Below, piece after piece: positions 1 through 64,000 of a DNA stretch of 64,000 bases. Origin of the DNA: Nevskiales bacterium (GTDB lineage: Bacteria; Pseudomonadota; Gammaproteobacteria; Nevskiales; CAJXLF01). Made by a program: the position numbers and the translations under genes. The stretch covers positions 120 through 64,119 of the forward strand of contig JBFJXR010000009.1 of NCBI GenBank assembly GCA_041622995.1, given 5' to 3'. The notes below the pieces were generated by a model, which did no database searches, was not told the origin of the DNA, and saw only the letters and a program-made list of their open reading frames with translations. Within the stretch, counting starts at the first letter, position 1. The number at the start of each line of letters is the position of its first letter.

Positions 1-1
1 C

Positions 2-406
<405 letters not shown>

Positions 407-425
407 CCGATTCGTAGCCAGTATG

Positions 426-452
426 AAGCCCGGCCATGTGCCGGGCTTTTTT
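426..452 (+). terminator. rho-independent terminator after the thiolase gene
   Basis: Perfect 9-bp stem aagcccggc / gccgggctt with a 5-nt loop, followed by a T-run. Confidence 0.8.
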
Positions 453-597
453 ATTTACATTCAAAGTTCCAGCAAGTACATTGAACAATCAGGCTGGGTA
501 ATAAATTCTGCGTGAAAGGAAGCATCCAGGCTTTTCTTGCCCTCGAATAAATAGCAATACGTGCGTGTATAACGCTGGCATGCAGGAGAGGCCCAAG

Positions 598-3500
598 ATG
601 CTTACATCCGCCCATCAGCAGGGAATTTCTCTCTGCGCTTTCAACTTCTTCACTATTAATCAGAAGCTGTCACTGTTGTTTAAGGCAGCCCTGCTATTAC
701 TGCTGTCTGGCTTTTCAATGGGCTCAATGGCAAGTGAGTGCACGATTAATACCATTGCCGGGACAGGTACTCAGGGATATAACGGCGATAATCAGCCTGC
801 GACCAGTGCGCAGCTGCGAGCTCCACAAGGTGTGGTCGTGGATCCTGCGGGGAATATCTACCTCGCGGATTACAACAACAATAGAGTGCGCAGGATAGAT
901 ACCTCGGGGGTCATTACAACCTTTGCCGGCACCGGAGTAGCGGGTGCCACCGCATCCCACGGGGAGAATGGGGCGGCGACCAGCGCCAATATAAGTACGC
1001 CTAGTGATCTTGCTCTTGATTCGGCAGGCAACCTCTATATTTCGATGACTTTTGACCATCAAATCCGCAAGGTGGATACCGCAGGGGTGATTACTACAGT
1101 CGCAGGGACGGGATCCTATGGATATAGCGGTGATGGTGGGCAAGCCATCAGCGCTAGTTTAAACCAGCCTATAGGCCTGGCAATCGATGCCGCAGGGAAT
1201 CTGATTTTTGCCGACAGCGGCAATCACAGGATTCGCAAGGTTGATTTCACGTCGGGTGTGATTACGACCATCGCCGGGACAGGGGTACTGGCTTATGGCG
1301 GTGATGGCGGGCAAGCCACGGCGGCGAAGTTGGGCCTTCCTTCCGGCATTGCACTGGATTCCACGGGTAATGTGCTGATTGCCGATTTTTTTAATAGCCG
1401 CATCCGCAGGATTGATGTGGCAACAGGTGTCATTACCACGATTGCCGGGACGGGAACTGCCGGATATGGCGGTGATAATGGGCAGGCGACGGCCGCGAAA
1501 TTGAAGTTCCCCTTGGATGTGGCTGTAGACAACCAGGACAATGTGCTCATTGCTGATAAGAACAACCACAGAATTCGAAAGATTGATGCCGCTACGGGTG
1601 TCATTACCACCCTGGCTGGAACCGGCGCTACAGGATATAGCGGGGATGGTGGCCCCCCTGCCAGTGCACAGATAGGTGGGCCCAACGGTGTTTATGTTGA
1701 TGCCCACGATAATGTTTATATATCACAAAAGGATTATCACGTCGTTCGCAGAATTTCCTGTGCTGAATATGACTACGGTGACTTGCCAGCCACGAAAATC
1801 CGGATGTTCGTTACCTCGGAAACATTCAGAGGTGACCTGAAGACGGCAGGTGGCGGCACTGACGGGCTGGATGGCGCTGACAAGCTTTGTCAGGCTGCCG
1901 CCACGGGTGAATTTTCCCAGATCGCCAACGCCAGCGGCAGCACCTGGAAGGCCTTGTTGTCTACCAGTACTGTCAATGCCATTGATCGCTTAGAAGTGGA
2001 TAGCATATTTGTACGCGCGACTGATCCTACAGTGGTAATCGCAGACAACAAGGCAGCCTTGTTTGATGCAGCCAATACACCCTTGCAGAATGCAGTCAGC
2101 GTCAATGAGCAAACTGATCCGAGTACAATTTGGAGGTTGACGGGTACAGATGCTGCTGGCATGAGAACGGCCAATAATTGTCAGGACTGGACCTCCAACT
2201 CCTTTTCAATATATGCAACTTACGGACTTCCACAAAAGGTCGACTCTGGCTGGTTGAATACTAACAACGCGAATTGCAGTGGTTCGGTAGGGCTTTACTG
2301 TTTCGAATCGAATCCCTCCGGTTACCCCTCTGCCAAACACAAGATTTCAATAGATAACAATCCCTCTCTGGGCACAGCCGGCCCTGATGCCGATGAAGCG
2401 TATCAAGCCAGCCTTGATGCCGATGGAGATGACACTGATGCAGGTGGCGATGACGAGGATGGCGTCAGTAATCTGATCCTTGTTGATCGTGGTACCAGTA
2501 GTGTTGACCTCAATATCGGCGGTAGCGGCAAGCTGGATGCCTTTATTGACTTCAATGCCGATGGGGATTTTGAAGATGACGGTGAGCAGATCGCAAATGC
2601 ACAGGATTACAGCGGTGTAACCGGCGACACCACTCTCACTTTTAACAATCCCTTTTACGAGGGTGAACCCCAGGGCAATTTCACGCCCCTGTATGCGTAC
2701 AGCGCCGGTAAATTCTTCAGCCGCTGGCGTATCTCCTCTGTCGGTGGTCTGAGTGCTTCAGCAGACGGCCCCCAGGGCGAGGTGGAGGATCACCTGTTTG
2801 TGATTACCCCGACCCTGAACGTAGCCGATAGCAGCCTCACCGAGGGGAACACGGGTACGCTTGAAATGAGCTTCACGGTGAGCCTGGACAAGGTCAGCAA
2901 CCAGGCCGTGAGCGCCACGGCCACCACGAGCGATGACACGGCCACCGGCGGTGCCAGCTGTACGGCGGGTGTTGATTACATCACCACATCCAGAACCGTC
3001 ACCGTCAGCCCGGGGGCTGGCGGAGCGATTGTCAACGTGGATGTCTGTGGCGATATTGTCACTGAAGGGGATGAAACCTTTACCCTGACACTGCAAGCGC
3101 CGACGAATGCCCAGTTTGCCAATGAGGCCAAAACTGTAAGCGCCACCGGTACCATCAATGACGACGATAACCCGGCGCCGACTATCTCGGATATCCCGGA
3201 TCAGATGATGGACGAGGACACGTCCTCAAGTCCGATTGGCTTCACGGTGGCCGACAGCAACAGCGACGATGCAAACTTGACGGTTACCGGCATCAGCAAC
3301 AACACAACGCTACTGCCCAACAGCGGGATCGTGATTGGCCCGGCCAGCCCGATCGATGGCAGTCGCACTGTGACCCTGACGCCGGCTGCTGACCAGTTTG
3401 GTCAGGTCAAGGTGACGCTTTGGGTGAGTGACGGCCACAGTACGGTCGGACACACCTTTCTCCTGACGGTCACCAACGTCAACGACAAACCCACGGCCAA

Positions 3501-5355
3501 TGCCGCCACCGGCACCACGGCGGAGGACACGCCGCTGACGGATACCCTGACCGGCAGTGATCCGGAGGGTGATAAGCTGATCTTTGCCAAGGCCAGTGAC
3601 CCGGCCAATGGCACGGTGACGGTGCAGGCCAGCGGCAACTTTACCTATACCCCCAATAGCAATTTCAATGGTACGGACAGTTTCACCTTCAAGGTGAACG
3701 ATGGCACGACCGACAGCGATGCGGCCACCGCCACCATCACCGTGACGGGCGTGAATGACAAGCCCACAGCCAAAGCCCAGACTGTGAGCGGCGTGACGGG
3801 CGATGCCATCACTGGCATGCTGACGGGCAGTGACCCGGACGGGGATACCTTGAGCTTCATGCAGGTGACCGGCCCGACCAATGGCACGCTGAGCGTGCAG
3901 CCCAATGGTGAGTTTACCTATACCGCCAATAGTGGCTTTGTAGGCACCGACAGTTTCACCGTCAAGGCCAACGATGGGGCTGCCGATAGTGATCCTGCGA
4001 CGGTGACCATCGACGTGGTGCAGAAACCGGGCGTCAACCTGTCCATCGACAAGGACAGCATCCCCGAGAACGGCGGCAAGGCCGTGGTCACTGCGACCCT
4101 GGGGGCAGCGCGTTCCACGGATGTCACCGTGACGCTGGACTTCACCGGCACGGCGACCAGTGGTACTGACTACAGTGGCGCGGCCACCACGCTCACCATC
4201 CCCGCCAACAGCACCACCGCCACCCTGACCCTGATGGCGATTGACGACAGCGCCGACGAGATGGATGAAAGCATCCTGGTGAAGATGACGGCGGTATCGA
4301 CCAATGCCATCAAGGGGGCGGCCGACATGGTGAGCACCAGGATCATCGATGATGACGGTGCGCCCAGCGTCTCGCTGAGCGTGGACAAGAGCAGCATTGA
4401 TGAGAATGGGGGTGTGGCCACGGTGACGGCGACGCTGTCCAACCTGGGCTTCCAGGACGTGACCATCCCCATCAACTTGGGTGGCCAGGCGGGCAGTGAC
4501 GACTACACGGCCAGTGCCACCTCGCTCACCATCGCTGCGGGTGGCAGCACGGCCAGCCTGACCATCACATCAAAGGACGATACCTTTGATGAACCCAACG
4601 AGGCAGTGCTGGTGTCGCTGGGTACGATCATCAATGGCAATACAGGCACGCCCAGCCAGGTGACCATCTCTATCGTGGACGATGAGGTGGGCGTGTTTGA
4701 TACCTCGGGCAAGGGCGCGGGAGACAAGACCGCGAGCCCCGGTCAGGCCAATGTGGTGCTGCTGACCTTTGGTCTGCAGAACGCCAATGCCTTCGATGCG
4801 CTGATCAGTGCCCTGAACGTGAAGGTCGCGACGCAGAATGCGGTGCCGACCGACATTGCCAGGGTGCGTATCTACCGGGACCTGAACGACAACGGGGTCT
4901 TGGACAGTGCCGATGCCCAATTGGCCGAGACCACCAACATCCCGGCCGACGGGGTCATCAGCCAGGCCATATCGCCGCCGTACATCGTCCCGGCCGGCCA
5001 GACCCACAACTTTATCGTCACCGCCGACTTCAAGCAGGGGATTGTTATGAGTGGAGAGATACTGCTGGCGGGCAGCGGCCTGCTGTTGCTGCCTTTGATA
5101 GGCATGGTGGGCGTTGGGCGGCGCAGGCATCTGCTGAGCCTGGTGCTGATTGCTGTGCTGTCCGTGGGCATCAGTGGCTGTGACGGCAAAAAGAAAAAGA
5201 AGAGCAACACACCCACTACGGATAGCAGCACAGTCTCGAGCACCGACAGGACCTACTCGGGCAGCGTGGCTGGCGCTACCACCACCAACAGTGGTGGAAA
5301 GACTGCCAGCCTGAAGGTGGTTAACGTCAAAGGTGGGACGGTTACTTTGAAATAA
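598..5355 (+). CDS. giant secreted adhesin-like protein: NHL beta-propeller, DUF1554-like module, Calx-beta and cadherin/VCBS-like repeats
   Basis: Signal peptide KLSLLFKAALLLLLSGFSMGSMA. Six NHL-type repeats (GVITTxAGTG ... GNxYxAD..NHRIRKxD). A RMFVTSETFRGDL...DKLCQ module resembles DUF1554. Three Calx-beta-like modules end in DDD/DDE. Three modules end in NVNDKPTA (cadherin/VCBS-like). GGAG lies 9 nt upstream of ATG 598; GTG 565 and ATG 580 are alternative starts. Confidence 0.85.
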   Translation: MLTSAHQQGISLCAFNFFTINQKLSLLFKAALLLLLSGFSMGSMASECTINTIAGTGTQGYNGDNQPATSAQLRAPQGVVVDPAGNIYLADYNNNRVRRIDTSGVITTFAGTGVAGATASHGENGAATSANISTPSDLALDSAGNLYISMTFDHQIRKVDTAGVITTVAGTGSYGYSGDGGQAISASLNQPIGLAIDAAGNLIFADSGNHRIRKVDFTSGVITTIAGTGVLAYGGDGGQATAAKLGLPSGIALDSTGNVLIADFFNSRIRRIDVATGVITTIAGTGTAGYGGDNGQATAAKLKFPLDVAVDNQDNVLIADKNNHRIRKIDAATGVITTLAGTGATGYSGDGGPPASAQIGGPNGVYVDAHDNVYISQKDYHVVRRISCAEYDYGDLPATKIRMFVTSETFRGDLKTAGGGTDGLDGADKLCQAAATGEFSQIANASGSTWKALLSTSTVNAIDRLEVDSIFVRATDPTVVIADNKAALFDAANTPLQNAVSVNEQTDPSTIWRLTGTDAAGMRTANNCQDWTSNSFSIYATYGLPQKVDSGWLNTNNANCSGSVGLYCFESNPSGYPSAKHKISIDNNPSLGTAGPDADEAYQASLDADGDDTDAGGDDEDGVSNLILVDRGTSSVDLNIGGSGKLDAFIDFNADGDFEDDGEQIANAQDYSGVTGDTTLTFNNPFYEGEPQGNFTPLYAYSAGKFFSRWRISSVGGLSASADGPQGEVEDHLFVITPTLNVADSSLTEGNTGTLEMSFTVSLDKVSNQAVSATATTSDDTATGGASCTAGVDYITTSRTVTVSPGAGGAIVNVDVCGDIVTEGDETFTLTLQAPTNAQFANEAKTVSATGTINDDDNPAPTISDIPDQMMDEDTSSSPIGFTVADSNSDDANLTVTGISNNTTLLPNSGIVIGPASPIDGSRTVTLTPAADQFGQVKVTLWVSDGHSTVGHTFLLTVTNVNDKPTANAATGTTAEDTPLTDTLTGSDPEGDKLIFAKASDPANGTVTVQASGNFTYTPNSNFNGTDSFTFKVNDGTTDSDAATATITVTGVNDKPTAKAQTVSGVTGDAITGMLTGSDPDGDTLSFMQVTGPTNGTLSVQPNGEFTYTANSGFVGTDSFTVKANDGAADSDPATVTIDVVQKPGVNLSIDKDSIPENGGKAVVTATLGAARSTDVTVTLDFTGTATSGTDYSGAATTLTIPANSTTATLTLMAIDDSADEMDESILVKMTAVSTNAIKGAADMVSTRIIDDDGAPSVSLSVDKSSIDENGGVATVTATLSNLGFQDVTIPINLGGQAGSDDYTASATSLTIAAGGSTASLTITSKDDTFDEPNEAVLVSLGTIINGNTGTPSQVTISIVDDEVGVFDTSGKGAGDKTASPGQANVVLLTFGLQNANAFDALISALNVKVATQNAVPTDIARVRIYRDLNDNGVLDSADAQLAETTNIPADGVISQAISPPYIVPAGQTHNFIVTADFKQGIVMSGEILLAGSGLLLLPLIGMVGVGRRRHLLSLVLIAVLSVGISGCDGKKKKKSNTPTTDSSTVSSTDRTYSGSVAGATTTNSGGKTASLKVVNVKGGTVTLK

Positions 5356-5364
5356 CTGGCCTAT

Positions 5365-5397
5365 AAAAAAGCCCCGCACTGCGGGGCTTTCTTGTTT
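5365..5397. terminator. bidirectional rho-independent terminator between convergent genes
   Basis: Stem gccccgc-act-gcggggc is flanked by an A-run on the left and a T-rich run on the right. It serves both the adhesin (+) and the lipoprotein gene (-). Confidence 0.8.
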
Positions 5398-5446
5398 CCA
5401 CAACCCCTTTCCCCCTTGGTTCAAGGGGGAGAGGGAGCGCGTTGCA

Positions 5447-6682
5447 TCAGGGTGCTGGAATAGCAGCCAACAGTGGTCCCAGAACCAGGTCAAGCGGTGT
5501 GCCGGTTGGGCCGTCACCACTTGAATCTCCACCACCTAAAGCTGCGGTAATGGGACCCAGCAGGAGATCCAGTGGTGTACCTGTTGGGCCACTGGCGCTA
5601 TCTCCACCATCTCCACCTGCAAGGGCATCTGTGATGGGGCCGAGAATGGCCGGCAGTACTTCGTTTTCAATCGGGCCAAGTACTGGGGATAGCGGGCCAT
5701 TCAGCGCGTCAGCCAACTGGGGTAATGCAACAGAAAGCAAGTTGTCACCCAGACCAGCCGTTGCCATGCCTACGCCTTCTTCAATCGGACCGGTGAACTG
5801 GCCTGGAGGAGTACCTGCCTGCTCTTCAATGAATTTCAGAGGCACGATCTCGGTCAGTATGTTCACCAACAGGTGATTCAATGTCACCTCAAGGGCGTCG
5901 GCTGCGGCGTCACCGTTATAAATACCCAAAGGCATCAGCGTATTATCAAGATCGATAAATGCTGTTTCCAGGGTTTTCAGGATGCCGCCAAATATAGGCG
6001 CTTCTGCAGCTTCTGCGGGAACTTGGTCGAGACCGCTCTGGAATGCCAGAGAAAGTTCATGCATAAATGCAGAAAGTGACTGTAGGTCCATGTCGTCACC
6101 TACATCACTATTGGAAGCAGGCAGGCCGGCTAGAACAGGTGCCAATGCATCCCCAAGCGGGGCGAGCGGTGTTCCGGAAAGCGGATTGTTTCCACCGGAA
6201 AAGCCGCCATTGCCGTCGCCGGATTCTCCATTGCAATCATCACCTGCAAGTGCAGTCAGTGCGCCGGGTAAGTCATTCGCGAGTTCCTGCAAGGAAAGCT
6301 GAATATTCTCACTTGAGTTACTCAGTGCCATGGTTGGGTCGCTACCTTCAGATGCCTCTATTAGACCGACTGCGATTGAATCAACAACGTCAAGCAGATC
6401 AATGACGACTGCTTGCCCGGCACAATCGAGTACTCCCTCTAAAGGCGTGCCGGTCGTAGCGGCAACGAGTTGACCAAATACGTCTTCACTCAAGGGAGTT
6501 TGCAGGGCATCAAGAGGTCCTTCTACGCCTTCGGAAACACTGTTGCTGTTGGTGTCCTGTGGGGTGTTGTCCTCGAATATTAAGTTGTCACTGTTGTCTG
6601 AGTCGCTGCAAGCAACCAGGCTGATCGCGGATCCGAGCACAAGTGTGAGGATGGTGAGTTTTTTCAAGGGTCTTAAGAACAT
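5447..6682 (-). CDS. lipoprotein of unrecognised family with G-T-P-L-D repeat motifs (paralogue of 7253..8683)
   Basis: MFLRPLKKLTILTLVLGSAISLVAC is a signal peptide plus lipobox. GGAGG lies 5 nt upstream of ATG 6682. The protein is rich in L/D/G/P/A and contains repeated GTPLDLxLGP motifs. Confidence 0.8.
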   Translation of the reverse strand: MFLRPLKKLTILTLVLGSAISLVACSDSDNSDNLIFEDNTPQDTNSNSVSEGVEGPLDALQTPLSEDVFGQLVAATTGTPLEGVLDCAGQAVVIDLLDVVDSIAVGLIEASEGSDPTMALSNSSENIQLSLQELANDLPGALTALAGDDCNGESGDGNGGFSGGNNPLSGTPLAPLGDALAPVLAGLPASNSDVGDDMDLQSLSAFMHELSLAFQSGLDQVPAEAAEAPIFGGILKTLETAFIDLDNTLMPLGIYNGDAAADALEVTLNHLLVNILTEIVPLKFIEEQAGTPPGQFTGPIEEGVGMATAGLGDNLLSVALPQLADALNGPLSPVLGPIENEVLPAILGPITDALAGGDGGDSASGPTGTPLDLLLGPITAALGGGDSSGDGPTGTPLDLVLGPLLAAIPAP

Positions 6683-7137
6683 ATCTGCCTCCATGCTTCA
6701 ATGGTTAAGGATAAGCCGGTTAAGGCTGAATTTTTTACATGCGCAACCGCAACCGAACTGGATTCAGTTAAGCGCATATAAGAGTTTGAAGTGCCGGTTT
6801 GGCACTGAGGTCTTTGATTGAACGTTGTTACGCTACCTGCCGTAGCGTAACAGCCGTTTTTATCAGAAAAAGTCCTGATAACTTGCATGGTTCCCTCCGT
6901 GGATCCATTAGGTCAAGTGTCAGGATTCTACTTAATCGCTGTGGGGAAAATCACCTGTTTTCATTGTTATTTTTATAATATTTACAATAAATTCCCGTAA
7001 TACGGGGCTTTCTCTGTCAGGTGACAGGGTTTCTAAGGTGTGGAGGGTGGTCAAAAATTGCACAGGCAGGTTCCAGTGGTTCGCCGGACAGAGTGTCATA
7101 AAAAATCTGTTTGCCCTATCGGTATTTTATTGCGGAC

Positions 7138-7166
7138 ATAAAAAAGCCCGGTCAGAGACCGGGCTT
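7138..7166 (-). terminator. rho-independent terminator after lipoprotein gene 7253..8683
   Basis: Stem gcccggtc-aga-gaccgggc, with a T-run on the minus strand (A-run 7140-7145 on plus). Confidence 0.8.
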
Positions 7167-7252
7167 CCGGGTGGTTAACTACAAGGAGGCTGGATCAACC
7201 ACCCTTAACACAGATTCAGAGCATTACCTCGTGACTGAATCTGCTCCTGCCG

Positions 7253-8683
7253 TTAGGGAAGAGGATCCAGTAACCCGCCAAGGATTTCGTCGAGAATCCC
7301 GTCCAGCGGGGTACCAGCGAACAGCGTGCTCAATGCACCCAGCACGGTATCCAGTTCGGCAGCATTTGCCGGATCAACCAGTATCAGAAGGTCGTCAGCT
7401 GGTGTGCCTGTACCGCCGTCAGGGAACTGGGCGGCCAGATCTTGCAAAGGTGTTCCATCAGCGCCTGCAATGAGCATTGCCAGAAAGCTATCCAGGGGAG
7501 ACACGCCATCACCTGCCAGGGCAGCTAGAGCACCGTCAAGAGGATTGCCGTTACCGTCTTCGCCACTGTTGAGCAGCTGCGTAAGCAGGCCTTCAACCGG
7601 ATCAAGAATTGGAGACAATGCACCATCGAGGCCGTCGTTGAATGCGGGCGTGATAATCATGCCCAGACCCGTGCCGAATTCGGCGGTCATGGTGTCAATT
7701 CCATCCTGAATCGCGGTTGTGAAATCTTCACCCGTTGCAGCGTCAAAATCACTTACAGGCAAAACACCGAGAAGCAGATTGCTGAGTGCATTATTGAGTA
7801 AGGTCTCAATTGAGGCTTCAGTCGCCGCCGAGTCATAGGCGCCGGCGTCTCCCAGTAATGCGGAGAGGTCCGTGATCAATACATCAACTGCATTGATGAC
7901 GCCACCTGCTACGGGAGCTCCGGTAAGTTCAGGAGGGAGTGCAGCAAATCCTGTGCTGAGTTGGTCAAGCAAAGGCATGATGGTTGCCGCGACTACAGTC
8001 AGATTGGGATCGTCACCGCTACCGCTACCATCTCCTGCAGACTCCAGAGCCCCTATGAGTGCCGCAAGAGGTACGCCGACAGGTTCAAGGGGAGTATCTG
8101 CAAACGGATTACCGCCTATGCTGCCAGCGTCACAAACAGCAGACTGGCCGGATAGAATAAGTAATGTAGATTGCAGTTTTGCTGCAAACATCTGAAGTGA
8201 AGCGCTCATATCACCGGCAGCGCCATTAAAGCCCTCCGCAGGGTCGGCGCCACCTGGAAGTGCGGCGAATGCAACCAGTAGTGCATCGGGTGCATCAAGA
8301 AGAGACTCAATGGCTTCGTCTGCACACATGACTGTGCTGCTGAGTGGTTCAGGAAGCGCTGAACCTACCTGATCTGAAACTACAGAACTGATTCCGTCCT
8401 GTACCGGGTCTAGGGGGCCTTCTACACCGGAGAATGCTGTAGTACCGCCCGTACCACCATCACCACCGCCTGTTCCTCCACCAGTGCCGCCATCGCCACC
8501 ACCAGTACCTCCGCCAGTGCCTCCACCAGTACCACCATCGCCACCGCCGGTTCCACCTGTTCCTCCACCAGAAACAGATACTGGTGTATCACTACTTCCA
8601 CCACCACCACAACCGGTCAGTCCCATGGACAACCCAAAAAACAGGGATATTAAAATTGTTGATGCTTGCTTGGATAAAGTCAT
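7253..8683 (-). CDS. lipoprotein of unrecognised family with a Gly-rich linker and G-x-P-L-D motifs (paralogue of 5447..6682)
   Basis: MTLSKQASTILISLFFGLSMGLTGC contains a lipobox. GGAG lies 6 nt upstream of the ATG. The linker carries GGTGGGD-type repeats. It shares VEGPLDxxQ and GTPL[DEQ] motifs with the neighbouring lipoprotein. Confidence 0.8.
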   Translation of the reverse strand: MTLSKQASTILISLFFGLSMGLTGCGGGGSSDTPVSVSGGGTGGTGGGDGGTGGGTGGGTGGGDGGTGGGTGGGDGGTGGTTAFSGVEGPLDPVQDGISSVVSDQVGSALPEPLSSTVMCADEAIESLLDAPDALLVAFAALPGGADPAEGFNGAAGDMSASLQMFAAKLQSTLLILSGQSAVCDAGSIGGNPFADTPLEPVGVPLAALIGALESAGDGSGSGDDPNLTVVAATIMPLLDQLSTGFAALPPELTGAPVAGGVINAVDVLITDLSALLGDAGAYDSAATEASIETLLNNALSNLLLGVLPVSDFDAATGEDFTTAIQDGIDTMTAEFGTGLGMIITPAFNDGLDGALSPILDPVEGLLTQLLNSGEDGNGNPLDGALAALAGDGVSPLDSFLAMLIAGADGTPLQDLAAQFPDGGTGTPADDLLILVDPANAAELDTVLGALSTLFAGTPLDGILDEILGGLLDPLP

Positions 8684-8818
8684 TAGCGCTCCTCGTGAAA
8701 AAGTACTTCAGGGTTATGTCCCTTGCGTCCGTACTTTAGTGAGGTTGCCCGCTAACTATTATCAGCCTCGGTGACTATGCGATGTCATCATTTGTGCCTA
8801 ATAAGGATAGGAAATGGC

Positions 8819-11401
8819 TTACAAACTTGATCCGGAGAAAGTAATTTCATCTTCCTGTATGTCGATAGTGATTTGATCGGAAGCGACGAATTCTGAATCC
8901 AGAAGTTTTCTGGCAAGTGGATTCTCTATCAGCTGTTGTATGGCACGCTTAAGCGGCCGTGCACCATATACGGGGTCAAAGCCAGCTTCTGCAAGCTTGT
9001 CCAATGCCGTATCGGTGAGTTCCAGCTGAATTCCCTTTTCCTTTAACCTTAGGCAGAGGGTTTCAGTTTGAATGCGGGCAATATTGCGTATCTGCTCTTT
9101 GGCCAATGGATGGAAAACAACGGTTTCATCAATTCGATTAATAAATTCCGGACGAAATTCCTTGTTAACAATTTCCATCACTGCAGATTTCATGTCTTCG
9201 TAATTTTCTTCGCCGGCCATTTCCTGAATTAACGAAGAACCCAGATTCGAGGTCATGGCGATAACAGTATTGCGAAAATCTACGGTTCGACCCTGTCCAT
9301 CTGTGAGTCGTCCGTCATCCAGTACCTGTAAAAGCACGTTGAATACGTCCGGGTGAGCTTTCTCTATTTCATCCATCAGGATGACAGAGTAGGGCTTGCG
9401 TCGCACAGCTTCTGTAAGGTATCCGCCTTCTTCGTAGCCAACATATCCGGGAGGTGCGCCGATAAGGCGTGCTACGGAGTGTTTTTCCATGAATTCGCTC
9501 ATGTCGATGCGAACCATGGCCTCGTCACTATCAAACATGAAATTCGCCAGTGCTTTGCATAATTCGGTTTTACCGACACCGGTAGGGCCAAGAAAAAGGA
9601 ATGAGCCAATCGGTTTGTCAGGATCGGAGATGCCTGCCCTTGAGCGACGAATGGCATCGGCAACTGCATTTACGGCCTGGTTCTGGCCTACGACTCGCGT
9701 ATGCAAGGCATCTTCCATACGTAGCAATTTATCCCGTTCACCTTCGAGCAGTCTTGAGACAGGTACACCCGTCCAATTTGAAACGATTTCTGCGATCTCG
9801 TCTTCTGTCACATTATTACGCAGTAATGTGAATTCAGTTTTTACCTCGTCACCCGCTTCTGATATTTTCTTTTCCAGTTCGGGTATGCGTGCGTATTGCA
9901 GTTCTGACATGCGAGTCAGATCACCCGCGCGTCGTGCCGCTTCCATTTCGAGTTTGGCTCGTTCCAGTTCTTCCTTGACGCCACTTGAGCCGGCTACCTG
10001 GGCTTTTTCAGACTTCCAGACTTCATCGAGGTCACTGTACTCGCGATCAAGCTCGGAAATTTCCGTTTCTATTTTGTCCAGTCTGTCTTTCGAGTTTTTA
10101 TCAGTTTCCTTTTTAAGCGCCTCACGTTCCATCTTGAGCTGGATCAGGCGCCTGTCCAGACGATCCAAAGGTTCGGGTTTGGAATCTATTTCGATACGTA
10201 TACGGGATGCGGCTTCATCAATCAGATCGATAGCCTTGTCAGGAAGCTGGCGATCCGAAATGTAACGATGCGACAGTCTGGCAGCTTCGATGATGGCGCC
10301 ATCAGTAATATCTACGCCATGATGTACCTCGTAGCGCTCTTTCAAGCCACGCAATATGGCAATGGTGTCTTCCACCGAGGGTTCATCAACCTGTACTTTC
10401 TGAAAGCGACGCTCCAGAGCAGCGTCCTTTTCGATGTACTTGCGATATTCATCCAGTGTAGTGGCGCCTACGCAATGCAGTTCGCCACGTGCAAGGGCAG
10501 GTTTGAGCATATTGCCGGCATCCATCGCACCTTCTGCCTTGCCAGCACCCACCAGTGTATGGATTTCATCAATGAACAGGATAATCTGTCCTTCCTGTTT
10601 GCTGAGGTCACTGAGCACAGCCTTGAGACGTTCTTCAAATTCGCCTCTGAACTTTGCACCGGCGACCAGGGCGCCAAGGTCAAGGCTTAGGAGGCGTTTA
10701 CTTTTAAGGCCTTCGGGCACCTCGCCATTTATGATGCGCAATGCCAGCCCTTCCACAATTGCCGTCTTGCCAACACCAGGTTCACCGATCAGTGTGGGGT
10801 TGTTTTTAGTCCGTCGAGAAAGCACCTGGATCACACGACGGATTTCCTCATCACGACCAATGACGGGGTCCAGCTTGCCCTGTTCAGCACGCTCGGTTAA
10901 ATCGATGGTGTATTTTTCCAGTGCCTGGCGTTGTTCTTCAGCATTAGGGTCATTGACTGAAGCGCCGCCACGTAATGTCTCAATGGTCTTCTCTACAGAC
11001 TGTTTGGTGGCGCCTGAGCTTCTGAGGATTTCTCCACAGCCTGATTTGTCTTCAACGGCGGCCAGAACAAATAGTTCTGAGGTAATGAATTGGTCTTTAC
11101 GTTGCTGAGCAAGTTTGTCACTGAGGTTCAACAGTCGGGCCATATCCTGGCTGACCTGTACATCTCCGGTGGCCTCTCCGATTTGCGGCAGGTCATCAAG
11201 TGCCTGATCCAGTTTGCTGCGAAGTTGATGAAGATTTACGCCTGACTGTTCCAGTAATGGCCTGGCAGTCCCGCCTTCCTGGTTCAGCAGCGCGAGCATT
11301 ACGTGCACAGGCGTGATTTCAGAATGATCACGCCCTACAGCAATACTCTGGGCATCAGCCAAAGCAATCTGGAATTTACTGGTCAGTTTGTCCATTCTCA
11401 T
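8819..11401 (-). CDS. clpB: ATP-dependent chaperone ClpB
   Basis: The N-terminus [19 protein letters not shown] aligns with E. coli MRLDRLTNKFQLALADAQS. Two AAA+ modules carry GEPGVGKT and GPTGVGKT Walker A motifs, separated by a coiled-coil middle domain. AGGAG SD lies before ATG 11401; the track ORF start at 11458 is an upstream extension. Confidence 0.97.
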
Positions 11402-11430
11402 TGAAAACTCCTGGAACGTTGTTGATTCAT

Positions 11431-11459
11431 ATATGGGGCAATCTGCCTGTGTTTTCAAT
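11431..11459 (-). promoter_or_regulatory. sigma32 (heat-shock) type promoter of clpB
   Basis: The minus strand reads TTGAAA-N14-CCCCATAT. The consensus is CTTGAAA-N13-14-CCCCATNT. It lies about 30 nt upstream of the clpB start. Confidence 0.75.
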
Positions 11460-11533
11460 GATTCAGGTCAAGCAGACATGTCATGCCTTCTTTGGATGAA
11501 GGTGTTTTACTTGTAAAAATGCTGGGTTGGATA

Positions 11534-11562
11534 CAAAAAAGGGCGGACTATGAAGTCCGCCC
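11534..11562 (-). terminator. rho-independent terminator after hsp20
   Basis: Stem gggcggact-atga-agtccgccc, followed by a T-run on the minus strand. Confidence 0.8.
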
Positions 11563-11598
11563 GAAAGGGGAGGGCAGGTTAGTTAACGAACTAATCAA

Positions 11599-12036
11599 TT
11601 AATGCTTGACTGAAATTCGCCTTGGTTTAGCGCGCTCTTTTTTATCGATCACAATGTTAAGCACGCCTTCTTTCAATTGGGCATCTACTTTCTCATTGTC
11701 TACTGTATCTGGCAGCGCAAAGCTTCGTACAAAGCGACCACGGAAGCGTTCAACACGGTGATAGCCGTTTTTGTCTTCAGACTTTTCTTCATTCCGTGTG
11801 CCTTGAATTGTGAGCACACCATGTTCCAGCGTGATATCTATGTCTTCAGGGTTGACTCCGGGAAGATCAGCGTGAATAAGGTAGCGGTTTTCCTCTTCCT
11901 TAATATCAACTGCAGGTGCCCAGACGTTGTTGCTGGTTGTTAAATCACCCATGCTTAATTCAGGGTCAAGCAGGCGGCCAAATTCGTTCTGTAGACGATT
12001 TAACCAGGCATTGGGTTCATACATTTTCATATTCAT
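11599..12036 (-). CDS. small heat-shock protein, Hsp20/alpha-crystallin family (IbpA-like)
   Basis: 145-aa protein MNMKMYEPNAWLNRLQNEF ... with an alpha-crystallin core (WAPAVDIKEE...ADLPGV...GVLTI.G). GGAG SD lies before ATG 12036. The track ORF extends spuriously to 12462. Confidence 0.9.
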   Translation of the reverse strand: MNMKMYEPNAWLNRLQNEFGRLLDPELSMGDLTTSNNVWAPAVDIKEEENRYLIHADLPGVNPEDIDITLEHGVLTIQGTRNEEKSEDKNGYHRVERFRGRFVRSFALPDTVDNEKVDAQLKEGVLNIVIDKKERAKPRRISVKH

Positions 12037-12083
12037 TTGACTTACTCCTTTCCCACATAGGGTGTTTGTGTACCACAATTTTT

Positions 12084-12112
12084 TTGTGGGGATTAGAAAT
12101 AAATTTTTCAAG
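12084..12112 (-). promoter_or_regulatory. sigma32-type promoter of hsp20
   Basis: The minus strand reads CTTGAAA-N14-CCCCACAA. Confidence 0.65.
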
Positions 12113-12224
12113 TCTTTAAGTAATAATTGGCGGAATAACATAGACTTGGATTGAATAAATTTGACCCTGCAGGATTGTATTTTGAGTGTGCAATCAACTT
12201 GCGTTGTACCGACCGGGAAATGAC

Positions 12225-12929
12225 ATGGAAAAGAGTTACAAGAATCTTGACTTCCTGATGAGTCCTGAGGCCCGTACCATCCGGATCCTGGCTGAATATC
12301 TGGAGCCGCAGCAGCGGTTTGAGAAGCTGGGTGTAAATAACGCCGTAATTTTCTATGGATCAGCACGACTGGATCATAAGCAAGCACGCGATATTGATGG
12401 CGTGAATTACTATCAGGAAGCCAGAGGGTTAGCCAGAGAGCTTGCGTTGTGGACGACGGCAACTCACGAACATGATCAGCGTTACCATGTGTGTACCGGA
12501 GGCGGTCCTGGAATCATGCAGGCAGCTAATCAGGGTGCTCATGAAGTAGATCCTGATTTATCAGTGGGCTTTAATATTTCACTGCCCTTTGAACAGGATG
12601 CCAACCCTTTCGTTACTGATAAGCTGGCATTTGAATTTCATTATTTCTTTATGCGTAAATTCTGGTTCATGAACTTGGCCAAAGGGATGGTGATTTTCCC
12701 GGGTGGATTCGGAACCATGGACGAACTATTCGAGTTGCTTACGCTAATTCAGACAGGGAAATCCGAGCAAGTGCCCATAGTGCTGTTTGGTAAATCATTC
12801 TGGAACAAGCTGATTAACTTTGATGTTTTTCTGGAGCATGGACTGATTTCAGATGACGACCTGAACCGCTTCTCGATAGTCGAAAGTATCGAAGAGGCAA
12901 TGGGCGTGCTAAAGAAAGGTCTGGGTTAA
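12225..12929 (+). CDS. LOG family / TIGR00730-type nucleotide 5'-monophosphate nucleosidase
   Basis: Contains the GGGPGIMQAAN and PGGFGTMDELFE motifs. Confidence 0.85.
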   Translation: MEKSYKNLDFLMSPEARTIRILAEYLEPQQRFEKLGVNNAVIFYGSARLDHKQARDIDGVNYYQEARGLARELALWTTATHEHDQRYHVCTGGGPGIMQAANQGAHEVDPDLSVGFNISLPFEQDANPFVTDKLAFEFHYFFMRKFWFMNLAKGMVIFPGGFGTMDELFELLTLIQTGKSEQVPIVLFGKSFWNKLINFDVFLEHGLISDDDLNRFSIVESIEEAMGVLKKGLG

Positions 12930-12935
12930 GCGAAG

Positions 12936-13205
12936 TCAATGATGTCTTGAAGGTCGCTCATCATCATCGAAAAGATAATCGTCCCTCATCAGCCGCTTTA
13001 ATTCGAGATCTTCCTTGTAACGTTCCAGATCACGCCAGTCGCGCTGGCGTTGAATGTCACTTTTCATCAGTTGAGCGTCAGTGTCCTCATCATCAGGAAT
13101 GACATCAGCTTCTGACCAATCGCCGTCTTCATCTACAAAGTCGTCATCGTCATCATCACGCGTACTTTTAGCGGTCATGTTGGCACTCTCCATATTCAGA
13201 GACAA
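12936..13205 (-). CDS. small highly acidic protein (possibly PA3496-like envelope integrity family)
   Basis: 89-aa protein with D/E-rich runs and a DWRDLERYKEDLELKRLMRDD tail. Family assignment is from memory only. Confidence 0.5.
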   Translation of the reverse strand: MSLNMESANMTAKSTRDDDDDDFVDEDGDWSEADVIPDDEDTDAQLMKSDIQRQRDWRDLERYKEDLELKRLMRDDYLFDDDERPSRHH

Positions 13206-13418
13206 TACACTTAGACAAAGCCTTATTTTGCGTTTTTTACCATGTTTTTTATCAAGCGCAAGCGTTTTTATTTCCAGACTTAAATAACTTAATTAAAACA
13301 ATGTCTTGTGTGAATATTAGTGGTCTGTGTGAGCCCGTTTACAACCTACAATTGCGCGGAAATTTTACTGATATGGTATACAGGCTGAAGACAGGTTCAG
13401 GAGGGCAAGGAGGTTCGA

Positions 13419-13835
13419 GTGATCGCGCAGAAGTCTATAGAAATCAGAACACCGGGAAGGGGATTTACAGAGCTCACTTCTAAAATGGCTGAGATCATAT
13501 TGGAGATGCACATAGACACCGGTATGGCTCAGCTATTTGTACATCACACCAGCGCATCTTTACTTATATGTGAAAATGCTGATCCTGATGTGCGCCGTGA
13601 TCTTGAGGTTTTTATGTCGCGCCTGGTACCTGACGGTGATTCGGATTTTGTGCATACCATGGAGGGGCCGGATGACATGCCAGCCCATGTACGGAGTGTG
13701 CTGACAGCTTCGGATATAGGCCTTCCGATTAAAGAGGGCAGACTGGCGCTGGGTTCCTGGCAAGGTGTTTATCTTTGGGAGCACAGGCTTCAGGGACATC
13801 TGCGTCGGCTGACACTCACCGTATATGGTGAATAA
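13419..13835 (+). CDS. yjbQ: YjbQ/UPF0047 family secondary thiamine-phosphate synthase-like protein
   Basis: GTG start with AAGGAGG 5 nt upstream. YjbQ-type motifs are HHTSASL..NEN-like (HHTSASLLICENADPDV) and PAHVRS. Confidence 0.85.
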   Translation: MIAQKSIEIRTPGRGFTELTSKMAEIILEMHIDTGMAQLFVHHTSASLLICENADPDVRRDLEVFMSRLVPDGDSDFVHTMEGPDDMPAHVRSVLTASDIGLPIKEGRLALGSWQGVYLWEHRLQGHLRRLTLTVYGE

Positions 13836-14459
13836 TCAATCCAATATTTTTTCTGTTTTCATGCGTTTGAAATCGGTGAATTCGTCAACATCCCACAGCA
13901 AGTTACTCTCTGTAAATATGCTGCCGGATTGTTGCAGTCGTCGTCGAGTCAGAGACATCACCCTGTGCTCACCCCAGGGTATGCTTCGGAAAAGCTTCGG
14001 CACATATTTACGGCTGGCGACCATGACATAACCGCCATCCTCAGCGGGTTGATAAACATGGTCAACAATATCGAGCTGCTTTGACGCATAAAGTAGATCA
14101 TCAGTGGTCAACACAGGACAGTCTGTGCCAATCAAAATGACTTTTTTGTTATGCATTAACCCCCGGCGGATGGCATGCAGCATCCTGGCTCCGAGGTCGT
14201 GACCGACCTGTCTTTTCAGAATCACTTTCTTCTGAATTCTTTCCTTGATAAAAGCCATATGTTGGGTGTCAGGAGTACACCATAGTATTACCTGTCCCAG
14301 TTTCGCTTTCTGTGCAGTATTAATCGTGTGGTTGATTAGATCGCGTTGTAGTTTTGCAGCGGACGGTGCGCCAATATGGGGTATGAGCCGGGTCTTGCAA
14401 TAGCCGGCTACAGGGGCCTTTGCCATTATTGAAATTTCGCATGTGTTTTCTGCCGACAT
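13836..14459 (-). CDS. DUF2064 / TIGR04282-type glycosyltransferase-like protein
   Basis: Contains MAKAPVAGYCKTRL, IGTDCP and PAEDGGY motifs. Confidence 0.75.
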   Translation of the reverse strand: MSAENTCEISIMAKAPVAGYCKTRLIPHIGAPSAAKLQRDLINHTINTAQKAKLGQVILWCTPDTQHMAFIKERIQKKVILKRQVGHDLGARMLHAIRRGLMHNKKVILIGTDCPVLTTDDLLYASKQLDIVDHVYQPAEDGGYVMVASRKYVPKLFRSIPWGEHRVMSLTRRRLQQSGSIFTESNLLWDVDEFTDFKRMKTEKILD

Positions 14460-14577
14460 ATCTGTTTTAGCATTGCATGAATAAATAAACGTTCCCTAGA
14501 ATACCTGCTCACTAATGCCAGTGAGCAGGTAAACGGGTAATATGCTCGCCTGAATTTATTATCAATGGCTTTATATC

Positions 14578-14955
14578 ATGTCAGAAGAGCAGGAACTCCC
14601 TGAAATCAAGTTCGATACCGAACAGTTGTATCGTGAAGAAAATGTTACGGACCGCAAGGCGGGCGTTATCAGGTGCATGATTCCGATCAAGTCTGATGGT
14701 AGCGATGATGATGCCCGGCAAAGAATATTTGAGGGTCACACAACAATTATGACCCCCATGGGGAGTTTGCCCGTAAATTTCACTATTGAGGCATCCAGTA
14801 TCGAAGAAGCTGTTGCAGGTTTCCCCGATGCTGCCAAGCGGGGAATTATTGAAACCCTGGAAGAACTCAAAAGAATGCAGCGTGAGTCGCAGTCACAAAT
14901 TGTGGTGCCTGGTCAGGGTGGTGGTGTGCCGGGCAGCGGCATACAGATGCCTTAA
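14578..14955 (+). CDS. conserved hypothetical cytoplasmic protein
   Basis: 125-aa ORF with coding-like composition and no recognised motif. Confidence 0.55.
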   Translation: MSEEQELPEIKFDTEQLYREENVTDRKAGVIRCMIPIKSDGSDDDARQRIFEGHTTIMTPMGSLPVNFTIEASSIEEAVAGFPDAAKRGIIETLEELKRMQRESQSQIVVPGQGGGVPGSGIQMP

Positions 14956-14980
14956 ACGTAGGCATGAAAAAACGTAAAAC

Positions 14981-15057
14981 GGGGCTATAGCTCAGCTGGA
15001 TAGAGCAGCCGCCTCCTAAGCGGCAGGTCGCAGGTTCGACTCCTGCTAGTCCCACCA
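14981..15057 (+). tRNA. tRNA-Arg (anticodon CCT)
   Basis: Full cloverleaf read by hand. Acceptor GGGGCTA/TAGTCCC, D arm GCTC..GAGC, anticodon arm GCCGC-CTCCTAA-GCGGC, T arm GCAGG-TTCGACT-CCTGC, and an encoded CCA. Confidence 0.95.
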
Positions 15058-15311
15058 TATGATTTTTTTAAACTGATTGATGTGATGATTGCCAGGTTCT
15101 CGAACTCTGATTGAGCGAATTATTTCTATTAAATCATCTAGTTGATCAATACTTTTTCTGGCGTTCTGCATGTTAAGCAGTAGATAGTCTTTGTTTCGAT
15201 CTGAAGTCCGTAAGAAAATGCTGACTTTTGTGCGCAAGTGGTTTATTGTTTTCCGCTTGCAAATAGTTTTTGTTTTTCGTTGAGGGGATTCTCTTAGGAG
15301 AGAAATTGGTC

Positions 15312-16241
15312 ATGTATAAAGATTTTCTTAGATTATTGTTGGTATCGCTCAGTTTGATTGCGGTATCAGTTTCTGTCACATCGTGCTCGGATGGCGATGA
15401 TGAAGGAATTTTGAATCCACAGCAGCCCCCAGCCGGTGATGGCGATGGTGACGGCGACGGTGACGGCGACGGTGACGGCGACACCGGCAGCAGCACTTGC
15501 TTGCCCGGCGACCCATCCGGTCAGGCCTGCCTTGAACAGATTTGTGCGATTCCAACGCTTGGTGAGCAGATTGTTGCAGGTTCCGGTGGCAGCTGTGGTC
15601 CCGCAGGGGATGGTGAAGGCGGAGCCCCGATTGACTTTGCCCAGTTATGTGCCATTCCAGGTATCGGTCCGCAAATAGCGGAAGGTGCGGGCGCAACCTG
15701 TGAAGCGGCAGAGCCTCCTCCTGAAGGTGAAGCGCCTGCTGGACCCTGTGCGCCAGGTGATCCCACCGGTCAGGCCTGTCTGGACCAGTTCTGTGCTATT
15801 CCAGAGCTTGGGCCAGCTATCGTAGAGGGTGGCGGCGGCAGTTGCGGCCCGGCTGGAGATGGTGAAGGCGGCACCCCGATTGATTTTGCCCAGTTATGTG
15901 CCATTCCTGGCGCCGGTCCGCAAATTGCGGAAGGTGCGGGTGCTACCTGTCCAGCAGCAGAGCCACCTCCTGAAGGTGAAGAGCCTGCCGGCCTTTGCTT
16001 CCCCGAAGATCCTACGGGTCAGCTCTGTGCAGAACAACTCTGTGCTGCTCCTGGTATTGGGCCAGCAATTGTCGAAGGTGCAGGAAGCACCTGTGGTGAT
16101 CCGGATGTCGAAGGAGATGCAGGTCCGTTGGATCCGGCGCAGCTCTGTGCAATACCTGGCATTGGTCCGGAAATTGCTGCAGGCGCAGGTGCATCGTGTG
16201 ATGCAGCCAGCTCGATGTTCCTTCCAGTATTGAATCTGTAA
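15312..16241 (+). CDS. Cys-rich tandem-repeat lipoprotein (six QxCAIPxxGPxIxxGxGxxC units), unrecognised family
   Basis: MYKDFLRLLLVSLSLIAVSVSVTSC contains a lipobox. AGGAGA SD lies upstream. A (GD)8 linker is followed by three ~84-aa super-repeats, each made of two sub-repeats. Confidence 0.8.
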   Translation: MYKDFLRLLLVSLSLIAVSVSVTSCSDGDDEGILNPQQPPAGDGDGDGDGDGDGDGDTGSSTCLPGDPSGQACLEQICAIPTLGEQIVAGSGGSCGPAGDGEGGAPIDFAQLCAIPGIGPQIAEGAGATCEAAEPPPEGEAPAGPCAPGDPTGQACLDQFCAIPELGPAIVEGGGGSCGPAGDGEGGTPIDFAQLCAIPGAGPQIAEGAGATCPAAEPPPEGEEPAGLCFPEDPTGQLCAEQLCAAPGIGPAIVEGAGSTCGDPDVEGDAGPLDPAQLCAIPGIGPEIAAGAGASCDAASSMFLPVLNL

Positions 16242-16257
16242 TTACTTACGATTCGAG

Positions 16258-16284
16258 AAAGGCCCCGCAAGGGGCCTTTTTTTT
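16258..16284 (+). terminator. rho-independent terminator
   Basis: Stem ggcccc-gcaa-ggggcc followed by T8. Confidence 0.85.
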
Positions 16285-16293
16285 GCCTGGAAC

Positions 16294-16806
16294 TTAGGGT
16301 TTGATAAGCGTGATCAGCGTTTGCAGGCCAATGGAAAAATCAATTTTCATGTCCAGGTCATACAGCGTATGCAGACCTATCACCAAAGTCACCATCTAGA
16401 AAGCGAGTTGCTCGGGGCTGGCATCCTTGCGGATTTCACCGTTATCCTGAAATCGCTGTGTAATTTTTGTCAGGCGATCAATGCTGTTGGCTACATGCCC
16501 CATATAGGTATTACGGATTTCATCCGAGCGGGCACAAGCGTCGAGTAGCTGGAATGGCCGAATGCCACCGGCCCTGGTTAATGGATATTCGCCAGTCACC
16601 AGCGCTTGCAAGAAACGGTTGACCAGGTCATTGATGCTGTTTATTGGCACCTCGTCTTCAGAACCGAGCAGGGTATTGAGCGAGCCACCCCCGACGCGCC
16701 CCATGACTTCAGCAGACAATTCGTCCCTGTTTTTGAAGTGAACGTAGAAAGCACCACGAGTAAAGCCGGCATGGGCGCAAATCTCATCCAGACTGGCATC
16801 AATACG
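16294..16806 (-). pseudogene. TetR-family regulator pseudogene: N-terminal ~25-30 codons missing, plus an in-frame TAG
   Basis: The frame opens only at RIDASLDEICAHAGFTRGAFYVHFKNRDEL, in the middle of the HTH, with no start codon and TAA immediately upstream. An in-frame TAG at 16396-16398 is followed in the same frame by MVTLVIGLHTLYDLDMKIDFSIGLQTLITLIKP-stop. Confidence 0.75.
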
Positions 16807-16902
16807 TTAGACAGACTATCAGTTCGAATGTTTACCCTGCGGCTGTCACAGAAGGGACATCTGTACTAATATCCCCGAATATTCATTTTCGGGAGCTAGA
16901 CA

Positions 16903-17421
16903 ATGGCCATCGCAGATACCCTACAACGCGGCGTCGAGGCCGCTCGCAACGCCGGTGTGCCGGTCGACAGTATTGCGGAAAAGCTGAAACCCACAATCAG
17001 CAAGATTCTGCTGGAAAAAGGGATTGGCTTTGTGCGTCGCAGCGGCTTCAGGGCGAAAGTACTGGAACGCGGCCACGTGATCTGCGAAATGCCGCTCAAG
17101 GGTAATGTGAATCATATTGGCACCATGTATGCCGGGGCGTTATTCACCCTGGCCGAGGTGCCGGGTGGTGCCCTCTACCTGACAACTTTTGATACGAAGA
17201 AATTTATCCCTATCGTGACGGATATGAGTCTAAAATTTGTGAAACCGGCCAAGGGCACGATTTCCATTGAGATCACGATGTCAGATGAGCGAATTGCCGA
17301 GTTGGAGGCCGAGGCCGAGGCCAATGGCAAGGCGGTATTTGAGCTTGAGGGCGAATTGAAGAATACCGATGGTGAGGTCGTGGCCATTAGCCAGGGTGTG
17401 TATCAGCTAAGACGTAAATAG
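16903..17421 (+). CDS. PaaI/YiiD_C (DUF4442) hot-dog fold thioesterase
   Basis: The NHIGTMYAGALFTLAEVPGG motif is typical of PaaI-like thioesterases. The product is 172 aa. Confidence 0.75.
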   Translation: MAIADTLQRGVEAARNAGVPVDSIAEKLKPTISKILLEKGIGFVRRSGFRAKVLERGHVICEMPLKGNVNHIGTMYAGALFTLAEVPGGALYLTTFDTKKFIPIVTDMSLKFVKPAKGTISIEITMSDERIAELEAEAEANGKAVFELEGELKNTDGEVVAISQGVYQLRRK

Positions 17422-17426
17422 TCTCA

Positions 17427-17540
17427 TCGCCAGGATTGTAGGGTTCTGAATCGGGAGCCGTCGGCCACAGGACGTGGCCGCCGGAGTGTACATGGATGTA
17501 CTTGCAGCGATTCCCGATCTGAATCCTATAAGCCTGGCGA
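17427..17540. repeat. ~114-nt palindromic MITE/REP-like element, copy 1
   Basis: Imperfect ~30-nt terminal inverted repeats: TCGCCAGGATTGTAGGGTTCTGAATCGGGA ... TCCCGATCTGAATCCTATAAGCCTGGCGA. The core GGACGTGGCCGCCGGAG..CATGGATG is shared with the copy at 22199..22304. Confidence 0.7.
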
Positions 17541-17552
17541 ACCAAGCTTAAA

Positions 17553-18731
17553 TCAGGCAGCCTCTGTCATCTCGTCTTTACTGCTTTCGCTGGTTGTCTT
17601 GCCCAACTCAGTAAAACGCCTCAGGTGATAGCTGCGGTCACCAAACAGCGTGCCAAATGCCGTCAGGCGGCGGAAGTAGTGTCCAATATCCAGTTCCTCG
17701 GTCACCCCGATACCGCCATGTAACTGCACGGCTTGCTGGGCCACGAATTTGCTGGCCTTGTGCAGGTAGGCCTTGCATGCCGAAGCGGCCTGTTTCTGTT
17801 CTGCCCGGTTACCCTCACTGAAGCGCAGCATGGCCATCAGGATCATGGATTGGGATTGCTGCACTTCGATATACATATCGACCATGCGATGTTGCAGGAT
17901 CTGCATGCCAGCGAGGGGTACGCCGAATTGCTTGCGTGTCTTCAGGTATTCCACGGTTTTCTCGAGCATGGCCTGCATGGCGCCATAGGCTTCGGCGCAA
18001 CTGGCTACCGTGGCAAGATCAATGACGGATTCGAGGGCTTCGAAAGCCTGACCTTCAGAACCGAGCAGGGCATCCGCTGGTATCTGTACATTGCTCAGCG
18101 TGAGTTCACAGGCGACGCCTCCGCCCAGGATGGGGTAGCCCTTGATCGACAGACCATCCGTATTTTTGGGAACGATAAACAGGCTCAGGCCGTTCTGGTT
18201 CTCTGTTTCACCTGTACTGCGTGCCAGAACAATAAAGGCATCGGCATTCGGGCCATTTAGCACCATCGATTTTTGGCCATTGAGTGTATAACCATCGTCG
18301 TTCGCCACCGCTTTAGCCTCACAATATGCAGGATCATAGCGACCGCCGAGTTCGGCATGGGCCAGGCTGTATTGCTGGCTACCGTCAAACAGTCCGGGTA
18401 AAAAACTGTTTTTCTGTGACTCATTACCCAGTATGGTAATTAGTTGGCCGGCCAACACTACATTGGGCAGATAGGGTTCGATACAAAGTCCTCGGCCCAT
18501 TTCTTCCATCAGCAAGAGAAGTTCGACCGGGCCATAACCGTGACCGCCATCTGCCTCGGAAAACGGTAGCGCCTGCCATTGCAGTTCGCCAAGCTGTTGC
18601 CAAATGTCCGGGCTGTAACCTGCTTCTGAGGCGGCAATCTTTCGATAGCCTTCAAAGTCGTAGGCTTCGCTGACAAAACGACGGACGCTGTCACGCAACA
18701 TGGTCTGTTCTTCGGTAAAGGAAAAATCCAT
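17553..18731 (-). CDS. acyl-CoA dehydrogenase family protein
   Basis: ACAD architecture over the full length (MDFSFTEEQ...). The protein is 392 aa. Confidence 0.85.
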   Translation of the reverse strand: MDFSFTEEQTMLRDSVRRFVSEAYDFEGYRKIAASEAGYSPDIWQQLGELQWQALPFSEADGGHGYGPVELLLLMEEMGRGLCIEPYLPNVVLAGQLITILGNESQKNSFLPGLFDGSQQYSLAHAELGGRYDPAYCEAKAVANDDGYTLNGQKSMVLNGPNADAFIVLARSTGETENQNGLSLFIVPKNTDGLSIKGYPILGGGVACELTLSNVQIPADALLGSEGQAFEALESVIDLATVASCAEAYGAMQAMLEKTVEYLKTRKQFGVPLAGMQILQHRMVDMYIEVQQSQSMILMAMLRFSEGNRAEQKQAASACKAYLHKASKFVAQQAVQLHGGIGVTEELDIGHYFRRLTAFGTLFGDRSYHLRRFTELGKTTSESSKDEMTEAA

Positions 18732-18740
18732 GGCTGTCTC

Positions 18741-19883
18741 CTAAAGGCCGAGCGCGAATTTCGCGAGCACGTTTTTCTGGATTTCGTTGCTGCCACCGTA
18801 GATAGTGGAGGCACGGCCGATGTTGTAGTTACCAGTTGCGTTGGCGTAAGCAGGTTCGGCAATCGGATCTGATTGCCAGGGCAGGCTGGCGTAGCCACCC
18901 ATTTCCACTTCCAGTTCGGCCAGGGCCTGCTGGAGTTCGGTGCCCTTGATCTTCAGGCCGGAGCTTTCCGGGCCGGGTGGTTTGCCAGAGGCGGCGACTT
19001 CCAGTGCACGCAGGTTGGTGAATTCCAGTGCCATCAGGTCGACTTCCAGTTCGGCCAGTCGGGTCTGAATGGAAGCATCATCTTTCAGGGTTTTACTGGC
19101 TTCCGCCTGTGCCTTGAGTCGTGCTATCTGGCCCTTGCAGCCGGGTACACCTGCCACACCCGTGCGTTCATGGCCCAGCAGGAACTTGGCAATCGTCCAG
19201 CCTTTGCCTTCTTCGCCGACAAGATTGGTGACGGGTACGTGAACATCCTTGAAGAACACCTCGTTGAGGTGATGCTCGCCATCAATGCTGTGAATCGGAC
19301 GGACTTCAATGCCGGGGGATTTCATGTCGATCAACAGAAATGAAATGCCTTCCTGCGGACGGCCTTCGCTGCCTGTTCGAACCAGGCAGAAAATCCAGTC
19401 AGCCTTGTGCGCGGCGGTAGTCCAGATTTTCTGACCATTGACGATGTATTCGTCGCCGACACGCTCAGCTTTTGTCTTTAGTGATGCCAGGTCAGAACCG
19501 GCGCCGGGTTCAGAATAGCCCTGGCACCAGAGGCGGGTACCGTTGGCAATATGCGGTAGATGTTCGGCTTGCTGTTCGGGCGTGCCAAAAGCCATCAATA
19601 CAGGGCCGCACATGACGGCACCGAAAACACTGATCCCCGGGGCGCCGACGCGGGCACATTCTTCATCCCAGATATAACGTTGTGTCACTGACCAGCCCGG
19701 GCCGCCAAATTCCTTGGGCCAGCCCACTGCGAGCCAGTGCTTCTTGGCAAGGGTCTGTTCCCAGTTCATTAGTTGTTCGCGGGTAGCGCCCATCCAGTCA
19801 GACCAGTCAGGGGTGTTTTCTGCCAGCCATGTGCGTACTTCCTGCTGGAAGGCTTTTTCTTCAGCGCTGAATTCTAGTTGCAT
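18741..19883 (-). CDS. acyl-CoA dehydrogenase family protein
   Basis: MQLEFSAEEKAFQQEVRTWL..., QGYSEPGAGSD, and the C-terminal IYGGSNEIQKN. Start moved to ATG 19883; the track start is 19943. Confidence 0.85.
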   Translation of the reverse strand: MQLEFSAEEKAFQQEVRTWLAENTPDWSDWMGATREQLMNWEQTLAKKHWLAVGWPKEFGGPGWSVTQRYIWDEECARVGAPGISVFGAVMCGPVLMAFGTPEQQAEHLPHIANGTRLWCQGYSEPGAGSDLASLKTKAERVGDEYIVNGQKIWTTAAHKADWIFCLVRTGSEGRPQEGISFLLIDMKSPGIEVRPIHSIDGEHHLNEVFFKDVHVPVTNLVGEEGKGWTIAKFLLGHERTGVAGVPGCKGQIARLKAQAEASKTLKDDASIQTRLAELEVDLMALEFTNLRALEVAASGKPPGPESSGLKIKGTELQQALAELEVEMGGYASLPWQSDPIAEPAYANATGNYNIGRASTIYGGSNEIQKNVLAKFALGL

Positions 19884-20101
19884 AACCGTCTGCCAATTAT
19901 TTCGGAGATCGGAGAGTGTTATGCGGCTGGAGAAGAGAGTCAATCCCGCAGGAAAGCAGGATTTCCATACGCTGGCGTATATTGTTTTTGCTCGACAGCA
20001 AGGCCCTTGTTATCTCGACCATGCGAAGTGCATGGAGATATCTAATACTTGGAGGTTTTTCGACTGCTCCCTGCGGGCTCCGCCCGAAATGACAGTTGGA
20101 G

Positions 20102-20980
20102 TTACTGGGGCTCCCGACTATATATCCCGATAATTGGCGTGCCATGAGCGCGAAGGATAGGTTCGATTTCCCGGTGCAGATCGTGGTAACGATAGAACGG
20201 TACACGTGGAAACAGATGGTGAATCGAATGGAGGTTTTGTCCAAGCCAGAACCATTCGAAAGGTTTCATCCATTTCGGCATGAGCAGGCTATTGGTATTG
20301 CGATAGCGGGCCGGTTCTTCATAGGGAAGGTGCGGACGGTAGGCGAACCAGTAGGCAGTGAAAATGCCGCCGATCAGGTATCCACCAATGACCACAGTCA
20401 GCCCGGCGTCCCAGGGTAATAATGTCAGTGCAAGAACTCGCCAGCCAATGGAAACACTAATTTCGGAATAGTAAATCGCCTTTTCCTTGTTTGATGCTTT
20501 GGCCCAATAGTCCTTGAACAGAAAAGTATTCTGTACCCAAAGGAATTTGAAGATGGTGAGCAGGAAGCCTTTCAGGCCGTTGCCCATTTCCTTAACGACA
20601 AAGTCAGGATCCTTGTCGGGCTGGTTGGTATAGCGATGATGAGTAAAGTGTTCAACTGTATGGGTGGAGTAGGGTACCAGCATGATCGGGGCGCAAAGAT
20701 AGCCGCAGAGGTCATTGAGCCATTTCAGGTTCTCGCTTTTGCCGTGGATATTGCCATGTGCAGCCTCATGTATAGGCGTGTATGACATATAGGTTGTGGC
20801 ACCAAATATCAGCGCCAGTGCCCATAGCGGAAGTATTTCATTGAAGGTCATCCATAGCGTTGCAGAAAACATGACCAAAACGAATGCCACCAGTGCCACA
20901 GTCAGCCAGGCAACCTTGCCCATACGCTGTTGTGCGGCGGAGATGGCCTGTTTGTTCAGTGTGGCGAGATCATGTTCCAT
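20102..20980 (-). CDS. membrane fatty-acid desaturase family protein
   Basis: Three His boxes (HEAAHG, HFTHHRY, HSIHHLFP) and multiple TM segments. Confidence 0.8.
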   Translation of the reverse strand: MEHDLATLNKQAISAAQQRMGKVAWLTVALVAFVLVMFSATLWMTFNEILPLWALALIFGATTYMSYTPIHEAAHGNIHGKSENLKWLNDLCGYLCAPIMLVPYSTHTVEHFTHHRYTNQPDKDPDFVVKEMGNGLKGFLLTIFKFLWVQNTFLFKDYWAKASNKEKAIYYSEISVSIGWRVLALTLLPWDAGLTVVIGGYLIGGIFTAYWFAYRPHLPYEEPARYRNTNSLLMPKWMKPFEWFWLGQNLHSIHHLFPRVPFYRYHDLHREIEPILRAHGTPIIGIYSREPQ

Positions 20981-21172
20981 TTTTTGCTCCTCGAAAACCT
21001 GCTAGTACCCTTTCGTAGATCAGCTTATGGCAATAAGCATTATTTGAAGAGGGCATTTATGGCCTTAATCAGTGCATTTTTGGCCATTATCCGGTTTCTG
21101 GTTTCGCTGCAGGCGGGTTCCGAGTGATACTGCTCGTGTTATCCAACGAAATATACTCCCAAGGGGGAGACT

Positions 21173-22186
21173 ATGTCAGCCGAACCGGTTCTGCACAATC
21201 TGGCGATTAGCCAGGTGATGGTGAACTTTGCCGCCCAGCGTGGGGTGGATGCGGAGACCTGTCTGCTGGGAACAGATATCAGCGAAGCGTTATTACAGGA
21301 CTCAGAGGCACTCATTCCACGAGAGCAGGAAATGCGTCTGGTCGAGAACCTGATGCTCGCCTTGCCGGATGTGCCTGCCCTTGGTTTTGAGTTGGGCATG
21401 CAATACAACATTTCAACTTTCGGCATCTGGGGTTTTGCACTGCGTACCAGTCGCAATCTCCAGGAGGCAGCCGAGCGAGCCTTGCGTTACCTTCCCTTGA
21501 GTACTGCGTACTGCAAATTCACCCTGATTCAGACTGGCGACGAATACGGGGTGAGTGCTGACCCCGGCGATATACCCCCTCATCTACGACAGTTTTTACT
21601 GGAACGGGATATGGCAACCGGTATCAATTTGTTCAGGGAATTAACTCTGGTTGGCCTGACACTTAAACGTCTGGAGTTTGCGGGTCCTGTTCTGCCCTAT
21701 GCTGACCGTATCCATGAACTGGCCGGAGTTGAGCCGGTATTCAATCAGACGCGTAATGCAGTCGTGGTTAATCTTGACGCTGCCACTACACCTTTGCCGA
21801 TGTACGACGAGCACCTTGTTCGCATGATGGAAGATCAGTGCCGGCAGTTACTGCAAAGACGACAAGTCATGGGCATCGCAGGGCAGGTCAGGCAAAAGCT
21901 ACTTGGTTCTTTGGGTCTGGTCGCCACGCTAGAAGAAGTGGCAAAAGAGTTGAATATGGCCCCTCGCAGCTTACGTAGAAAGCTGGAAGAGGAGGGGGCT
22001 AGTTTTCGCAGTCTCGTGGAGGAAACCCGTCAGCATCTGGCCACACAGTTGCTTGAGTCTACGAATATGAAACTGGATGAGTTGGCCCTGCAGCTTGGCT
22101 ATGCTGATACCGCCAGTTTTACGCGAGCCTTTCGCCGTTGGTTCAAGCTGTCACCCGGTGAATATAGAAAGGCAAATCATGAGTAG
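21173..22186 (+). CDS. AraC-family transcriptional regulator
   Basis: C-terminal AraC HTH (LGYADTASFTRAFRRWFKLSPGEYR). Confidence 0.9.
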   Translation: MSAEPVLHNLAISQVMVNFAAQRGVDAETCLLGTDISEALLQDSEALIPREQEMRLVENLMLALPDVPALGFELGMQYNISTFGIWGFALRTSRNLQEAAERALRYLPLSTAYCKFTLIQTGDEYGVSADPGDIPPHLRQFLLERDMATGINLFRELTLVGLTLKRLEFAGPVLPYADRIHELAGVEPVFNQTRNAVVVNLDAATTPLPMYDEHLVRMMEDQCRQLLQRRQVMGIAGQVRQKLLGSLGLVATLEEVAKELNMAPRSLRRKLEEEGASFRSLVEETRQHLATQLLESTNMKLDELALQLGYADTASFTRAFRRWFKLSPGEYRKANHE

Positions 22187-22198
22187 CTGTCAGCAGTC

Positions 22199-22304
22199 AG
22201 GCCCTCTGAATCATCTTCCCACGACTCGCCGTAAACCCATCCATGGGGGCTCGTCGGCGGCGTCCATGCCTTCAACGGTTGTGAGAAGATGATTCAGAGG
22301 ACCT
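22199..22304. repeat. ~106-nt palindromic MITE/REP-like element, copy 2 (inverted relative to copy 1)
   Basis: Terminal inverted repeats AGGCCCTCTGAATCATCTTCCCACGAC ... GTTGTGAGAAGATGATTCAGAGGACCT. The reverse-complemented core GGACGCCGCCGACGAG..CCATGGATG aligns with copy 1. Confidence 0.7.
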
Positions 22305-22425
22305 CTCGGTCGGATAGATTGGACTAATTACAACTCAGTGATTTGTTGGGATAAGAGTCTTATGCTTTCAGAAGCACCTGCATAGCCATGCATGTATTTA
22401 TACGCGTCTGGAAGGGTTGGCGTAT

Positions 22426-23052
22426 CTACTGGCCGGGTAGTGGTTTCGCTATTGCCCGCCAGACCATCTCAAACAGTACGTCAGCCTGTTCGGAGATGGG
22501 GTGTTCCTTCCGTCGGACAATATGCATCTGAATTAGCCGCATCTGAATGCCATAGACGTAATCCAGCAGAATGGTCGGTTCAACTTCGTCAGTGAGGATG
22601 CCCTGTTCGATACCCTCGTTAAGCACGTTGAGAAATGTTTGTGTGAGTTCTTTTTGCTGGAAGCTCTCGTCCTTGCGCCAGGTGCGGCCATAGACCGAGC
22701 CATAAATCATTTCGGCGACCTTGGGATGCTGGTCAAAGAAATCCAGAACTACCCAGAACACTTTCCGTAGTCGATCCTTGAAGGTCTCGATACCTTTAAG
22801 GTGATCCACCATCCGGGTGGCGAGCTTGCTGAGCCAGTAATTCAGGCAGGCACGCTGAATCGCTTCCTTGCTGCCATAGTACTTATAGATGGTCTGCAGA
22901 GAGGCATTGGCCTCTCTGGCGATCTCGTCCAGACCCACGCGATGGAACTCGCGCTTGCAAAACAGCTCCAGTGCGGCAGCTTCGATTCGCTGGCGCACGG
23001 CAGGGGAAAGCTGTTCGAGATCGTGGGTGGGGGTTCTATCCCTTGATTTCAT
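22426..23052 (-). CDS. TetR-family transcriptional regulator
   Basis: N-terminal HTH (VGLDEIAREANASLQTIYKYYGSKEAI). It is divergent from the thiolase/fadB operon. Confidence 0.9.
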   Translation of the reverse strand: MKSRDRTPTHDLEQLSPAVRQRIEAAALELFCKREFHRVGLDEIAREANASLQTIYKYYGSKEAIQRACLNYWLSKLATRMVDHLKGIETFKDRLRKVFWVVLDFFDQHPKVAEMIYGSVYGRTWRKDESFQQKELTQTFLNVLNEGIEQGILTDEVEPTILLDYVYGIQMRLIQMHIVRRKEHPISEQADVLFEMVWRAIAKPLPGQ

Positions 23053-23072
23053 GGGGTTTTCTTCACTTATGA

Positions 23073-23092
23073 TGTGTAATATATATTACACA
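23073..23092. promoter_or_regulatory. perfect 20-bp palindrome, candidate TetR operator
   Basis: TGTGTAATATATATTACACA lies 21 nt upstream of the TetR start. A possible TTGACA (23126) ... TATAAT (23151) promoter faces the thiolase, but the 19-nt spacer is long. Confidence 0.55.
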
Positions 23093-23246
23093 AAATGTAT
23101 AGGTAAGCCATATTTCTATCACGGCTTGACAGTAGATGGCAATAAAACCCTATAATCTATCTTTGTAATTTACGAAATGCCCGTATTCTCAGGCAAGTGT
23201 ACAAAAATTTACATATAAATCATTTTCGAGACTTTTTGGAGTATTT

Positions 23247-24452
23247 ATGAGCGAAGCAATTATCTACGATGCGGTGCGTACACCGCGGGGTAAGGGCAAG
23301 AAAGACGGCGCTTTGCATGGTGTGACACCGGTCCACCTTCTGAAGAACCTGTTTGATGCTGTGCAGGAACGCAATGATCTTGATACCAGTCGTGTTGACG
23401 ATGTGGTGCTGGGTTGCGTGACACCGGTAGGCGAGCAGGGTGCCGATATCGCCCGTACTGCAGTGCTTTATGCCGGCTGGGATGAATCGGTAACAGGTGT
23501 AAGCCAGAACCGCTTCTGTGCATCGGGTCTCGAATCCGTAAACCTCGCAGCCATGAAAGTCATGTCTGGCATGGAAGACCTTGTTGTCGGTGGTGGTATT
23601 GAATCCATGAGCCGCTGGCCAATGGGTTCTGACGGCGGTGCGATGGTGATGGATCCCCGGGTGAATGCGGCGATGGATTTCGTGCCGCAGGGTATCGGCG
23701 CTGACCTGATTGCCAGCATTGAAGGCTTTTCACGAGAGGACGTGGACAGTTTTGCAGTGAAATCCCAGCAAAAAGCAGCTGCCGCACAGGCAGAGAACCG
23801 TTTTGCGAATTGTATCGTACCGGTCAAGGACGTAAATGGCCTGACCGTGCTGGACCATGATGAGACTGTACGTGGTGATACCACAACTGAAAGTCTGGGT
23901 AACCTGAAGCCTTCATTTCAGATGATGGGCGAGATGGGTTTCAATGCCACAGCACTACGTAAATACCCTGAAGTTGAAAGTATTACCCATGTGCATCATG
24001 CCGGTAACTCTTCGGGTATCGTGGATGGTTCTGCACTGGTACTGATTGGTAACGAACAGATCGGTAAGGATCTGGGCCTGAAACCACGTGCGCGTATACG
24101 TGCACTGGCCACGCAGGGTTCCGAACCTACCATCATGCTGACGGGCATTGCGCCGGCGACGCGTAAAGCTCTGGGCAAGGCGGGTATGTCAGTTAACGAC
24201 ATCGATTTGTGGGAAATCAACGAGGCTTTTGCAGCAGTGGTATTACGTGCAGCCCGGGATCTTGATGTTGATCTGGACAAAGTGAATGTAAATGGCGGTG
24301 CGATAGCCATGGGCCATCCGCTGGGTGCCACTGGTTCCATTCTTGTTGGCACGGTGATCGATGAACTGGAGCGCCGTGATTTGAATACAGCCTGCGTCAC
24401 CTTGTGTGTGGGCGGTGGCATGGGTATCGCTACCATTATTGAGAGGGTTTAA
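23247..24452 (+). CDS. acetyl-CoA C-acyltransferase (3-ketoacyl-CoA thiolase)
   Basis: Thiolase motifs: RFCASGLES around the active-site Cys, [21 protein letters not shown] and LCVGGGMG. Confidence 0.93.
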
Positions 24453-24455
24453 ACA

Positions 24456-26615
24456 ATGGCTGCTACAGAGAAGGAAGTTGTGGAAAATATGAGTGCAGTG
24501 ACCCAGGATCTGGATCCCGATGGCATTTTGACGCTGACCATGGACATGCCCGGGCGCAGCATGAATGTGCTGAATAGACAGCTGACGGAGCCATTTGATG
24601 CCGCTATGCAGCGTATTCAAACTGATGAAGCGGTGAAAGGCGTGATTGTGACATCCGGTAAGAGCAGTTTTCTGGCCGGTGCTGATATTGATGGTATCTT
24701 CAAAATCACGGATCCGCAGGAAGCTTATGACGCTTCACGTGAATTCCAGAAATTTACCCGTGGTCTGGAAACCTGTGGCAAGCCAGTGGTTGCTGCGCTG
24801 AACGGTACGGCATTGGGTGGTGGCCTTGAACTGGCGCTGGCCTGTCATTATCGCGTTGCGCTGAATAACCCCAAGGCCAAGTTTGGTTTGCCTGAAGTGA
24901 AGCTGGGTCTATTGCCAGGTGGTGGTGGTACTCAGCGTTTGCCACGTTTGATCGGTATTCAGAATTCACTGCCTCTTATGCTTGAAGGTAAGGAGCTGCG
25001 TGTTGAACAGGCCAAGGGCGCAGGCATTATCAATGCCGTGGCAGACAGTGCCGAAGACATGATGAAACAGGCCAGGGAATGGTGCCTTGCCAATCCGAAA
25101 GCAACTCAGCCATGGGATGCCAAAGGCTTTAAATATCCCGGAGGCGATGCCAAGCATCCAGGCGTTGTGCAGATGCTGGCCATTGCACCTTCCATGCTGC
25201 GTGATAAAACCAAGGGTAATTACCCCGCACCGGAAAATATTCTGGCCTGTGCTGTTGAAGGGTCACTGGTTGATTTTGATACCGCATTAGACGTTGAAGC
25301 TCGTTACTTTGCCGATCTGGTCGTAAGTCAGGTGTCGAAGAACATGATCAACACCTTCTGGTATCAGATGAATGCCCTGAACAAGGGTGAGTCCCGTCCG
25401 GATGGTTTCGAACGCAGTCAAGTGAAGAAGCTGGGGATTCTCGGTGCCGGCATGATGGGTGCGGGCATTGCCTACGTTTCTGCCAAAGTGGGTATCGAGG
25501 TGGTGTTGAAAGACGTCACCCAGGAATCGGCTGACAAGGGCAAGGCTTATTCAGAAGCTCTATTGGATAAGGCACTGAAGCGTGGCCGCACCACCAACAG
25601 CAAAAAGGAAGAGCTGCTGAACCTGATCACGGCCACCGACAAGGTCGAAGACCTGAATGGCTGCGACCTGATCATCGAAGCTGTTTTCGAAGATCGTGAC
25701 CTGAAGGCGACGGTGACGAAGGAAACAGAAGCGGTGATGGATCCAACAGGCGTATTTGCGTCCAATACTTCGACTTTACCGATTACCGGTCTGGCTGAAG
25801 CCAGTGTTCGCAAGGACAAGTTCATTGGTCTGCATTTCTTCTCACCGGTCGACAAGATGCCGCTGGTGGAAATCATTGTCGGCGAAGAAACATCAGATGA
25901 AACACTGGCACGTGGTTTCGACTACGTTCAGCAGATTCGCAAGACGCCCATTGTGGTTAACGACTCACGTGGCTTCTACACCTCCCGTGTATTCGGTACT
26001 TATGTGGGTGAGGGCGTCGCCCTGCTGGCCGAAGGTCAGAACCCACGTGCGATTGAAGTGGCGGGCCTGCAGGCCGGTATGCCTGTCGGGCCTCTGGCAC
26101 TTCAGGATGAAGTCTCGCTGTCACTGGCACTGCATGTCATGACCCAGACTCGCAAGGATATGGGTGCTGATTACCCGGAACCGCCGAGTGAAGCGCCCAT
26201 GCGCAAGATGGTTGAAGAGCTGGGTCGTGAGGGCAAGAAATCCGGCAAAGGTTTCTATGATTATCCCGAAGGTGGCAAGAAGAAACTTTGGCCGGGTCTG
26301 GCCGAGCATTTCCCGCCCGCAGCTGAGAAGCTGTCCCAGCAGGAAATGATCGATCGCATGATCTTCGCCCAGGTAAATGAAACCGCGCGTTGCGTTGAAG
26401 AAGGCGTGGTCAGAAAGACCGGCGATGGCAATATCGGCAGTATTTTTGGCTGGGGCTTCGCACCGCATCAGGGTGGCACGCTGCAGTTCGTCAATGCCTA
26501 TGGTGTTGAGAAGTTTGTGGCGCGCTCACGTGAACTGGCTGCCAAATATGGCAAGCGGTTTGAGCCTGCTGCGATTCTGGTCAAAATGGCTGAGACTGGC
26601 GAAAGTTTCGCTTAG
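24456..26615 (+). CDS. multifunctional enoyl-CoA hydratase / 3-hydroxyacyl-CoA dehydrogenase (FadB/FadJ-like)
   Basis: N-terminal crotonase fold (FLAGADI, ALGGGLELALAC). Central Rossmann GILGAGMMGAGIA. The protein is 719 aa and starts 3 nt after the thiolase stop. Confidence 0.92.
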   Translation: MAATEKEVVENMSAVTQDLDPDGILTLTMDMPGRSMNVLNRQLTEPFDAAMQRIQTDEAVKGVIVTSGKSSFLAGADIDGIFKITDPQEAYDASREFQKFTRGLETCGKPVVAALNGTALGGGLELALACHYRVALNNPKAKFGLPEVKLGLLPGGGGTQRLPRLIGIQNSLPLMLEGKELRVEQAKGAGIINAVADSAEDMMKQAREWCLANPKATQPWDAKGFKYPGGDAKHPGVVQMLAIAPSMLRDKTKGNYPAPENILACAVEGSLVDFDTALDVEARYFADLVVSQVSKNMINTFWYQMNALNKGESRPDGFERSQVKKLGILGAGMMGAGIAYVSAKVGIEVVLKDVTQESADKGKAYSEALLDKALKRGRTTNSKKEELLNLITATDKVEDLNGCDLIIEAVFEDRDLKATVTKETEAVMDPTGVFASNTSTLPITGLAEASVRKDKFIGLHFFSPVDKMPLVEIIVGEETSDETLARGFDYVQQIRKTPIVVNDSRGFYTSRVFGTYVGEGVALLAEGQNPRAIEVAGLQAGMPVGPLALQDEVSLSLALHVMTQTRKDMGADYPEPPSEAPMRKMVEELGREGKKSGKGFYDYPEGGKKKLWPGLAEHFPPAAEKLSQQEMIDRMIFAQVNETARCVEEGVVRKTGDGNIGSIFGWGFAPHQGGTLQFVNAYGVEKFVARSRELAAKYGKRFEPAAILVKMAETGESFA

Positions 26616-26638
26616 CTTCAACCAGCCTATGTAAATGA

Positions 26639-26677
26639 AGACCGTGTACTGCTATCCGGAAGTGCACGGTCTTTTTT
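26639..26677 (+). terminator. rho-independent terminator
   Basis: Stem gaccgtgtac ... gtgcacggtc followed by T6. Confidence 0.75.
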
Positions 26678-26710
26678 GTTTCCAGCCGTTGAATCGGTGA
26701 GGACAGATAA

Positions 26711-28948
26711 ATGTTTAAAGCCATAATGAATATGATGCGGGCCAACAGGATGTTGCCGCAGATTTCAGATACCGAACGCCTTGCGCTGGAATCCGGCGAT
26801 GTCTGGGTCGATGGAGAACTGTTCTCCGGCAAGCCCGACTGGTCGAAGATGATGGCGGAAGGCTATATGCGCCTTTCGGAGGAAGAGCAGGCGTTTCTGG
26901 ACGGGCCCTGTGAAGAGCTTTGCGGTAGGGTCGATACCTGGGCGCAAAGCCGTCGGGGTCATATTGATGACGAGACCCTGGACTATCTCAAGAAACATGG
27001 TTTCCTCGCCCTGAACATTGAAAAGAAATGGGGTGGCAAAGAATTCTCACCGGCAGCGGTAGCGGCGGTGATGAGCAAGATGACTGCGATTGGTTCGGCC
27101 AGCAGTTTCATAGTCATTCCCAACTCGATCGGTGGCGCTGAGCTGCTTCAACACTACGGCACCGAAGCACAGAAACAACATTACCTGCCCAAGCTGGCCA
27201 GTGGAGAGATGTTGCCATGTTTTGGTCTGACTGAGCCAACTGCCGGCTCTGATGCAGCCTCCATCAAAGCCGATGGCGAAGTCTTCAAAGATGATGGCGG
27301 CGAGATCAGGATTCGTCTGAACTTCCGTAAGCGTTACATCACGCTGGCTCCAGTCGCTGACCTGGTCAGCCTGGCCGCACGTCTACGTGACCCAGAGAAC
27401 CTGCTGGGCAAGGGCGAAGATGCAGGCATCAGCGTCATTGTGCTGGAACGCACAATGCCAGGCATGCAGATGGGCGAGCGTCACTGGCCGATAGGCGATC
27501 CGTTCTATAACGGCCCCATAGTAGGTAAGGACGTTGTTGTCTCTGCCGATAACATTATCGGCGGCAAGGAATGTGCCGGTGAGGGCTGGCGCATGCTGAT
27601 GGAAGCCCTTGCAGGAGGTCGTGCTGTGTCATTGCCAGCGACAGCCATGGCAGGCTTGAAGGTGGCATCAGCTACCGTGGGCGCCTATTCCATGGTGCGT
27701 CAGCAGTTCGGCATGCCGATTGGTCAGATGGAAGGCGTGGAAGTTCCCATCGCCAGGACCGCTGCCATGACCTATCTCTGTGCTGCAAGTCACAATTACT
27801 GCCTGCACGCACTGGGCAAAGGTATAGCACCGCCTGTGGTGTCGGCCATTCTGAAGCAGAATGTGACCGAGCTTTCACGACAGGCGATGATCGATGCCAT
27901 GGATGTGTTCTCTGGTGCGGGTGTCATGCAGGGGCCAAATAATATTCCAGGTCTGGGTTACCAGGCAGCACCGGTCACCATTACGGTGGAAGGCGCGAAC
28001 ATCATGACGCGAACCCTGATTATCTTTGGTCAGGGCGCGACCCGTTGTCACCCTTATGCACAGAAAGTGCTGGGCGCAGTCGAGGCGGATGATGTCGCCG
28101 CATTCCGTACCAATCTGTTGGGCTGGATGGGGCATATTGCGGCCACATCAGTTCGATTGTTACTCAATACCGTTACACGCGGCTTTACTGCTGGCTCGCC
28201 GGTATCCGGCCCTACTGCGACCTACTTTCGTCGTCTTGGCTGGGCGTCCTCGCGTTTTGCACTGCTAACCAATCTGGCCATGCTGGCCATGGGCAGCAAA
28301 CTCAAGGCCAGGGGTCGTCTGACGGGTCGCTACGCTGATGCGCTCTCCTGGATGTATCTGGGCTTTGCCACGTTGCAACGCTGGGAGGCTGAAGGTCGTC
28401 AGGAAGCGGATCTGCCTGCTGTGCGGTTCGCGATGGATACTGCGCTAAAGAACATTCAGGACAGCTTTGAGGGCATCTACGCCAATTTCGATGCACCCGT
28501 CATTGGGCTTTGGCTGCGTACAGTTGGCAGATTGATGCTGCGTGTAAATCCACTGAGCACGGGTCCATCCGATAACCAGTACCAGGAAACGGCTCGTCTG
28601 ATTCAGTCGCTAAATCCCAGTTATGACCGCATTACCGAAGGCAGTTACAAGTCCACACCGGACAAACCCGGCACGGGACGTTTGCTGGAGGCTTTCCGTT
28701 TGGTGGGTGAAGCACAGCCCGTATTGATGAAGATCCTGGCTGCACAGAAGGCACGTACTCTGCCACGTGGTCATGCTGAAGAATTAGCTGCACAGGCCGC
28801 AGAATCAGGGTTGATTACGTCTGATGAGCTGATACTGCTGAACCAGATGCGAGACGCCCGTCTTGCAGCGATTGAGGTGGATGTTTTTCCCTTCGATCTA
28901 ATTGAGAATGCACTAAAAGCTAACGAGCAAATTCCGGAAGCAGCCTGA
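26711..28948 (+). CDS. fadE: large acyl-CoA dehydrogenase (FadE-like)
   Basis: 745-aa protein with an ACAD core (CFGLTEPTAGSDA) plus the long C-terminal extension typical of FadE-type enzymes. Confidence 0.85.
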   Translation: MFKAIMNMMRANRMLPQISDTERLALESGDVWVDGELFSGKPDWSKMMAEGYMRLSEEEQAFLDGPCEELCGRVDTWAQSRRGHIDDETLDYLKKHGFLALNIEKKWGGKEFSPAAVAAVMSKMTAIGSASSFIVIPNSIGGAELLQHYGTEAQKQHYLPKLASGEMLPCFGLTEPTAGSDAASIKADGEVFKDDGGEIRIRLNFRKRYITLAPVADLVSLAARLRDPENLLGKGEDAGISVIVLERTMPGMQMGERHWPIGDPFYNGPIVGKDVVVSADNIIGGKECAGEGWRMLMEALAGGRAVSLPATAMAGLKVASATVGAYSMVRQQFGMPIGQMEGVEVPIARTAAMTYLCAASHNYCLHALGKGIAPPVVSAILKQNVTELSRQAMIDAMDVFSGAGVMQGPNNIPGLGYQAAPVTITVEGANIMTRTLIIFGQGATRCHPYAQKVLGAVEADDVAAFRTNLLGWMGHIAATSVRLLLNTVTRGFTAGSPVSGPTATYFRRLGWASSRFALLTNLAMLAMGSKLKARGRLTGRYADALSWMYLGFATLQRWEAEGRQEADLPAVRFAMDTALKNIQDSFEGIYANFDAPVIGLWLRTVGRLMLRVNPLSTGPSDNQYQETARLIQSLNPSYDRITEGSYKSTPDKPGTGRLLEAFRLVGEAQPVLMKILAAQKARTLPRGHAEELAAQAAESGLITSDELILLNQMRDARLAAIEVDVFPFDLIENALKANEQIPEAA

Positions 28949-28963
28949 TTCCCGGTTTCCGGT

Positions 28964-28998
28964 AAAAGCCGCGAGTTTCCGGATTTGCGGTTTTTTTT
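28964..28998 (+). terminator. probable rho-independent terminator
   Basis: Imperfect GC hairpin gccgcgagtttccggatttgcgg followed by T8. Confidence 0.6.
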
Positions 28999-29020
28999 AT
29001 GCTAGCTTGTGCCTTGATAA

Positions 29021-31357
29021 ATGATTCAAATGAATAATATGGAAGACACCTCACAGCGATTCACAGATGCTCTCTACGATTGGCCACTGAATCACCCATG
29101 GTGGATGCTGCTATTTGCAGCATTGCTGGTGGCCATGCTGGTTCCTGGTTTGACGCGCATTACATCAACATCAGATTATCGGGTGTATTTCGGCCCTGAT
29201 AACCCAGAGCTCAAGGCTTTTGATGCCACCACGGATCAGTTTGAGTTGGGTGAGACACTCATCATCGGAGTAGAAGCCCGGCTTGGGGATATGTTCACGG
29301 CAGAGCATTTGCAGGCGCTACGTGAATTTACCGAGCGAGCCTGGTTGCTGCCATACGCACAACGTGCAGACTCCTTAAGCAATTTCCAACTCGCGCACTC
29401 AGTAGAGGACGACATTTTCGTCAATAACCTAGTGCCAGAAGGGCTGCTGGGTGATGAAAAAAGACAGAGTATTCGCGACTATGCGCTGGCTTCCGATGAC
29501 CTGCTCAATCGCTATATCTCTCCAGATGGCAGCGTAGCCAGTGTGATGGTGCTGACGCCATTGCCACGCGAGAATCTGGAGGAAGAGGTGCCCAGGCTGG
29601 CTGATGCCCTGCGAGCGTTGATAAGTGAGTTTGAAGCCCGGTATCCAAGCCTGACGTATTATGCCAGCGGCGTTATTATGCTGAACGATGCCATGTCGCA
29701 AACAATGCGGCTGGATTTGAAGAAGCTATATCCGCTGGTTTATCTGATAATTTTTATTGGTCTGCTGCTGTATTTTCGCAGTTTGGCTCCCGTGCTTCTG
29801 ACTTTGTTGATTGTACTTCTGTCGGCAACTTCAGCTTATGCGACAGCAGGTTGGCTCGGAATTGTCTTAACGACAGCGACCATGGCCAGTGGCCTTGTTA
29901 TTACGACCCTGGCCGTAGCCGACTGTGTGCATATTCTCGTGAGTTGGCAGGCGCGTATTAATGGTGGTGATGACAAGCGTGAGGCAATGTCCTACAGCCT
30001 GCGAATCAACGCCTTGCCAGTATTTCTTACAAGTGTGACAACGGCAGTTGGCTTTGTCTCACTGGAGTTTGCTGATTCACCTCCATTCCGCGATCTCGGC
30101 AATATCGTTGCGGTAGGCGTGCTCATGGCTTTGTTGCTTTCTCTATTTACTTTGCCTGCCCTGGTGATGTTGTTGCCGGTCAAAATCAAGGCACGTACAA
30201 AACCAGTGAAATGGCCAGGAGCACTGGCAGCGTTTACTGTCAGGCGTCGTAACACGCTTCTGGTTGCGGGTCTGGTGGTGATCATTGCGCTGAGTTCAGG
30301 AATAGCTCTTAATCGATTTGGCGACAACCCGGCAGAATATTTCGATGAGAAAATTGTTTTCCGCAAGGATACCGATTTTCTGAATAATCGCCTTGTTGGT
30401 ATGCAACTTGTACAGTTTGTGTTGTCGGCCGAAAATTCTGGAGGCGTTAATGATCCCGCCTATCTACAACGGGTAGAAGCCTTTACAGAGTGGTTGCAGG
30501 TACAGCCTGAAGTCCGAAAGGTTGTGAGTGTAATGGACTTGCACAAGCGCCTGAATCGAACCATGCATGGCGATGACCCTGACTGGTATCGGCTGCCGGA
30601 TGACCGTGAATTGGCAGCGCAGTATCTGTTGTTCTATGAACTGTCGCTTCCGCAAGGCCTTAGCCTGAATAACCTCATTGATGCAGATCGCCAGCATAGT
30701 CTGATGCGGGTTTTTATGAAGTCAATTGAATCAAACAGGATTGCTGAATTTAATCAGCGAGCTGTTGCCTGGCTGGACGAAAACCAGCCTGATTGGTTTT
30801 TTAGTCAAACGGGTGGAACCAGTGCCCAGATTATGTTTGCCGGTATTGCCAAGCGTAATTTCATTAGCATGCTCACCGGTCTTGCGGTTGCTATCGTAAT
30901 TATCGTCCTTTTAATGATGACCATGATGCGCTCGGTGGGCATCGGACTGGTGAGTATTGTCCCAAACCTGGTGCCTGGCATGATGGCGTTTGGTCTTTGG
31001 GGCTATCTTGTAGGCAAGGTAGGTATCAGTCTGGCGGTGGTGGGATCGATAACACTTGGTATCGTGGTGGATGACAGTATTCATTTCCTGAGCAAATATC
31101 TCCGCGCTCGGCGGGAATATAATGCCAACCCCGCTGACTCAGTGCGTTATGCTTTTGAGATGGTCGGGCCGGCATTGGTTCTGACGTCTGTGATTCTAAC
31201 CATCGGCTTTTTAATTATCAGTCTTTCGTCATTCCAGTTAACAGCTTATATGGGATTGCTTACCGCAATTACCATTGCTTTAGCGATTGTTGCTGATTTC
31301 TTGTTTCTGCCGCCGTTGCTACTGCTGTTCGACAGGAATATTCGAAGTAGCCAATGA
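29021..31357 (+). CDS. RND-superfamily / MMPL-type exporter (COG1033-like, 12 TM)
   Basis: 778-aa protein. Two 6-TM bundles are each preceded by a large soluble loop, the typical MMPL/SSD layout. Confidence 0.8.
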   Translation: MIQMNNMEDTSQRFTDALYDWPLNHPWWMLLFAALLVAMLVPGLTRITSTSDYRVYFGPDNPELKAFDATTDQFELGETLIIGVEARLGDMFTAEHLQALREFTERAWLLPYAQRADSLSNFQLAHSVEDDIFVNNLVPEGLLGDEKRQSIRDYALASDDLLNRYISPDGSVASVMVLTPLPRENLEEEVPRLADALRALISEFEARYPSLTYYASGVIMLNDAMSQTMRLDLKKLYPLVYLIIFIGLLLYFRSLAPVLLTLLIVLLSATSAYATAGWLGIVLTTATMASGLVITTLAVADCVHILVSWQARINGGDDKREAMSYSLRINALPVFLTSVTTAVGFVSLEFADSPPFRDLGNIVAVGVLMALLLSLFTLPALVMLLPVKIKARTKPVKWPGALAAFTVRRRNTLLVAGLVVIIALSSGIALNRFGDNPAEYFDEKIVFRKDTDFLNNRLVGMQLVQFVLSAENSGGVNDPAYLQRVEAFTEWLQVQPEVRKVVSVMDLHKRLNRTMHGDDPDWYRLPDDRELAAQYLLFYELSLPQGLSLNNLIDADRQHSLMRVFMKSIESNRIAEFNQRAVAWLDENQPDWFFSQTGGTSAQIMFAGIAKRNFISMLTGLAVAIVIIVLLMMTMMRSVGIGLVSIVPNLVPGMMAFGLWGYLVGKVGISLAVVGSITLGIVVDDSIHFLSKYLRARREYNANPADSVRYAFEMVGPALVLTSVILTIGFLIISLSSFQLTAYMGLLTAITIALAIVADFLFLPPLLLLFDRNIRSSQ

Positions 31358-31370
31358 GAGAAGCCGGAAA

Positions 31371-31501
31371 GCTTTGGGCATTTACGCCAATTTTGATACA
31401 CCCGCCATAGGGCTATGGTTGCGATAGCAGTCGATGTGTTTTCCTTTGATCTGATCGAAAATGCCCTGAGAGCTAACGAGCATATTCCAAAAGCCGCCTG
31501 A
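31371..31501 (+). pseudogene. decayed duplicate of the fadE 3' end
   Basis: 31371-31430 aligns with 28464-28523, and 31431-31501 aligns with 28877-28948 including the TGA stop. Identity is roughly 80 percent by eye. There is a 1-nt indel, and about 350 nt are missing between the two blocks. Confidence 0.8.
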
Positions 31502-31757
31502 AAATGCATGGGTCGCAGTTACGATTGAGGCCCTGTTTTTTCAATTTCATTGAAAATTCTTCAGTGAAAATTCCAATCTCTCGAAACGGGTTTTCTGATT
31601 TGTAAACGGGGCAGGTGATGTGCAACAAGCTGAGTTACCGTTAGTCAGTTTGGGCGGGTTTTATCATTGAAGGTTTCAGTTATATTACAAACTCGGCATC
31701 AACCAGTGGTTAGTGCCTGATAAATAATCTTTTCGTGATTTTGGCTTGGAGAAATGA

Positions 31758-32699
31758 ATGGTTCACGTGCGCATGTCTGACGGGCACGATCTGGCTGTAC
31801 GCTGTATAGGTCGTGGTAAGCCGGTCATCCTGTTACATGGTTTTGCTTCACAATCCGCACACTGGCTAATCAATATCTGGCCGCTGCTCCATCGTTACAA
31901 ATTTCTCCTTCCCGACTTTCGTGGCTTTGGTCATTCCGTTCATACACCGATCAGCCATGAGGATGTCTTTGAACAATATGCCGACGACGTACATGATGTC
32001 GTCAACCACTTTGGTCTGGATGAATTTTCCATAGGGGGGATTTCTACTGGCGCACTGGTCGCGCTGACCTATAACCAACGCCATGGTTTTGATCGTGTGA
32101 ATCGTTACTTGCACATTGAGTGCGCGCCTCACACAAAGAACGGGCATGACTGGGACTGGGGGCTGTTCAGTCCTCGTCAGTCAGAGCTATTTAAACGTTT
32201 CGAAGACCTGATCGAAATGGCTCACGAGGCAGGTATCCACACCCCCTATTGGGAATTGCCCAGGAAAACGCGCAAGGCGCTCAAGGAAATGCTGGGGCGG
32301 GCGGTTGGATTGGCAGTTGATCGCAAGATTGCACGACGCGTTGCTTACTACGCCAGCATGTATGGAGAGCCTTTACTGGCCGGGCCGGTATTCCAGGTCG
32401 AACGCTGGTATGCCTATCTGCAGGTTTTGCAGGCCTTTATGCGGGGTCACGATGTACGTCCCTCTTTAAGTAGCATCAAGGTGCCGACTACACTCATGAT
32501 TGGCGCCAATTCCCGCTTCTTTCCGGCAGAAGGGCAGTTCCATATCCAGGAACATATCCCGCATGCCGAAATTGTTCACTTCAAACGCTCGGGTCATATC
32601 CCCATTTTGGACGAACCACTTCGGTTCCAGCGGGAGTTCAATCGATTCTTTGCCAGGGAAGCTGAACTGCCAGATCAGTCCCTGTCACTTTGTGCGTAA
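31758..32699 (+). CDS. alpha/beta-fold hydrolase
   Basis: HGF oxyanion motif (VILLHGFASQ) and nucleophile elbow GISTG. Confidence 0.8.
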   Translation: MVHVRMSDGHDLAVRCIGRGKPVILLHGFASQSAHWLINIWPLLHRYKFLLPDFRGFGHSVHTPISHEDVFEQYADDVHDVVNHFGLDEFSIGGISTGALVALTYNQRHGFDRVNRYLHIECAPHTKNGHDWDWGLFSPRQSELFKRFEDLIEMAHEAGIHTPYWELPRKTRKALKEMLGRAVGLAVDRKIARRVAYYASMYGEPLLAGPVFQVERWYAYLQVLQAFMRGHDVRPSLSSIKVPTTLMIGANSRFFPAEGQFHIQEHIPHAEIVHFKRSGHIPILDEPLRFQREFNRFFAREAELPDQSLSLCA

Positions 32700-32732
32700 T
32701 GAGTTTTATTGAGCAATTAGCGGATCGATGAA

Positions 32733-32789
32733 TAGAGAACAGCACTCATAATGCTGGGGTCGGTGGTTCAAGTCCACCCGTAGCCACCA
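32733..32789 (+). repeat. tRNA-Met (CAT) 3' fragment, copy 1: 5' acceptor and D-arm absent, att-like
   Basis: TAGAGAACAGCACTCATAATGCTGGGGTCGGTGGTTCAAGTCCACCCGTAGCCACCA matches the 3' two-thirds of an elongator tRNA-Met (compare E. coli metT ...CUCAUAAUGAUGGGGUC...CGUAGCCACCA). No GGCTACG 5' acceptor is present upstream. Confidence 0.8.
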
Positions 32790-32793
32790 TATT

Positions 32794-33177
32794 TTAATGG
32801 GCCGTACGTGTTCTGGATTCAGTACGTTGTGATATCAGGCACTCCGCAGGAATTCCAAACTCGTTATAGAGGCCTTCAATCATTCTCAGGGTCAGTGGGC
32901 GACTGCCTCGAAGAATTTCGTAGACCCTATTTTTTCTGCCGATGACAGGCACCAAGTCGTCAACTGTCAAACCCTGCTGCTCCATACGAAATTTGATAGC
33001 TTCAATTGGATTGGGTAAATCCATGGGAAAGTGAAGTCGTTCATATGCCTCTACCAGGGTCACGAGTACATCCAGCCGATCACCTTCAGGTGTATTGGCC
33101 CGGGCATCCATCAGGCCTTCAATCTCTGCAAGAGTGGCCTCGTAATCTGCGTCTGTTTTAATCGGTCGAATGTCCAT
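32794..33177 (-). CDS. higA: HigA-type antitoxin (HTH domain)
   Basis: 127-aa protein MDIRPIKTDADYEATLAEIEGLMDA... with a C-terminal HTH. It starts 11 nt downstream of the higB stop. Confidence 0.85.
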   Translation of the reverse strand: MDIRPIKTDADYEATLAEIEGLMDARANTPEGDRLDVLVTLVEAYERLHFPMDLPNPIEAIKFRMEQQGLTVDDLVPVIGRKNRVYEILRGSRPLTLRMIEGLYNEFGIPAECLISQRTESRTRTAH

Positions 33178-33188
33178 CACATCACCTC

Positions 33189-33491
33189 TCATATGCTTTG
33201 TACATCGATAGCATCGTACTGTTTGTGTGTACCGATGAATCGGATGTAAACAACTCTGTACGGGTAATTGATCCAAACCACAATTCGGTACTTGTTGCCA
33301 CCGATGTTAAAAACAACTCGTCCGTCTTTAAGAATGCTGGCATTTTTAAACTGAGCCTTTACCTGGCTGGGGTTGGCCCAGTCAGCTTTAAGAACTTCTC
33401 GATACCATGCCAATGTCGGTGAATGGGCGTCGCCGTACTCAGGTGAGTCAGCCCAAAAGGCTTTTAGCTTTGAAAGGGCAATAACTCGCAT
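33189..33491 (-). CDS. higB: HigB-type toxin (mRNA interferase, COG4680 family)
   Basis: 100-aa protein MRVIALSKLKAFW...FNIGGNKYRIVVWINY...VYIRFIGTHKQYD, the typical HigB signature. Confidence 0.85.
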   Translation of the reverse strand: MRVIALSKLKAFWADSPEYGDAHSPTLAWYREVLKADWANPSQVKAQFKNASILKDGRVVFNIGGNKYRIVVWINYPYRVVYIRFIGTHKQYDAIDVQSI

Positions 33492-33670
33492 GTGATGAAG
33501 TATAGTCCCAAATTGGGACTTAAGTAAACAAGCATGTGATATGTGCTGAAACTGGGTCAACGTGAAGTGCGCTGGGATGTCATTGAGGTGTCACTGAAAT
33601 ACGGTCAATAAGGGCATAATTCACAACTTTCTGATAACTAAAGGGAATATAAAGCAAATATTCGTCTAAA

Positions 33671-33789
33671 AATGCTGGGGCCGGGGTTACTCGGCCCATC
33701 CATGGGCCTCGCCCTTCGGGTGATCGTCGCTGCGCTCCGATATCCGATTTCGTTCCGGACGAAATCGTCCAATCCACCCGTAGCCACCA
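33671..33789 (+). repeat. tRNA-Met 3' fragment, copy 2, split by an ~87-nt GC-rich structured insert
   Basis: AATGCTGGGG (33671-33680), then the insert (33681-33767), then TCCAATCCACCCGTAGCCACCA (33768-33789). The insert contains CCCATCCATGGG..CTCG, as in repeat copy 2, plus three hairpins. Confidence 0.65.
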
Positions 33790-34206
33790 ATATTCTTATC
33801 ATTCAGTAAGCTATAACGGTCGCATTTTTAGCCGATTCCAGCACTTTGCGTGAAAAGCACAGCATTCTGCGTGAACGAGGCTCACGGGTAATCGTTGCGT
33901 GGTTCGGTCGTTTCGTGGCAACGCCAGACATCTTATTCAGAAGCCGGTAAAACGGCTCAATGCAAACCTTGAATTATTTCTCCTGACGACAGGTTATTAA
34001 TTATCCCAATCGATCATCATGCCTGGTCCAGTGCTCTCAACAGGATGAAAGCAAGTGATGAAGATCTGAAGGAATGGATTGATCACCTTTATTGCGTTAA
34101 AGTTGGAAAATGAAGAGCAACGCTAAAACATTAGGGGTACATTAGTGTAGGTTGCGAACTGTTGATTGGGCCTACATATAAATCAGAAATTACAAGGTCC
34201 AGGATT

Positions 34207-37182
34207 ATGATGTCTTTCATTTCATCGTTGCAGCCTCGTTGCTGTTTGGTGATTTCTCCGTCCGTATCATCCGCGGGCTTGCCCAAACGTCTTTGCCGGT
34301 GGTTTCTTCTGGGTGGCATGTTGTTGCTGGCACCCCTTTCATGGGCACAAACGATAACGCTCTCAGGCAATGCCGTGGGGGTGAGTGATGACGGTGAATG
34401 CTCCCTCATAGAAGCCATCGATAACGCGAATGCGGACAGTAACGTAAACCAGCCCAACGCACGTTATTTTTACGGAGAAGGCAATCGAAGCCATGACGAC
34501 TGCCCGGCAGGCAATGGGGCCGACACGATCGAGCTGGCCAGCGGTGATTATCAGGTTACCGGTGCTGACAATTTCTGGTATGGGCCTAACGGTCTGCCAG
34601 CGATTACATCAGATATTACGATTCAGGGGCATGCCGATGGCAGCCGGATTTGCCGGTCAGACGGCAACGCCTGTATCAAGGGCAGCAGCCAGGCCGCCCC
34701 CAAGTTCCGATTGTTCTTTGTGGCCTCCGAGCTCACCCCGACTTCTGACGGCACAACGCTTTCGAACCTGAGCCGTGGAACCTTGCGCCTGAATGACCTG
34801 ACCCTGTCCGGGGGTAGGGCTGAGGGCGGTAAAGGAGGACCTGGGTGGGCTAGATATTGGGCTAACGGTGCAGGGGGTGCGGGTCTAGGCGGTGCGATCT
34901 ATAACCAGGGCACACTCGATATTCGTCGCAACTTATTGACGTTCAACCAGGCGCGGGGAGGTAATGCTGGTCTTGATTCTAGAGTTACTTATCATGGCTC
35001 GCATAATAACGAATATGAGATTGTCGCCGGAAATGGGGGCCTTGGAGGTGATGCAGATCAGAACTACTCATTCACACCCGGTGGCGGCGGCGGTTTTGGC
35101 GGGCAGGGAATGGATGGGGGCGGTGGATTCCAGATCGACGCCGATGCAAATGGTGGTGGGGCCGGCTTGCAAAGCGCGCCTACTGCTACGGGAGACGGAG
35201 GTGGACCCGGGGGTGGGGCTGCCGGAGATAATGGTGTAAGGGGTGGTGATGGTCATCCTGCCGGCGGAGGCGGCGGTAGGGGGGATACAGATACAAATGG
35301 TGGGCATGGTGGTTTCGGTGCAGGTGGCGGTGCTGCGGGGGAGTCTTGCAAAGATGTTGCTGTTCGGGGAGGGGATGGCGGTTTTGGTGGTGGGGGTGGC
35401 GGTAGACAGTGGTACGAATGTTATGTACCTAATCTTAATGACTTATTTTTCCTCTCTGGCGGCGGCAATGGCGGGGTAGGCGGCGGAGGTGGTGCTGGTG
35501 GCGCTGGCGGCTATGGGGGCGGTAATGGCGGATTTGGCGGCGGACAGACTGGCGCCCCGGGCAATGGGTACGGCGGCGCGATTTTCAACGAGGCCGGTAC
35601 GATCACCCTGTTAAACACGACGCTATCCGGTAACTCTGCAGCCAATGGCCAGGCCCGGGGTGGCGCGCTGTATAACCTCAATGGTGAAGTCAGCCTTGCC
35701 TACTCCACCTTGGCCAATAATATTGTAGAGGGCAGTACTCCCAGGGGTGGAGCCGTCTATAACCAGTTCCTGGCAAAACCGGGCTCCCCGGCTGCGGACA
35801 GTATCCTGGCTGCCGCGGATATGGGCATGACGATCAAGGCCAGCATTCTGGGCGGCTCCCTGGATGATCAGGGCGGTGTTATCCAGGATTGTCATAACGA
35901 TGCTGGCACGCTGACCAGCCAGGGTTTCAATATTGTTAATGATGTGGGCAGTTGCACCTTTGGCCAGGCTACCGACCAGGTTGCCAAGCCCGGTCTTCTG
36001 GCGCTGGCAGATAATGGTGGGCCCACGCTTTCACATCGGCCTGAATATTTCAGCCCCGCAGTCGGCAATGCCGATGCGAACGATTATCCGGCAACGGATC
36101 AGCGTGGTATAGCACGTGATAGTGCGCCCGACAGTGGTGCCCTCGAGATTCCATCCATAGAGATTCAGGATGCCCAGGTGTCCGAGGGTAACTCAGGTAT
36201 CACTACCCTGGGCATTCCCGTAAGGATTACGCAGGACCCTGACAGTGACGTTTTCCTGGAATGCAGCACGGCTGATGACAGCGCAACAGTTGCCGACAAT
36301 GATTATGCCCCCGTGAATGGCCAGAATTTGACTATCCCCGGAGCCGGTAACATCACGTCAATAATATTTGATGTTTCAGTCATCGGGGATAATGCCAAGG
36401 AGAGTGATGAGCAGTTCCTGGTGAGCTGCGGCAATGTGGCCGGGGCTGGATTACATGATGGGCAGGGCATTGGCACGATCATCAACGATGATGGCCTTTC
36501 CGCCGGCACACCGGATAGCCAGACGACCCTGGACAAGAACGGGAATACGGTGACATTCAGTACCAGCGCCGGCAAGATCATGAACCTGCAGCCAATCGCC
36601 ACACCGGCGGGTGTGCCGCCAAACCGCGACTATCCTAACGGTTTTTTCAGCCTGGATATTACCGGTTTGGCAATCGGCCAGCGCGTGCAACTCACCATTG
36701 ACCTGGCGCCTGGTAGTGCGCCCACGGAAGTCATCAAGTGCACGCCAGCGGGATGTGTTCCCTATCCGGCTTTCTTTAGCGGTGATTCGGTCACGATTAC
36801 GCTCACGGATGGCGATGAAGGTGATGCCGATGGACAGGCTAACGGTGTAATCCACGACCCGGTGGCACCCGCGACCGCTGCAGTTACAACAGGTCCCCCC
36901 GGCCCGGCGGGGCCAAGCGGTGCTGATGGTGCCGCTGGGCCTCAAGGTCCTGCAGGTGCAGATGGTGCCGCCGGGCCTCAAGGTCCTGCAGGCGCAGATG
37001 GTGCTGATGGTGCAGGTGATGCCGCCGGGCCTCAAGGTCCCTCTGGTGCAGATGGCAAGGATGGAGATGACGGTGCAACCTTTGGCTGCAGCCTGGGCCA
37101 GCCCGGTCAGGTGGGCATGGAACTGCCCCTGTTGCTGCTGCTCTCCCTGTGGATGCTGGCCGCCCGGCGACGCGCCAGATAG
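34207..37182 (+). CDS. giant secreted beta-helix protein: choice-of-anchor-Q/PMP-like repeats, Calx-beta, collagen-like tail and C-terminal sorting signal
   Basis: Signal peptide RWFLLGGMLLLAPLSWAQ. The CSLIEAIDNANAD...DCPAGNGADTIELASGDY head is typical of choice-of-anchor Q. GGAIYN/FNQA PMP-like repeats and Gly-rich runs follow. A Calx-beta module runs IQDAQVSEGNSG...DYAP...ESDEQF...INDDG. A DGDEGDADGQANGVIHDPVAP module is choice-of-anchor-U-like. GXY repeats ([21 protein letters not shown]...) precede the tail LPLLLLLSLWMLAARRRAR-stop. The start is uncertain (TTG 34162, or ATG 34207/34210). Confidence 0.8.
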   Translation: MMSFISSLQPRCCLVISPSVSSAGLPKRLCRWFLLGGMLLLAPLSWAQTITLSGNAVGVSDDGECSLIEAIDNANADSNVNQPNARYFYGEGNRSHDDCPAGNGADTIELASGDYQVTGADNFWYGPNGLPAITSDITIQGHADGSRICRSDGNACIKGSSQAAPKFRLFFVASELTPTSDGTTLSNLSRGTLRLNDLTLSGGRAEGGKGGPGWARYWANGAGGAGLGGAIYNQGTLDIRRNLLTFNQARGGNAGLDSRVTYHGSHNNEYEIVAGNGGLGGDADQNYSFTPGGGGGFGGQGMDGGGGFQIDADANGGGAGLQSAPTATGDGGGPGGGAAGDNGVRGGDGHPAGGGGGRGDTDTNGGHGGFGAGGGAAGESCKDVAVRGGDGGFGGGGGGRQWYECYVPNLNDLFFLSGGGNGGVGGGGGAGGAGGYGGGNGGFGGGQTGAPGNGYGGAIFNEAGTITLLNTTLSGNSAANGQARGGALYNLNGEVSLAYSTLANNIVEGSTPRGGAVYNQFLAKPGSPAADSILAAADMGMTIKASILGGSLDDQGGVIQDCHNDAGTLTSQGFNIVNDVGSCTFGQATDQVAKPGLLALADNGGPTLSHRPEYFSPAVGNADANDYPATDQRGIARDSAPDSGALEIPSIEIQDAQVSEGNSGITTLGIPVRITQDPDSDVFLECSTADDSATVADNDYAPVNGQNLTIPGAGNITSIIFDVSVIGDNAKESDEQFLVSCGNVAGAGLHDGQGIGTIINDDGLSAGTPDSQTTLDKNGNTVTFSTSAGKIMNLQPIATPAGVPPNRDYPNGFFSLDITGLAIGQRVQLTIDLAPGSAPTEVIKCTPAGCVPYPAFFSGDSVTITLTDGDEGDADGQANGVIHDPVAPATAAVTTGPPGPAGPSGADGAAGPQGPAGADGAAGPQGPAGADGADGAGDAAGPQGPSGADGKDGDDGATFGCSLGQPGQVGMELPLLLLLSLWMLAARRRAR

Positions 37183-37200
37183 GGCAGGCTATCAGCATTG

Positions 37201-37230
37201 AAAAGGCGGCCTGCGGGCCGCCTTTCTTTT
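37201..37230 (+). terminator. rho-independent terminator
   Basis: Stem ggcggcc-tgcg-ggccgcc followed by tttctttt. Confidence 0.8.
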
Positions 37231-37343
37231 GCGTGACTATTGCGTGAACCGGTTATATATAGTTCTGCACAGTAGTGGAAAAGCAACGAACGTCCCGCAT
37301 TATTTAAGCAAGTAAAACAATAAGTTAAGCGCGAATTGCCGTC

Positions 37344-37387
37344 CTCATAATGCTGGGGTCGGTGGTTCGAGTCCACCCGTACCACCA
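37344..37387 (+). repeat. tRNA-Met 3' fragment, copy 3 (degenerate)
   Basis: CTCATAATGCTGGGGTCGGTGGTTCGAGTCCACCCGTA-CCACCA. Compared with copy 1 it has one substitution and a 1-nt deletion in the acceptor. Confidence 0.75.
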
Positions 37388-37399
37388 TTAATTCAATAA

Positions 37400-38068
37400 T
37401 TAAGTTCCGTCTTTGTCGGTTGTGACGTCGAGATCAGTTGGCTTGTCCTTATTCGCCTGCACGCCGTCGAACATCCGATGAATCATCCAGCTATATCGCT
37501 CGATGATCTTTTCCTTATTGCTATCGCCATCGTCCATTAACTGAAACCCTCCCCAAAATGCCATAACCAGCATCCATGCCATGGGTTTTGCGGCTTCCAA
37601 ATCCAGTTCAAAAGCTTTAGCGATACTGGGTGCCCAGATATTGGTAACTAGATGTCGCATGCTGCGGGCAAAGGGGCTCAGGTCGCTACCCTCGGAATAG
37701 GGTGTGGATAGCACCTTTAGCAAGGCCTTTGATCGTCCCGGAGGCAAGTTGAGAGTAGCCCCAAGTCCCTCAGACAGTACTTCCTGTATCGACGACTGGG
37801 GATAGCTGGCAGAGGCTGCGATGGTTTCCAGATAGGTTTTCTGAAAAAGGTAGGTGGCGGTTTCCACCATCAGGTCTTGCAGCTTGGGGAAGTGTATATG
37901 GATTAGCTGCCGGGTGATGCCACTTCGTTTTGCCAGTCCGCTGATAGACAGCGCCTCCCAGCCTTCGTTATCCACCATCTCCGCAGCTGATTTCACAATC
38001 GCCTTTTTGCGATCTTTCGCAGAAAGGTTGCGACGTTTGGGCGTGGGTTTACTGGTGGCTTTAGACAT
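37400..38068 (-). CDS. TetR-family transcriptional regulator
   Basis: HTH LSISGLAKRSGITRQLIHIHFPKLQDL. It is divergent from the lipoprotein/collagen-like operon. Confidence 0.88.
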   Translation of the reverse strand: MSKATSKPTPKRRNLSAKDRKKAIVKSAAEMVDNEGWEALSISGLAKRSGITRQLIHIHFPKLQDLMVETATYLFQKTYLETIAASASYPQSSIQEVLSEGLGATLNLPPGRSKALLKVLSTPYSEGSDLSPFARSMRHLVTNIWAPSIAKAFELDLEAAKPMAWMLVMAFWGGFQLMDDGDSNKEKIIERYSWMIHRMFDGVQANKDKPTDLDVTTDKDGT

Positions 38069-38116
38069 GTGCAGGTAAGGATTTTACTCAAGAATATTAA
38101 AGTTCCCAAGTATGCA

Positions 38117-38133
38117 TTTTACACCATGTAAAA
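38117..38133. promoter_or_regulatory. inverted repeat TTTTACA-N3-TGTAAAA, candidate TetR operator
   Basis: Perfect 7-3-7 palindrome in the divergent intergenic region. Confidence 0.5.
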
Positions 38134-38178
38134 AAGTTGCGTTGTGGGTTGTGCTGTTGTAGGCTGAAATGAGGCTTA

Positions 38179-38193
38179 TTTACAAATAGTAAA
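38179..38193. promoter_or_regulatory. second related inverted repeat TTTAC-N5-GTAAA
   Basis: It has the same half-site as 38117..38133 and lies 55 nt upstream of the lipoprotein start. Confidence 0.4.
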
Positions 38194-38247
38194 AAATTGT
38201 ATTGGCGGGCTTGGAAGCAACTGTCGATACGGGTGAGGAAGGTGTTG

Positions 38248-38595
38248 ATGAAAAAATCAACGAAGAAAATCCGCTTATGGCTGCTGTGTTTTGCTTTTTT
38301 ATTTCTGACAGCCTGTTTTGATCTGGGCAGTGTTACAGGCAAAAGCGGCAAGTCATCAGGTGGCTCGGGAACTGCTAGTTCAGGCGCGCCTACTACTCAA
38401 CCGCCCAATGATCCGGCTCCCGCTGACCCAGCACCAACATATCCTGGCGACCCACCTGTCGTAACCGTTAATGATTCTGAAACGCTTTCCTCGCCGCAGA
38501 TTCAGGTCCAGATGCTTCCGGGGTTCGTCACCATAAGTTCCACACCCATGCGCTCTGAGAATTACCAGGTCGTATTCGCTCTGAAGGGAGAATAG
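38248..38595 (+). CDS. small lipoprotein, Pro-rich, unknown function (first gene of the collagen-like operon)
   Basis: MKKSTKKIRLWLLCFAFLFLTAC contains a lipobox. The stop lies 3 nt before the next start. Confidence 0.75.
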   Translation: MKKSTKKIRLWLLCFAFLFLTACFDLGSVTGKSGKSSGGSGTASSGAPTTQPPNDPAPADPAPTYPGDPPVVTVNDSETLSSPQIQVQMLPGFVTISSTPMRSENYQVVFALKGE

Positions 38596-38598
38596 GTC

Positions 38599-39411
38599 AT
38601 GTCCTTATCAATGAACGTATGTGTAAGAAGTTTACTATTCGGACTGTTCTTTCTTTCAATTGCTGCTCATGCAGATGTGCCCACACTGTTTCAGAAAACA
38701 GGTCGTGCAGTGGACGCAAATACGGGCCAGCCACTGCAAGGCGCACATGATGTCACTATCAGGTTATATGAAGGCGATGGCGCGCCGGTAACGGCGGCAT
38801 TCTTTACCCACACGGAAACCCTAGAATTTGTGAACGGTGTTTTCACGGTAACAGGTCATGTGGACGATGTCCTTCGACAGACTTTGCGCGATGGTGCGGA
38901 TGTGTATCTGGGGCTGCAGATCGATGCTCATCAGGAGCTAACGCCTCGATTACCCGTCACCGCAGCGTTTTATGCACAGCTTGCTCGTGATGTGTCAGGG
39001 GATATTCATCCGAAATCCGTTATCGTGAATGGTCTGCCGGTTATTGATATTAATGGTCAGTGGGTGGGTGACCCTGCTGGCTTGATTGGACCGCAGGGTG
39101 AGCCGGGTCCTATCGGACCGAAGGGTGATCAGGGTGACCCGGGCGGACCACCAGGCCCGGCGGGGCCAGAGGGTCCGCAAGGAGAAGTCGGGCCACCGGG
39201 CCCCGAAGGGCCGCAAGGACCTGAGGGAATACAAGGCGTGCAGGGGCCACAGGGTGATGCAGGACCCCAGGGGCCGCAGGGTGACCCAGGGCCGCAAGGT
39301 CCGCAGGGTGAAGCGGGCTTAAATGGGGGCAATTGCACCATTTCCCAGTGCTCACAGAGAGCGGCCATATTGGAGTGCGAGAACTTTCCCGCAGTGGCAG
39401 TGAGATGCTGA
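38599..39411 (+). CDS. secreted collagen-like triple-helix repeat protein 1
   Basis: Signal peptide ...[10 protein letters not shown]. An N-terminal ~140-aa globular domain is followed by about 27 G-X-Y triplets with a one-residue interruption, and a C-terminal Cys motif NCTISQCS...C...C. Confidence 0.85.
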
Positions 39412-40637
39412 TAAGTAACCTTTACAGGGTCACGCTGAGTCGTCTGCGGGAATGGTTCGTGTTTGAACCGGCCTTTACTGCCGTAAGGCGCTTACTGCTG
39501 GTTTCGCTGTTGTTTGCGGGCACCGCCCATGCCGGTGTGCCTGCCCTGTTCCAGAACACCGGGCGGGCAATTGACACAAATACAGGCGAGCCTCTTCAGG
39601 GGGCACAGTTGGTCACCCTGCGATTATATGACGTTGCAGCTGCGCCACTGGCGGATGCCGTTTTTACTCATGTCGAGACGATTGTATTTACGGATGGCGT
39701 GTTTACCGTGACGGCAGCCATTGACGACATGCTGAGAGAAAACCTGCGATCGGGCGGGCAGATTTACCTCGGCTTGCAGATCAATCACGACGAAGAAATG
39801 CAGCCACGGCAAGCAGTGGGCACCCAGTTTTTTACCCAGCTGGCGCATGATGTGTCGGGGGATATCCACCCGAAATCAGTGGTCGTGAATGACGCGCCAG
39901 TCATTAATGAGACGGGCAAATGGGTGGGGGATATCGCAGCATTCACCGGCCCACAAGGTGATCCAGGGCCTACCGGACCCAAGGGTGATCAAGGTGAGGC
40001 GCAAGGGCCAGAAGGCCCACCGGGACCGCAGGGCGTGCCTGGCGATATGGGCCCGCAAGGGCCGGTGGGTCAGCGTGGTGTTCAGGGGCCGCCGGGTGCA
40101 AAAGGGATTCCGGGTGTGCAGACAGGGCCAAAAGGCATCCAGGGGCCAGAGGGCCTGCAAGGTTTAACGGGCGCCTCTGGGGCTACTTGCAGTATCTCGC
40201 AGTGCTCATTTCCGGGCACCGTTACCCTTTCATGCGGTGGGCAGGATTATGTTGACCTGGTGTCGTTCCCGGAGTTGGATGTGAGCGCCATCGAGGCGCC
40301 ACCGCCTTTTGTGGCGGGGAGTTTTCCTTTGGTGATAGATGCACGCCCCCTTGTAAGAAAACACTGTGGTGAGGTGGTGCCGGATCATTCGGATCTCTTG
40401 TTTGAATGGGTCTGCCAGGGGCAGTCTGCCGAGTTTGCGACCGTATGCACCAAGGACTCTGATGGCTGGGATGCGCTGGCCTATGATGAGAACTTCGACT
40501 ACCAGAGAATCGAGTGGGTTCCTCAGAGCAACGTAAGATATGCAATATCACTCACGATTTACGATACCACCGACGCCGCCTTCGGATATGAAACTTCCAT
40601 CCAAATCATCTGGGAATTTGAAACTACGGCGACGTGA
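39405..40637 (+). CDS. secreted collagen-like triple-helix repeat protein 2 (paralogue, with an extra ~150-aa C-terminal domain)
   Basis: ATG 39405 overlaps the upstream stop (ATGCTGA). The N-terminal domain is homologous to protein 1 ([23 protein letters not shown]...IYLGLQI...[11 protein letters not shown]). About 26 GXY triplets are followed by TCSISQCS and then a Cys-containing globular tail. Confidence 0.85.
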
Positions 40638-40741
40638 AGTCGTCGAGGCTGCATTGCATTATGCAGTCATATCGATAGTATCTTTTTCTAGTTGCCATGG
40701 TCCTTGGCTTTCAGGTTGTCGTAATTGAAGGCTTTGTCATT

Positions 40742-41197
40742 TCACTCAAACCAGCCTCGGGGGTCATACCAGGGGTGTTCGACCTTCTTGAGATTCTTGT
40801 CATCATGGCGTTCTTCAGCGCGTGCTTGGCCCCGGGTTGAATCAGGATCTGACTGGCGGTTACTGTTTGGGTTACTGTCGTCGACCTTATCTGGGTTTTT
40901 GACGCTCCAACTCCATGGCTTATACCAGCTTGATTCCTCGTTAAAATTCTTCTTGTCTGCGTGGTGCTTGTTCTTTTTTCCATTATTACCGTTGTCTCCC
41001 TGACTGCTCTGAACGAACCTGTTTGAACTGTCATATTTGCCCCGACCTTCAGTAAAGTCATAACCCGCTTTTATCAGGTAATCCGGGTGGCCGTTATTCT
41101 CCTGAGGGAGTTCACTTTCGCTTTCGGCAACAACGCTAAGGGAAAAGGCCATGAGTATGGTGGCCATGGTTGTAAGGATATATTTTTTGGAATTCAT
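40742..41197 (-). CDS. secreted low-complexity K/N/D-rich protein, unknown function
   Basis: MNSKKYILTTMATILMAFSLSVVA signal peptide. GGAGA SD lies upstream. Trp motifs WYKPWSW and PWYDPRGW are present. Confidence 0.65.
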   Translation of the reverse strand: MNSKKYILTTMATILMAFSLSVVAESESELPQENNGHPDYLIKAGYDFTEGRGKYDSSNRFVQSSQGDNGNNGKKNKHHADKKNFNEESSWYKPWSWSVKNPDKVDDSNPNSNRQSDPDSTRGQARAEERHDDKNLKKVEHPWYDPRGWFE

Positions 41198-41402
41198 TTT
41201 GGTACATTCTCCTTCGTCTTTAATTGGGTGCAGCATGACCCCTCACGGCATCGGTGTCTGTGCGGTTTCGCTCATACCTGAATAAAGCTGCTTGGGCTTC
41301 ACAGAGTTTGAACCAGTAAGTGTTGATGCTTTTGAGGTTATCGACTGTGGCATTACTTGTTGCCGCAGCAACCTGCCGTGTTCTTTGGGCAATCGCACCA
41401 AG

Positions 41403-41434
41403 AAAAAACCCGCACAACTGGCGTTGAGCGGGTT
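41403..41434 (-). terminator. rho-independent terminator after the ompA-like gene
   Basis: On the minus strand, aacccgc-N14-gcgggtt is followed by T6. Confidence 0.7.
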
Positions 41435-41478
41435 CAATAACTATATCGAAGTCTGCCATTACCTGGCCTGTTTGCAGG

Positions 41479-42609
41479 TTACCTCTTGGAGGTGCCTGTG
41501 ACTTCTACTTCAACGCGACGATCGGGTTGCAGACATGCGATCATTTGCCGAGATCCGCCTGTACCGCGGCATTCACCAGGTTTTGTCACAGGCTCATTGC
41601 CATCAACGCCCCGGGTCTGGATTTTGCCAGACGGCACATTTGCAGACATCACCAGGTAGTCCCTGACGGCCTCTGCACGACGCTCCGAAAGTTCCATGTT
41701 GTAGGCGTGTGAGCCAAGACGGTCAGAATGTCCTGTCACCCGAATGAGGTCATAGTCTGTGCCCCTCAAATCCGCTGCAAATGCATCGAGCGCCTGTTTG
41801 CCTGCTGGCTTTAAGATCGCCTTGTCGAAATCGAACAGCGCATCCGCGGAGAATGCTACCTTGGTCGGTGGTGGTGGCGGTGGTGGCGCCGGTGCTGGTG
41901 CTGGTGCAGGTTTAGGCGGTGCCACGTAGGGTGCCCGTGGTGGTGCCTGGGCAACAACCGGCACCTCTGCAGCAAAGCGATACACCAGGCCGAGCGTGAT
42001 GACATCGACATCTTCATCGAAACCCACGGTCTCATCGATCAGATAGCGTTCAAATTCGGCACGCATGGCCCAGGCATCAGTGAAGGCATATTGAATGCCC
42101 GCCCCGATCTTGGGATTCCAGTCGCGATCCTTGTTGTTGGACGGCATCGGCGCCAGACCTGTGTTGCTGTAGCCGGTACGGGACTCGGCATAGGTTGCGC
42201 CAATTCGACCAATCGAGGAAAACCTTTCAGTGAGGGGTAAAATACCGACGGCATCAAGATTCAGGCCCCTGACGCTGAGATCGCCACTCTGTGTGCCTGC
42301 CGGCACCGTGCTTGCCTCATAGCCGAAATCACCCAGATCGAAGAAACCGCCTTCCAGAGCAAAATGTCGGTTGAACTGGTACCCGCCAAATATTTTATAG
42401 GCGAAGTCGTCCTTTTCCTCATCAATCGAGGTGGTGTTGAAACCCCCGCCTCGTAAGTTGCTTTTTACCCCTTTCCTGTCGATGTTCGCCTCTGCCTGGC
42501 CAGCATTGCCGCCCATGTACCAGCCGGTATCATCGGCCATTAGAGGAGGGCTTGCGATGGCGACCAGTGCCAGCAAACTCAGCGGGCCTGATGTTCTTGA
42601 TAATTTCAT
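41479..42609 (-). CDS. OmpA-family outer-membrane protein: N-terminal beta-barrel, Pro-rich hinge, OmpA_C peptidoglycan-binding domain
   Basis: Signal peptide MKLSRTSGPLSLLALVAIASPPLMA. Hinge PKPAPAPAPAPPPPPPP. OmpA_C motifs are FDFDKA, TGHSDRLGS..YN..LSERRA. GGAG lies 7 nt before ATG 42609. Confidence 0.9.
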   Translation of the reverse strand: MKLSRTSGPLSLLALVAIASPPLMADDTGWYMGGNAGQAEANIDRKGVKSNLRGGGFNTTSIDEEKDDFAYKIFGGYQFNRHFALEGGFFDLGDFGYEASTVPAGTQSGDLSVRGLNLDAVGILPLTERFSSIGRIGATYAESRTGYSNTGLAPMPSNNKDRDWNPKIGAGIQYAFTDAWAMRAEFERYLIDETVGFDEDVDVITLGLVYRFAAEVPVVAQAPPRAPYVAPPKPAPAPAPAPPPPPPPTKVAFSADALFDFDKAILKPAGKQALDAFAADLRGTDYDLIRVTGHSDRLGSHAYNMELSERRAEAVRDYLVMSANVPSGKIQTRGVDGNEPVTKPGECRGTGGSRQMIACLQPDRRVEVEVTGTSKR

Positions 42610-42740
42610 GTTGTTCTCCAATTATTGTGTTGCTTGCTTCGGCTTTTTAGGGTGCTGCCGCTTTTGTAGTAGGCCCGAATGTCGGGCTAATCGATGTTGC
42701 TAAAGTACTTGCGTATGTCCAGTCCTGGAGTGGGGCAGGT

Positions 42741-43268
42741 TCACTCTCTCAGTACGAGTTTGCCGTCGGTCACCGGAATGCGGTTGCCCGGGTCATAATC
42801 CATGTGCAGCTTCTGCTCCTGGCCATCAAGCCGATAGACGACGTTATAACCTGCCTGCTGTTTCTTGGTGCTTTGGACGGTCTTGCAGATTTGCTCGGTC
42901 GTCTGGTAGGTGTCTTTGTCCTGCATGGCGTTCTGTATTCGGTTGCCGGCATAACCACCCGCCACCGTGCCGCCTACAGTGGCCGCCTTTTTACCTGAGC
43001 CGCCGCCGATCTGATTGCCGATGACACCACCCACGACAGCACCCGCAATGGTCCCAAAGATTTTGTTGGGATCCTTGGGGTCGCGTTTGTAGGTCACGAC
43101 TTCATCCCGGCATTCCTGACGCGAGACAGGTACGGATTTCATGGCGGGTGTAGCGGAGAGTACTTCCGCATATTCAGGTTGGGTGGAATACTGATAAGCG
43201 GCGGTTGCACCGGCAGTAGCTAAAACTATACCGGTAACAACGCCACCGACGATGAGAGGTGTGTTCAT
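42741..43268 (-). CDS. ycfJ: glycine-zipper 2TM protein, YcfJ-like
   Basis: Aligns along its length with E. coli YcfJ (YAEVLSATP...RQECRD...GAVVGGVIGNQIGGG.GK..ATV.G...GGYAGN.IQ). Confidence 0.8.
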   Translation of the reverse strand: MNTPLIVGGVVTGIVLATAGATAAYQYSTQPEYAEVLSATPAMKSVPVSRQECRDEVVTYKRDPKDPNKIFGTIAGAVVGGVIGNQIGGGSGKKAATVGGTVAGGYAGNRIQNAMQDKDTYQTTEQICKTVQSTKKQQAGYNVVYRLDGQEQKLHMDYDPGNRIPVTDGKLVLRE

Positions 43269-43309
43269 GATTTTGATCCTTTATAAAGATGAAGAACTAC
43301 AGGCATATC

Positions 43310-43507
43310 TCAGCTTTTCCTGGTCGGCAGCAAGAGGACGCCGCCAATTAGGATTGTGCCGATGCCGGCCCAGACAGGAACGCTGACGCTTTCCTTTTCG
43401 GTGATCGACATTTGTAGAGGGCCGATTTCTGTTGTGTTGGCGCCGTTAACCAGGGCGAGCGCCCCGGCAGCGATAAGCAGGACTCCCATAATCATGGATA
43501 TATCCAT
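43310..43507 (-). CDS. small two-TM membrane protein (DUF3185-like)
   Basis: 65-aa protein with two hydrophobic helices. Family assignment is from memory. Confidence 0.5.
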   Translation of the reverse strand: MDISMIMGVLLIAAGALALVNGANTTEIGPLQMSITEKESVSVPVWAGIGTILIGGVLLLPTRKS

Positions 43508-43742
43508 TTCATTTTTCTCCGTTCGTTAAGCAGCGTAACAAGCTGAATCTGTCATGTCGGTTTGCTACCGCACATAGGAGTGTGCTTGAAAGCCGTGTTA
43601 CGGAATATTTGCTCAAACCGGCACACTGCAGAAACTGAACGTCATCGAATACAGACGTAGCCAGTTTTAGGTGGAGGAAAGAAAGAAACTCGAGAAACAG
43701 AGTTGTGAATGCTACTTCGTGGTGAAGAAGGCAACTGAATGT

Positions 43743-44066
43743 CTATTTGAACGGATTACGCAGGAAATCCAGAAAGAGTTTAGTAGCGGTGTTTTCCGGT
43801 TTCCTGTTATGACTGCCATCACAAAAGGGCATTGTGTCTGAGCGATTGCATCCACAGATCAACAGGTATTGATCGCGATTGGCGTGGTGTGTGTGTGGTT
43901 CGCAGCCCGTAGGGTTTGAGCATCCATCACAACGGGGTGGGGTCTGTGTCTCACCGCAGGTGCAAATCAGGTACTCAGCGTCTTTCTCGACGCTTTCAAC
44001 CCAGGGTTGTTGGCGGCTATACATACGCATTAATTTACAGACTACCCCTTTCCAGTGGATCACCAT
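43743..44066 (-). CDS. CDGSH iron-sulfur domain protein
   Basis: One complete motif, CGCNRSDTMPFCDGSH, and one degenerate copy, CTCGETQTPPRCDGCS. The start is uncertain (44066 or 44030). Confidence 0.7.
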   Translation of the reverse strand: MVIHWKGVVCKLMRMYSRQQPWVESVEKDAEYLICTCGETQTPPRCDGCSNPTGCEPHTHHANRDQYLLICGCNRSDTMPFCDGSHNRKPENTATKLFLDFLRNPFK

Positions 44067-44178
44067 GACGAATGTTCTGGCTATAATCGCAGACTTTCTG
44101 TTTCAGGCGTCGCTTTTACTTCAGGTCGACAGGTCATCAGAGCGAGAAATCGGATTCAATTCAATAATGTGAGAAGAC

Positions 44179-44679
44179 ATGCAATTTACTGAAGAACAGG
44201 TTCTGGACGCGCCGATGGCGCGCGTGGAAGATGTTTACTGGAATTTTGAATATTGTCCACGCAAATATCGTGAGTTGGGCCTGCAGGCAATCAAGGTTCT
44301 TGAGACCAGACGGGATGGCGATGACTATGCCATCACCTGTAGTTTCAAGATGAAACCCAGTATCAGTGTGCCCAAAATCGCCCAGAAATTTGTCGGCGGC
44401 AGTGATTTTCTGGATGTGGTTCAAACCGATAGCTGGAATACCAAAGAGGGTAAGGGGCGGCTTGATATTGATATCAGGCAGTTTAAGGGCGTCGTTAAAA
44501 TTCATTGCGACATGTCCCTGGAGCCGCATGAGCGTGGCACTGTGAATCGCATGGTCTGGCATGTTGAATGTACGCTTCCCCTGATTGGCGGGAAGCTGGC
44601 CAAGTACCTTGCAGAAGATATCAAGAGCAAGTTTGATGATGATTGTGAAGTCGCCAATCGCCTGATTCATGAAATGTAA
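44179..44679 (+). CDS. SRPBCC-fold protein (DUF2505-like)
   Basis: 166-aa protein. The pattern resembles DUF2505; this is from memory only. Confidence 0.5.
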   Translation: MQFTEEQVLDAPMARVEDVYWNFEYCPRKYRELGLQAIKVLETRRDGDDYAITCSFKMKPSISVPKIAQKFVGGSDFLDVVQTDSWNTKEGKGRLDIDIRQFKGVVKIHCDMSLEPHERGTVNRMVWHVECTLPLIGGKLAKYLAEDIKSKFDDDCEVANRLIHEM

Positions 44680-44857
44680 TGCGCAATAGTCACTTCAATA
44701 TCAGCCAATAAAAGTCGTTTCTGACGAGTCGGGTTTTATGTCGGTAATGAATGTTGCCGGCTAAGTGGTGTTATCTGGCTAATGCTCAATATACTGGTGC
44801 TTTCGGGGGAGGCAGATCAATCTGCTTCCCCCGATACTTTTTTGCATTGTTAATTGA

Positions 44858-45655
44858 ATGGAGCGCCCCGTGAGCGATTTTCAGAACATCATTTTCGAGA
44901 AGCACGACAAGGTTGCCCTGATCAGCCTGAACCGCCCCAGGGCCAGGAATGCGCTGACGGATGAGATGACCAAAGAATTGGTTGAGGCGCTTTCATCTGT
45001 CGCAGCGGATAAGTCAGTCAGTGCAGTTGTGCTTACTGGCGAGGGTGGTGCCTTCAGTGCGGGTGCTGACATCTCTGTGATCAGTGACAAGGGTGATATC
45101 CGTATCGAGGATGACCTGAAGCGTCTGTTCAAAGTGCCGGGCGAGATTATTGCCGGTATGGAAAAGCCGGTAATCGCTGCAATTGAAGGTGCCTGTGCCG
45201 GCATTTCCATGGCCTATGCCATGAACTGTGATCTGGTGGTGATGGCAGAGGGTTCTTTCATCATGTCGCCATTTGCCAATATCAATCTGGTACCAGATGG
45301 GGGCGCGACATGGTTGCTGGCCAAGGCATTGGGCTATCGCCGCGCCTATGAATTTTTTGCCGAGTCACAACGGCTGACTGCCGAGGAGTGCAAGGGATAT
45401 GGTTTGGCGAATCGTGTGGTCGCTAAGGGCGCGGCCAAAGATGAAGCCATAGCATGGGGCAACTCACTGGCTGAAAGAGCCCCAATGGCATTGGGGCTGA
45501 CCAAGCGTGCCCTGCGTGGTGCTGAAAATACAACCTATGCCGAGACGTTGAACCTGGAAGCGATGTATCAGACGACCTGTGCGAACAGTGAGGATGCCCA
45601 GGAAGCGATGACCGCCTTCTTCGAGAAACGAAAGCCGGTGTTTAAAGGTTGCTAA
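44858..45655 (+). CDS. enoyl-CoA hydratase/isomerase family protein
   Basis: Crotonase motifs LNRPRARNAL, GEGGAFSAGADI and AAIEGACAG. GTG 44870 is an alternative start. Confidence 0.9.
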   Translation: MERPVSDFQNIIFEKHDKVALISLNRPRARNALTDEMTKELVEALSSVAADKSVSAVVLTGEGGAFSAGADISVISDKGDIRIEDDLKRLFKVPGEIIAGMEKPVIAAIEGACAGISMAYAMNCDLVVMAEGSFIMSPFANINLVPDGGATWLLAKALGYRRAYEFFAESQRLTAEECKGYGLANRVVAKGAAKDEAIAWGNSLAERAPMALGLTKRALRGAENTTYAETLNLEAMYQTTCANSEDAQEAMTAFFEKRKPVFKGC

Positions 45656-45667
45656 TGAATCGCCAAT

Positions 45668-45697
45668 AAAAAAGGCCTCCGGACGGAGGCCTTTTTT
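45668..45697. terminator. bidirectional rho-independent terminator
   Basis: aaaaaaggcctcc-ggac-ggaggcctttttt lies between convergent genes. Confidence 0.85.
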
Positions 45698-45710
45698 CAC
45701 TGTTAGAAGC

Positions 45711-47402
45711 TCAGCTTTCCCAGATGACCTTCTTTTTGGCACCATACCAGCCATCAACCTGAGGGGCGTAATGGTCTTCAATCACATTACGCTTGATCTT
45801 CATGGTGGGCGTCAGGAAGCCATTTTCGATAGCCCAGGTTTCCTTTACAACCACGAGGAATTTTACATGTTCATGGGGATCCAGTGTTTCATTCACTTCG
45901 CCTAGCAGCTGGGTGAATTCTTCAGTCAGAGCGGCTTCATCCAGCTCACCCTTGGCACGTTTGGCGAGGTCTTCGTCAGACAGCAGAACCAGTCCATAGG
46001 GCTGTGTCTGGTTGGCACCGGCCACACAGACCACTTCGATATTGCGGTGAGCGCAAAGCTTGTTTTCGATTGGTACGGGTGCAACGTACTTGCCCTTGCT
46101 GGTCTTGAACAACTCTTTCACACGACCGGTGATTTTCAGGCGGCCATCATCATCCAGCTCACCCATGTCACCGGTTTTCAGGTAGCCATCTTCAGTGAGG
46201 TCTTCGGCTGTTTTTTCAGGGTTCTTGTAATACCCCATCATGTTGCCGGGACTCTTCACCAGAATTTCGCCGTTTTCTGCGATCTTGGTCGTTACGCCTT
46301 CCTGGGAATGACCAACATAACCTACACGGCTGCGTCCGGGCAGGGAACAATGCGAGTAGGCGAAGTTCTCTGTCATGCCGTAGCCTTCAAGGAGTTCCAG
46401 TCCCAGTCCGCGATACCAGGCGATGACGCTGGCGGGTAGCGGGGCAGAACCGGTAGCAGCAACTTTTACGTTTTCCAGACCCAGTTGGGTAAGTATTTTC
46501 TTCTTGATGATGCCCCTGATAATGGGCAGCTTCATCAGGCGGTTGTATTTGTCTTCGCCAATCTTGCCCATCACGCCGAGCTGGAACTTGACCCAGAGGC
46601 GCGGTACAGAATGGAAGAATGTTGGACGCGCGCGACGTAGGTCAGCAGGGAATGTGTCCAGCGCTTCTGCGAAGAATACATGGCAGCCGTAACGTAATGT
46701 ATTGGCTTCAATGGCGACACGTTCATAAACGTGAGCCAGCGGCAGGTAGGAGATGACGCGATCATCGGGGCCTACATCAACGATATTGGCGGTCAGATTG
46801 GCTGATGCAGCGATGGCGCCAAAACTTGTCATGACCCCTTTGGGGCGTCCGGTACTGCCTGATGTGTAAACAATGGTGGCCAGTTCATCAGCGCCGCGTA
46901 CCGGGCTTTCAGTCATCGGTTCGACGTCTTTAATGGCGTCATACCATTTGATGCAGTTAGCTGGTAGCTCGCTTTGTGCGGGAGATAGTGGGAAGTTGAT
47001 CGTTGGCATGTCGGCAGGCACGCCAGCCTTCATCATATCCCAGTCATCCAGCTTGCCGATAAATAGCAGTTTGGAGTCGCTGTGATCGAGAATATATTCG
47101 ACCGTATCCGAATTAAGAGTAGGGTAGAGAGGCACGCTGGCATGACCGGCCATCCAGATGGCGAGATCACAAATGATCCAGTGTGCGCAGTTTTTGGACA
47201 CAAGGGCGATATTGCTGCCAGGCGGGAAGTCCAGGGACTTCAGGTAAGCAGCCATGCGGCGGGCTTCATTCCCGACCTCGGCCCATGTGTAATCCGTGGT
47301 CTGTCCACCATCATGTGGCTGGGTCAGATATACCTTGTTAGGTAATGTCTTTTCCCAATGGTACAGGCCGTCCAGGCCAGTCGATGTATCTGTTATCGCC
47401 AT
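45711..47402 (-). CDS. long-chain fatty-acid--CoA ligase (AMP-forming)
   Basis: AMP-binding motifs IVYTSGSTGRPKGV, YGMTE and TGD. Start moved to ATG 47402. Confidence 0.88.
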   Translation of the reverse strand: MAITDTSTGLDGLYHWEKTLPNKVYLTQPHDGGQTTDYTWAEVGNEARRMAAYLKSLDFPPGSNIALVSKNCAHWIICDLAIWMAGHASVPLYPTLNSDTVEYILDHSDSKLLFIGKLDDWDMMKAGVPADMPTINFPLSPAQSELPANCIKWYDAIKDVEPMTESPVRGADELATIVYTSGSTGRPKGVMTSFGAIAASANLTANIVDVGPDDRVISYLPLAHVYERVAIEANTLRYGCHVFFAEALDTFPADLRRARPTFFHSVPRLWVKFQLGVMGKIGEDKYNRLMKLPIIRGIIKKKILTQLGLENVKVAATGSAPLPASVIAWYRGLGLELLEGYGMTENFAYSHCSLPGRSRVGYVGHSQEGVTTKIAENGEILVKSPGNMMGYYKNPEKTAEDLTEDGYLKTGDMGELDDDGRLKITGRVKELFKTSKGKYVAPVPIENKLCAHRNIEVVCVAGANQTQPYGLVLLSDEDLAKRAKGELDEAALTEEFTQLLGEVNETLDPHEHVKFLVVVKETWAIENGFLTPTMKIKRNVIEDHYAPQVDGWYGAKKKVIWES

Positions 47403-47511
47403 GTTTGTCTTCCCCCCCACCGGGATATATAGCTACGTGCAGAGTCTATTAAGTGACGTCTTTCCGCTCAATGAATAAAAGGTTTCGCATCTGTTTTGTA
47501 TACGAAGTCTA

Positions 47512-49068
47512 TCAGTTTACCGCTTTGGCGCGATCTTCCCAATAAGGTTTACGTAATTCGGTCTTCAGAATCTTGTTGGCGCCCGATAAAGGCATAGGCT
47601 CCAGACGGATATCCACAGAACGTGGGCATTTGTAACCGGCGATCTGGGTTTTGCAATGGGCAATGAGTGCATCGGTATCAATTTTTGTATCCGGCATGGG
47701 TACAACGATGACATGGACCTGTTCGCCCCATTCTTCATGTGGAATGCCGATGGCAGCACATTGTGCGACGCCGGGGTAGGAATAGACGGCCTGCTCGACT
47801 TCGACTGAATAAACGTTTTCGCCACCCGTGATGATCATGTCTTTGACGCGATCCACGATATAGAGATAGCCGTTTGCGTCGAGTTTGCCGCCGTCACCGG
47901 TATGAATCCAGCCATTGATCAGTGTCTTGGCAGTAACCTCTGGCAGGTTCCAATAACCCGGTGTGACATTGTCGCCACGGGCAATAACCTCACCGACCTC
48001 GCCTGTGGGGACTTCATTACCGTTGTCGTCCACGATCTTGAGTTCAACGCCCGGGGTGGCTTGGCCCGCTGAGCGCAATACTTCGGGGTAGGGAGGATTC
48101 GCATGATCTTCGGTGGAAAGCACGGTGAGTACCGGTCCGCATTCGGTCTGACCATAGGCCTGACCAAAACTGGTTTGTGGTAGTAATTCCATGCCTTTCT
48201 TGAGCACGGCCTCGGGCATGGGTGAGGCACCGTAGTAAATCTTGCGGAAGCTGGAAAGATCGCGTTCCTTGATGTTTGGAACGTTCAGTACCATGCCGAC
48301 CATAGTAGGAACCAGAACGCCGCAGCTGACCTTTTCCTTTTCAATAATGTCGAGTACTTTGACCGGATCAAATGCCGGCACAAATACATTTCGGTTGCGC
48401 ATGACAGTACCCATCATGCCGATAGCAATATCAGCAGCATGGAACATGGGGGCTGAGCGCAGCATGACATCGCCATTGGCAATGTCGAGTTCCGGCAGAG
48501 TCTGCAGGGTAGAGGCGACCAGATTGTTGTGCGTCATCATGACGCCTTTGGATCGGCCCGTCGTGCCCCCTGTGTATTGCAGGTAAGCAAGGTCATCACC
48601 GCTAGTGACGTAATCCCCGATGGGGTTATCACGTGAAGCAAAGTCTTCTATTGAAGTGTCGCAGATACCGGGTTCGATACCTATCACTTTCTCAAGCGCC
48701 AGATCACCTTTATACAATAGCGAGTTCATGACTTCGGCAAACATTGCATCGGTAAAGACGATACGGGAGCCCGAGTCTTCCAGCCAATGATGCATTTCAG
48801 GTGGTGCGAGTCGTATGTTCATGGGAACAGCGACAGCGCCCATCCATGGAATGGCATACATGAGTTCCATGTAACGGTCTGAATTCAGTGCACAGATCGC
48901 AACACGGTCACCGGGCTGAATACCGTAATCCTGCAGGGCGCCGGCTGTGGCACGAATCCGGTCGCAGATTTCAGACCAGGTCTGTCGACGGTCTCCCAAT
49001 ACGGTAGCGACTTCGTTAGGACGCGTCTGGGCTGCCCGTTGAATGAAGCTGCAGATCGAATTCGACAT
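47512..49068 (-). CDS. acyl-CoA synthetase / AMP-dependent ligase
   Basis: LQYTGGTTGRSKGVMMTHNN, YGQTE and GWIHTGDGG. GGAG lies 8 nt before ATG 49068. Confidence 0.88.
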   Translation of the reverse strand: MSNSICSFIQRAAQTRPNEVATVLGDRRQTWSEICDRIRATAGALQDYGIQPGDRVAICALNSDRYMELMYAIPWMGAVAVPMNIRLAPPEMHHWLEDSGSRIVFTDAMFAEVMNSLLYKGDLALEKVIGIEPGICDTSIEDFASRDNPIGDYVTSGDDLAYLQYTGGTTGRSKGVMMTHNNLVASTLQTLPELDIANGDVMLRSAPMFHAADIAIGMMGTVMRNRNVFVPAFDPVKVLDIIEKEKVSCGVLVPTMVGMVLNVPNIKERDLSSFRKIYYGASPMPEAVLKKGMELLPQTSFGQAYGQTECGPVLTVLSTEDHANPPYPEVLRSAGQATPGVELKIVDDNGNEVPTGEVGEVIARGDNVTPGYWNLPEVTAKTLINGWIHTGDGGKLDANGYLYIVDRVKDMIITGGENVYSVEVEQAVYSYPGVAQCAAIGIPHEEWGEQVHVIVVPMPDTKIDTDALIAHCKTQIAGYKCPRSVDIRLEPMPLSGANKILKTELRKPYWEDRAKAVN

Positions 49069-49417
49069 GTGTTTGACTCCTGAATGCACTGTGCTCTGTA
49101 ATTAAGAGCTAAATCAAATTGACGTAGACGTCATATTCTCAGCGGTGAAAAGTAAAGGGAAACGCAGTGAGGGGCAAGTGATTAGTGATGTAGTGATAAT
49201 TAAGATTCTTCTAATGACTGGTTTTCGTATCAGGTGCCAGTGAAAACTGATGAATTTCAGCAATTAATGGTCTCTGAAAATCAGTGCGTACACTCAGCCT
49301 ATAATATCCTCCAAGCGGATGATGGCTGGAAAGGGTTTCTCGGCTATGATTTGCTAACAATTCCGGTGCTACACTAGCCCGCTGTTACACCACAAGCTGA
49401 CATGTGGAAATATCAAG

Positions 49418-50077
49418 ATGCTTAAGCTGTATACCTACTACCAAAGTGTTGCCGCCCACCGAGTGCGTATTGCGCTGAACTTCAAGGGCGCTCCATTCGA
49501 GTCGATCTTCATCGACATGGATCACAGTGAGCATCTGGGTGATGAATATCTGCGATTAAACCCCGAGGGTCTGGTACCGGCTTTAGTAGTGAGCGATGAT
49601 CTCATCATTAGCCAGTCATCAGCCATACTTGAATATATCGAAGAGCGTTACCCCGAACGCCCATTGTTACCGGTAGGTGATCTGGAGTTGCGAAGTCGCA
49701 TTCGCTCATTCTCCCAGGTATTGATTGCAGACATGCAGCCCATGAATGTCATGCGTGTGTACAAGTACATGGAAGATGAAATGGGTGTCGATTTTGACAA
49801 GCGCCGCGGCTGGTACGTGCACTGGATGCACGAGGGCTTCAAGGCGATCGAGTCGCTGCTGGTCAACAAGACTGATACAGGCGCTTATTGCTTCGGTGAT
49901 CGCCCGACGCTGGCAGATGTCTGTCTGGTGCCGCAAGTGTGGAATGCCGAGAAATATGGCATAGATCTTTCTGCCTACCCGACAATCCGTCAGATCTATC
50001 GCATGTGTCTGACGCTGAGTGCCTTTCAGGCCGCCGCGCCTGAGACACAGGGCGACCTCCTGGCTCAAGCCATATAG
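49418..50077 (+). CDS. maiA: maleylacetoacetate isomerase (zeta-class GST)
   Basis: N-terminal LYTYYQSVAAHRVRIALNFKG...LNPEGLVPAL...SQSSAILEYIEE is typical of GST-zeta. Confidence 0.8.
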   Translation: MLKLYTYYQSVAAHRVRIALNFKGAPFESIFIDMDHSEHLGDEYLRLNPEGLVPALVVSDDLIISQSSAILEYIEERYPERPLLPVGDLELRSRIRSFSQVLIADMQPMNVMRVYKYMEDEMGVDFDKRRGWYVHWMHEGFKAIESLLVNKTDTGAYCFGDRPTLADVCLVPQVWNAEKYGIDLSAYPTIRQIYRMCLTLSAFQAAAPETQGDLLAQAI

Positions 50078-50357
50078 GCAAGCGAAGCTCAAATCTGAAC
50101 ACGGCCTCAAAGGTTAAAAACCGTTGCTTCTGCGTTGGAAAACCCGCCCTTTGAGCGATTAAGGGTATCGTTTTCTGCCTTGAAACCGGGGTCTTTTACT
50201 GTGCGGTGCTCATGTAACGGTTTGCTCTCCGATTGCCTGTAGCATAGCGGGCCTGAAAATATATATTCAAGCGTAATCCCCTGAATGACTTGCTGAAATT
50301 CAGCATTGTCGTATGCTGTCTGTACGGAAAAACAGTCAGCCAACAAGGGGGGACTGC

Positions 50358-53300
50358 ATGCCAGTCACCAAGACAGAAAAAAAGCTGGAGGCATTAAAAG
50401 CCTCTCTGGTGAAGCGCGCCAAGTCACTTAAGAGTATTCGGGGCTCAGCGGCGTTCTTCAGTTTCCTTGAACTCTACTTCGATAATGCCACGGCTGAAGA
50501 CATGGCCCTGTATTTCGAGGATGACCTGATTGTGATGGCTTATCGCCATTGGCAGATGGCGAGCAAGCGAAAGCGTGGCGAATCCCTGATTGAAGTATTC
50601 CGACCTGAAAAGAAAAAAGATGGCTGGATGTGTGGGCGGTGTGTAGTGATGACCGTGACGGATGATATGCCCTTTGTGGTTGATTCAATCACTCAGGCAG
50701 TACGGGAGTTTTCACCAGGCGTCGATTTTCTAATTCATCCAGTAATAGATATTGAACGTGACAAACAACGCCGTATCACCAGGGTTAGCAGACATGGTGA
50801 TCTGGGCGCTGAGACTGCGGAATCCTTCGTGCATTTGCAGCTGGACATTTTATCCGATGATCAGGTTTCTGATTTATCGAGACGTCTTGAGAACCTGTTC
50901 CGTGATCTTTCAGCCGTTGTTCAGGACTGGCAACCGATGAATCTGAAGGCACGTTCGATAATTGACGAACTTGAAAGCACTCGTAAAGGCGTAGATACCG
51001 AGCAACTTGAAGAAGCCAAAGCGTTTATGCAATGGCTTTGTGATCATCGTTTTACTTTTCTTGGATACTGTCAGCGTTCTGTAGAAAACCGGGGGCGCAG
51101 GAATACCTATGTCACTGATAAAAGTACTGGGCTAGGCCTGTTACGTGATGAGTTGCCTAAACGTGATCCGGACGGCTATGTCGCGCCAGCCGCGGAGTTG
51201 GACAAATATGCGCAATCTACCCGTATTTTAGTTATATCCAGAGGTAACACCCGTTCCTGGATTCATCACCCGGAATACATGGATGTAATATCGATTAAGC
51301 GATACGACGACAATGGCAAAGTATGCGGACTGCATCGGTTTATTGGACTCTTCGCCATGGAAGCCTACGCCGCCAGTCCGAGGATGATTCCAGTATTGCG
51401 GCACAAAGTGTCCAAGGTCATGGAAATGGCAAATTTCAGGCCGAATAGTCACGCCGCCAAGAATTTCAGCCAGATTCTCGATACGTTGCCGCGTGATGAA
51501 TTATTCCAGAGTTCGGAAGAAGATTTATTTGAAGTTGCAAGTGGTATTCAGCATCTGCGGGATCATCACCGGTTAAGACTGTTTATACGTCCAGATCGTT
51601 ACCGAAGATTTTATGCATGCATGGTGTATATACCTCGTGACAAATATTCACGGGACATACGACATAAGATTAATAATTATTTGTGTGCCGTGCTTAAAGG
51701 TGAATCGCCTGAGGTAAGTACCGAGTTCCTTCGTAGGGGGCTGGCGCGAATTTACTACATTATTCATACACCGAATTCCACCGAAAAGGATACCCCCCCT
51801 GATACCGCAAGTATTGAGCAGGAACTCCTTTGTCTGACAAGAACGTGGCGTGAAGAATTTCACGATGAAATATTTGATTGCTTAAGTGAGGAATTGGCAT
51901 TTAAGGCATGGGAAAAACTTAAGGACAATTTGCCCACAACCTATACAGGTACAGTGTCGCCACAGGTAGCAGTTTTTGACGCTGGCGAATTGATGAAGTT
52001 GCTCAATGCCGATGGCCTGTCATTGCGTTTTGTTCCACATCCGAATGTGGAAAACCATTTTACGCTAAGGGTGTATACCTATAATTACTCAATAGCGCTT
52101 TCGGATTTTATGCCCACCCTTGAAAATTTCGGATTAAGGGTTCTGAATCAGCAACCGTATGAAATAAATTGTGGCGAGGATTATTTCGAGATTCAGGCTC
52201 TGGAATTAGAGTGGCGTCATGATAATGCGGGTGACAAACTGTCTTTATGTCGGCGGTTTGAGGAAGCATTTTTACGAACTTGGTCGGGTGAAGTTGAGAA
52301 TGATGGCTTTAATCGTCTTGTTCTTTCTGCAGGTCTCGATTGGCGTCAGGTCGCGTTGTTAAGAACAGTCTGTAAATTTCTTTTACAGACCGGACTTCCG
52401 TTTAGCCGACTCTACATGGAGCAGTTGCTGGCAAACCATGCCGATATCACAGTTTTGTTATTTGAATTGTTCGTTTTGCGATTTAATCCTGAAACTAAAG
52501 AAGAGGAACGTACACGTAAGGTAAAGCAGAAGCTCAAAAATCTGGAAAACATTCTTGATTTGGTCTCCAGTCTGGATGCAGATCGTGTGCTGCGTGCTTT
52601 CCTCGGCGTAATACTTGCAAGTGAGAGGACCAACTATTTTCAGACGCTTGATGATGGCCGGCCCAAGCCGTGGATCAGTCTGAAAATTGCATCGGCCAGG
52701 GTTACCGAGCTGCCGGAACCCAGGCCGTTGTATGAAACGTTCGTATATTCTCCCAATGTTGAAGGCATACACTTGCGCGGTGGGAAAGTAGCCAGAGGCG
52801 GGTTGCGCTGGTCCGACCGACAGGAAGATTTTCGCACAGAAGTACTGGGCTTGATGAAGGCCCAGATGGTTAAGAATACGGTCATAGTGCCACTTGGGGC
52901 CAAAGGTGGCTTTGTAGTTAAAAGCGGTCCGTCCCCTTCTGATCGTGAAGCATGGCTTGCCAATGGTATCGATTGCTATAAAACCTTCATTCGTGGGTTA
53001 CTCGATATCACGGACAATCTGGTCGCTGGAAAAATTGTTCCACCACAGCAGGTCGTCAGGTATGACGATGATGACCCTTATCTGGTTGTTGCGGCAGACA
53101 AGGGTACGGCTACATTCTCTGATATTGCCAATTCTGTTTCTGAAGAGTACGGGCACTGGCTGGGTGATGCATTTGCATCCGGAGGTTCCGCAGGTTATGA
53201 CCACAAAAAGATGGGCATTACCGCGCGCGGAGCCTGGGAATGCGTAAAACGACATTTCCGTGAACTTGGCAAGGATATTCAGAAGGAAGATTTCACCGTT

Positions 53301-55184
53301 GTGGGTGTCGGCGATATGGCCGGTGACGTCTTCGGTAACGGCATGTTGCTGTCGAAGCATATCCAGTTGGTCGCTGCATTTAACCACATGCACATTTTCC
53401 TTGATCCGAACCCCGATTCCGCTGTGAGCTTCAAGGAACGGCAACGCCTTTTCAGGTTGCCGAGGTCATCATGGACGGATTACGACACAAGCCTGATATC
53501 AAAAGGCGGTGGTCTGTTTGAACGGAGTGCGAAGCGCATCATGCTCAGTCCTGAAGTCAGGCAGCGTCTGGGTATTACGGCTGAAAGTCTGTCGCCCAAT
53601 GAACTCATCAGTGCCATTTTGAAATCGCCAGTCGAATTGCTCTGGAATGGCGGCATTGGGACTTATGTCAAAGCTGTCCATGAATCGAATGTCGAAGTGG
53701 GAGATCGCGCCAATGATGCGCTGCGGGTCAATGGCAAGGACCTGCGCTGCAAGGTCATAGGCGAGGGCGGTAATCTCGGCCTGACGCAGGCAGGGCGTAT
53801 AGAGTTCGCCATGAATGGTGGCTGTATCAATACAGATGCGATTGATAACTCCGCCGGGGTGGACAGTTCCGACCGTGAGGTCAATATCAAGATACCCCTG
53901 AACGTTCTGATGACAGACGGTAAGCTCAAGCGACCCACCCGTAACAAGTTGTTGGCTTCCATGACCAAGGACGTTGCAGGGCTGGTATTGAAAACCAATT
54001 ATCTTCAGGGTCAGGCCATCAGCAGTATGGAACGCACTGCAGCTGCACGTCTTGATGAACATGCCAATCTGATACGAATACTCGAACGCAGTGGCTTGCT
54101 TAATCGGAAGATTGAAGGCCTGCCTGACGACGATGAAATCAAGGAAAGGCATCATCGCGGGCAGGGGCTTTTCCGTCCGGAACTCGCAGTGCTGTTGTCT
54201 TACAGCAAGTTATCGCTCTACGAGGATATGGTGGATTCGCCTATTCCTGATGAAGACTGGCTTATCTGTGAATTGCTGGAATATTTCCCGCCTGCCTTAA
54301 GGCAGGAATTTGCCGATTCATTGAAAGGACACCGCCTGGGTCGGGAAATCATTGCCACGATATTGACCAACCTTGTGGTTAATAGAATGGGCGCGCCCTT
54401 TACCCATCGCCTGTCTGAAGAGCAGGGTGTGCAACATTCCCAGGTAGTTCGTGCATTTTACGAAGCGGTAAAGATTTTCGATGCCGATTCGCTCTGGGCC
54501 TGTGTTGAAGGTCTGGATAATAAGATCCCCGCAGCACTGCAGCTGCGCATGCATGAGCGCATCAGTGGTTTGCTTAAACATGCTGTGAGCTGGCTGATGT
54601 TTGATCGCACCGGCAGCATACGGGATACGGTCGAGCGGTACGGTGAACATGTCGCGGCGCTTGAGACACAACTGAAAACCTGCATGGCACCCACGTATCT
54701 TCAGGAATGGGAGCAAGTGGTGGAAAGGCTAATGGATCAGGGCGTACCCAGACCTGTTGCCGAACGATTGGCTAATACCAAGGTTATGGGCGCAGCACTG
54801 GACGTTGCGCACCTGGTTATTAAAAGTAAATTGCCGGTTGCTGAAGTGGCGCCGGTGTACTTTGCAGTCGGTGAGCGTTTCCATGTGCCCTGGTTATTGG
54901 GTGCGATCGTTGCCCTGCAGGTTGAATCCCGTTGGCAGGCGCTGGCCCGTGCAACATTGCGTGATGATGCCTATCGACTGCATAGCATTTTGACTTCACG
55001 TGTACTTGCCTGTAAGGGCAAGACGCCTGAGGCATGTATGCAAGCATGGGAAGAAAAGAACGTTCATCAGGTAAAATTTGCCTTGAGTCGAATTGAAGAA
55101 TTGCAGCATTCCAATGTGGCAGACTTTATGGGGCTGGCAGTCGCAGTCAGAGAGTTAAGAAAGCTGCGTATACTTAAAGACTGA
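50358..55184 (+). CDS. gdhB: NAD-specific glutamate dehydrogenase, large (~180 kDa) class
   Basis: About 1608-aa protein with a central GDH catalytic core (RGGLRWSDR...VPLGAKGGFV...AADKGTATFSD...GGSAGYDHKKMGITARG). AAGGGGGGA SD lies before ATG 50358. Confidence 0.93.
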   Translation: MPVTKTEKKLEALKASLVKRAKSLKSIRGSAAFFSFLELYFDNATAEDMALYFEDDLIVMAYRHWQMASKRKRGESLIEVFRPEKKKDGWMCGRCVVMTVTDDMPFVVDSITQAVREFSPGVDFLIHPVIDIERDKQRRITRVSRHGDLGAETAESFVHLQLDILSDDQVSDLSRRLENLFRDLSAVVQDWQPMNLKARSIIDELESTRKGVDTEQLEEAKAFMQWLCDHRFTFLGYCQRSVENRGRRNTYVTDKSTGLGLLRDELPKRDPDGYVAPAAELDKYAQSTRILVISRGNTRSWIHHPEYMDVISIKRYDDNGKVCGLHRFIGLFAMEAYAASPRMIPVLRHKVSKVMEMANFRPNSHAAKNFSQILDTLPRDELFQSSEEDLFEVASGIQHLRDHHRLRLFIRPDRYRRFYACMVYIPRDKYSRDIRHKINNYLCAVLKGESPEVSTEFLRRGLARIYYIIHTPNSTEKDTPPDTASIEQELLCLTRTWREEFHDEIFDCLSEELAFKAWEKLKDNLPTTYTGTVSPQVAVFDAGELMKLLNADGLSLRFVPHPNVENHFTLRVYTYNYSIALSDFMPTLENFGLRVLNQQPYEINCGEDYFEIQALELEWRHDNAGDKLSLCRRFEEAFLRTWSGEVENDGFNRLVLSAGLDWRQVALLRTVCKFLLQTGLPFSRLYMEQLLANHADITVLLFELFVLRFNPETKEEERTRKVKQKLKNLENILDLVSSLDADRVLRAFLGVILASERTNYFQTLDDGRPKPWISLKIASARVTELPEPRPLYETFVYSPNVEGIHLRGGKVARGGLRWSDRQEDFRTEVLGLMKAQMVKNTVIVPLGAKGGFVVKSGPSPSDREAWLANGIDCYKTFIRGLLDITDNLVAGKIVPPQQVVRYDDDDPYLVVAADKGTATFSDIANSVSEEYGHWLGDAFASGGSAGYDHKKMGITARGAWECVKRHFRELGKDIQKEDFTVVGVGDMAGDVFGNGMLLSKHIQLVAAFNHMHIFLDPNPDSAVSFKERQRLFRLPRSSWTDYDTSLISKGGGLFERSAKRIMLSPEVRQRLGITAESLSPNELISAILKSPVELLWNGGIGTYVKAVHESNVEVGDRANDALRVNGKDLRCKVIGEGGNLGLTQAGRIEFAMNGGCINTDAIDNSAGVDSSDREVNIKIPLNVLMTDGKLKRPTRNKLLASMTKDVAGLVLKTNYLQGQAISSMERTAAARLDEHANLIRILERSGLLNRKIEGLPDDDEIKERHHRGQGLFRPELAVLLSYSKLSLYEDMVDSPIPDEDWLICELLEYFPPALRQEFADSLKGHRLGREIIATILTNLVVNRMGAPFTHRLSEEQGVQHSQVVRAFYEAVKIFDADSLWACVEGLDNKIPAALQLRMHERISGLLKHAVSWLMFDRTGSIRDTVERYGEHVAALETQLKTCMAPTYLQEWEQVVERLMDQGVPRPVAERLANTKVMGAALDVAHLVIKSKLPVAEVAPVYFAVGERFHVPWLLGAIVALQVESRWQALARATLRDDAYRLHSILTSRVLACKGKTPEACMQAWEEKNVHQVKFALSRIEELQHSNVADFMGLAVAVRELRKLRILKD

Positions 55185-55207
55185 TCTATTTATAGCGGGA
55201 GTTTTCC

Positions 55208-56815
55208 ATGCGCCGATGGAATGGGTGGGGGGATGATAGTGTCGATTTCCCATTGAATGAGGGGGCAAAAGCTTTTCTGGCACAAAATCTGGGGCCGGGA
55301 ATAGCGCCCAGGGATGTTTCAAAAGAAGAAGCTATTGCCAAGGTGCCGGAATCGAAGCTGGACAGTTTCTCCGGGGCAAGTACTGATCCGCTGGCAAGAA
55401 TCAGACACGCTCATGGTGAAAGTTTCCCGGATTGGTGGGCACTGAAAACCGGTCGTTTGGGTCCTTTCCCCGACGCCATTGTTTATCCCGAATCCCATGA
55501 TGAAGTTGTTGCGATTTTAAAAGCCGCCAATGAACAGGGCTGCATGGTAATTCCCTATGGAGGTGGCACCAGCGTGGTGGGGCATCTCACCGTGCCGGAA
55601 ACAGATCAGCCGGTACTGAGTGTGGATATGAGCCGCCTCAACAAGCTCATGAATCTGGACGAGCAGGATCAACTTGCGACTATGGGGGCCGGCGCCGCCG
55701 GGCCGGATGTGGAAGCCCAGTTACGTGCTCGTGGTTATATGCTCGGGCATCTGCCCCAGTCGTTTGAGTACTCGACTCTCGGTGGCTGGGTGGTCACTCG
55801 TTCAAGTGGCCAGCAGTCCCTGCGTTATGGACGTATCGAGCAGATGTTTGCCGGAGGCCGTATGGTAACGCCGAAAGGCACGCTTGAAATGCCGACGATT
55901 CCTGCCATCGGTGCGGGACCGGATATCAAGGACTTTATCATGGGCTCGGAAGGGCGCATGGGCATTCTAAGTGAAGCCACGGTGCGTGTGGTGCCGGTGC
56001 CCGAGCAGGAAAACTTCCATGCGGTTTTCTTTCCGGACTGGGAAACCGCCAAGGAAGCCGTTCGGGCCATTACCCAGTCTGGCACCCGACTCTCCATGCT
56101 GCGACTTTCCAATCCGATTGAGACCTTTACACAGCTCATGCTGGCAGGTCATCCGGGGCAGATTGCTGTGCTGGAAAAATACCTCAGTGTTAGAGGTGCA
56201 GGCCCCTACGATGGTAATGATGGCAAGTGCATGTTAATGATCGGCATCACCGGTACTGCCAGTCAGTGTCGCTTCTCGCGTCGTCAGACACTGGCCATTG
56301 CTCGCCAGTTCAAGGGTGTACATACAGGGCGATTTATCGGCAAGGGCTGGGCCAAGAACCGGTTCCGCGGCCCTTATCTTCGCAATACATTATGGGATGC
56401 CGGCTATGCGGCCGATACAGCCGAGACATCCGTAGACTGGCATAAAGTCAGTGACTGCATGCGTGATATTGAAAAGGCAGCGCATGATGCATTTGCCGGG
56501 ATTGGTGAAAAGGTTCATGCCTTCACGCATCTTTCCCATGTCTACAATCAGGGTTCGAGCATTTACTCGACATTCATCTATCGGATTGGCGATGACCCGG
56601 ACGATACCTACGCCCGCTGGCGTCGCCTGAAAACAGCAGTCTGTGAAGTCATGGTCAGGTATGGTGGCACGATCAGCCATCAGCATGGCGTGGGTGTTGA
56701 CCACAAGCCATACCTGCCAGCCGAGAAGAAAGAACTGGGCATCTCCGCCATTCAGGCGCTTGCGAAGCATTACGATCCTGAAGGCATGATGAATCCAGGC
56801 AAACTTGTAGACTGA
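55208..56815 (+). CDS. FAD-linked oxidase, alkyl-DHAP-synthase-like (FAD_binding_4)
   Basis: RRWNGWG N-terminus, IPYGGGTSVVGH FAD-binding motif and C-terminal ISHQHGVG. Confidence 0.8.
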   Translation: MRRWNGWGDDSVDFPLNEGAKAFLAQNLGPGIAPRDVSKEEAIAKVPESKLDSFSGASTDPLARIRHAHGESFPDWWALKTGRLGPFPDAIVYPESHDEVVAILKAANEQGCMVIPYGGGTSVVGHLTVPETDQPVLSVDMSRLNKLMNLDEQDQLATMGAGAAGPDVEAQLRARGYMLGHLPQSFEYSTLGGWVVTRSSGQQSLRYGRIEQMFAGGRMVTPKGTLEMPTIPAIGAGPDIKDFIMGSEGRMGILSEATVRVVPVPEQENFHAVFFPDWETAKEAVRAITQSGTRLSMLRLSNPIETFTQLMLAGHPGQIAVLEKYLSVRGAGPYDGNDGKCMLMIGITGTASQCRFSRRQTLAIARQFKGVHTGRFIGKGWAKNRFRGPYLRNTLWDAGYAADTAETSVDWHKVSDCMRDIEKAAHDAFAGIGEKVHAFTHLSHVYNQGSSIYSTFIYRIGDDPDDTYARWRRLKTAVCEVMVRYGGTISHQHGVGVDHKPYLPAEKKELGISAIQALAKHYDPEGMMNPGKLVD

Positions 56816-56828
56816 TTCAGGGTAGTTT

Positions 56829-58424
56829 ATGTGGGAAAAGACGTGGCGCGAATCCCTGTGGGCATCGATACCGGAAGAAGAATGGGACATCGTTATTGTC
56901 GGCGGTGGTATCACCGGTGCCGGCATCCTGCGTGAAGCCAGTCGTGTCGGTTTGAAAGTGCTACTGGTAGAGCAGGGGGATTTTGCCTCGGGTACTTCGA
57001 GTCGTTCATCCAAGCTGGTACACGGAGGTTTGCGTTATCTGAAAACCGGACAGTGGCGTCTGACGCTGGAGTCTGTACGTGAACGCGAACGCCTGATGCG
57101 TGAATCCGGTGGGCTGGTGACTTTGCAGGGTTTTGTGACGGCAGTCATTTCGGGGCAAAAACCCAACTGGTGGATGATGAAGTTCGGTCTGTGGCTCTAT
57201 GATTTGATGGCCCGCAAGCGCAGATTCAAGACTTTGAGTCCCGCACAGGTATCAATGATTGCTCCTCGTATTCGAGAAGAAGGCCTGCGCGGTGCTTTCT
57301 GGTATCCGGATGCTCAAACCGACGACGCAAGGTTGACGCTGCGTGTTATTCAGGAAGCCCAGGCTGACGGTGGGCAGGCTGTTAACTATGCACGTGCAAC
57401 AGAACTCGTTTTTAATGACGGCACGGTCAGGGGATTACTCGTCAATGACCGACTGACAGGTGACGTGCACCGCATTAATTCAAAGCTGGTGATTAATGCG
57501 GCCGGCGCATGGTGTGACCGCCTGCGTATGCAGGTGGGTGGTGTGACAACGCTTCGCCCGCTACGCGGCAGTCATCTGGTGTTTGATTATGCTGATCTGC
57601 CCTGTGCCCTGGCAGTGAGTTTTTTTCATCCTGGAGATGGGCGCCCGGTTTTCGCGGTGCCCTGGGAGGGCAGTGTGGTTCTGGGTACGACGGATCTTGA
57701 CCACGATGGTGATCTCGATACCGAACCGCGTTGCAGCCTTGAAGAAGCCGAGTATCTGCTTGATGCAATCAATTTCATGTTTCCTCAACGCAAGCTCGGA
57801 CTGGAGCATGTGCTCGCCAGTTACGCGGGTGTGCGGCCGGTTATTGGTTCAGGTGAGAATGTTGATCCTTCGTCCGAGTCCCGCGAGCATGCTTTGTGGC
57901 TGGAAAAAGGGCTGTTGTCGATTACCGGTGGCAAGCTGACCACTTTCCGAACTACGGCCCTGGAAGTGCTAGGTGCTGCTTCAGAATTACTGCCTGAGTT
58001 GAAGCGCCTGGATGCCAATGCCCGAATACTTGCCGAGGTGAACCCGACTGTTCACACTGAATTAAGCAGCCAGGCAGTAAAGCGCCTGTATGGACGTTAT
58101 GGTCAATATGCCAGCCAGATGTTGGCAACAGCGTCTGGCGATGAACTAAAGCCGGTATTGAATACGCCGTTCCTGTGGCTGGAACTGCGCTGGGCAGCAG
58201 AGCATGAAGCTGTGATGCATTTGCAGGACCTGATGTTACGTCGCACGCGGCTGGGCTTTGTTTTAGGGGATGGCGGATTAGGGCTAATGGATAAAGTTCG
58301 TACGCACTGTCAGCCAGTATTAGCGTGGGATGATCGGCAATGGGAGCTTGAGGAGAATGAGTATCGTCGCCAATGGCATGCCAACTACGCACCACCGATG
58401 AGAGAGGAGAGTGCCAGTGCCTGA
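56829..58424 (+). CDS. FAD-dependent glycerol-3-phosphate dehydrogenase/oxidase-like protein
   Basis: [19 protein letters not shown]...[17 protein letters not shown], a GlpD-type N-terminus. Confidence 0.82.
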
Positions 58425-59979
58425 TCAAGACGACATACGCCTGCTGGCGATCGATGTGGGCACTCAAAGTGCCCGCGCCATTGTTTTCGATCTGGATGGA
58501 AACATATGTGCCAAGGCACAGGTGCATATTGACCCCTACTTCTCAGAGCAACCCGGATGGGCGGAGCAGGAGCCGGATGTTTACTGGCGTGCTGTCAGCG
58601 AGGCCTGCCAGAACCTGTGGAAAGAGGGGGCTGACCCCGCCAGTATTGCCTGCGTTACCCTGACCACGCAGCGTGCCACGGTGGTGAATGTGGGTGCCGA
58701 TGGCAAGCCCTTACGTCCGGCAATCGTATGGATGGATCAGCGACGTGCAGAAAACCTGCCTCCAATTTCCGGGCTATGGGGCCTGGCATTCAAACTGGCC
58801 GGCGTTACTGACACGATTGCTGATTTCCAGGCGCGTTGCCAGTCCAACTGGGTGGCGACACATCAACCTGAAATCTGGTCGAAAACACACAAGTCTCTGC
58901 TGCTGTCTGGCTATCTGAGTTATTTACTTACCGGTGCCTATGTTGACTCTACGGCCTGCCAGGTCGGCTATGTACCGTTTGATTTCAAGAAGCTGAGCTG
59001 GGCAGGGAAAAAGGACTGGAAGTGGCAGGCCGTGCCCATGACAATCGAGCAGCTACCTGAATTGAGGAAGCCGGGTGAATCCCTGGGCGACCTGACTGCA
59101 GCTGCGGCAAGTGCACTTGGATTGCCTGCGGGATTGCCTGTAATAGCAGCAGCTGCAGACAAGGCCTGCGAGGTGCTGGGTGCCGGTTGTCTGGAGCCGC
59201 ATCAGGCCTGTCTGAGTTTCGGCACAACCGCCACACTCAACACGACACGAAAGAAGCACCTCGAGGTCATACCCTATATCCCGCCTTATCCAGCGGCATC
59301 ACCTGATGCCTATAACAACGAAATTCAAATCTATCGTGGTTTCTGGATGATTTCCTGGTTCAAGGAACAGTTTGCCCAGAAGGAACAGGCGATCGCTGAT
59401 GATCGCGGCGTTACAGCCGAAGAACTGTTTGATGAAATGATAGCGAAGATTCCACCGGGTTCACTGGGGCTTATGTTGCAGCCCTACTGGTCACCCGGCG
59501 TGAGGGAACCCGGGCCGGAGGCCAAGGGTTCTGTCATAGGCTTTGGGGATGTGCACGGCCGAGCGCATTTCTACCGGGCAATTCTGGAAGGTCTCATCTA
59601 CGCACTGCGAGAGGCGAGAGAAAAAACAGAAGCCAAGGGTAAAGTAAAAATTACTGATCTGAGAATCGCCGGTGGCGGCTCACAGAGCGATATCGCCATG
59701 CAAATATCTGCTGATATATTTAATATGCCGGCTATGCGACCACATATCTATGAGACCTCGGCACTGGGCGCGGCAATCAATGCAGCGGTTGGCTTGGGTT
59801 ACCACAAGGATTATGCAACCGCACTGTCGGCCATGACCCGTACCGGGGATGTATTCCAGCCTAATCCACAGTCCGTGAAAATATATGAAGAATTATATAC
59901 ACGGGTTTACAAGAAGATGTATCCGCAGTTACAGAGTTTGTACAAAGAGATACGGGATATCACAGGTTATCCAGCTTAA
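58411..59979 (+). CDS. FGGY-family carbohydrate/glycerol kinase
   Basis: [16 protein letters not shown] and the C-terminal GGGSQS motif. It overlaps the upstream stop. GTG 58417 has better spacing from the GAGGAGA SD and is an alternative start. Confidence 0.82.
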
Positions 59980-60015
59980 TTATTAAATATCAACAAGATA
60001 TTTAAGTAATTTAGA

Positions 60016-60498
60016 CTAATCTCTGAAGTTCTCAAACTGTAATGGTTGATCCAGATCTGCATTCTTTAGCAGCGCAATGGCTGATTGCAGATCATCACGC
60101 TTCTTGCCCTGCACACGTACCTTGTCACCATTGATCTGGGCAGAGACTTTAAGCTTTGCTTCCTTGAGTTTGGCCACAACCTTCTTGGCAAGAGGCTGTT
60201 CTATACCTTGTTTTACTGTGACGATCTGTTTTGCCTTGGCGAGATTGGCATCAATTTCACCTTCTTCAAGGCTGCCCAGATCAATACCGCGGCCGACCAG
60301 TTTCTTGTGCAGGATATCCAGCATTTGCTGAACCTGAAAATCACTCGGTGCGCTCAGGGTAATGATGAATTCATTTAGGTCAAATTCAGCTTCTACGCCT
60401 TTGAAGTCAAAGCGTTTTTCAAGTTCTCTATTGGCCTGATCCACGGCATTGCTCAGTTCGTGGGCATCTACTTCAGAAACGATGTCAAAGGTTGGCAT
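60016..60498 (-). CDS. yajQ: YajQ-family nucleotide (cyclic-di-GMP) binding protein
   Basis: 160-aa protein MPTFDIVSEVD...NAVDQANRE...RFDFKG. The track ORF is extended upstream. Confidence 0.92.
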   Translation of the reverse strand: MPTFDIVSEVDAHELSNAVDQANRELEKRFDFKGVEAEFDLNEFIITLSAPSDFQVQQMLDILHKKLVGRGIDLGSLEEGEIDANLAKAKQIVTVKQGIEQPLAKKVVAKLKEAKLKVSAQINGDKVRVQGKKRDDLQSAIALLKNADLDQPLQFENFRD

Positions 60499-60554
60499 AA
60501 CGGATATCCAGTCAAATCTATAAATCAATAAAGGGTGAGGGTCATCATAAAGCT

Positions 60555-61316
60555 TCAGGTTTTCAGACGATAGCCGGTTTTGAAAATCCACCACACTGCG
60601 GTAATGCACAATGCCAGGAATATAAAGGTCATACCTACGCTGATATAGATATTCACATCCGACACGCCGTAGAAGCTCCAGCGGAATCCACTGATTAAAT
60701 AAACCACCGGATTGAACAGGGTAATTTTCTGCCAGATGGGAGGCAACATGCTGATGGAATAGAAACTGCCGCCCAGGAAAGTCAATGGCGTCACGATCAT
60801 CATGGGGATGATCTGCAGTTTCTCGAAGCCGTCTGCCCAGATACCAATGATGAAACCAAACAGGCTGAAAGTGACTGCGGTGAGCACGAGAAAGCCAAGC
60901 ATCCAGAACGGATGCTGGATTTCGTAATCCACAAATATTCTTGCGGTGGCGAGGATCAGCAGGCCGAGAATAATCGACTTGCTGGCGGCGGCACCGACAT
61001 AGCCCATCACAATTTCGAACGCTGATACCGGTGCAGACAGCACTTCATAGATCGTGCCTGAGAATTTGGGGAAGTAAATTCCGAAGGATGCGTTCGAAAT
61101 ACTTTCATTCAGCAGCGACAGCATGATTAGCCCGGGAATAATGAATGCCCCATAACTCACGCCGTCAATCTCGACCATGCGTGAACCGATCGCTGCACCA
61201 AATACCACGAAGTAAAGTGAGGTCGACATGACGGGTGAGGCAATGCTCTGCATGAGTGTGCGAGCAGTGCGGGCCATTTCAAATTTGTATATGGCCTTGA
61301 TGGCGTAGTAATTCAT
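60555..61316 (-). CDS. yadH: ABC-2 type transporter permease (YadH-like)
   Basis: Aligns with E. coli YadH (LYFVVFG..IGSR...PGLIM...[12 protein letters not shown]...LP..WQ....NP.VY.ISGFR). ATGA overlaps the upstream ATPase stop. Confidence 0.85.
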
Positions 61317-62239
61317 GCTTGCTCCCTCACCAGGCTGACGAATATTTCTTCCAGTGAGCTTTCACTGGAATGCACGTCCTTGAAATCGATGCCCTGTTTA
61401 TGGAGCTGACGCATGAGCCTGGCGATGCCGGTTTCATCGCTTTGCGTATCGTAGGTATACACAAGGGTGTTGCCTTCGTTGGTGAGTTCCAGTGGTTCGC
61501 CTGCCAATTCCTCAGGCAGGGATTCGAGTGCATTCTGCAGATGCAGCTTGAGCTGCTTCTTGCCCAGCTTCTGCATCAGTTGAGTTTTGTCTTCGACGAG
61601 GATGACTTCGCCCTTGCGAATGACGCCGATGCGATCCGCCATTTCTTCGGCTTCCTCGATGTAGTGCGTGGTCAGAATGATGGTCACGCCACTTTCACGC
61701 AGCTCACGTACCATTTCCCACATATCTTGACGCAGTTCGACATCTACACCCGCGGTGGGCTCGTCCAGAAACAGAATCTTGGGTTCATGTGAGAGAGCCT
61801 TGGCGATCAGCACTCGACGCTTCATGCCACCGGAAAGTTCGAGTATGCGAGTGTCTTTTTTATCCCACAGTGAGAGCTGCTTTAATACTTTCTCGATATG
61901 AGCCGGGTTTTTGGGCTTGCCAAACAGACCACGGCTCAGGGTGACTGTATTCCAAACACTTTCAAATGAGTCAGTCGTCAGTTCCTGTGGCACTAGTCCG
62001 ATGGTTGAGCGGGCCGCACGGTAATCCTTGATGATGTCATGGCCATCCGCCGTAACCGTACCTGAGCTCGGGTTAACTATTCCACAGATGATACTTATTA
62101 GCGTGGTCTTGCCGGCTCCATTCGGGCCGAGCAGGGCGAATATTTCGCCACGCCGAATTTCCAGATCGACATTCTTCAGGGCGACAAAACCGGAGTCATA
62201 GGTTTTGTTCAGGCCTTTTACATTAATTATTGATGGCAC
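61313..62239 (-). CDS. yadG: ABC transporter ATP-binding protein (YadG-like)
   Basis: Walker [10 protein letters not shown], signature LSGGMKRR and Walker [12 protein letters not shown] 62239 has GGGAGA 8 nt upstream. The longer track ORF would overlap zapE. Confidence 0.88.
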
Positions 62240-62273
62240 GGTAATTTTTCTCCCTGCGAATAAACGACCATAG

Positions 62274-63395
62274 TTAATTATTTTCCCAACTAAGGTGTGG
62301 ACGCGCCAGGTATTCCACCGACTGCATCTCCTGCAATCGGCTAATTGTGCGTCTGAACTCGAATTCAAGCTTCTTGCCAGAGTAAAGTGTTTCCAGGGAT
62401 TCGGCTGCCGATACAATCAGTTTGACGTTGTGATCGTAAAATTCATCCACTAGCGTAATGAAACGTCGGGCCTCATTTTCAAGTTCCCAGGTCAAGGGCG
62501 GTACTTTGGATAAAAGGATGGTCTGATAGCAGCGAGCCAGTTCTGTGTAATCTGCTGAGCCGCGTGGTCCGGTACATAGCGCATCGAAATCAAACCAGGC
62601 CACGCCATCGGCCAGATGCCGGGTCGGGATTTCTCGACCGTGCAATTTCAGTGGTTCATTTTTGCGTCCGAGGTTGGGCGCAATGTCCCGGAAATAGCCT
62701 TCAAGATTTTCTTCGGCCTGGTCATCCAGTGGATAGTGATAAATCTCGGCCTGCTCCAATACGCGGAAACGGTAGTCGGCACCGCCGTCCACTTCCAGCA
62801 CACTGCAATGCTGCTTGATGCGTTCAATCGCGGGCATGAAACGCTCACGTTGCAGGCCGTCCTTATACAGGCCGTCCGGTTCTATATTCGAGGTGGCCAC
62901 AATCGTGATGCCATGATTAAACAGGCATTCAGTCAGGCGGCCGAGAATCATGGCATCAGCAATATCCGAAACGAAAAATTCGTCAAAGCACAGTACGCGT
63001 GTTTCGTCAGCGATGTCAGCGGCAATTTTTACCAGCGGATCCTGTTCGTTTTGATAAGCCTGTCGCCGCTCATGAACGTCCTGCATAAAGCGATGGAAAT
63101 GAGTGCGTTCTTTCTTCGAAAAGGGCAGAGCCTCAAAGAAACAGTCCATTAAATAGGTTTTGCCCCGACCAACACCACCCCACATATACAGCCCGGTAAC
63201 GGGCGGCCATTGCATGCTGTTGCGTGAGCGCAGCCCAAGACGGCGCGTGGGCTTGCGGCTAATCAGTTGCTCATAGACTTCCTGCAGGTTTTCAATCGCA
63301 CGCGCCTGAGCGGCATCTCGCTGGAAGTCATCCGACTTCAGGTCGGCTTCATAGCGCGCCTGTGGTGAGAGCTGGATGTCATCGGACATAAGCAT
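62274..63395 (-). CDS. zapE: cell division protein ZapE (AFG1-like ATPase)
   Basis: [17 protein letters not shown] Walker A and [11 protein letters not shown] Walker B. Confidence 0.9.
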
Positions 63396-63519
63396 GCAAC
63401 TGAACAGAGATTGATTAGGGTCGTTATTATACGTGCTCCCTCTTTAGTTAAGGGGATGGGCATTTGTGGTAACCATTACGCAGGGCATCAACGAGTTTGG
63501 GCAAGAGACTGAAAGCATC

Positions 63520-64000
63520 GTGAGCAATAGTGCACAGACAGATATCAGCAATGAGGAAGAGGCGTTAATCGAACGCTTTGCCGATGCTATCTGGGCAGAG
63601 CGTGGACTGTCGGACAAAACGCTCGAAGCCTACCGACGTGACCTGAGTCAGTGGGCACTGTGGCTGGACAAACGCGGGGTAACGCTTACGCAGGCCAGTC
63701 AGGCGGATTTACTGGGATACATCAGTGACCGTTTCAGTCAGGTGGCGGCACGTACGGCAGCACGTTGCCTGTCCAGCTTGCGGCGTTTCTATCGCTATGC
63801 TCTGCGCGTGGGATGGGTGAGCGATGATCCAACCCAGGACATCAGCTCACCACGATTGCCTCGTCCACTGCCCCAAACGCTGAATGAAACCGATGTGGAA
63901 GCGTTACTGGAAGCGCCAGATACCCAAACCGCGCTGGGCATGCGGGATCGCGCCATGCTCGAAGTACTGTATGCCACGGGATTGCGAGTGACAGAACTGG
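63520..64000 (+). CDS. xerD: site-specific tyrosine recombinase XerD, N-terminal part (runs off the window)
   Basis: LIERFADAIWAERGLSDKTLEAYRRDLSQW...MRDRAMLEVLYATGLRVTEL aligns with E. coli XerD. The start is uncertain (GTG 63520 or GTG 63466). Confidence 0.88.
   Translation, partial: MSNSAQTDISNEEEALIERFADAIWAERGLSDKTLEAYRRDLSQWALWLDKRGVTLTQASQADLLGYISDRFSQVAARTAARCLSSLRRFYRYALRVGWVSDDPTQDISSPRLPRPLPQTLNETDVEALLEAPDTQTALGMRDRAMLEVLYATGLRVTEL

Follow-up and report, generated by a model that had tools for sequence, protein, structure and literature searches.

Paralogous collagen-stalk proteins and a putative partner lipoprotein in a marine Nevskiales bacterium, with a probable remote relationship to the MAT superfamily

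Three plus-strand genes in the 64-kb window (the whole stretch of DNA that we analyzed, 64,000 nucleotides of an uncultured marine bacterium) encode a small lipoprotein (P1) and two collagen-like proteins, one short and one long (P2 and P3). We propose, with a probability of roughly 60%, that they specify a cell-envelope fiber module of the MAT (mosaic adhesive trimer) superfamily in a collagen-stalk form, docked by the lipoprotein and carrying two different tips. The window genes are a divergent, duplicated example of a kind of system that is already known; the new part of the locus is the partner lipoprotein, which is widely conserved and so far undescribed. The first-pass annotation of this DNA had presented the fibers as undescribed and belonging to no named family, a description that is overstated, as members of their N-domain family match the NCBIfam model NF053851 (Bdello_MAT_N) and relatives are listed in the MAT paper.

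MAT proteins were described by Caulton et al. in 2024 as having a β-rich domain of ~130 aa right behind the signal peptide and, on trimeric stalks, adhesive tips that are swapped, and MAT fibers are proposed prey-recognition organelles of the predator Bdellovibrio bacteriovorus (PMC10769870). Their N-domain had no PDB homologue and was presumed to bind a surface element that the authors left unnamed (PMC10769870). Table S3 of that paper includes Myxococcales relatives and one “collagen-like” Saprospiraceae relative, and the word “lipoprotein” is absent from its main text and text supplements (PMC10769870).

The layout reported earlier, three packed plus-strand genes with a divergent TetR gene, agrees exactly with our coordinates (Table 1). 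The ATG of P2 lies 3 nt past the TAG of P1, and the ATG of P3 overlaps the stop codon of P2 (ATGCTGA); as far as sequence goes, a single operon is the best explanation for the three genes. If P3 started instead at a GTG at 39459, its signal peptide would have a more typical length of 25 aa, with no change to the mature protein. Genes for OmpA and glycine-zipper envelope proteins lie near the operon. DNA of the window was detected, at 4 to 9x depth, in just three metagenomes, all of them marine and from a single study.

Table 1. Positions of the genes, protein segments, and intergenic elements of the fiber locus, in window coordinates.
Feature	Coordinates	Strand	Residues	Remarks
TetR-family regulator gene	37400-38068	minus		222 aa; divergent from the putative operon; PF00440 TetR_N
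Shared TetR/P1 intergenic region	38069-38247			179 nt; AT-rich, 40% GC; two related palindromes
Palindrome 1	38117-38133			TTTTACAccaTGTAAAA; candidate TetR operator
Palindrome 2	38179-38193			TTTACaaataGTAAA; candidate TetR operator
P1, small lipoprotein	38248-38595	plus		115 aa
P1 signal peptide and lipobox	38248-38316	plus		LTAC; predicted lipidation at Cys23
P1 low-complexity linker			24-79	Gly/Ser/Pro-rich
P1 C-terminal segment	38485-38592	plus	80-115	LSSPQIQVQM...SENYQVVFALKGE
P2, short fiber	38599-39411	plus		270 aa
P2 signal peptide	38599-38673	plus	1-25	
P2 MAT-like N-domain	38674-39078	plus	26-160	
P2 collagen stalk	39079-39333	plus	161-245	27-28 triplets; predicted ~24 nm
P2 Cys-rich cap	39334-39408	plus		25 aa
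P3, long fiber	39405-40637	plus		410 aa from the ATG at 39405
P3 signal peptide	39405-39533	plus	to 43	
P3 N-domain	39534-39947	plus	44-181	
P3 collagen stalk	39948-40187	plus	182-261	26 triplets; predicted ~22 nm
P3 CSISQCS motif	40188-40208	plus		
P3 orphan tip	40209-40634	plus		142 aa; 4 Cys

P2 and P3 are 56% identical over 236 aa (E 2e-81) and are therefore paralogues, the product of a tandem duplication that is lineage-specific. Each has a signal peptide, with the cleavage sites (AHA-D and AHA-G) judged by eye, followed by a homologous N-domain of ~135 aa (60% identity over 135 aa), as had been claimed. Both pass the Pfam collagen model PF01391, scoring 46.7 (P2) and 47.8 (P3) bits against a gathering threshold of 27.2. 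The earlier picture of secreted collagen-stalk proteins with a common base and different C-termini is supported. The estimate of about 26 to 27 G-X-Y triplets was right for P3, with 26, and has to be adjusted for P2, where the exact count is 27 to 28; tracts of this length imply a putative trimeric triple helix. A one-residue interruption past triplet 6 (counted from GPQ) falls at the same place in both proteins, as first noticed, and P3 has a second interruption that the earlier description did not include.

The cysteine motif noticed earlier was found directly abutting the last triplet, as CTISQCS in P2 and CSISQCS in P3 (C-x4-C), and the Cys-containing tail reported for the longer protein extends 142 aa past it with four more cysteines. 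This tip has no homologue in Pfam, NCBIfam, PDB, or a local search, and its AlphaFold2 single-sequence model (pLDDT 44) is unusable for fold. Among 183 family members examined, the C-x4-C motif occurred only in P2 and P3 and in the one relative closest to them, and a Cys-knot staple restricted to a small subclade is plausible. In animal collagens, two cysteines four residues apart mark the FACIT COL1/NC1 junction, and type III collagen carries a C-terminal cystine knot. The window motif, right after the last triplet, is likewise placed for interchain disulfides; the likeness is probably convergent.

The N-domain family was visible only to exhaustive profile search; when the N-domain of P2 was used to query a word index for homologues, there were no matches, and even P2 itself was missed. 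At E≤1e-3, the exhaustive search recovered 2,108 representative clusters (50% identity), in which the domain nearly always occupies residues ~25 to 160, directly behind the signal peptide, and which P2 and P3 match at E values of 1e-20 to 1e-46. For scans of individual loci the broad alignment was too diverse, and a tighter alignment worked. The N-domain is the recurrent module Y.G.L...LY...YLG..V...PR to which the first-pass annotation had likened it. In 125 of the 150 best matches the domain leads directly to collagen, and the sequence at the junction is conserved (GDI.P.SV.V.G..VID..G.WVG...GL.GP.GP). Family stalks range from ~4 to 117 triplets, and the C-terminal heads of relatives form a mosaic of DUF1554, BNR-like, Phage Tail Collar, Xlink, F5/8-C, C-type-lectin-like, and C1q-like domains.

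The Pfam and NCBIfam searches that had been recommended as a check gave, besides PF01391, matches to NF053851 in 25 of 40 family members at E≤0.01 (best E, 9.5e-11). P2 and P3 had no match to this model at E≤0.1, its curated 60-bit cutoff was reached by no family member, and two canonical relatives scanned at full length scored 22.6 and 29.6 bits. The window N-domains therefore enter the comparison by a transitive route, and they appear to be remote MAT relatives at the superfamily level only; P2 and P3 stand outside the Bdellovibrio subfamily model and would belong only to the wider MAT superfamily. Both proteins have a β-rich domain of about the MAT size right behind the signal peptide, and, with a common base and stalk and unlike C-termini, they have a variable tip on a constant base. 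AlphaFold2 modeled the N-domain (pLDDT 84) as a β-sandwich followed by a hairpin. Neither the N-domain sequence nor its profile found anything in PDB, and Foldseek searches of PDB and BFVD with the model returned only generic β-sandwiches (E≥1e-3, TM ~0.4). The low-grade Foldseek matches include TssJ, the pilotin AspS, and the phage protein LtfC, and we draw no conclusion from them.

As in Bdellovibrio, the window has several paralogues built on one common base with interchangeable C-terminal tips. The window stalk, however, would be a collagen triple helix, whereas MAT stalks are β-helices or meandering trimers; the window proteins have 270 and 410 aa rather than ~600 to 1,900 aa and lack an S74 domain; the locus has a conserved upstream lipoprotein partner; and the host, unlike Bdellovibrio, shows no sign of a predatory lifestyle. 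Scl1 and Scl2 of Streptococcus, Lcl of Legionella, and BclA of Bacillus resemble the window fibers in displaying a globular domain on a collagen G-X-Y stalk and in having Pro/Gln-rich collagen devoid of hydroxyproline. Their polarity is the reverse of that in the window proteins, which have a conserved, proximal domain at the N-terminus and a variable tip at the C-terminus. Matches to the Scl and Lcl models of NCBIfam reached 35 to 52 bits over the repeats only, against cutoffs of 325 to 500. The LPXTG anchor motif is absent from the P2 and P3 sequences, as are the Scl V-domain and the Lcl C-terminal domain.

P1 belongs to no Pfam, NCBIfam, or PHROG family. A small lipoprotein gene lies directly upstream of the fiber gene in all three closest relatives, and an open reading frame for a lipoprotein with a C-terminal twin motif (S..[YF][RK][ML]VFTLGQ...S..[YF]R[LM]QGGL.GA) stands just upstream of the fiber gene in 60 of the 84 related loci that could be evaluated. 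Of the 62 significant matches to the motif, 60 have that position. We define the twin-motif partner lipoprotein family here by its profile (A4), which found nothing in PDB; no described family or paper covers it. In the chromosome of Sorangium So ce260 the lipoprotein-fiber pair stands alone as a module of two genes. In Nannocystis it occurs twice, with one lipoprotein per fiber, whereas the window has one for two fibers. A twin-motif lipoprotein also adjoins a non-collagen, Collar-headed N-domain protein. The suspected link between lipoprotein and fibers is supported by this conservation of the gene pair, which the first-pass annotation had proposed to test. About a quarter of the related loci, and a Zixibacteria locus with S74-type fibers, have no lipoprotein, so it is not a universal requirement. 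Clustering of neighboring open reading frames in search of a third conserved gene gave only a clade-restricted membrane protein of ~200 aa, found at 11 loci and not in the window.

P1 itself shares with the family a lipobox, a G/S/P-rich tether, and a same-strand position just upstream of an N-domain gene. Its matches to the twin-motif HMM are weak (E values of 5.6 and 0.31). An hhalign comparison of a four-sequence subclade profile with A4 gave an E value of 4e-4 and a probability of 35%, and aligned both half-motifs with the same 21-residue spacing. There is moderate support for P1 as a divergent member of the family, mostly by position and architecture.

The divergent gene encodes a TetR-family protein (PF00440; 28.6 bits, cutoff 24) that beyond this domain matches ScbR/BetI-like models weakly. 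The two related inverted repeats noticed earlier are present in the spacer, and palindrome 1 directly adjoins a sigma-70-like site (38109-38081, minus strand) for the TetR gene. When the AT-rich spacer was shuffled, 8% of the shuffles yielded an equally good palindrome (arms of ≥7 bp), and the two palindromes alone are within chance expectation. A TetR-like open reading frame was found in 0 of 86 other related loci; the adjacency is unique to the window locus and lineage-specific. On this count we rejected TetR as a conserved feature of the module, and neighborhood conservation does not extend to the full set of TetR and two collagen genes. Calling the operon “TetR-controlled” went too far, and we suggest only that the neighboring TetR may regulate it.

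We postulate that P2 and P3 are exported via their Sec signal peptides and that each would trimerize through a collagen triple helix of ~22 to 24 nm, with the ~135-aa β-sandwich N-domain as the cell-proximal base. Where the helix ends distally, disulfides formed by the C-x4-C motif probably hold the three chains together. Beyond it, the 142-aa globular tip of P3 is the presumed binding end, with a possible adhesive role at the cell surface, and P2 would end in its 25-aa Cys cap. P1 is probably located in the outer membrane; provided that the sorting rules of proteobacteria hold, this site is favored by the residue after the lipidated Cys, which is Phe and not Asp. Its flexible low-complexity tether would end in a short twin β-motif for docking or assembly of the base domains, and this single lipoprotein would serve both fibers. 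In this way the partner lipoprotein may hold MAT-like fibers on the cell.

An alternative hypothesis is that the lipoprotein is an assembly or export helper (a periplasmic chaperone, a pilot, or a trimer-register factor) and that the fibers are otherwise held or released. Conserved, translationally coupled synteny would be expected of a chaperone just as much, and the differing ratios of lipoprotein to fiber in the window and in Nannocystis are compatible with such a role. Some N-domain loci have no lipoprotein at all, so anchoring must be possible by other means. We nevertheless regard a helper as unlikely, since a long disordered tether with a lipid anchor and a short terminal motif resembles a tether rather than a folded chaperone, and the partner lipoprotein has no chaperone-like domain.

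Less probable still, at long odds, is that the collagen rods are intra-envelope elements, that is, lipoprotein-tethered periplasmic spacers or struts rather than surface adhesins. The proteins have only Sec signal peptides with no outer-membrane translocator encoded nearby, rods of 22 to 24 nm have a periplasm-like length, and the OmpA and glycine-zipper genes are close by. Against this, the wide range of stalk lengths in the family is unlike a fixed spacer, the heads of relatives are binding domains of lectin, C1q, Collar, and F5/8-C type, and the homologous Bdellovibrio MATs are surface exposed by experiment (PMC10769870).

A phage- or tailocin-derived tail-fiber cassette left as a mobile-element remnant is very improbable: PHROG tail-fiber families match P2 and P3 at E values down to 3e-23, a truncated 3' half of a tRNA is located 13 nt past the TetR stop codon, one relative (P0003) adjoins a tyrosine integrase, and Foldseek gave weak matches to phage β-sandwich tail domains, but every PHROG match is confined to the collagen repeats (residues ~142 to 265), the viral fold matches reach only E≥1.8e-3 and TM ~0.4, the 64-kb window holds no phage structural genes, and P2 and P3 carry Sec signal peptides and are paired with a lipoprotein. 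Phage collagen-like tail fibers (such as PHROG 819, 8745, 5073, and 366), trimeric as the window fibers are proposed to be, share with them collagen repeats and a variable distal end; the likeness is limited to the repeats, and the patterns used to scan 2.9 million viral contigs detected no N-domain relatives. The operon neighbors are chromosomal metabolic and other genes (β-oxidation, MMPL, OmpA, and similar). A known phage tail-fiber module, which the first-pass annotation had named as an example of a finding that would overturn its proposal, was rejected on these grounds.

The lipoprotein-docked fiber module that we favor belongs to a very large N-domain family in which collagen is the commonest stalk among the closest relatives examined. 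In most members sampled there is genetic coupling to a small lipoprotein that lacks annotation and has a conserved motif at its end, which makes this lipoprotein a concrete candidate anchor or assembly factor of MAT-type fibers and gives a name to thousands of pairs annotated as “collagen-like protein” and “hypothetical protein.” The natural combination of an N-terminal trimer base, collagen, and a Cys lock is of potential interest for the design of recombinant bacterial collagens. More tentatively, we speculate that the twin-motif lipoprotein could be the missing cell-side receptor for MAT-type base domains in a widespread two-component system of fiber display. If this is true, trimeric stalks of collagen or another kind, with swappable adhesive tips, would be docked by a flexible, lipid-anchored tether in Myxococcota (such as Sorangium and Nannocystis), the marine bacterium of the window, and other lineages, and the finding would answer the question of which surface element the Bdellovibrio MAT N-domain binds.

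The P1, P2, and P3 genes are packed head to tail, divergent from a TetR-family gene, with the P2 ATG 3 nt past the P1 stop codon and a 7-nt overlap (ATGCTGA) between the P2 stop and the P3 ATG. P1 carries the lipobox LFLTAC (Cys23) and then a region rich in Gly, Ser, and Pro; P2 and P3 are paralogs (56% identity; E value, 2e-81) whose N-domains, located after the signal peptides, are 60% identical over 135 aa. Both proteins pass the Pfam Collagen threshold, with 27 to 28 G-X-Y triplets in P2 (a stalk of ~24 nm) and 26 in P3 (~22 nm), and in both, counting from GPQ, one residue interrupts the repeat after triplet 6. Directly after the last triplet comes CTISQCS in P2, with cysteines C246 and C251, and CSISQCS in P3, beyond which P3 continues for 142 aa containing four further cysteines. 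The first-pass annotation had recorded this gene layout, the homologous N-terminal domains, about 26 to 27 triplets with a shared break after triplet 6, and the Cys motif, all of which we recovered. Collagen excepted, neither P1 nor the N-domain nor the P3 tail is covered by any model in Pfam, NCBIfam, or PHROG. Searches with the P3 tip gave no family and no homolog in the PDB or locally, which makes it an orphan; its single-sequence structure model was unusable.

Features of the fiber operon and neighboring regions (window positions)
Feature	Position	Strand	Remarks
AraC-family regulator	21173-22186	plus	
Second TetR-family regulator	22426-23052	minus	
Secreted giant protein	34162-37182	plus	~1,000 aa
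Terminator hairpin	37202-37225		strong
Truncated tRNA, 3' half	37344-37387	plus	
TetR-family gene	37400-38068	minus	PF00440
Palindrome	38117-38133		
Palindrome	38179-38193		
P1	38248-38595	plus	lipoprotein gene
P2	38599-39411	plus	270 aa
P3	39405-40637	plus	410 aa
Convergent downstream gene	40742-41236	minus	164 aa

A word-indexed search with the N-domain returned no match. An exhaustive HMMER search with a two-sequence N-domain profile recovered 2,108 representative clusters at E values of ≤1e-3 and 510 at ≤1e-10. In these proteins, which are 158 to ~1,800 aa long and publicly named only “collagen-like protein” or “hypothetical protein,” the domain almost always occupies about residues 25 to 160, directly after the signal peptide. 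It runs straight into collagen in 125 of the 150 best hits, and the junction is strongly conserved (GDI.P.SV.V.G..VID..G.WVG...GL.GP.GP); some family members have no collagen whatever. Family members differ widely at their C termini (DUF1554, BNR-like repeats, Phage Tail Collar, Xlink, and F5/8 type C, with others C-type-lectin-like or C1q-like in appearance). For the P2 N-domain, AlphaFold with an alignment of 40 sequences predicted, with confidence (pLDDT 84), a beta-sandwich and then a small hairpin; neither the PDB nor the viral models contained a close neighbor of this structure.

Canonical members of this family match NF053851 ([quoted passage not shown]), the NCBIfam model for the N-terminal domain of the mosaic adhesive trimer (MAT) fibers of Bdellovibrio. 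Twenty-five of 40 aligned members match at E values of ≤0.01 (best, 9.5e-11), with none of the scores seen approaching the curated 60-bit cutoff; P2 and P3 themselves give no match at that threshold. Caulton et al. (2024; PMC10769870) described 21 Bdellovibrio MAT fibers, proposed that the MAT N-terminal domain is the proximal base, and listed relatives in Myxococcales, Bradymonadaceae, Saprospiraceae (“collagen-like”), and other groups (their Table S3). On sequence grounds, we assign P2 and P3 to the MAT superfamily as new, divergent, short members with collagen stalks. They are therefore not an undescribed kind of fiber, which had been the candidate reading of the first-pass annotation; what it observed stands, and its interpretation holds up in part. 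The related Zixibacteria locus L089 (CP070839.1; positions 339-4756 of L089) has three N-domain genes in tandem, one of which is a Bdellovibrio-type MAT with a beta-helix-like repeat stalk (GG..N.A.G..STV.GG) and a faint Peptidase_S74 match.

In each of the three closest relatives of P2 and P3 (P0002, P0003, and P0004), a small lipoprotein gene lies directly upstream, abutting or overlapping the fiber gene. A lipobox screen of 80 metagenomic loci and the other loci yielded a family of small lipoproteins in which a signal peptide with its Cys is followed by a low-complexity tether of Thr/Pro/Ser/Gly (~40 to 150 aa) and a conserved C-terminal twin motif with the consensus S..[YF].MVFTLGQPTQNQG...S..[YF]RLQGGL.GANG. 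By motif profile, a twin-motif ORF is found immediately upstream on the same strand in 60 of 84 evaluable loci, which bears out the lipoprotein-fiber part of the neighborhood conservation that had been proposed as a check; about a quarter of the loci do not have the pairing, and the twin-motif lipoprotein is absent from the Zixibacteria locus. The ORF ends just ahead of the fiber signal peptide; its distance to the N-domain is 74 to 110 nt in all but one of the 60 loci and 244 nt in the remaining one. Across all ORFs in all loci, 60 of 62 significant motif matches fall at this upstream position. The pair forms an isolated two-gene module amid unrelated housekeeping genes on the complete chromosome of Sorangium sp. 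So ce260, near 3.535 Mb of CP150320.1, and Nannocystis sp. SCPEA4 carries the complete pair twice within 5 kb. One further pairing involves a Collar-headed N-domain protein that lacks collagen; there, the lipoprotein ORF had not been called (motif E value, 6e-14).

We found no third broadly conserved gene at fiber loci. Directly downstream of the fiber gene in 11 metagenomic loci, all from one clade, is a ~200-aa membrane-anchored protein of no known family (e.g., L088, 8138-8752, and L008, 6118-6856), and a protein similar to it by eye occupies the same position in Nannocystis. The window lacks this protein, which may be a third component specific to that clade.

P1 shares with the partner family its upstream position, lipobox, tether, and C-terminal pair (SSPQIQVQM and SENYQVVFA, at a 21-residue spacing). 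Direct HMM scores of P1 against the twin motif are not significant (E values of 5.6 and 0.31). When a four-sequence profile of the subclade lipoproteins was compared to the canonical motif by hhalign, the two aligned in register with both halves covered (E value, 4e-4; probability, 35%). P1 is thus probably a divergent member of the partner family, for which position and architecture argue strongly and sequence moderately. The arrangement of one lipoprotein followed by two fibers, a tandem duplication, was seen nowhere outside the window and its Logan copy, and among 183 collagen-bearing relatives, C-x4-C after the helix occurs only in P2, P3, and P0002.

The best reading, to which we give a probability of about 60%, is that P1, P2, and P3 constitute a lipoprotein-docked trimeric fiber module with two tips. 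The 3-nt gap and 7-nt overlap suggest that the genes are cotranscribed and translationally coupled. P2 and P3 would be exported by Sec and trimerize through their collagen stalks, with the N-domain forming the proximal base, in line with the proposal for MATs, and the distal end probably locked by interchain disulfides of C-x4-C. FACIT and type III collagens have analogous junctional cysteines. P1 is probably an outer membrane lipoprotein, because Phe, not Asp, follows the lipidated Cys, and we propose that its terminal twin motif docks or assembles the fiber bases, so that two different tips would be shown from one tether. Target binding presumably falls to the P3 tip, and P2 may represent a minimal or capping form. 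That the partner lipoprotein instead serves the fibers as a chaperone or pilot, not as an anchor, we regard as rather doubtful, and that the module is a periplasmic strut as improbable.

A phage-derived cassette is very improbable, since the many PHROG “tail fiber” matches to P2 and P3 span the collagen repeats only, no phage or mobile-element genes occur in the 64-kb window, and the patterns searched against 2.9 million viral contigs brought up no N-domain relative; the phage tail-fiber module that the first-pass annotation had named as an example of what would count against its reading did not appear. The window is ordinary chromosome, encoding beta-oxidation enzymes, acyl-CoA ligases, an MMPL transporter, OmpA, regulators, and oxidoreductases. 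Its DNA is known from few marine metagenome runs, all from one study (4 to 9x depth, essentially without variation), and the source species has no entry in a 185,579-species genome set.

The truncated tRNA, 13 nt past the TetR stop codon, retains a CTCATAA anticodon-loop remnant, T-arm, acceptor strand, and CCA. It has no ARAGORN call and no full-length counterpart within the window, and foreign metagenome tRNA contigs align to it with loose ends that are tRNA 5' halves; it could be the att-site scar of an integration event. P0003 (L005, 448-1629), the second-closest relative of the window's fibers, lies with its lipoprotein directly downstream of a tyrosine integrase (Arm-DNA-bind_3/Phage_integrase), which hints that the fiber module can travel on islands.

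The AT-rich, 179-nt spacer between the TetR gene and P1 does contain the two inverted repeats noticed earlier, which abut a promoter-like site of the TetR gene. Because a palindrome of equal quality arose in 8% of spacer shuffles, they are suggestive at most. TetR was found in none of the 86 other related loci. Neither conservation nor statistics thus supports TetR control, which the divergent gene and the location of the palindromes would allow. The second TetR regulator, beside the AraC-family regulator, is upstream of a fadA/fadB/acyl-CoA dehydrogenase/MMPL cluster, and since regulators of the TetR family are frequent in this part of the genome, simple adjacency counts for less.

Immediately upstream of the fiber operon region, and followed by the terminator hairpin, is the gene for the secreted giant protein, a second collagen-bearing sorted surface protein with Gly-rich repeats, choice-of-anchor Q and U domains, Calx-beta, its own collagen-like tail (~20 triplets), and a JDVT-CTERM sorting signal (28.6 bits versus a cutoff of 27). 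The convergent downstream gene encodes a secreted protein with many charged residues and no family in Pfam or NCBIfam.

The partner lipoprotein, always annotated as “hypothetical,” has no Pfam, NCBIfam, or PDB match. A literature search found no published description of it, and the word “lipoprotein” is absent from the main text and text supplements of the MAT paper (PMC10769870). This conserved partner appears to be undescribed. It offers a concrete candidate for what MAT-type N-domains bind on the cell surface or for their assembly factor.
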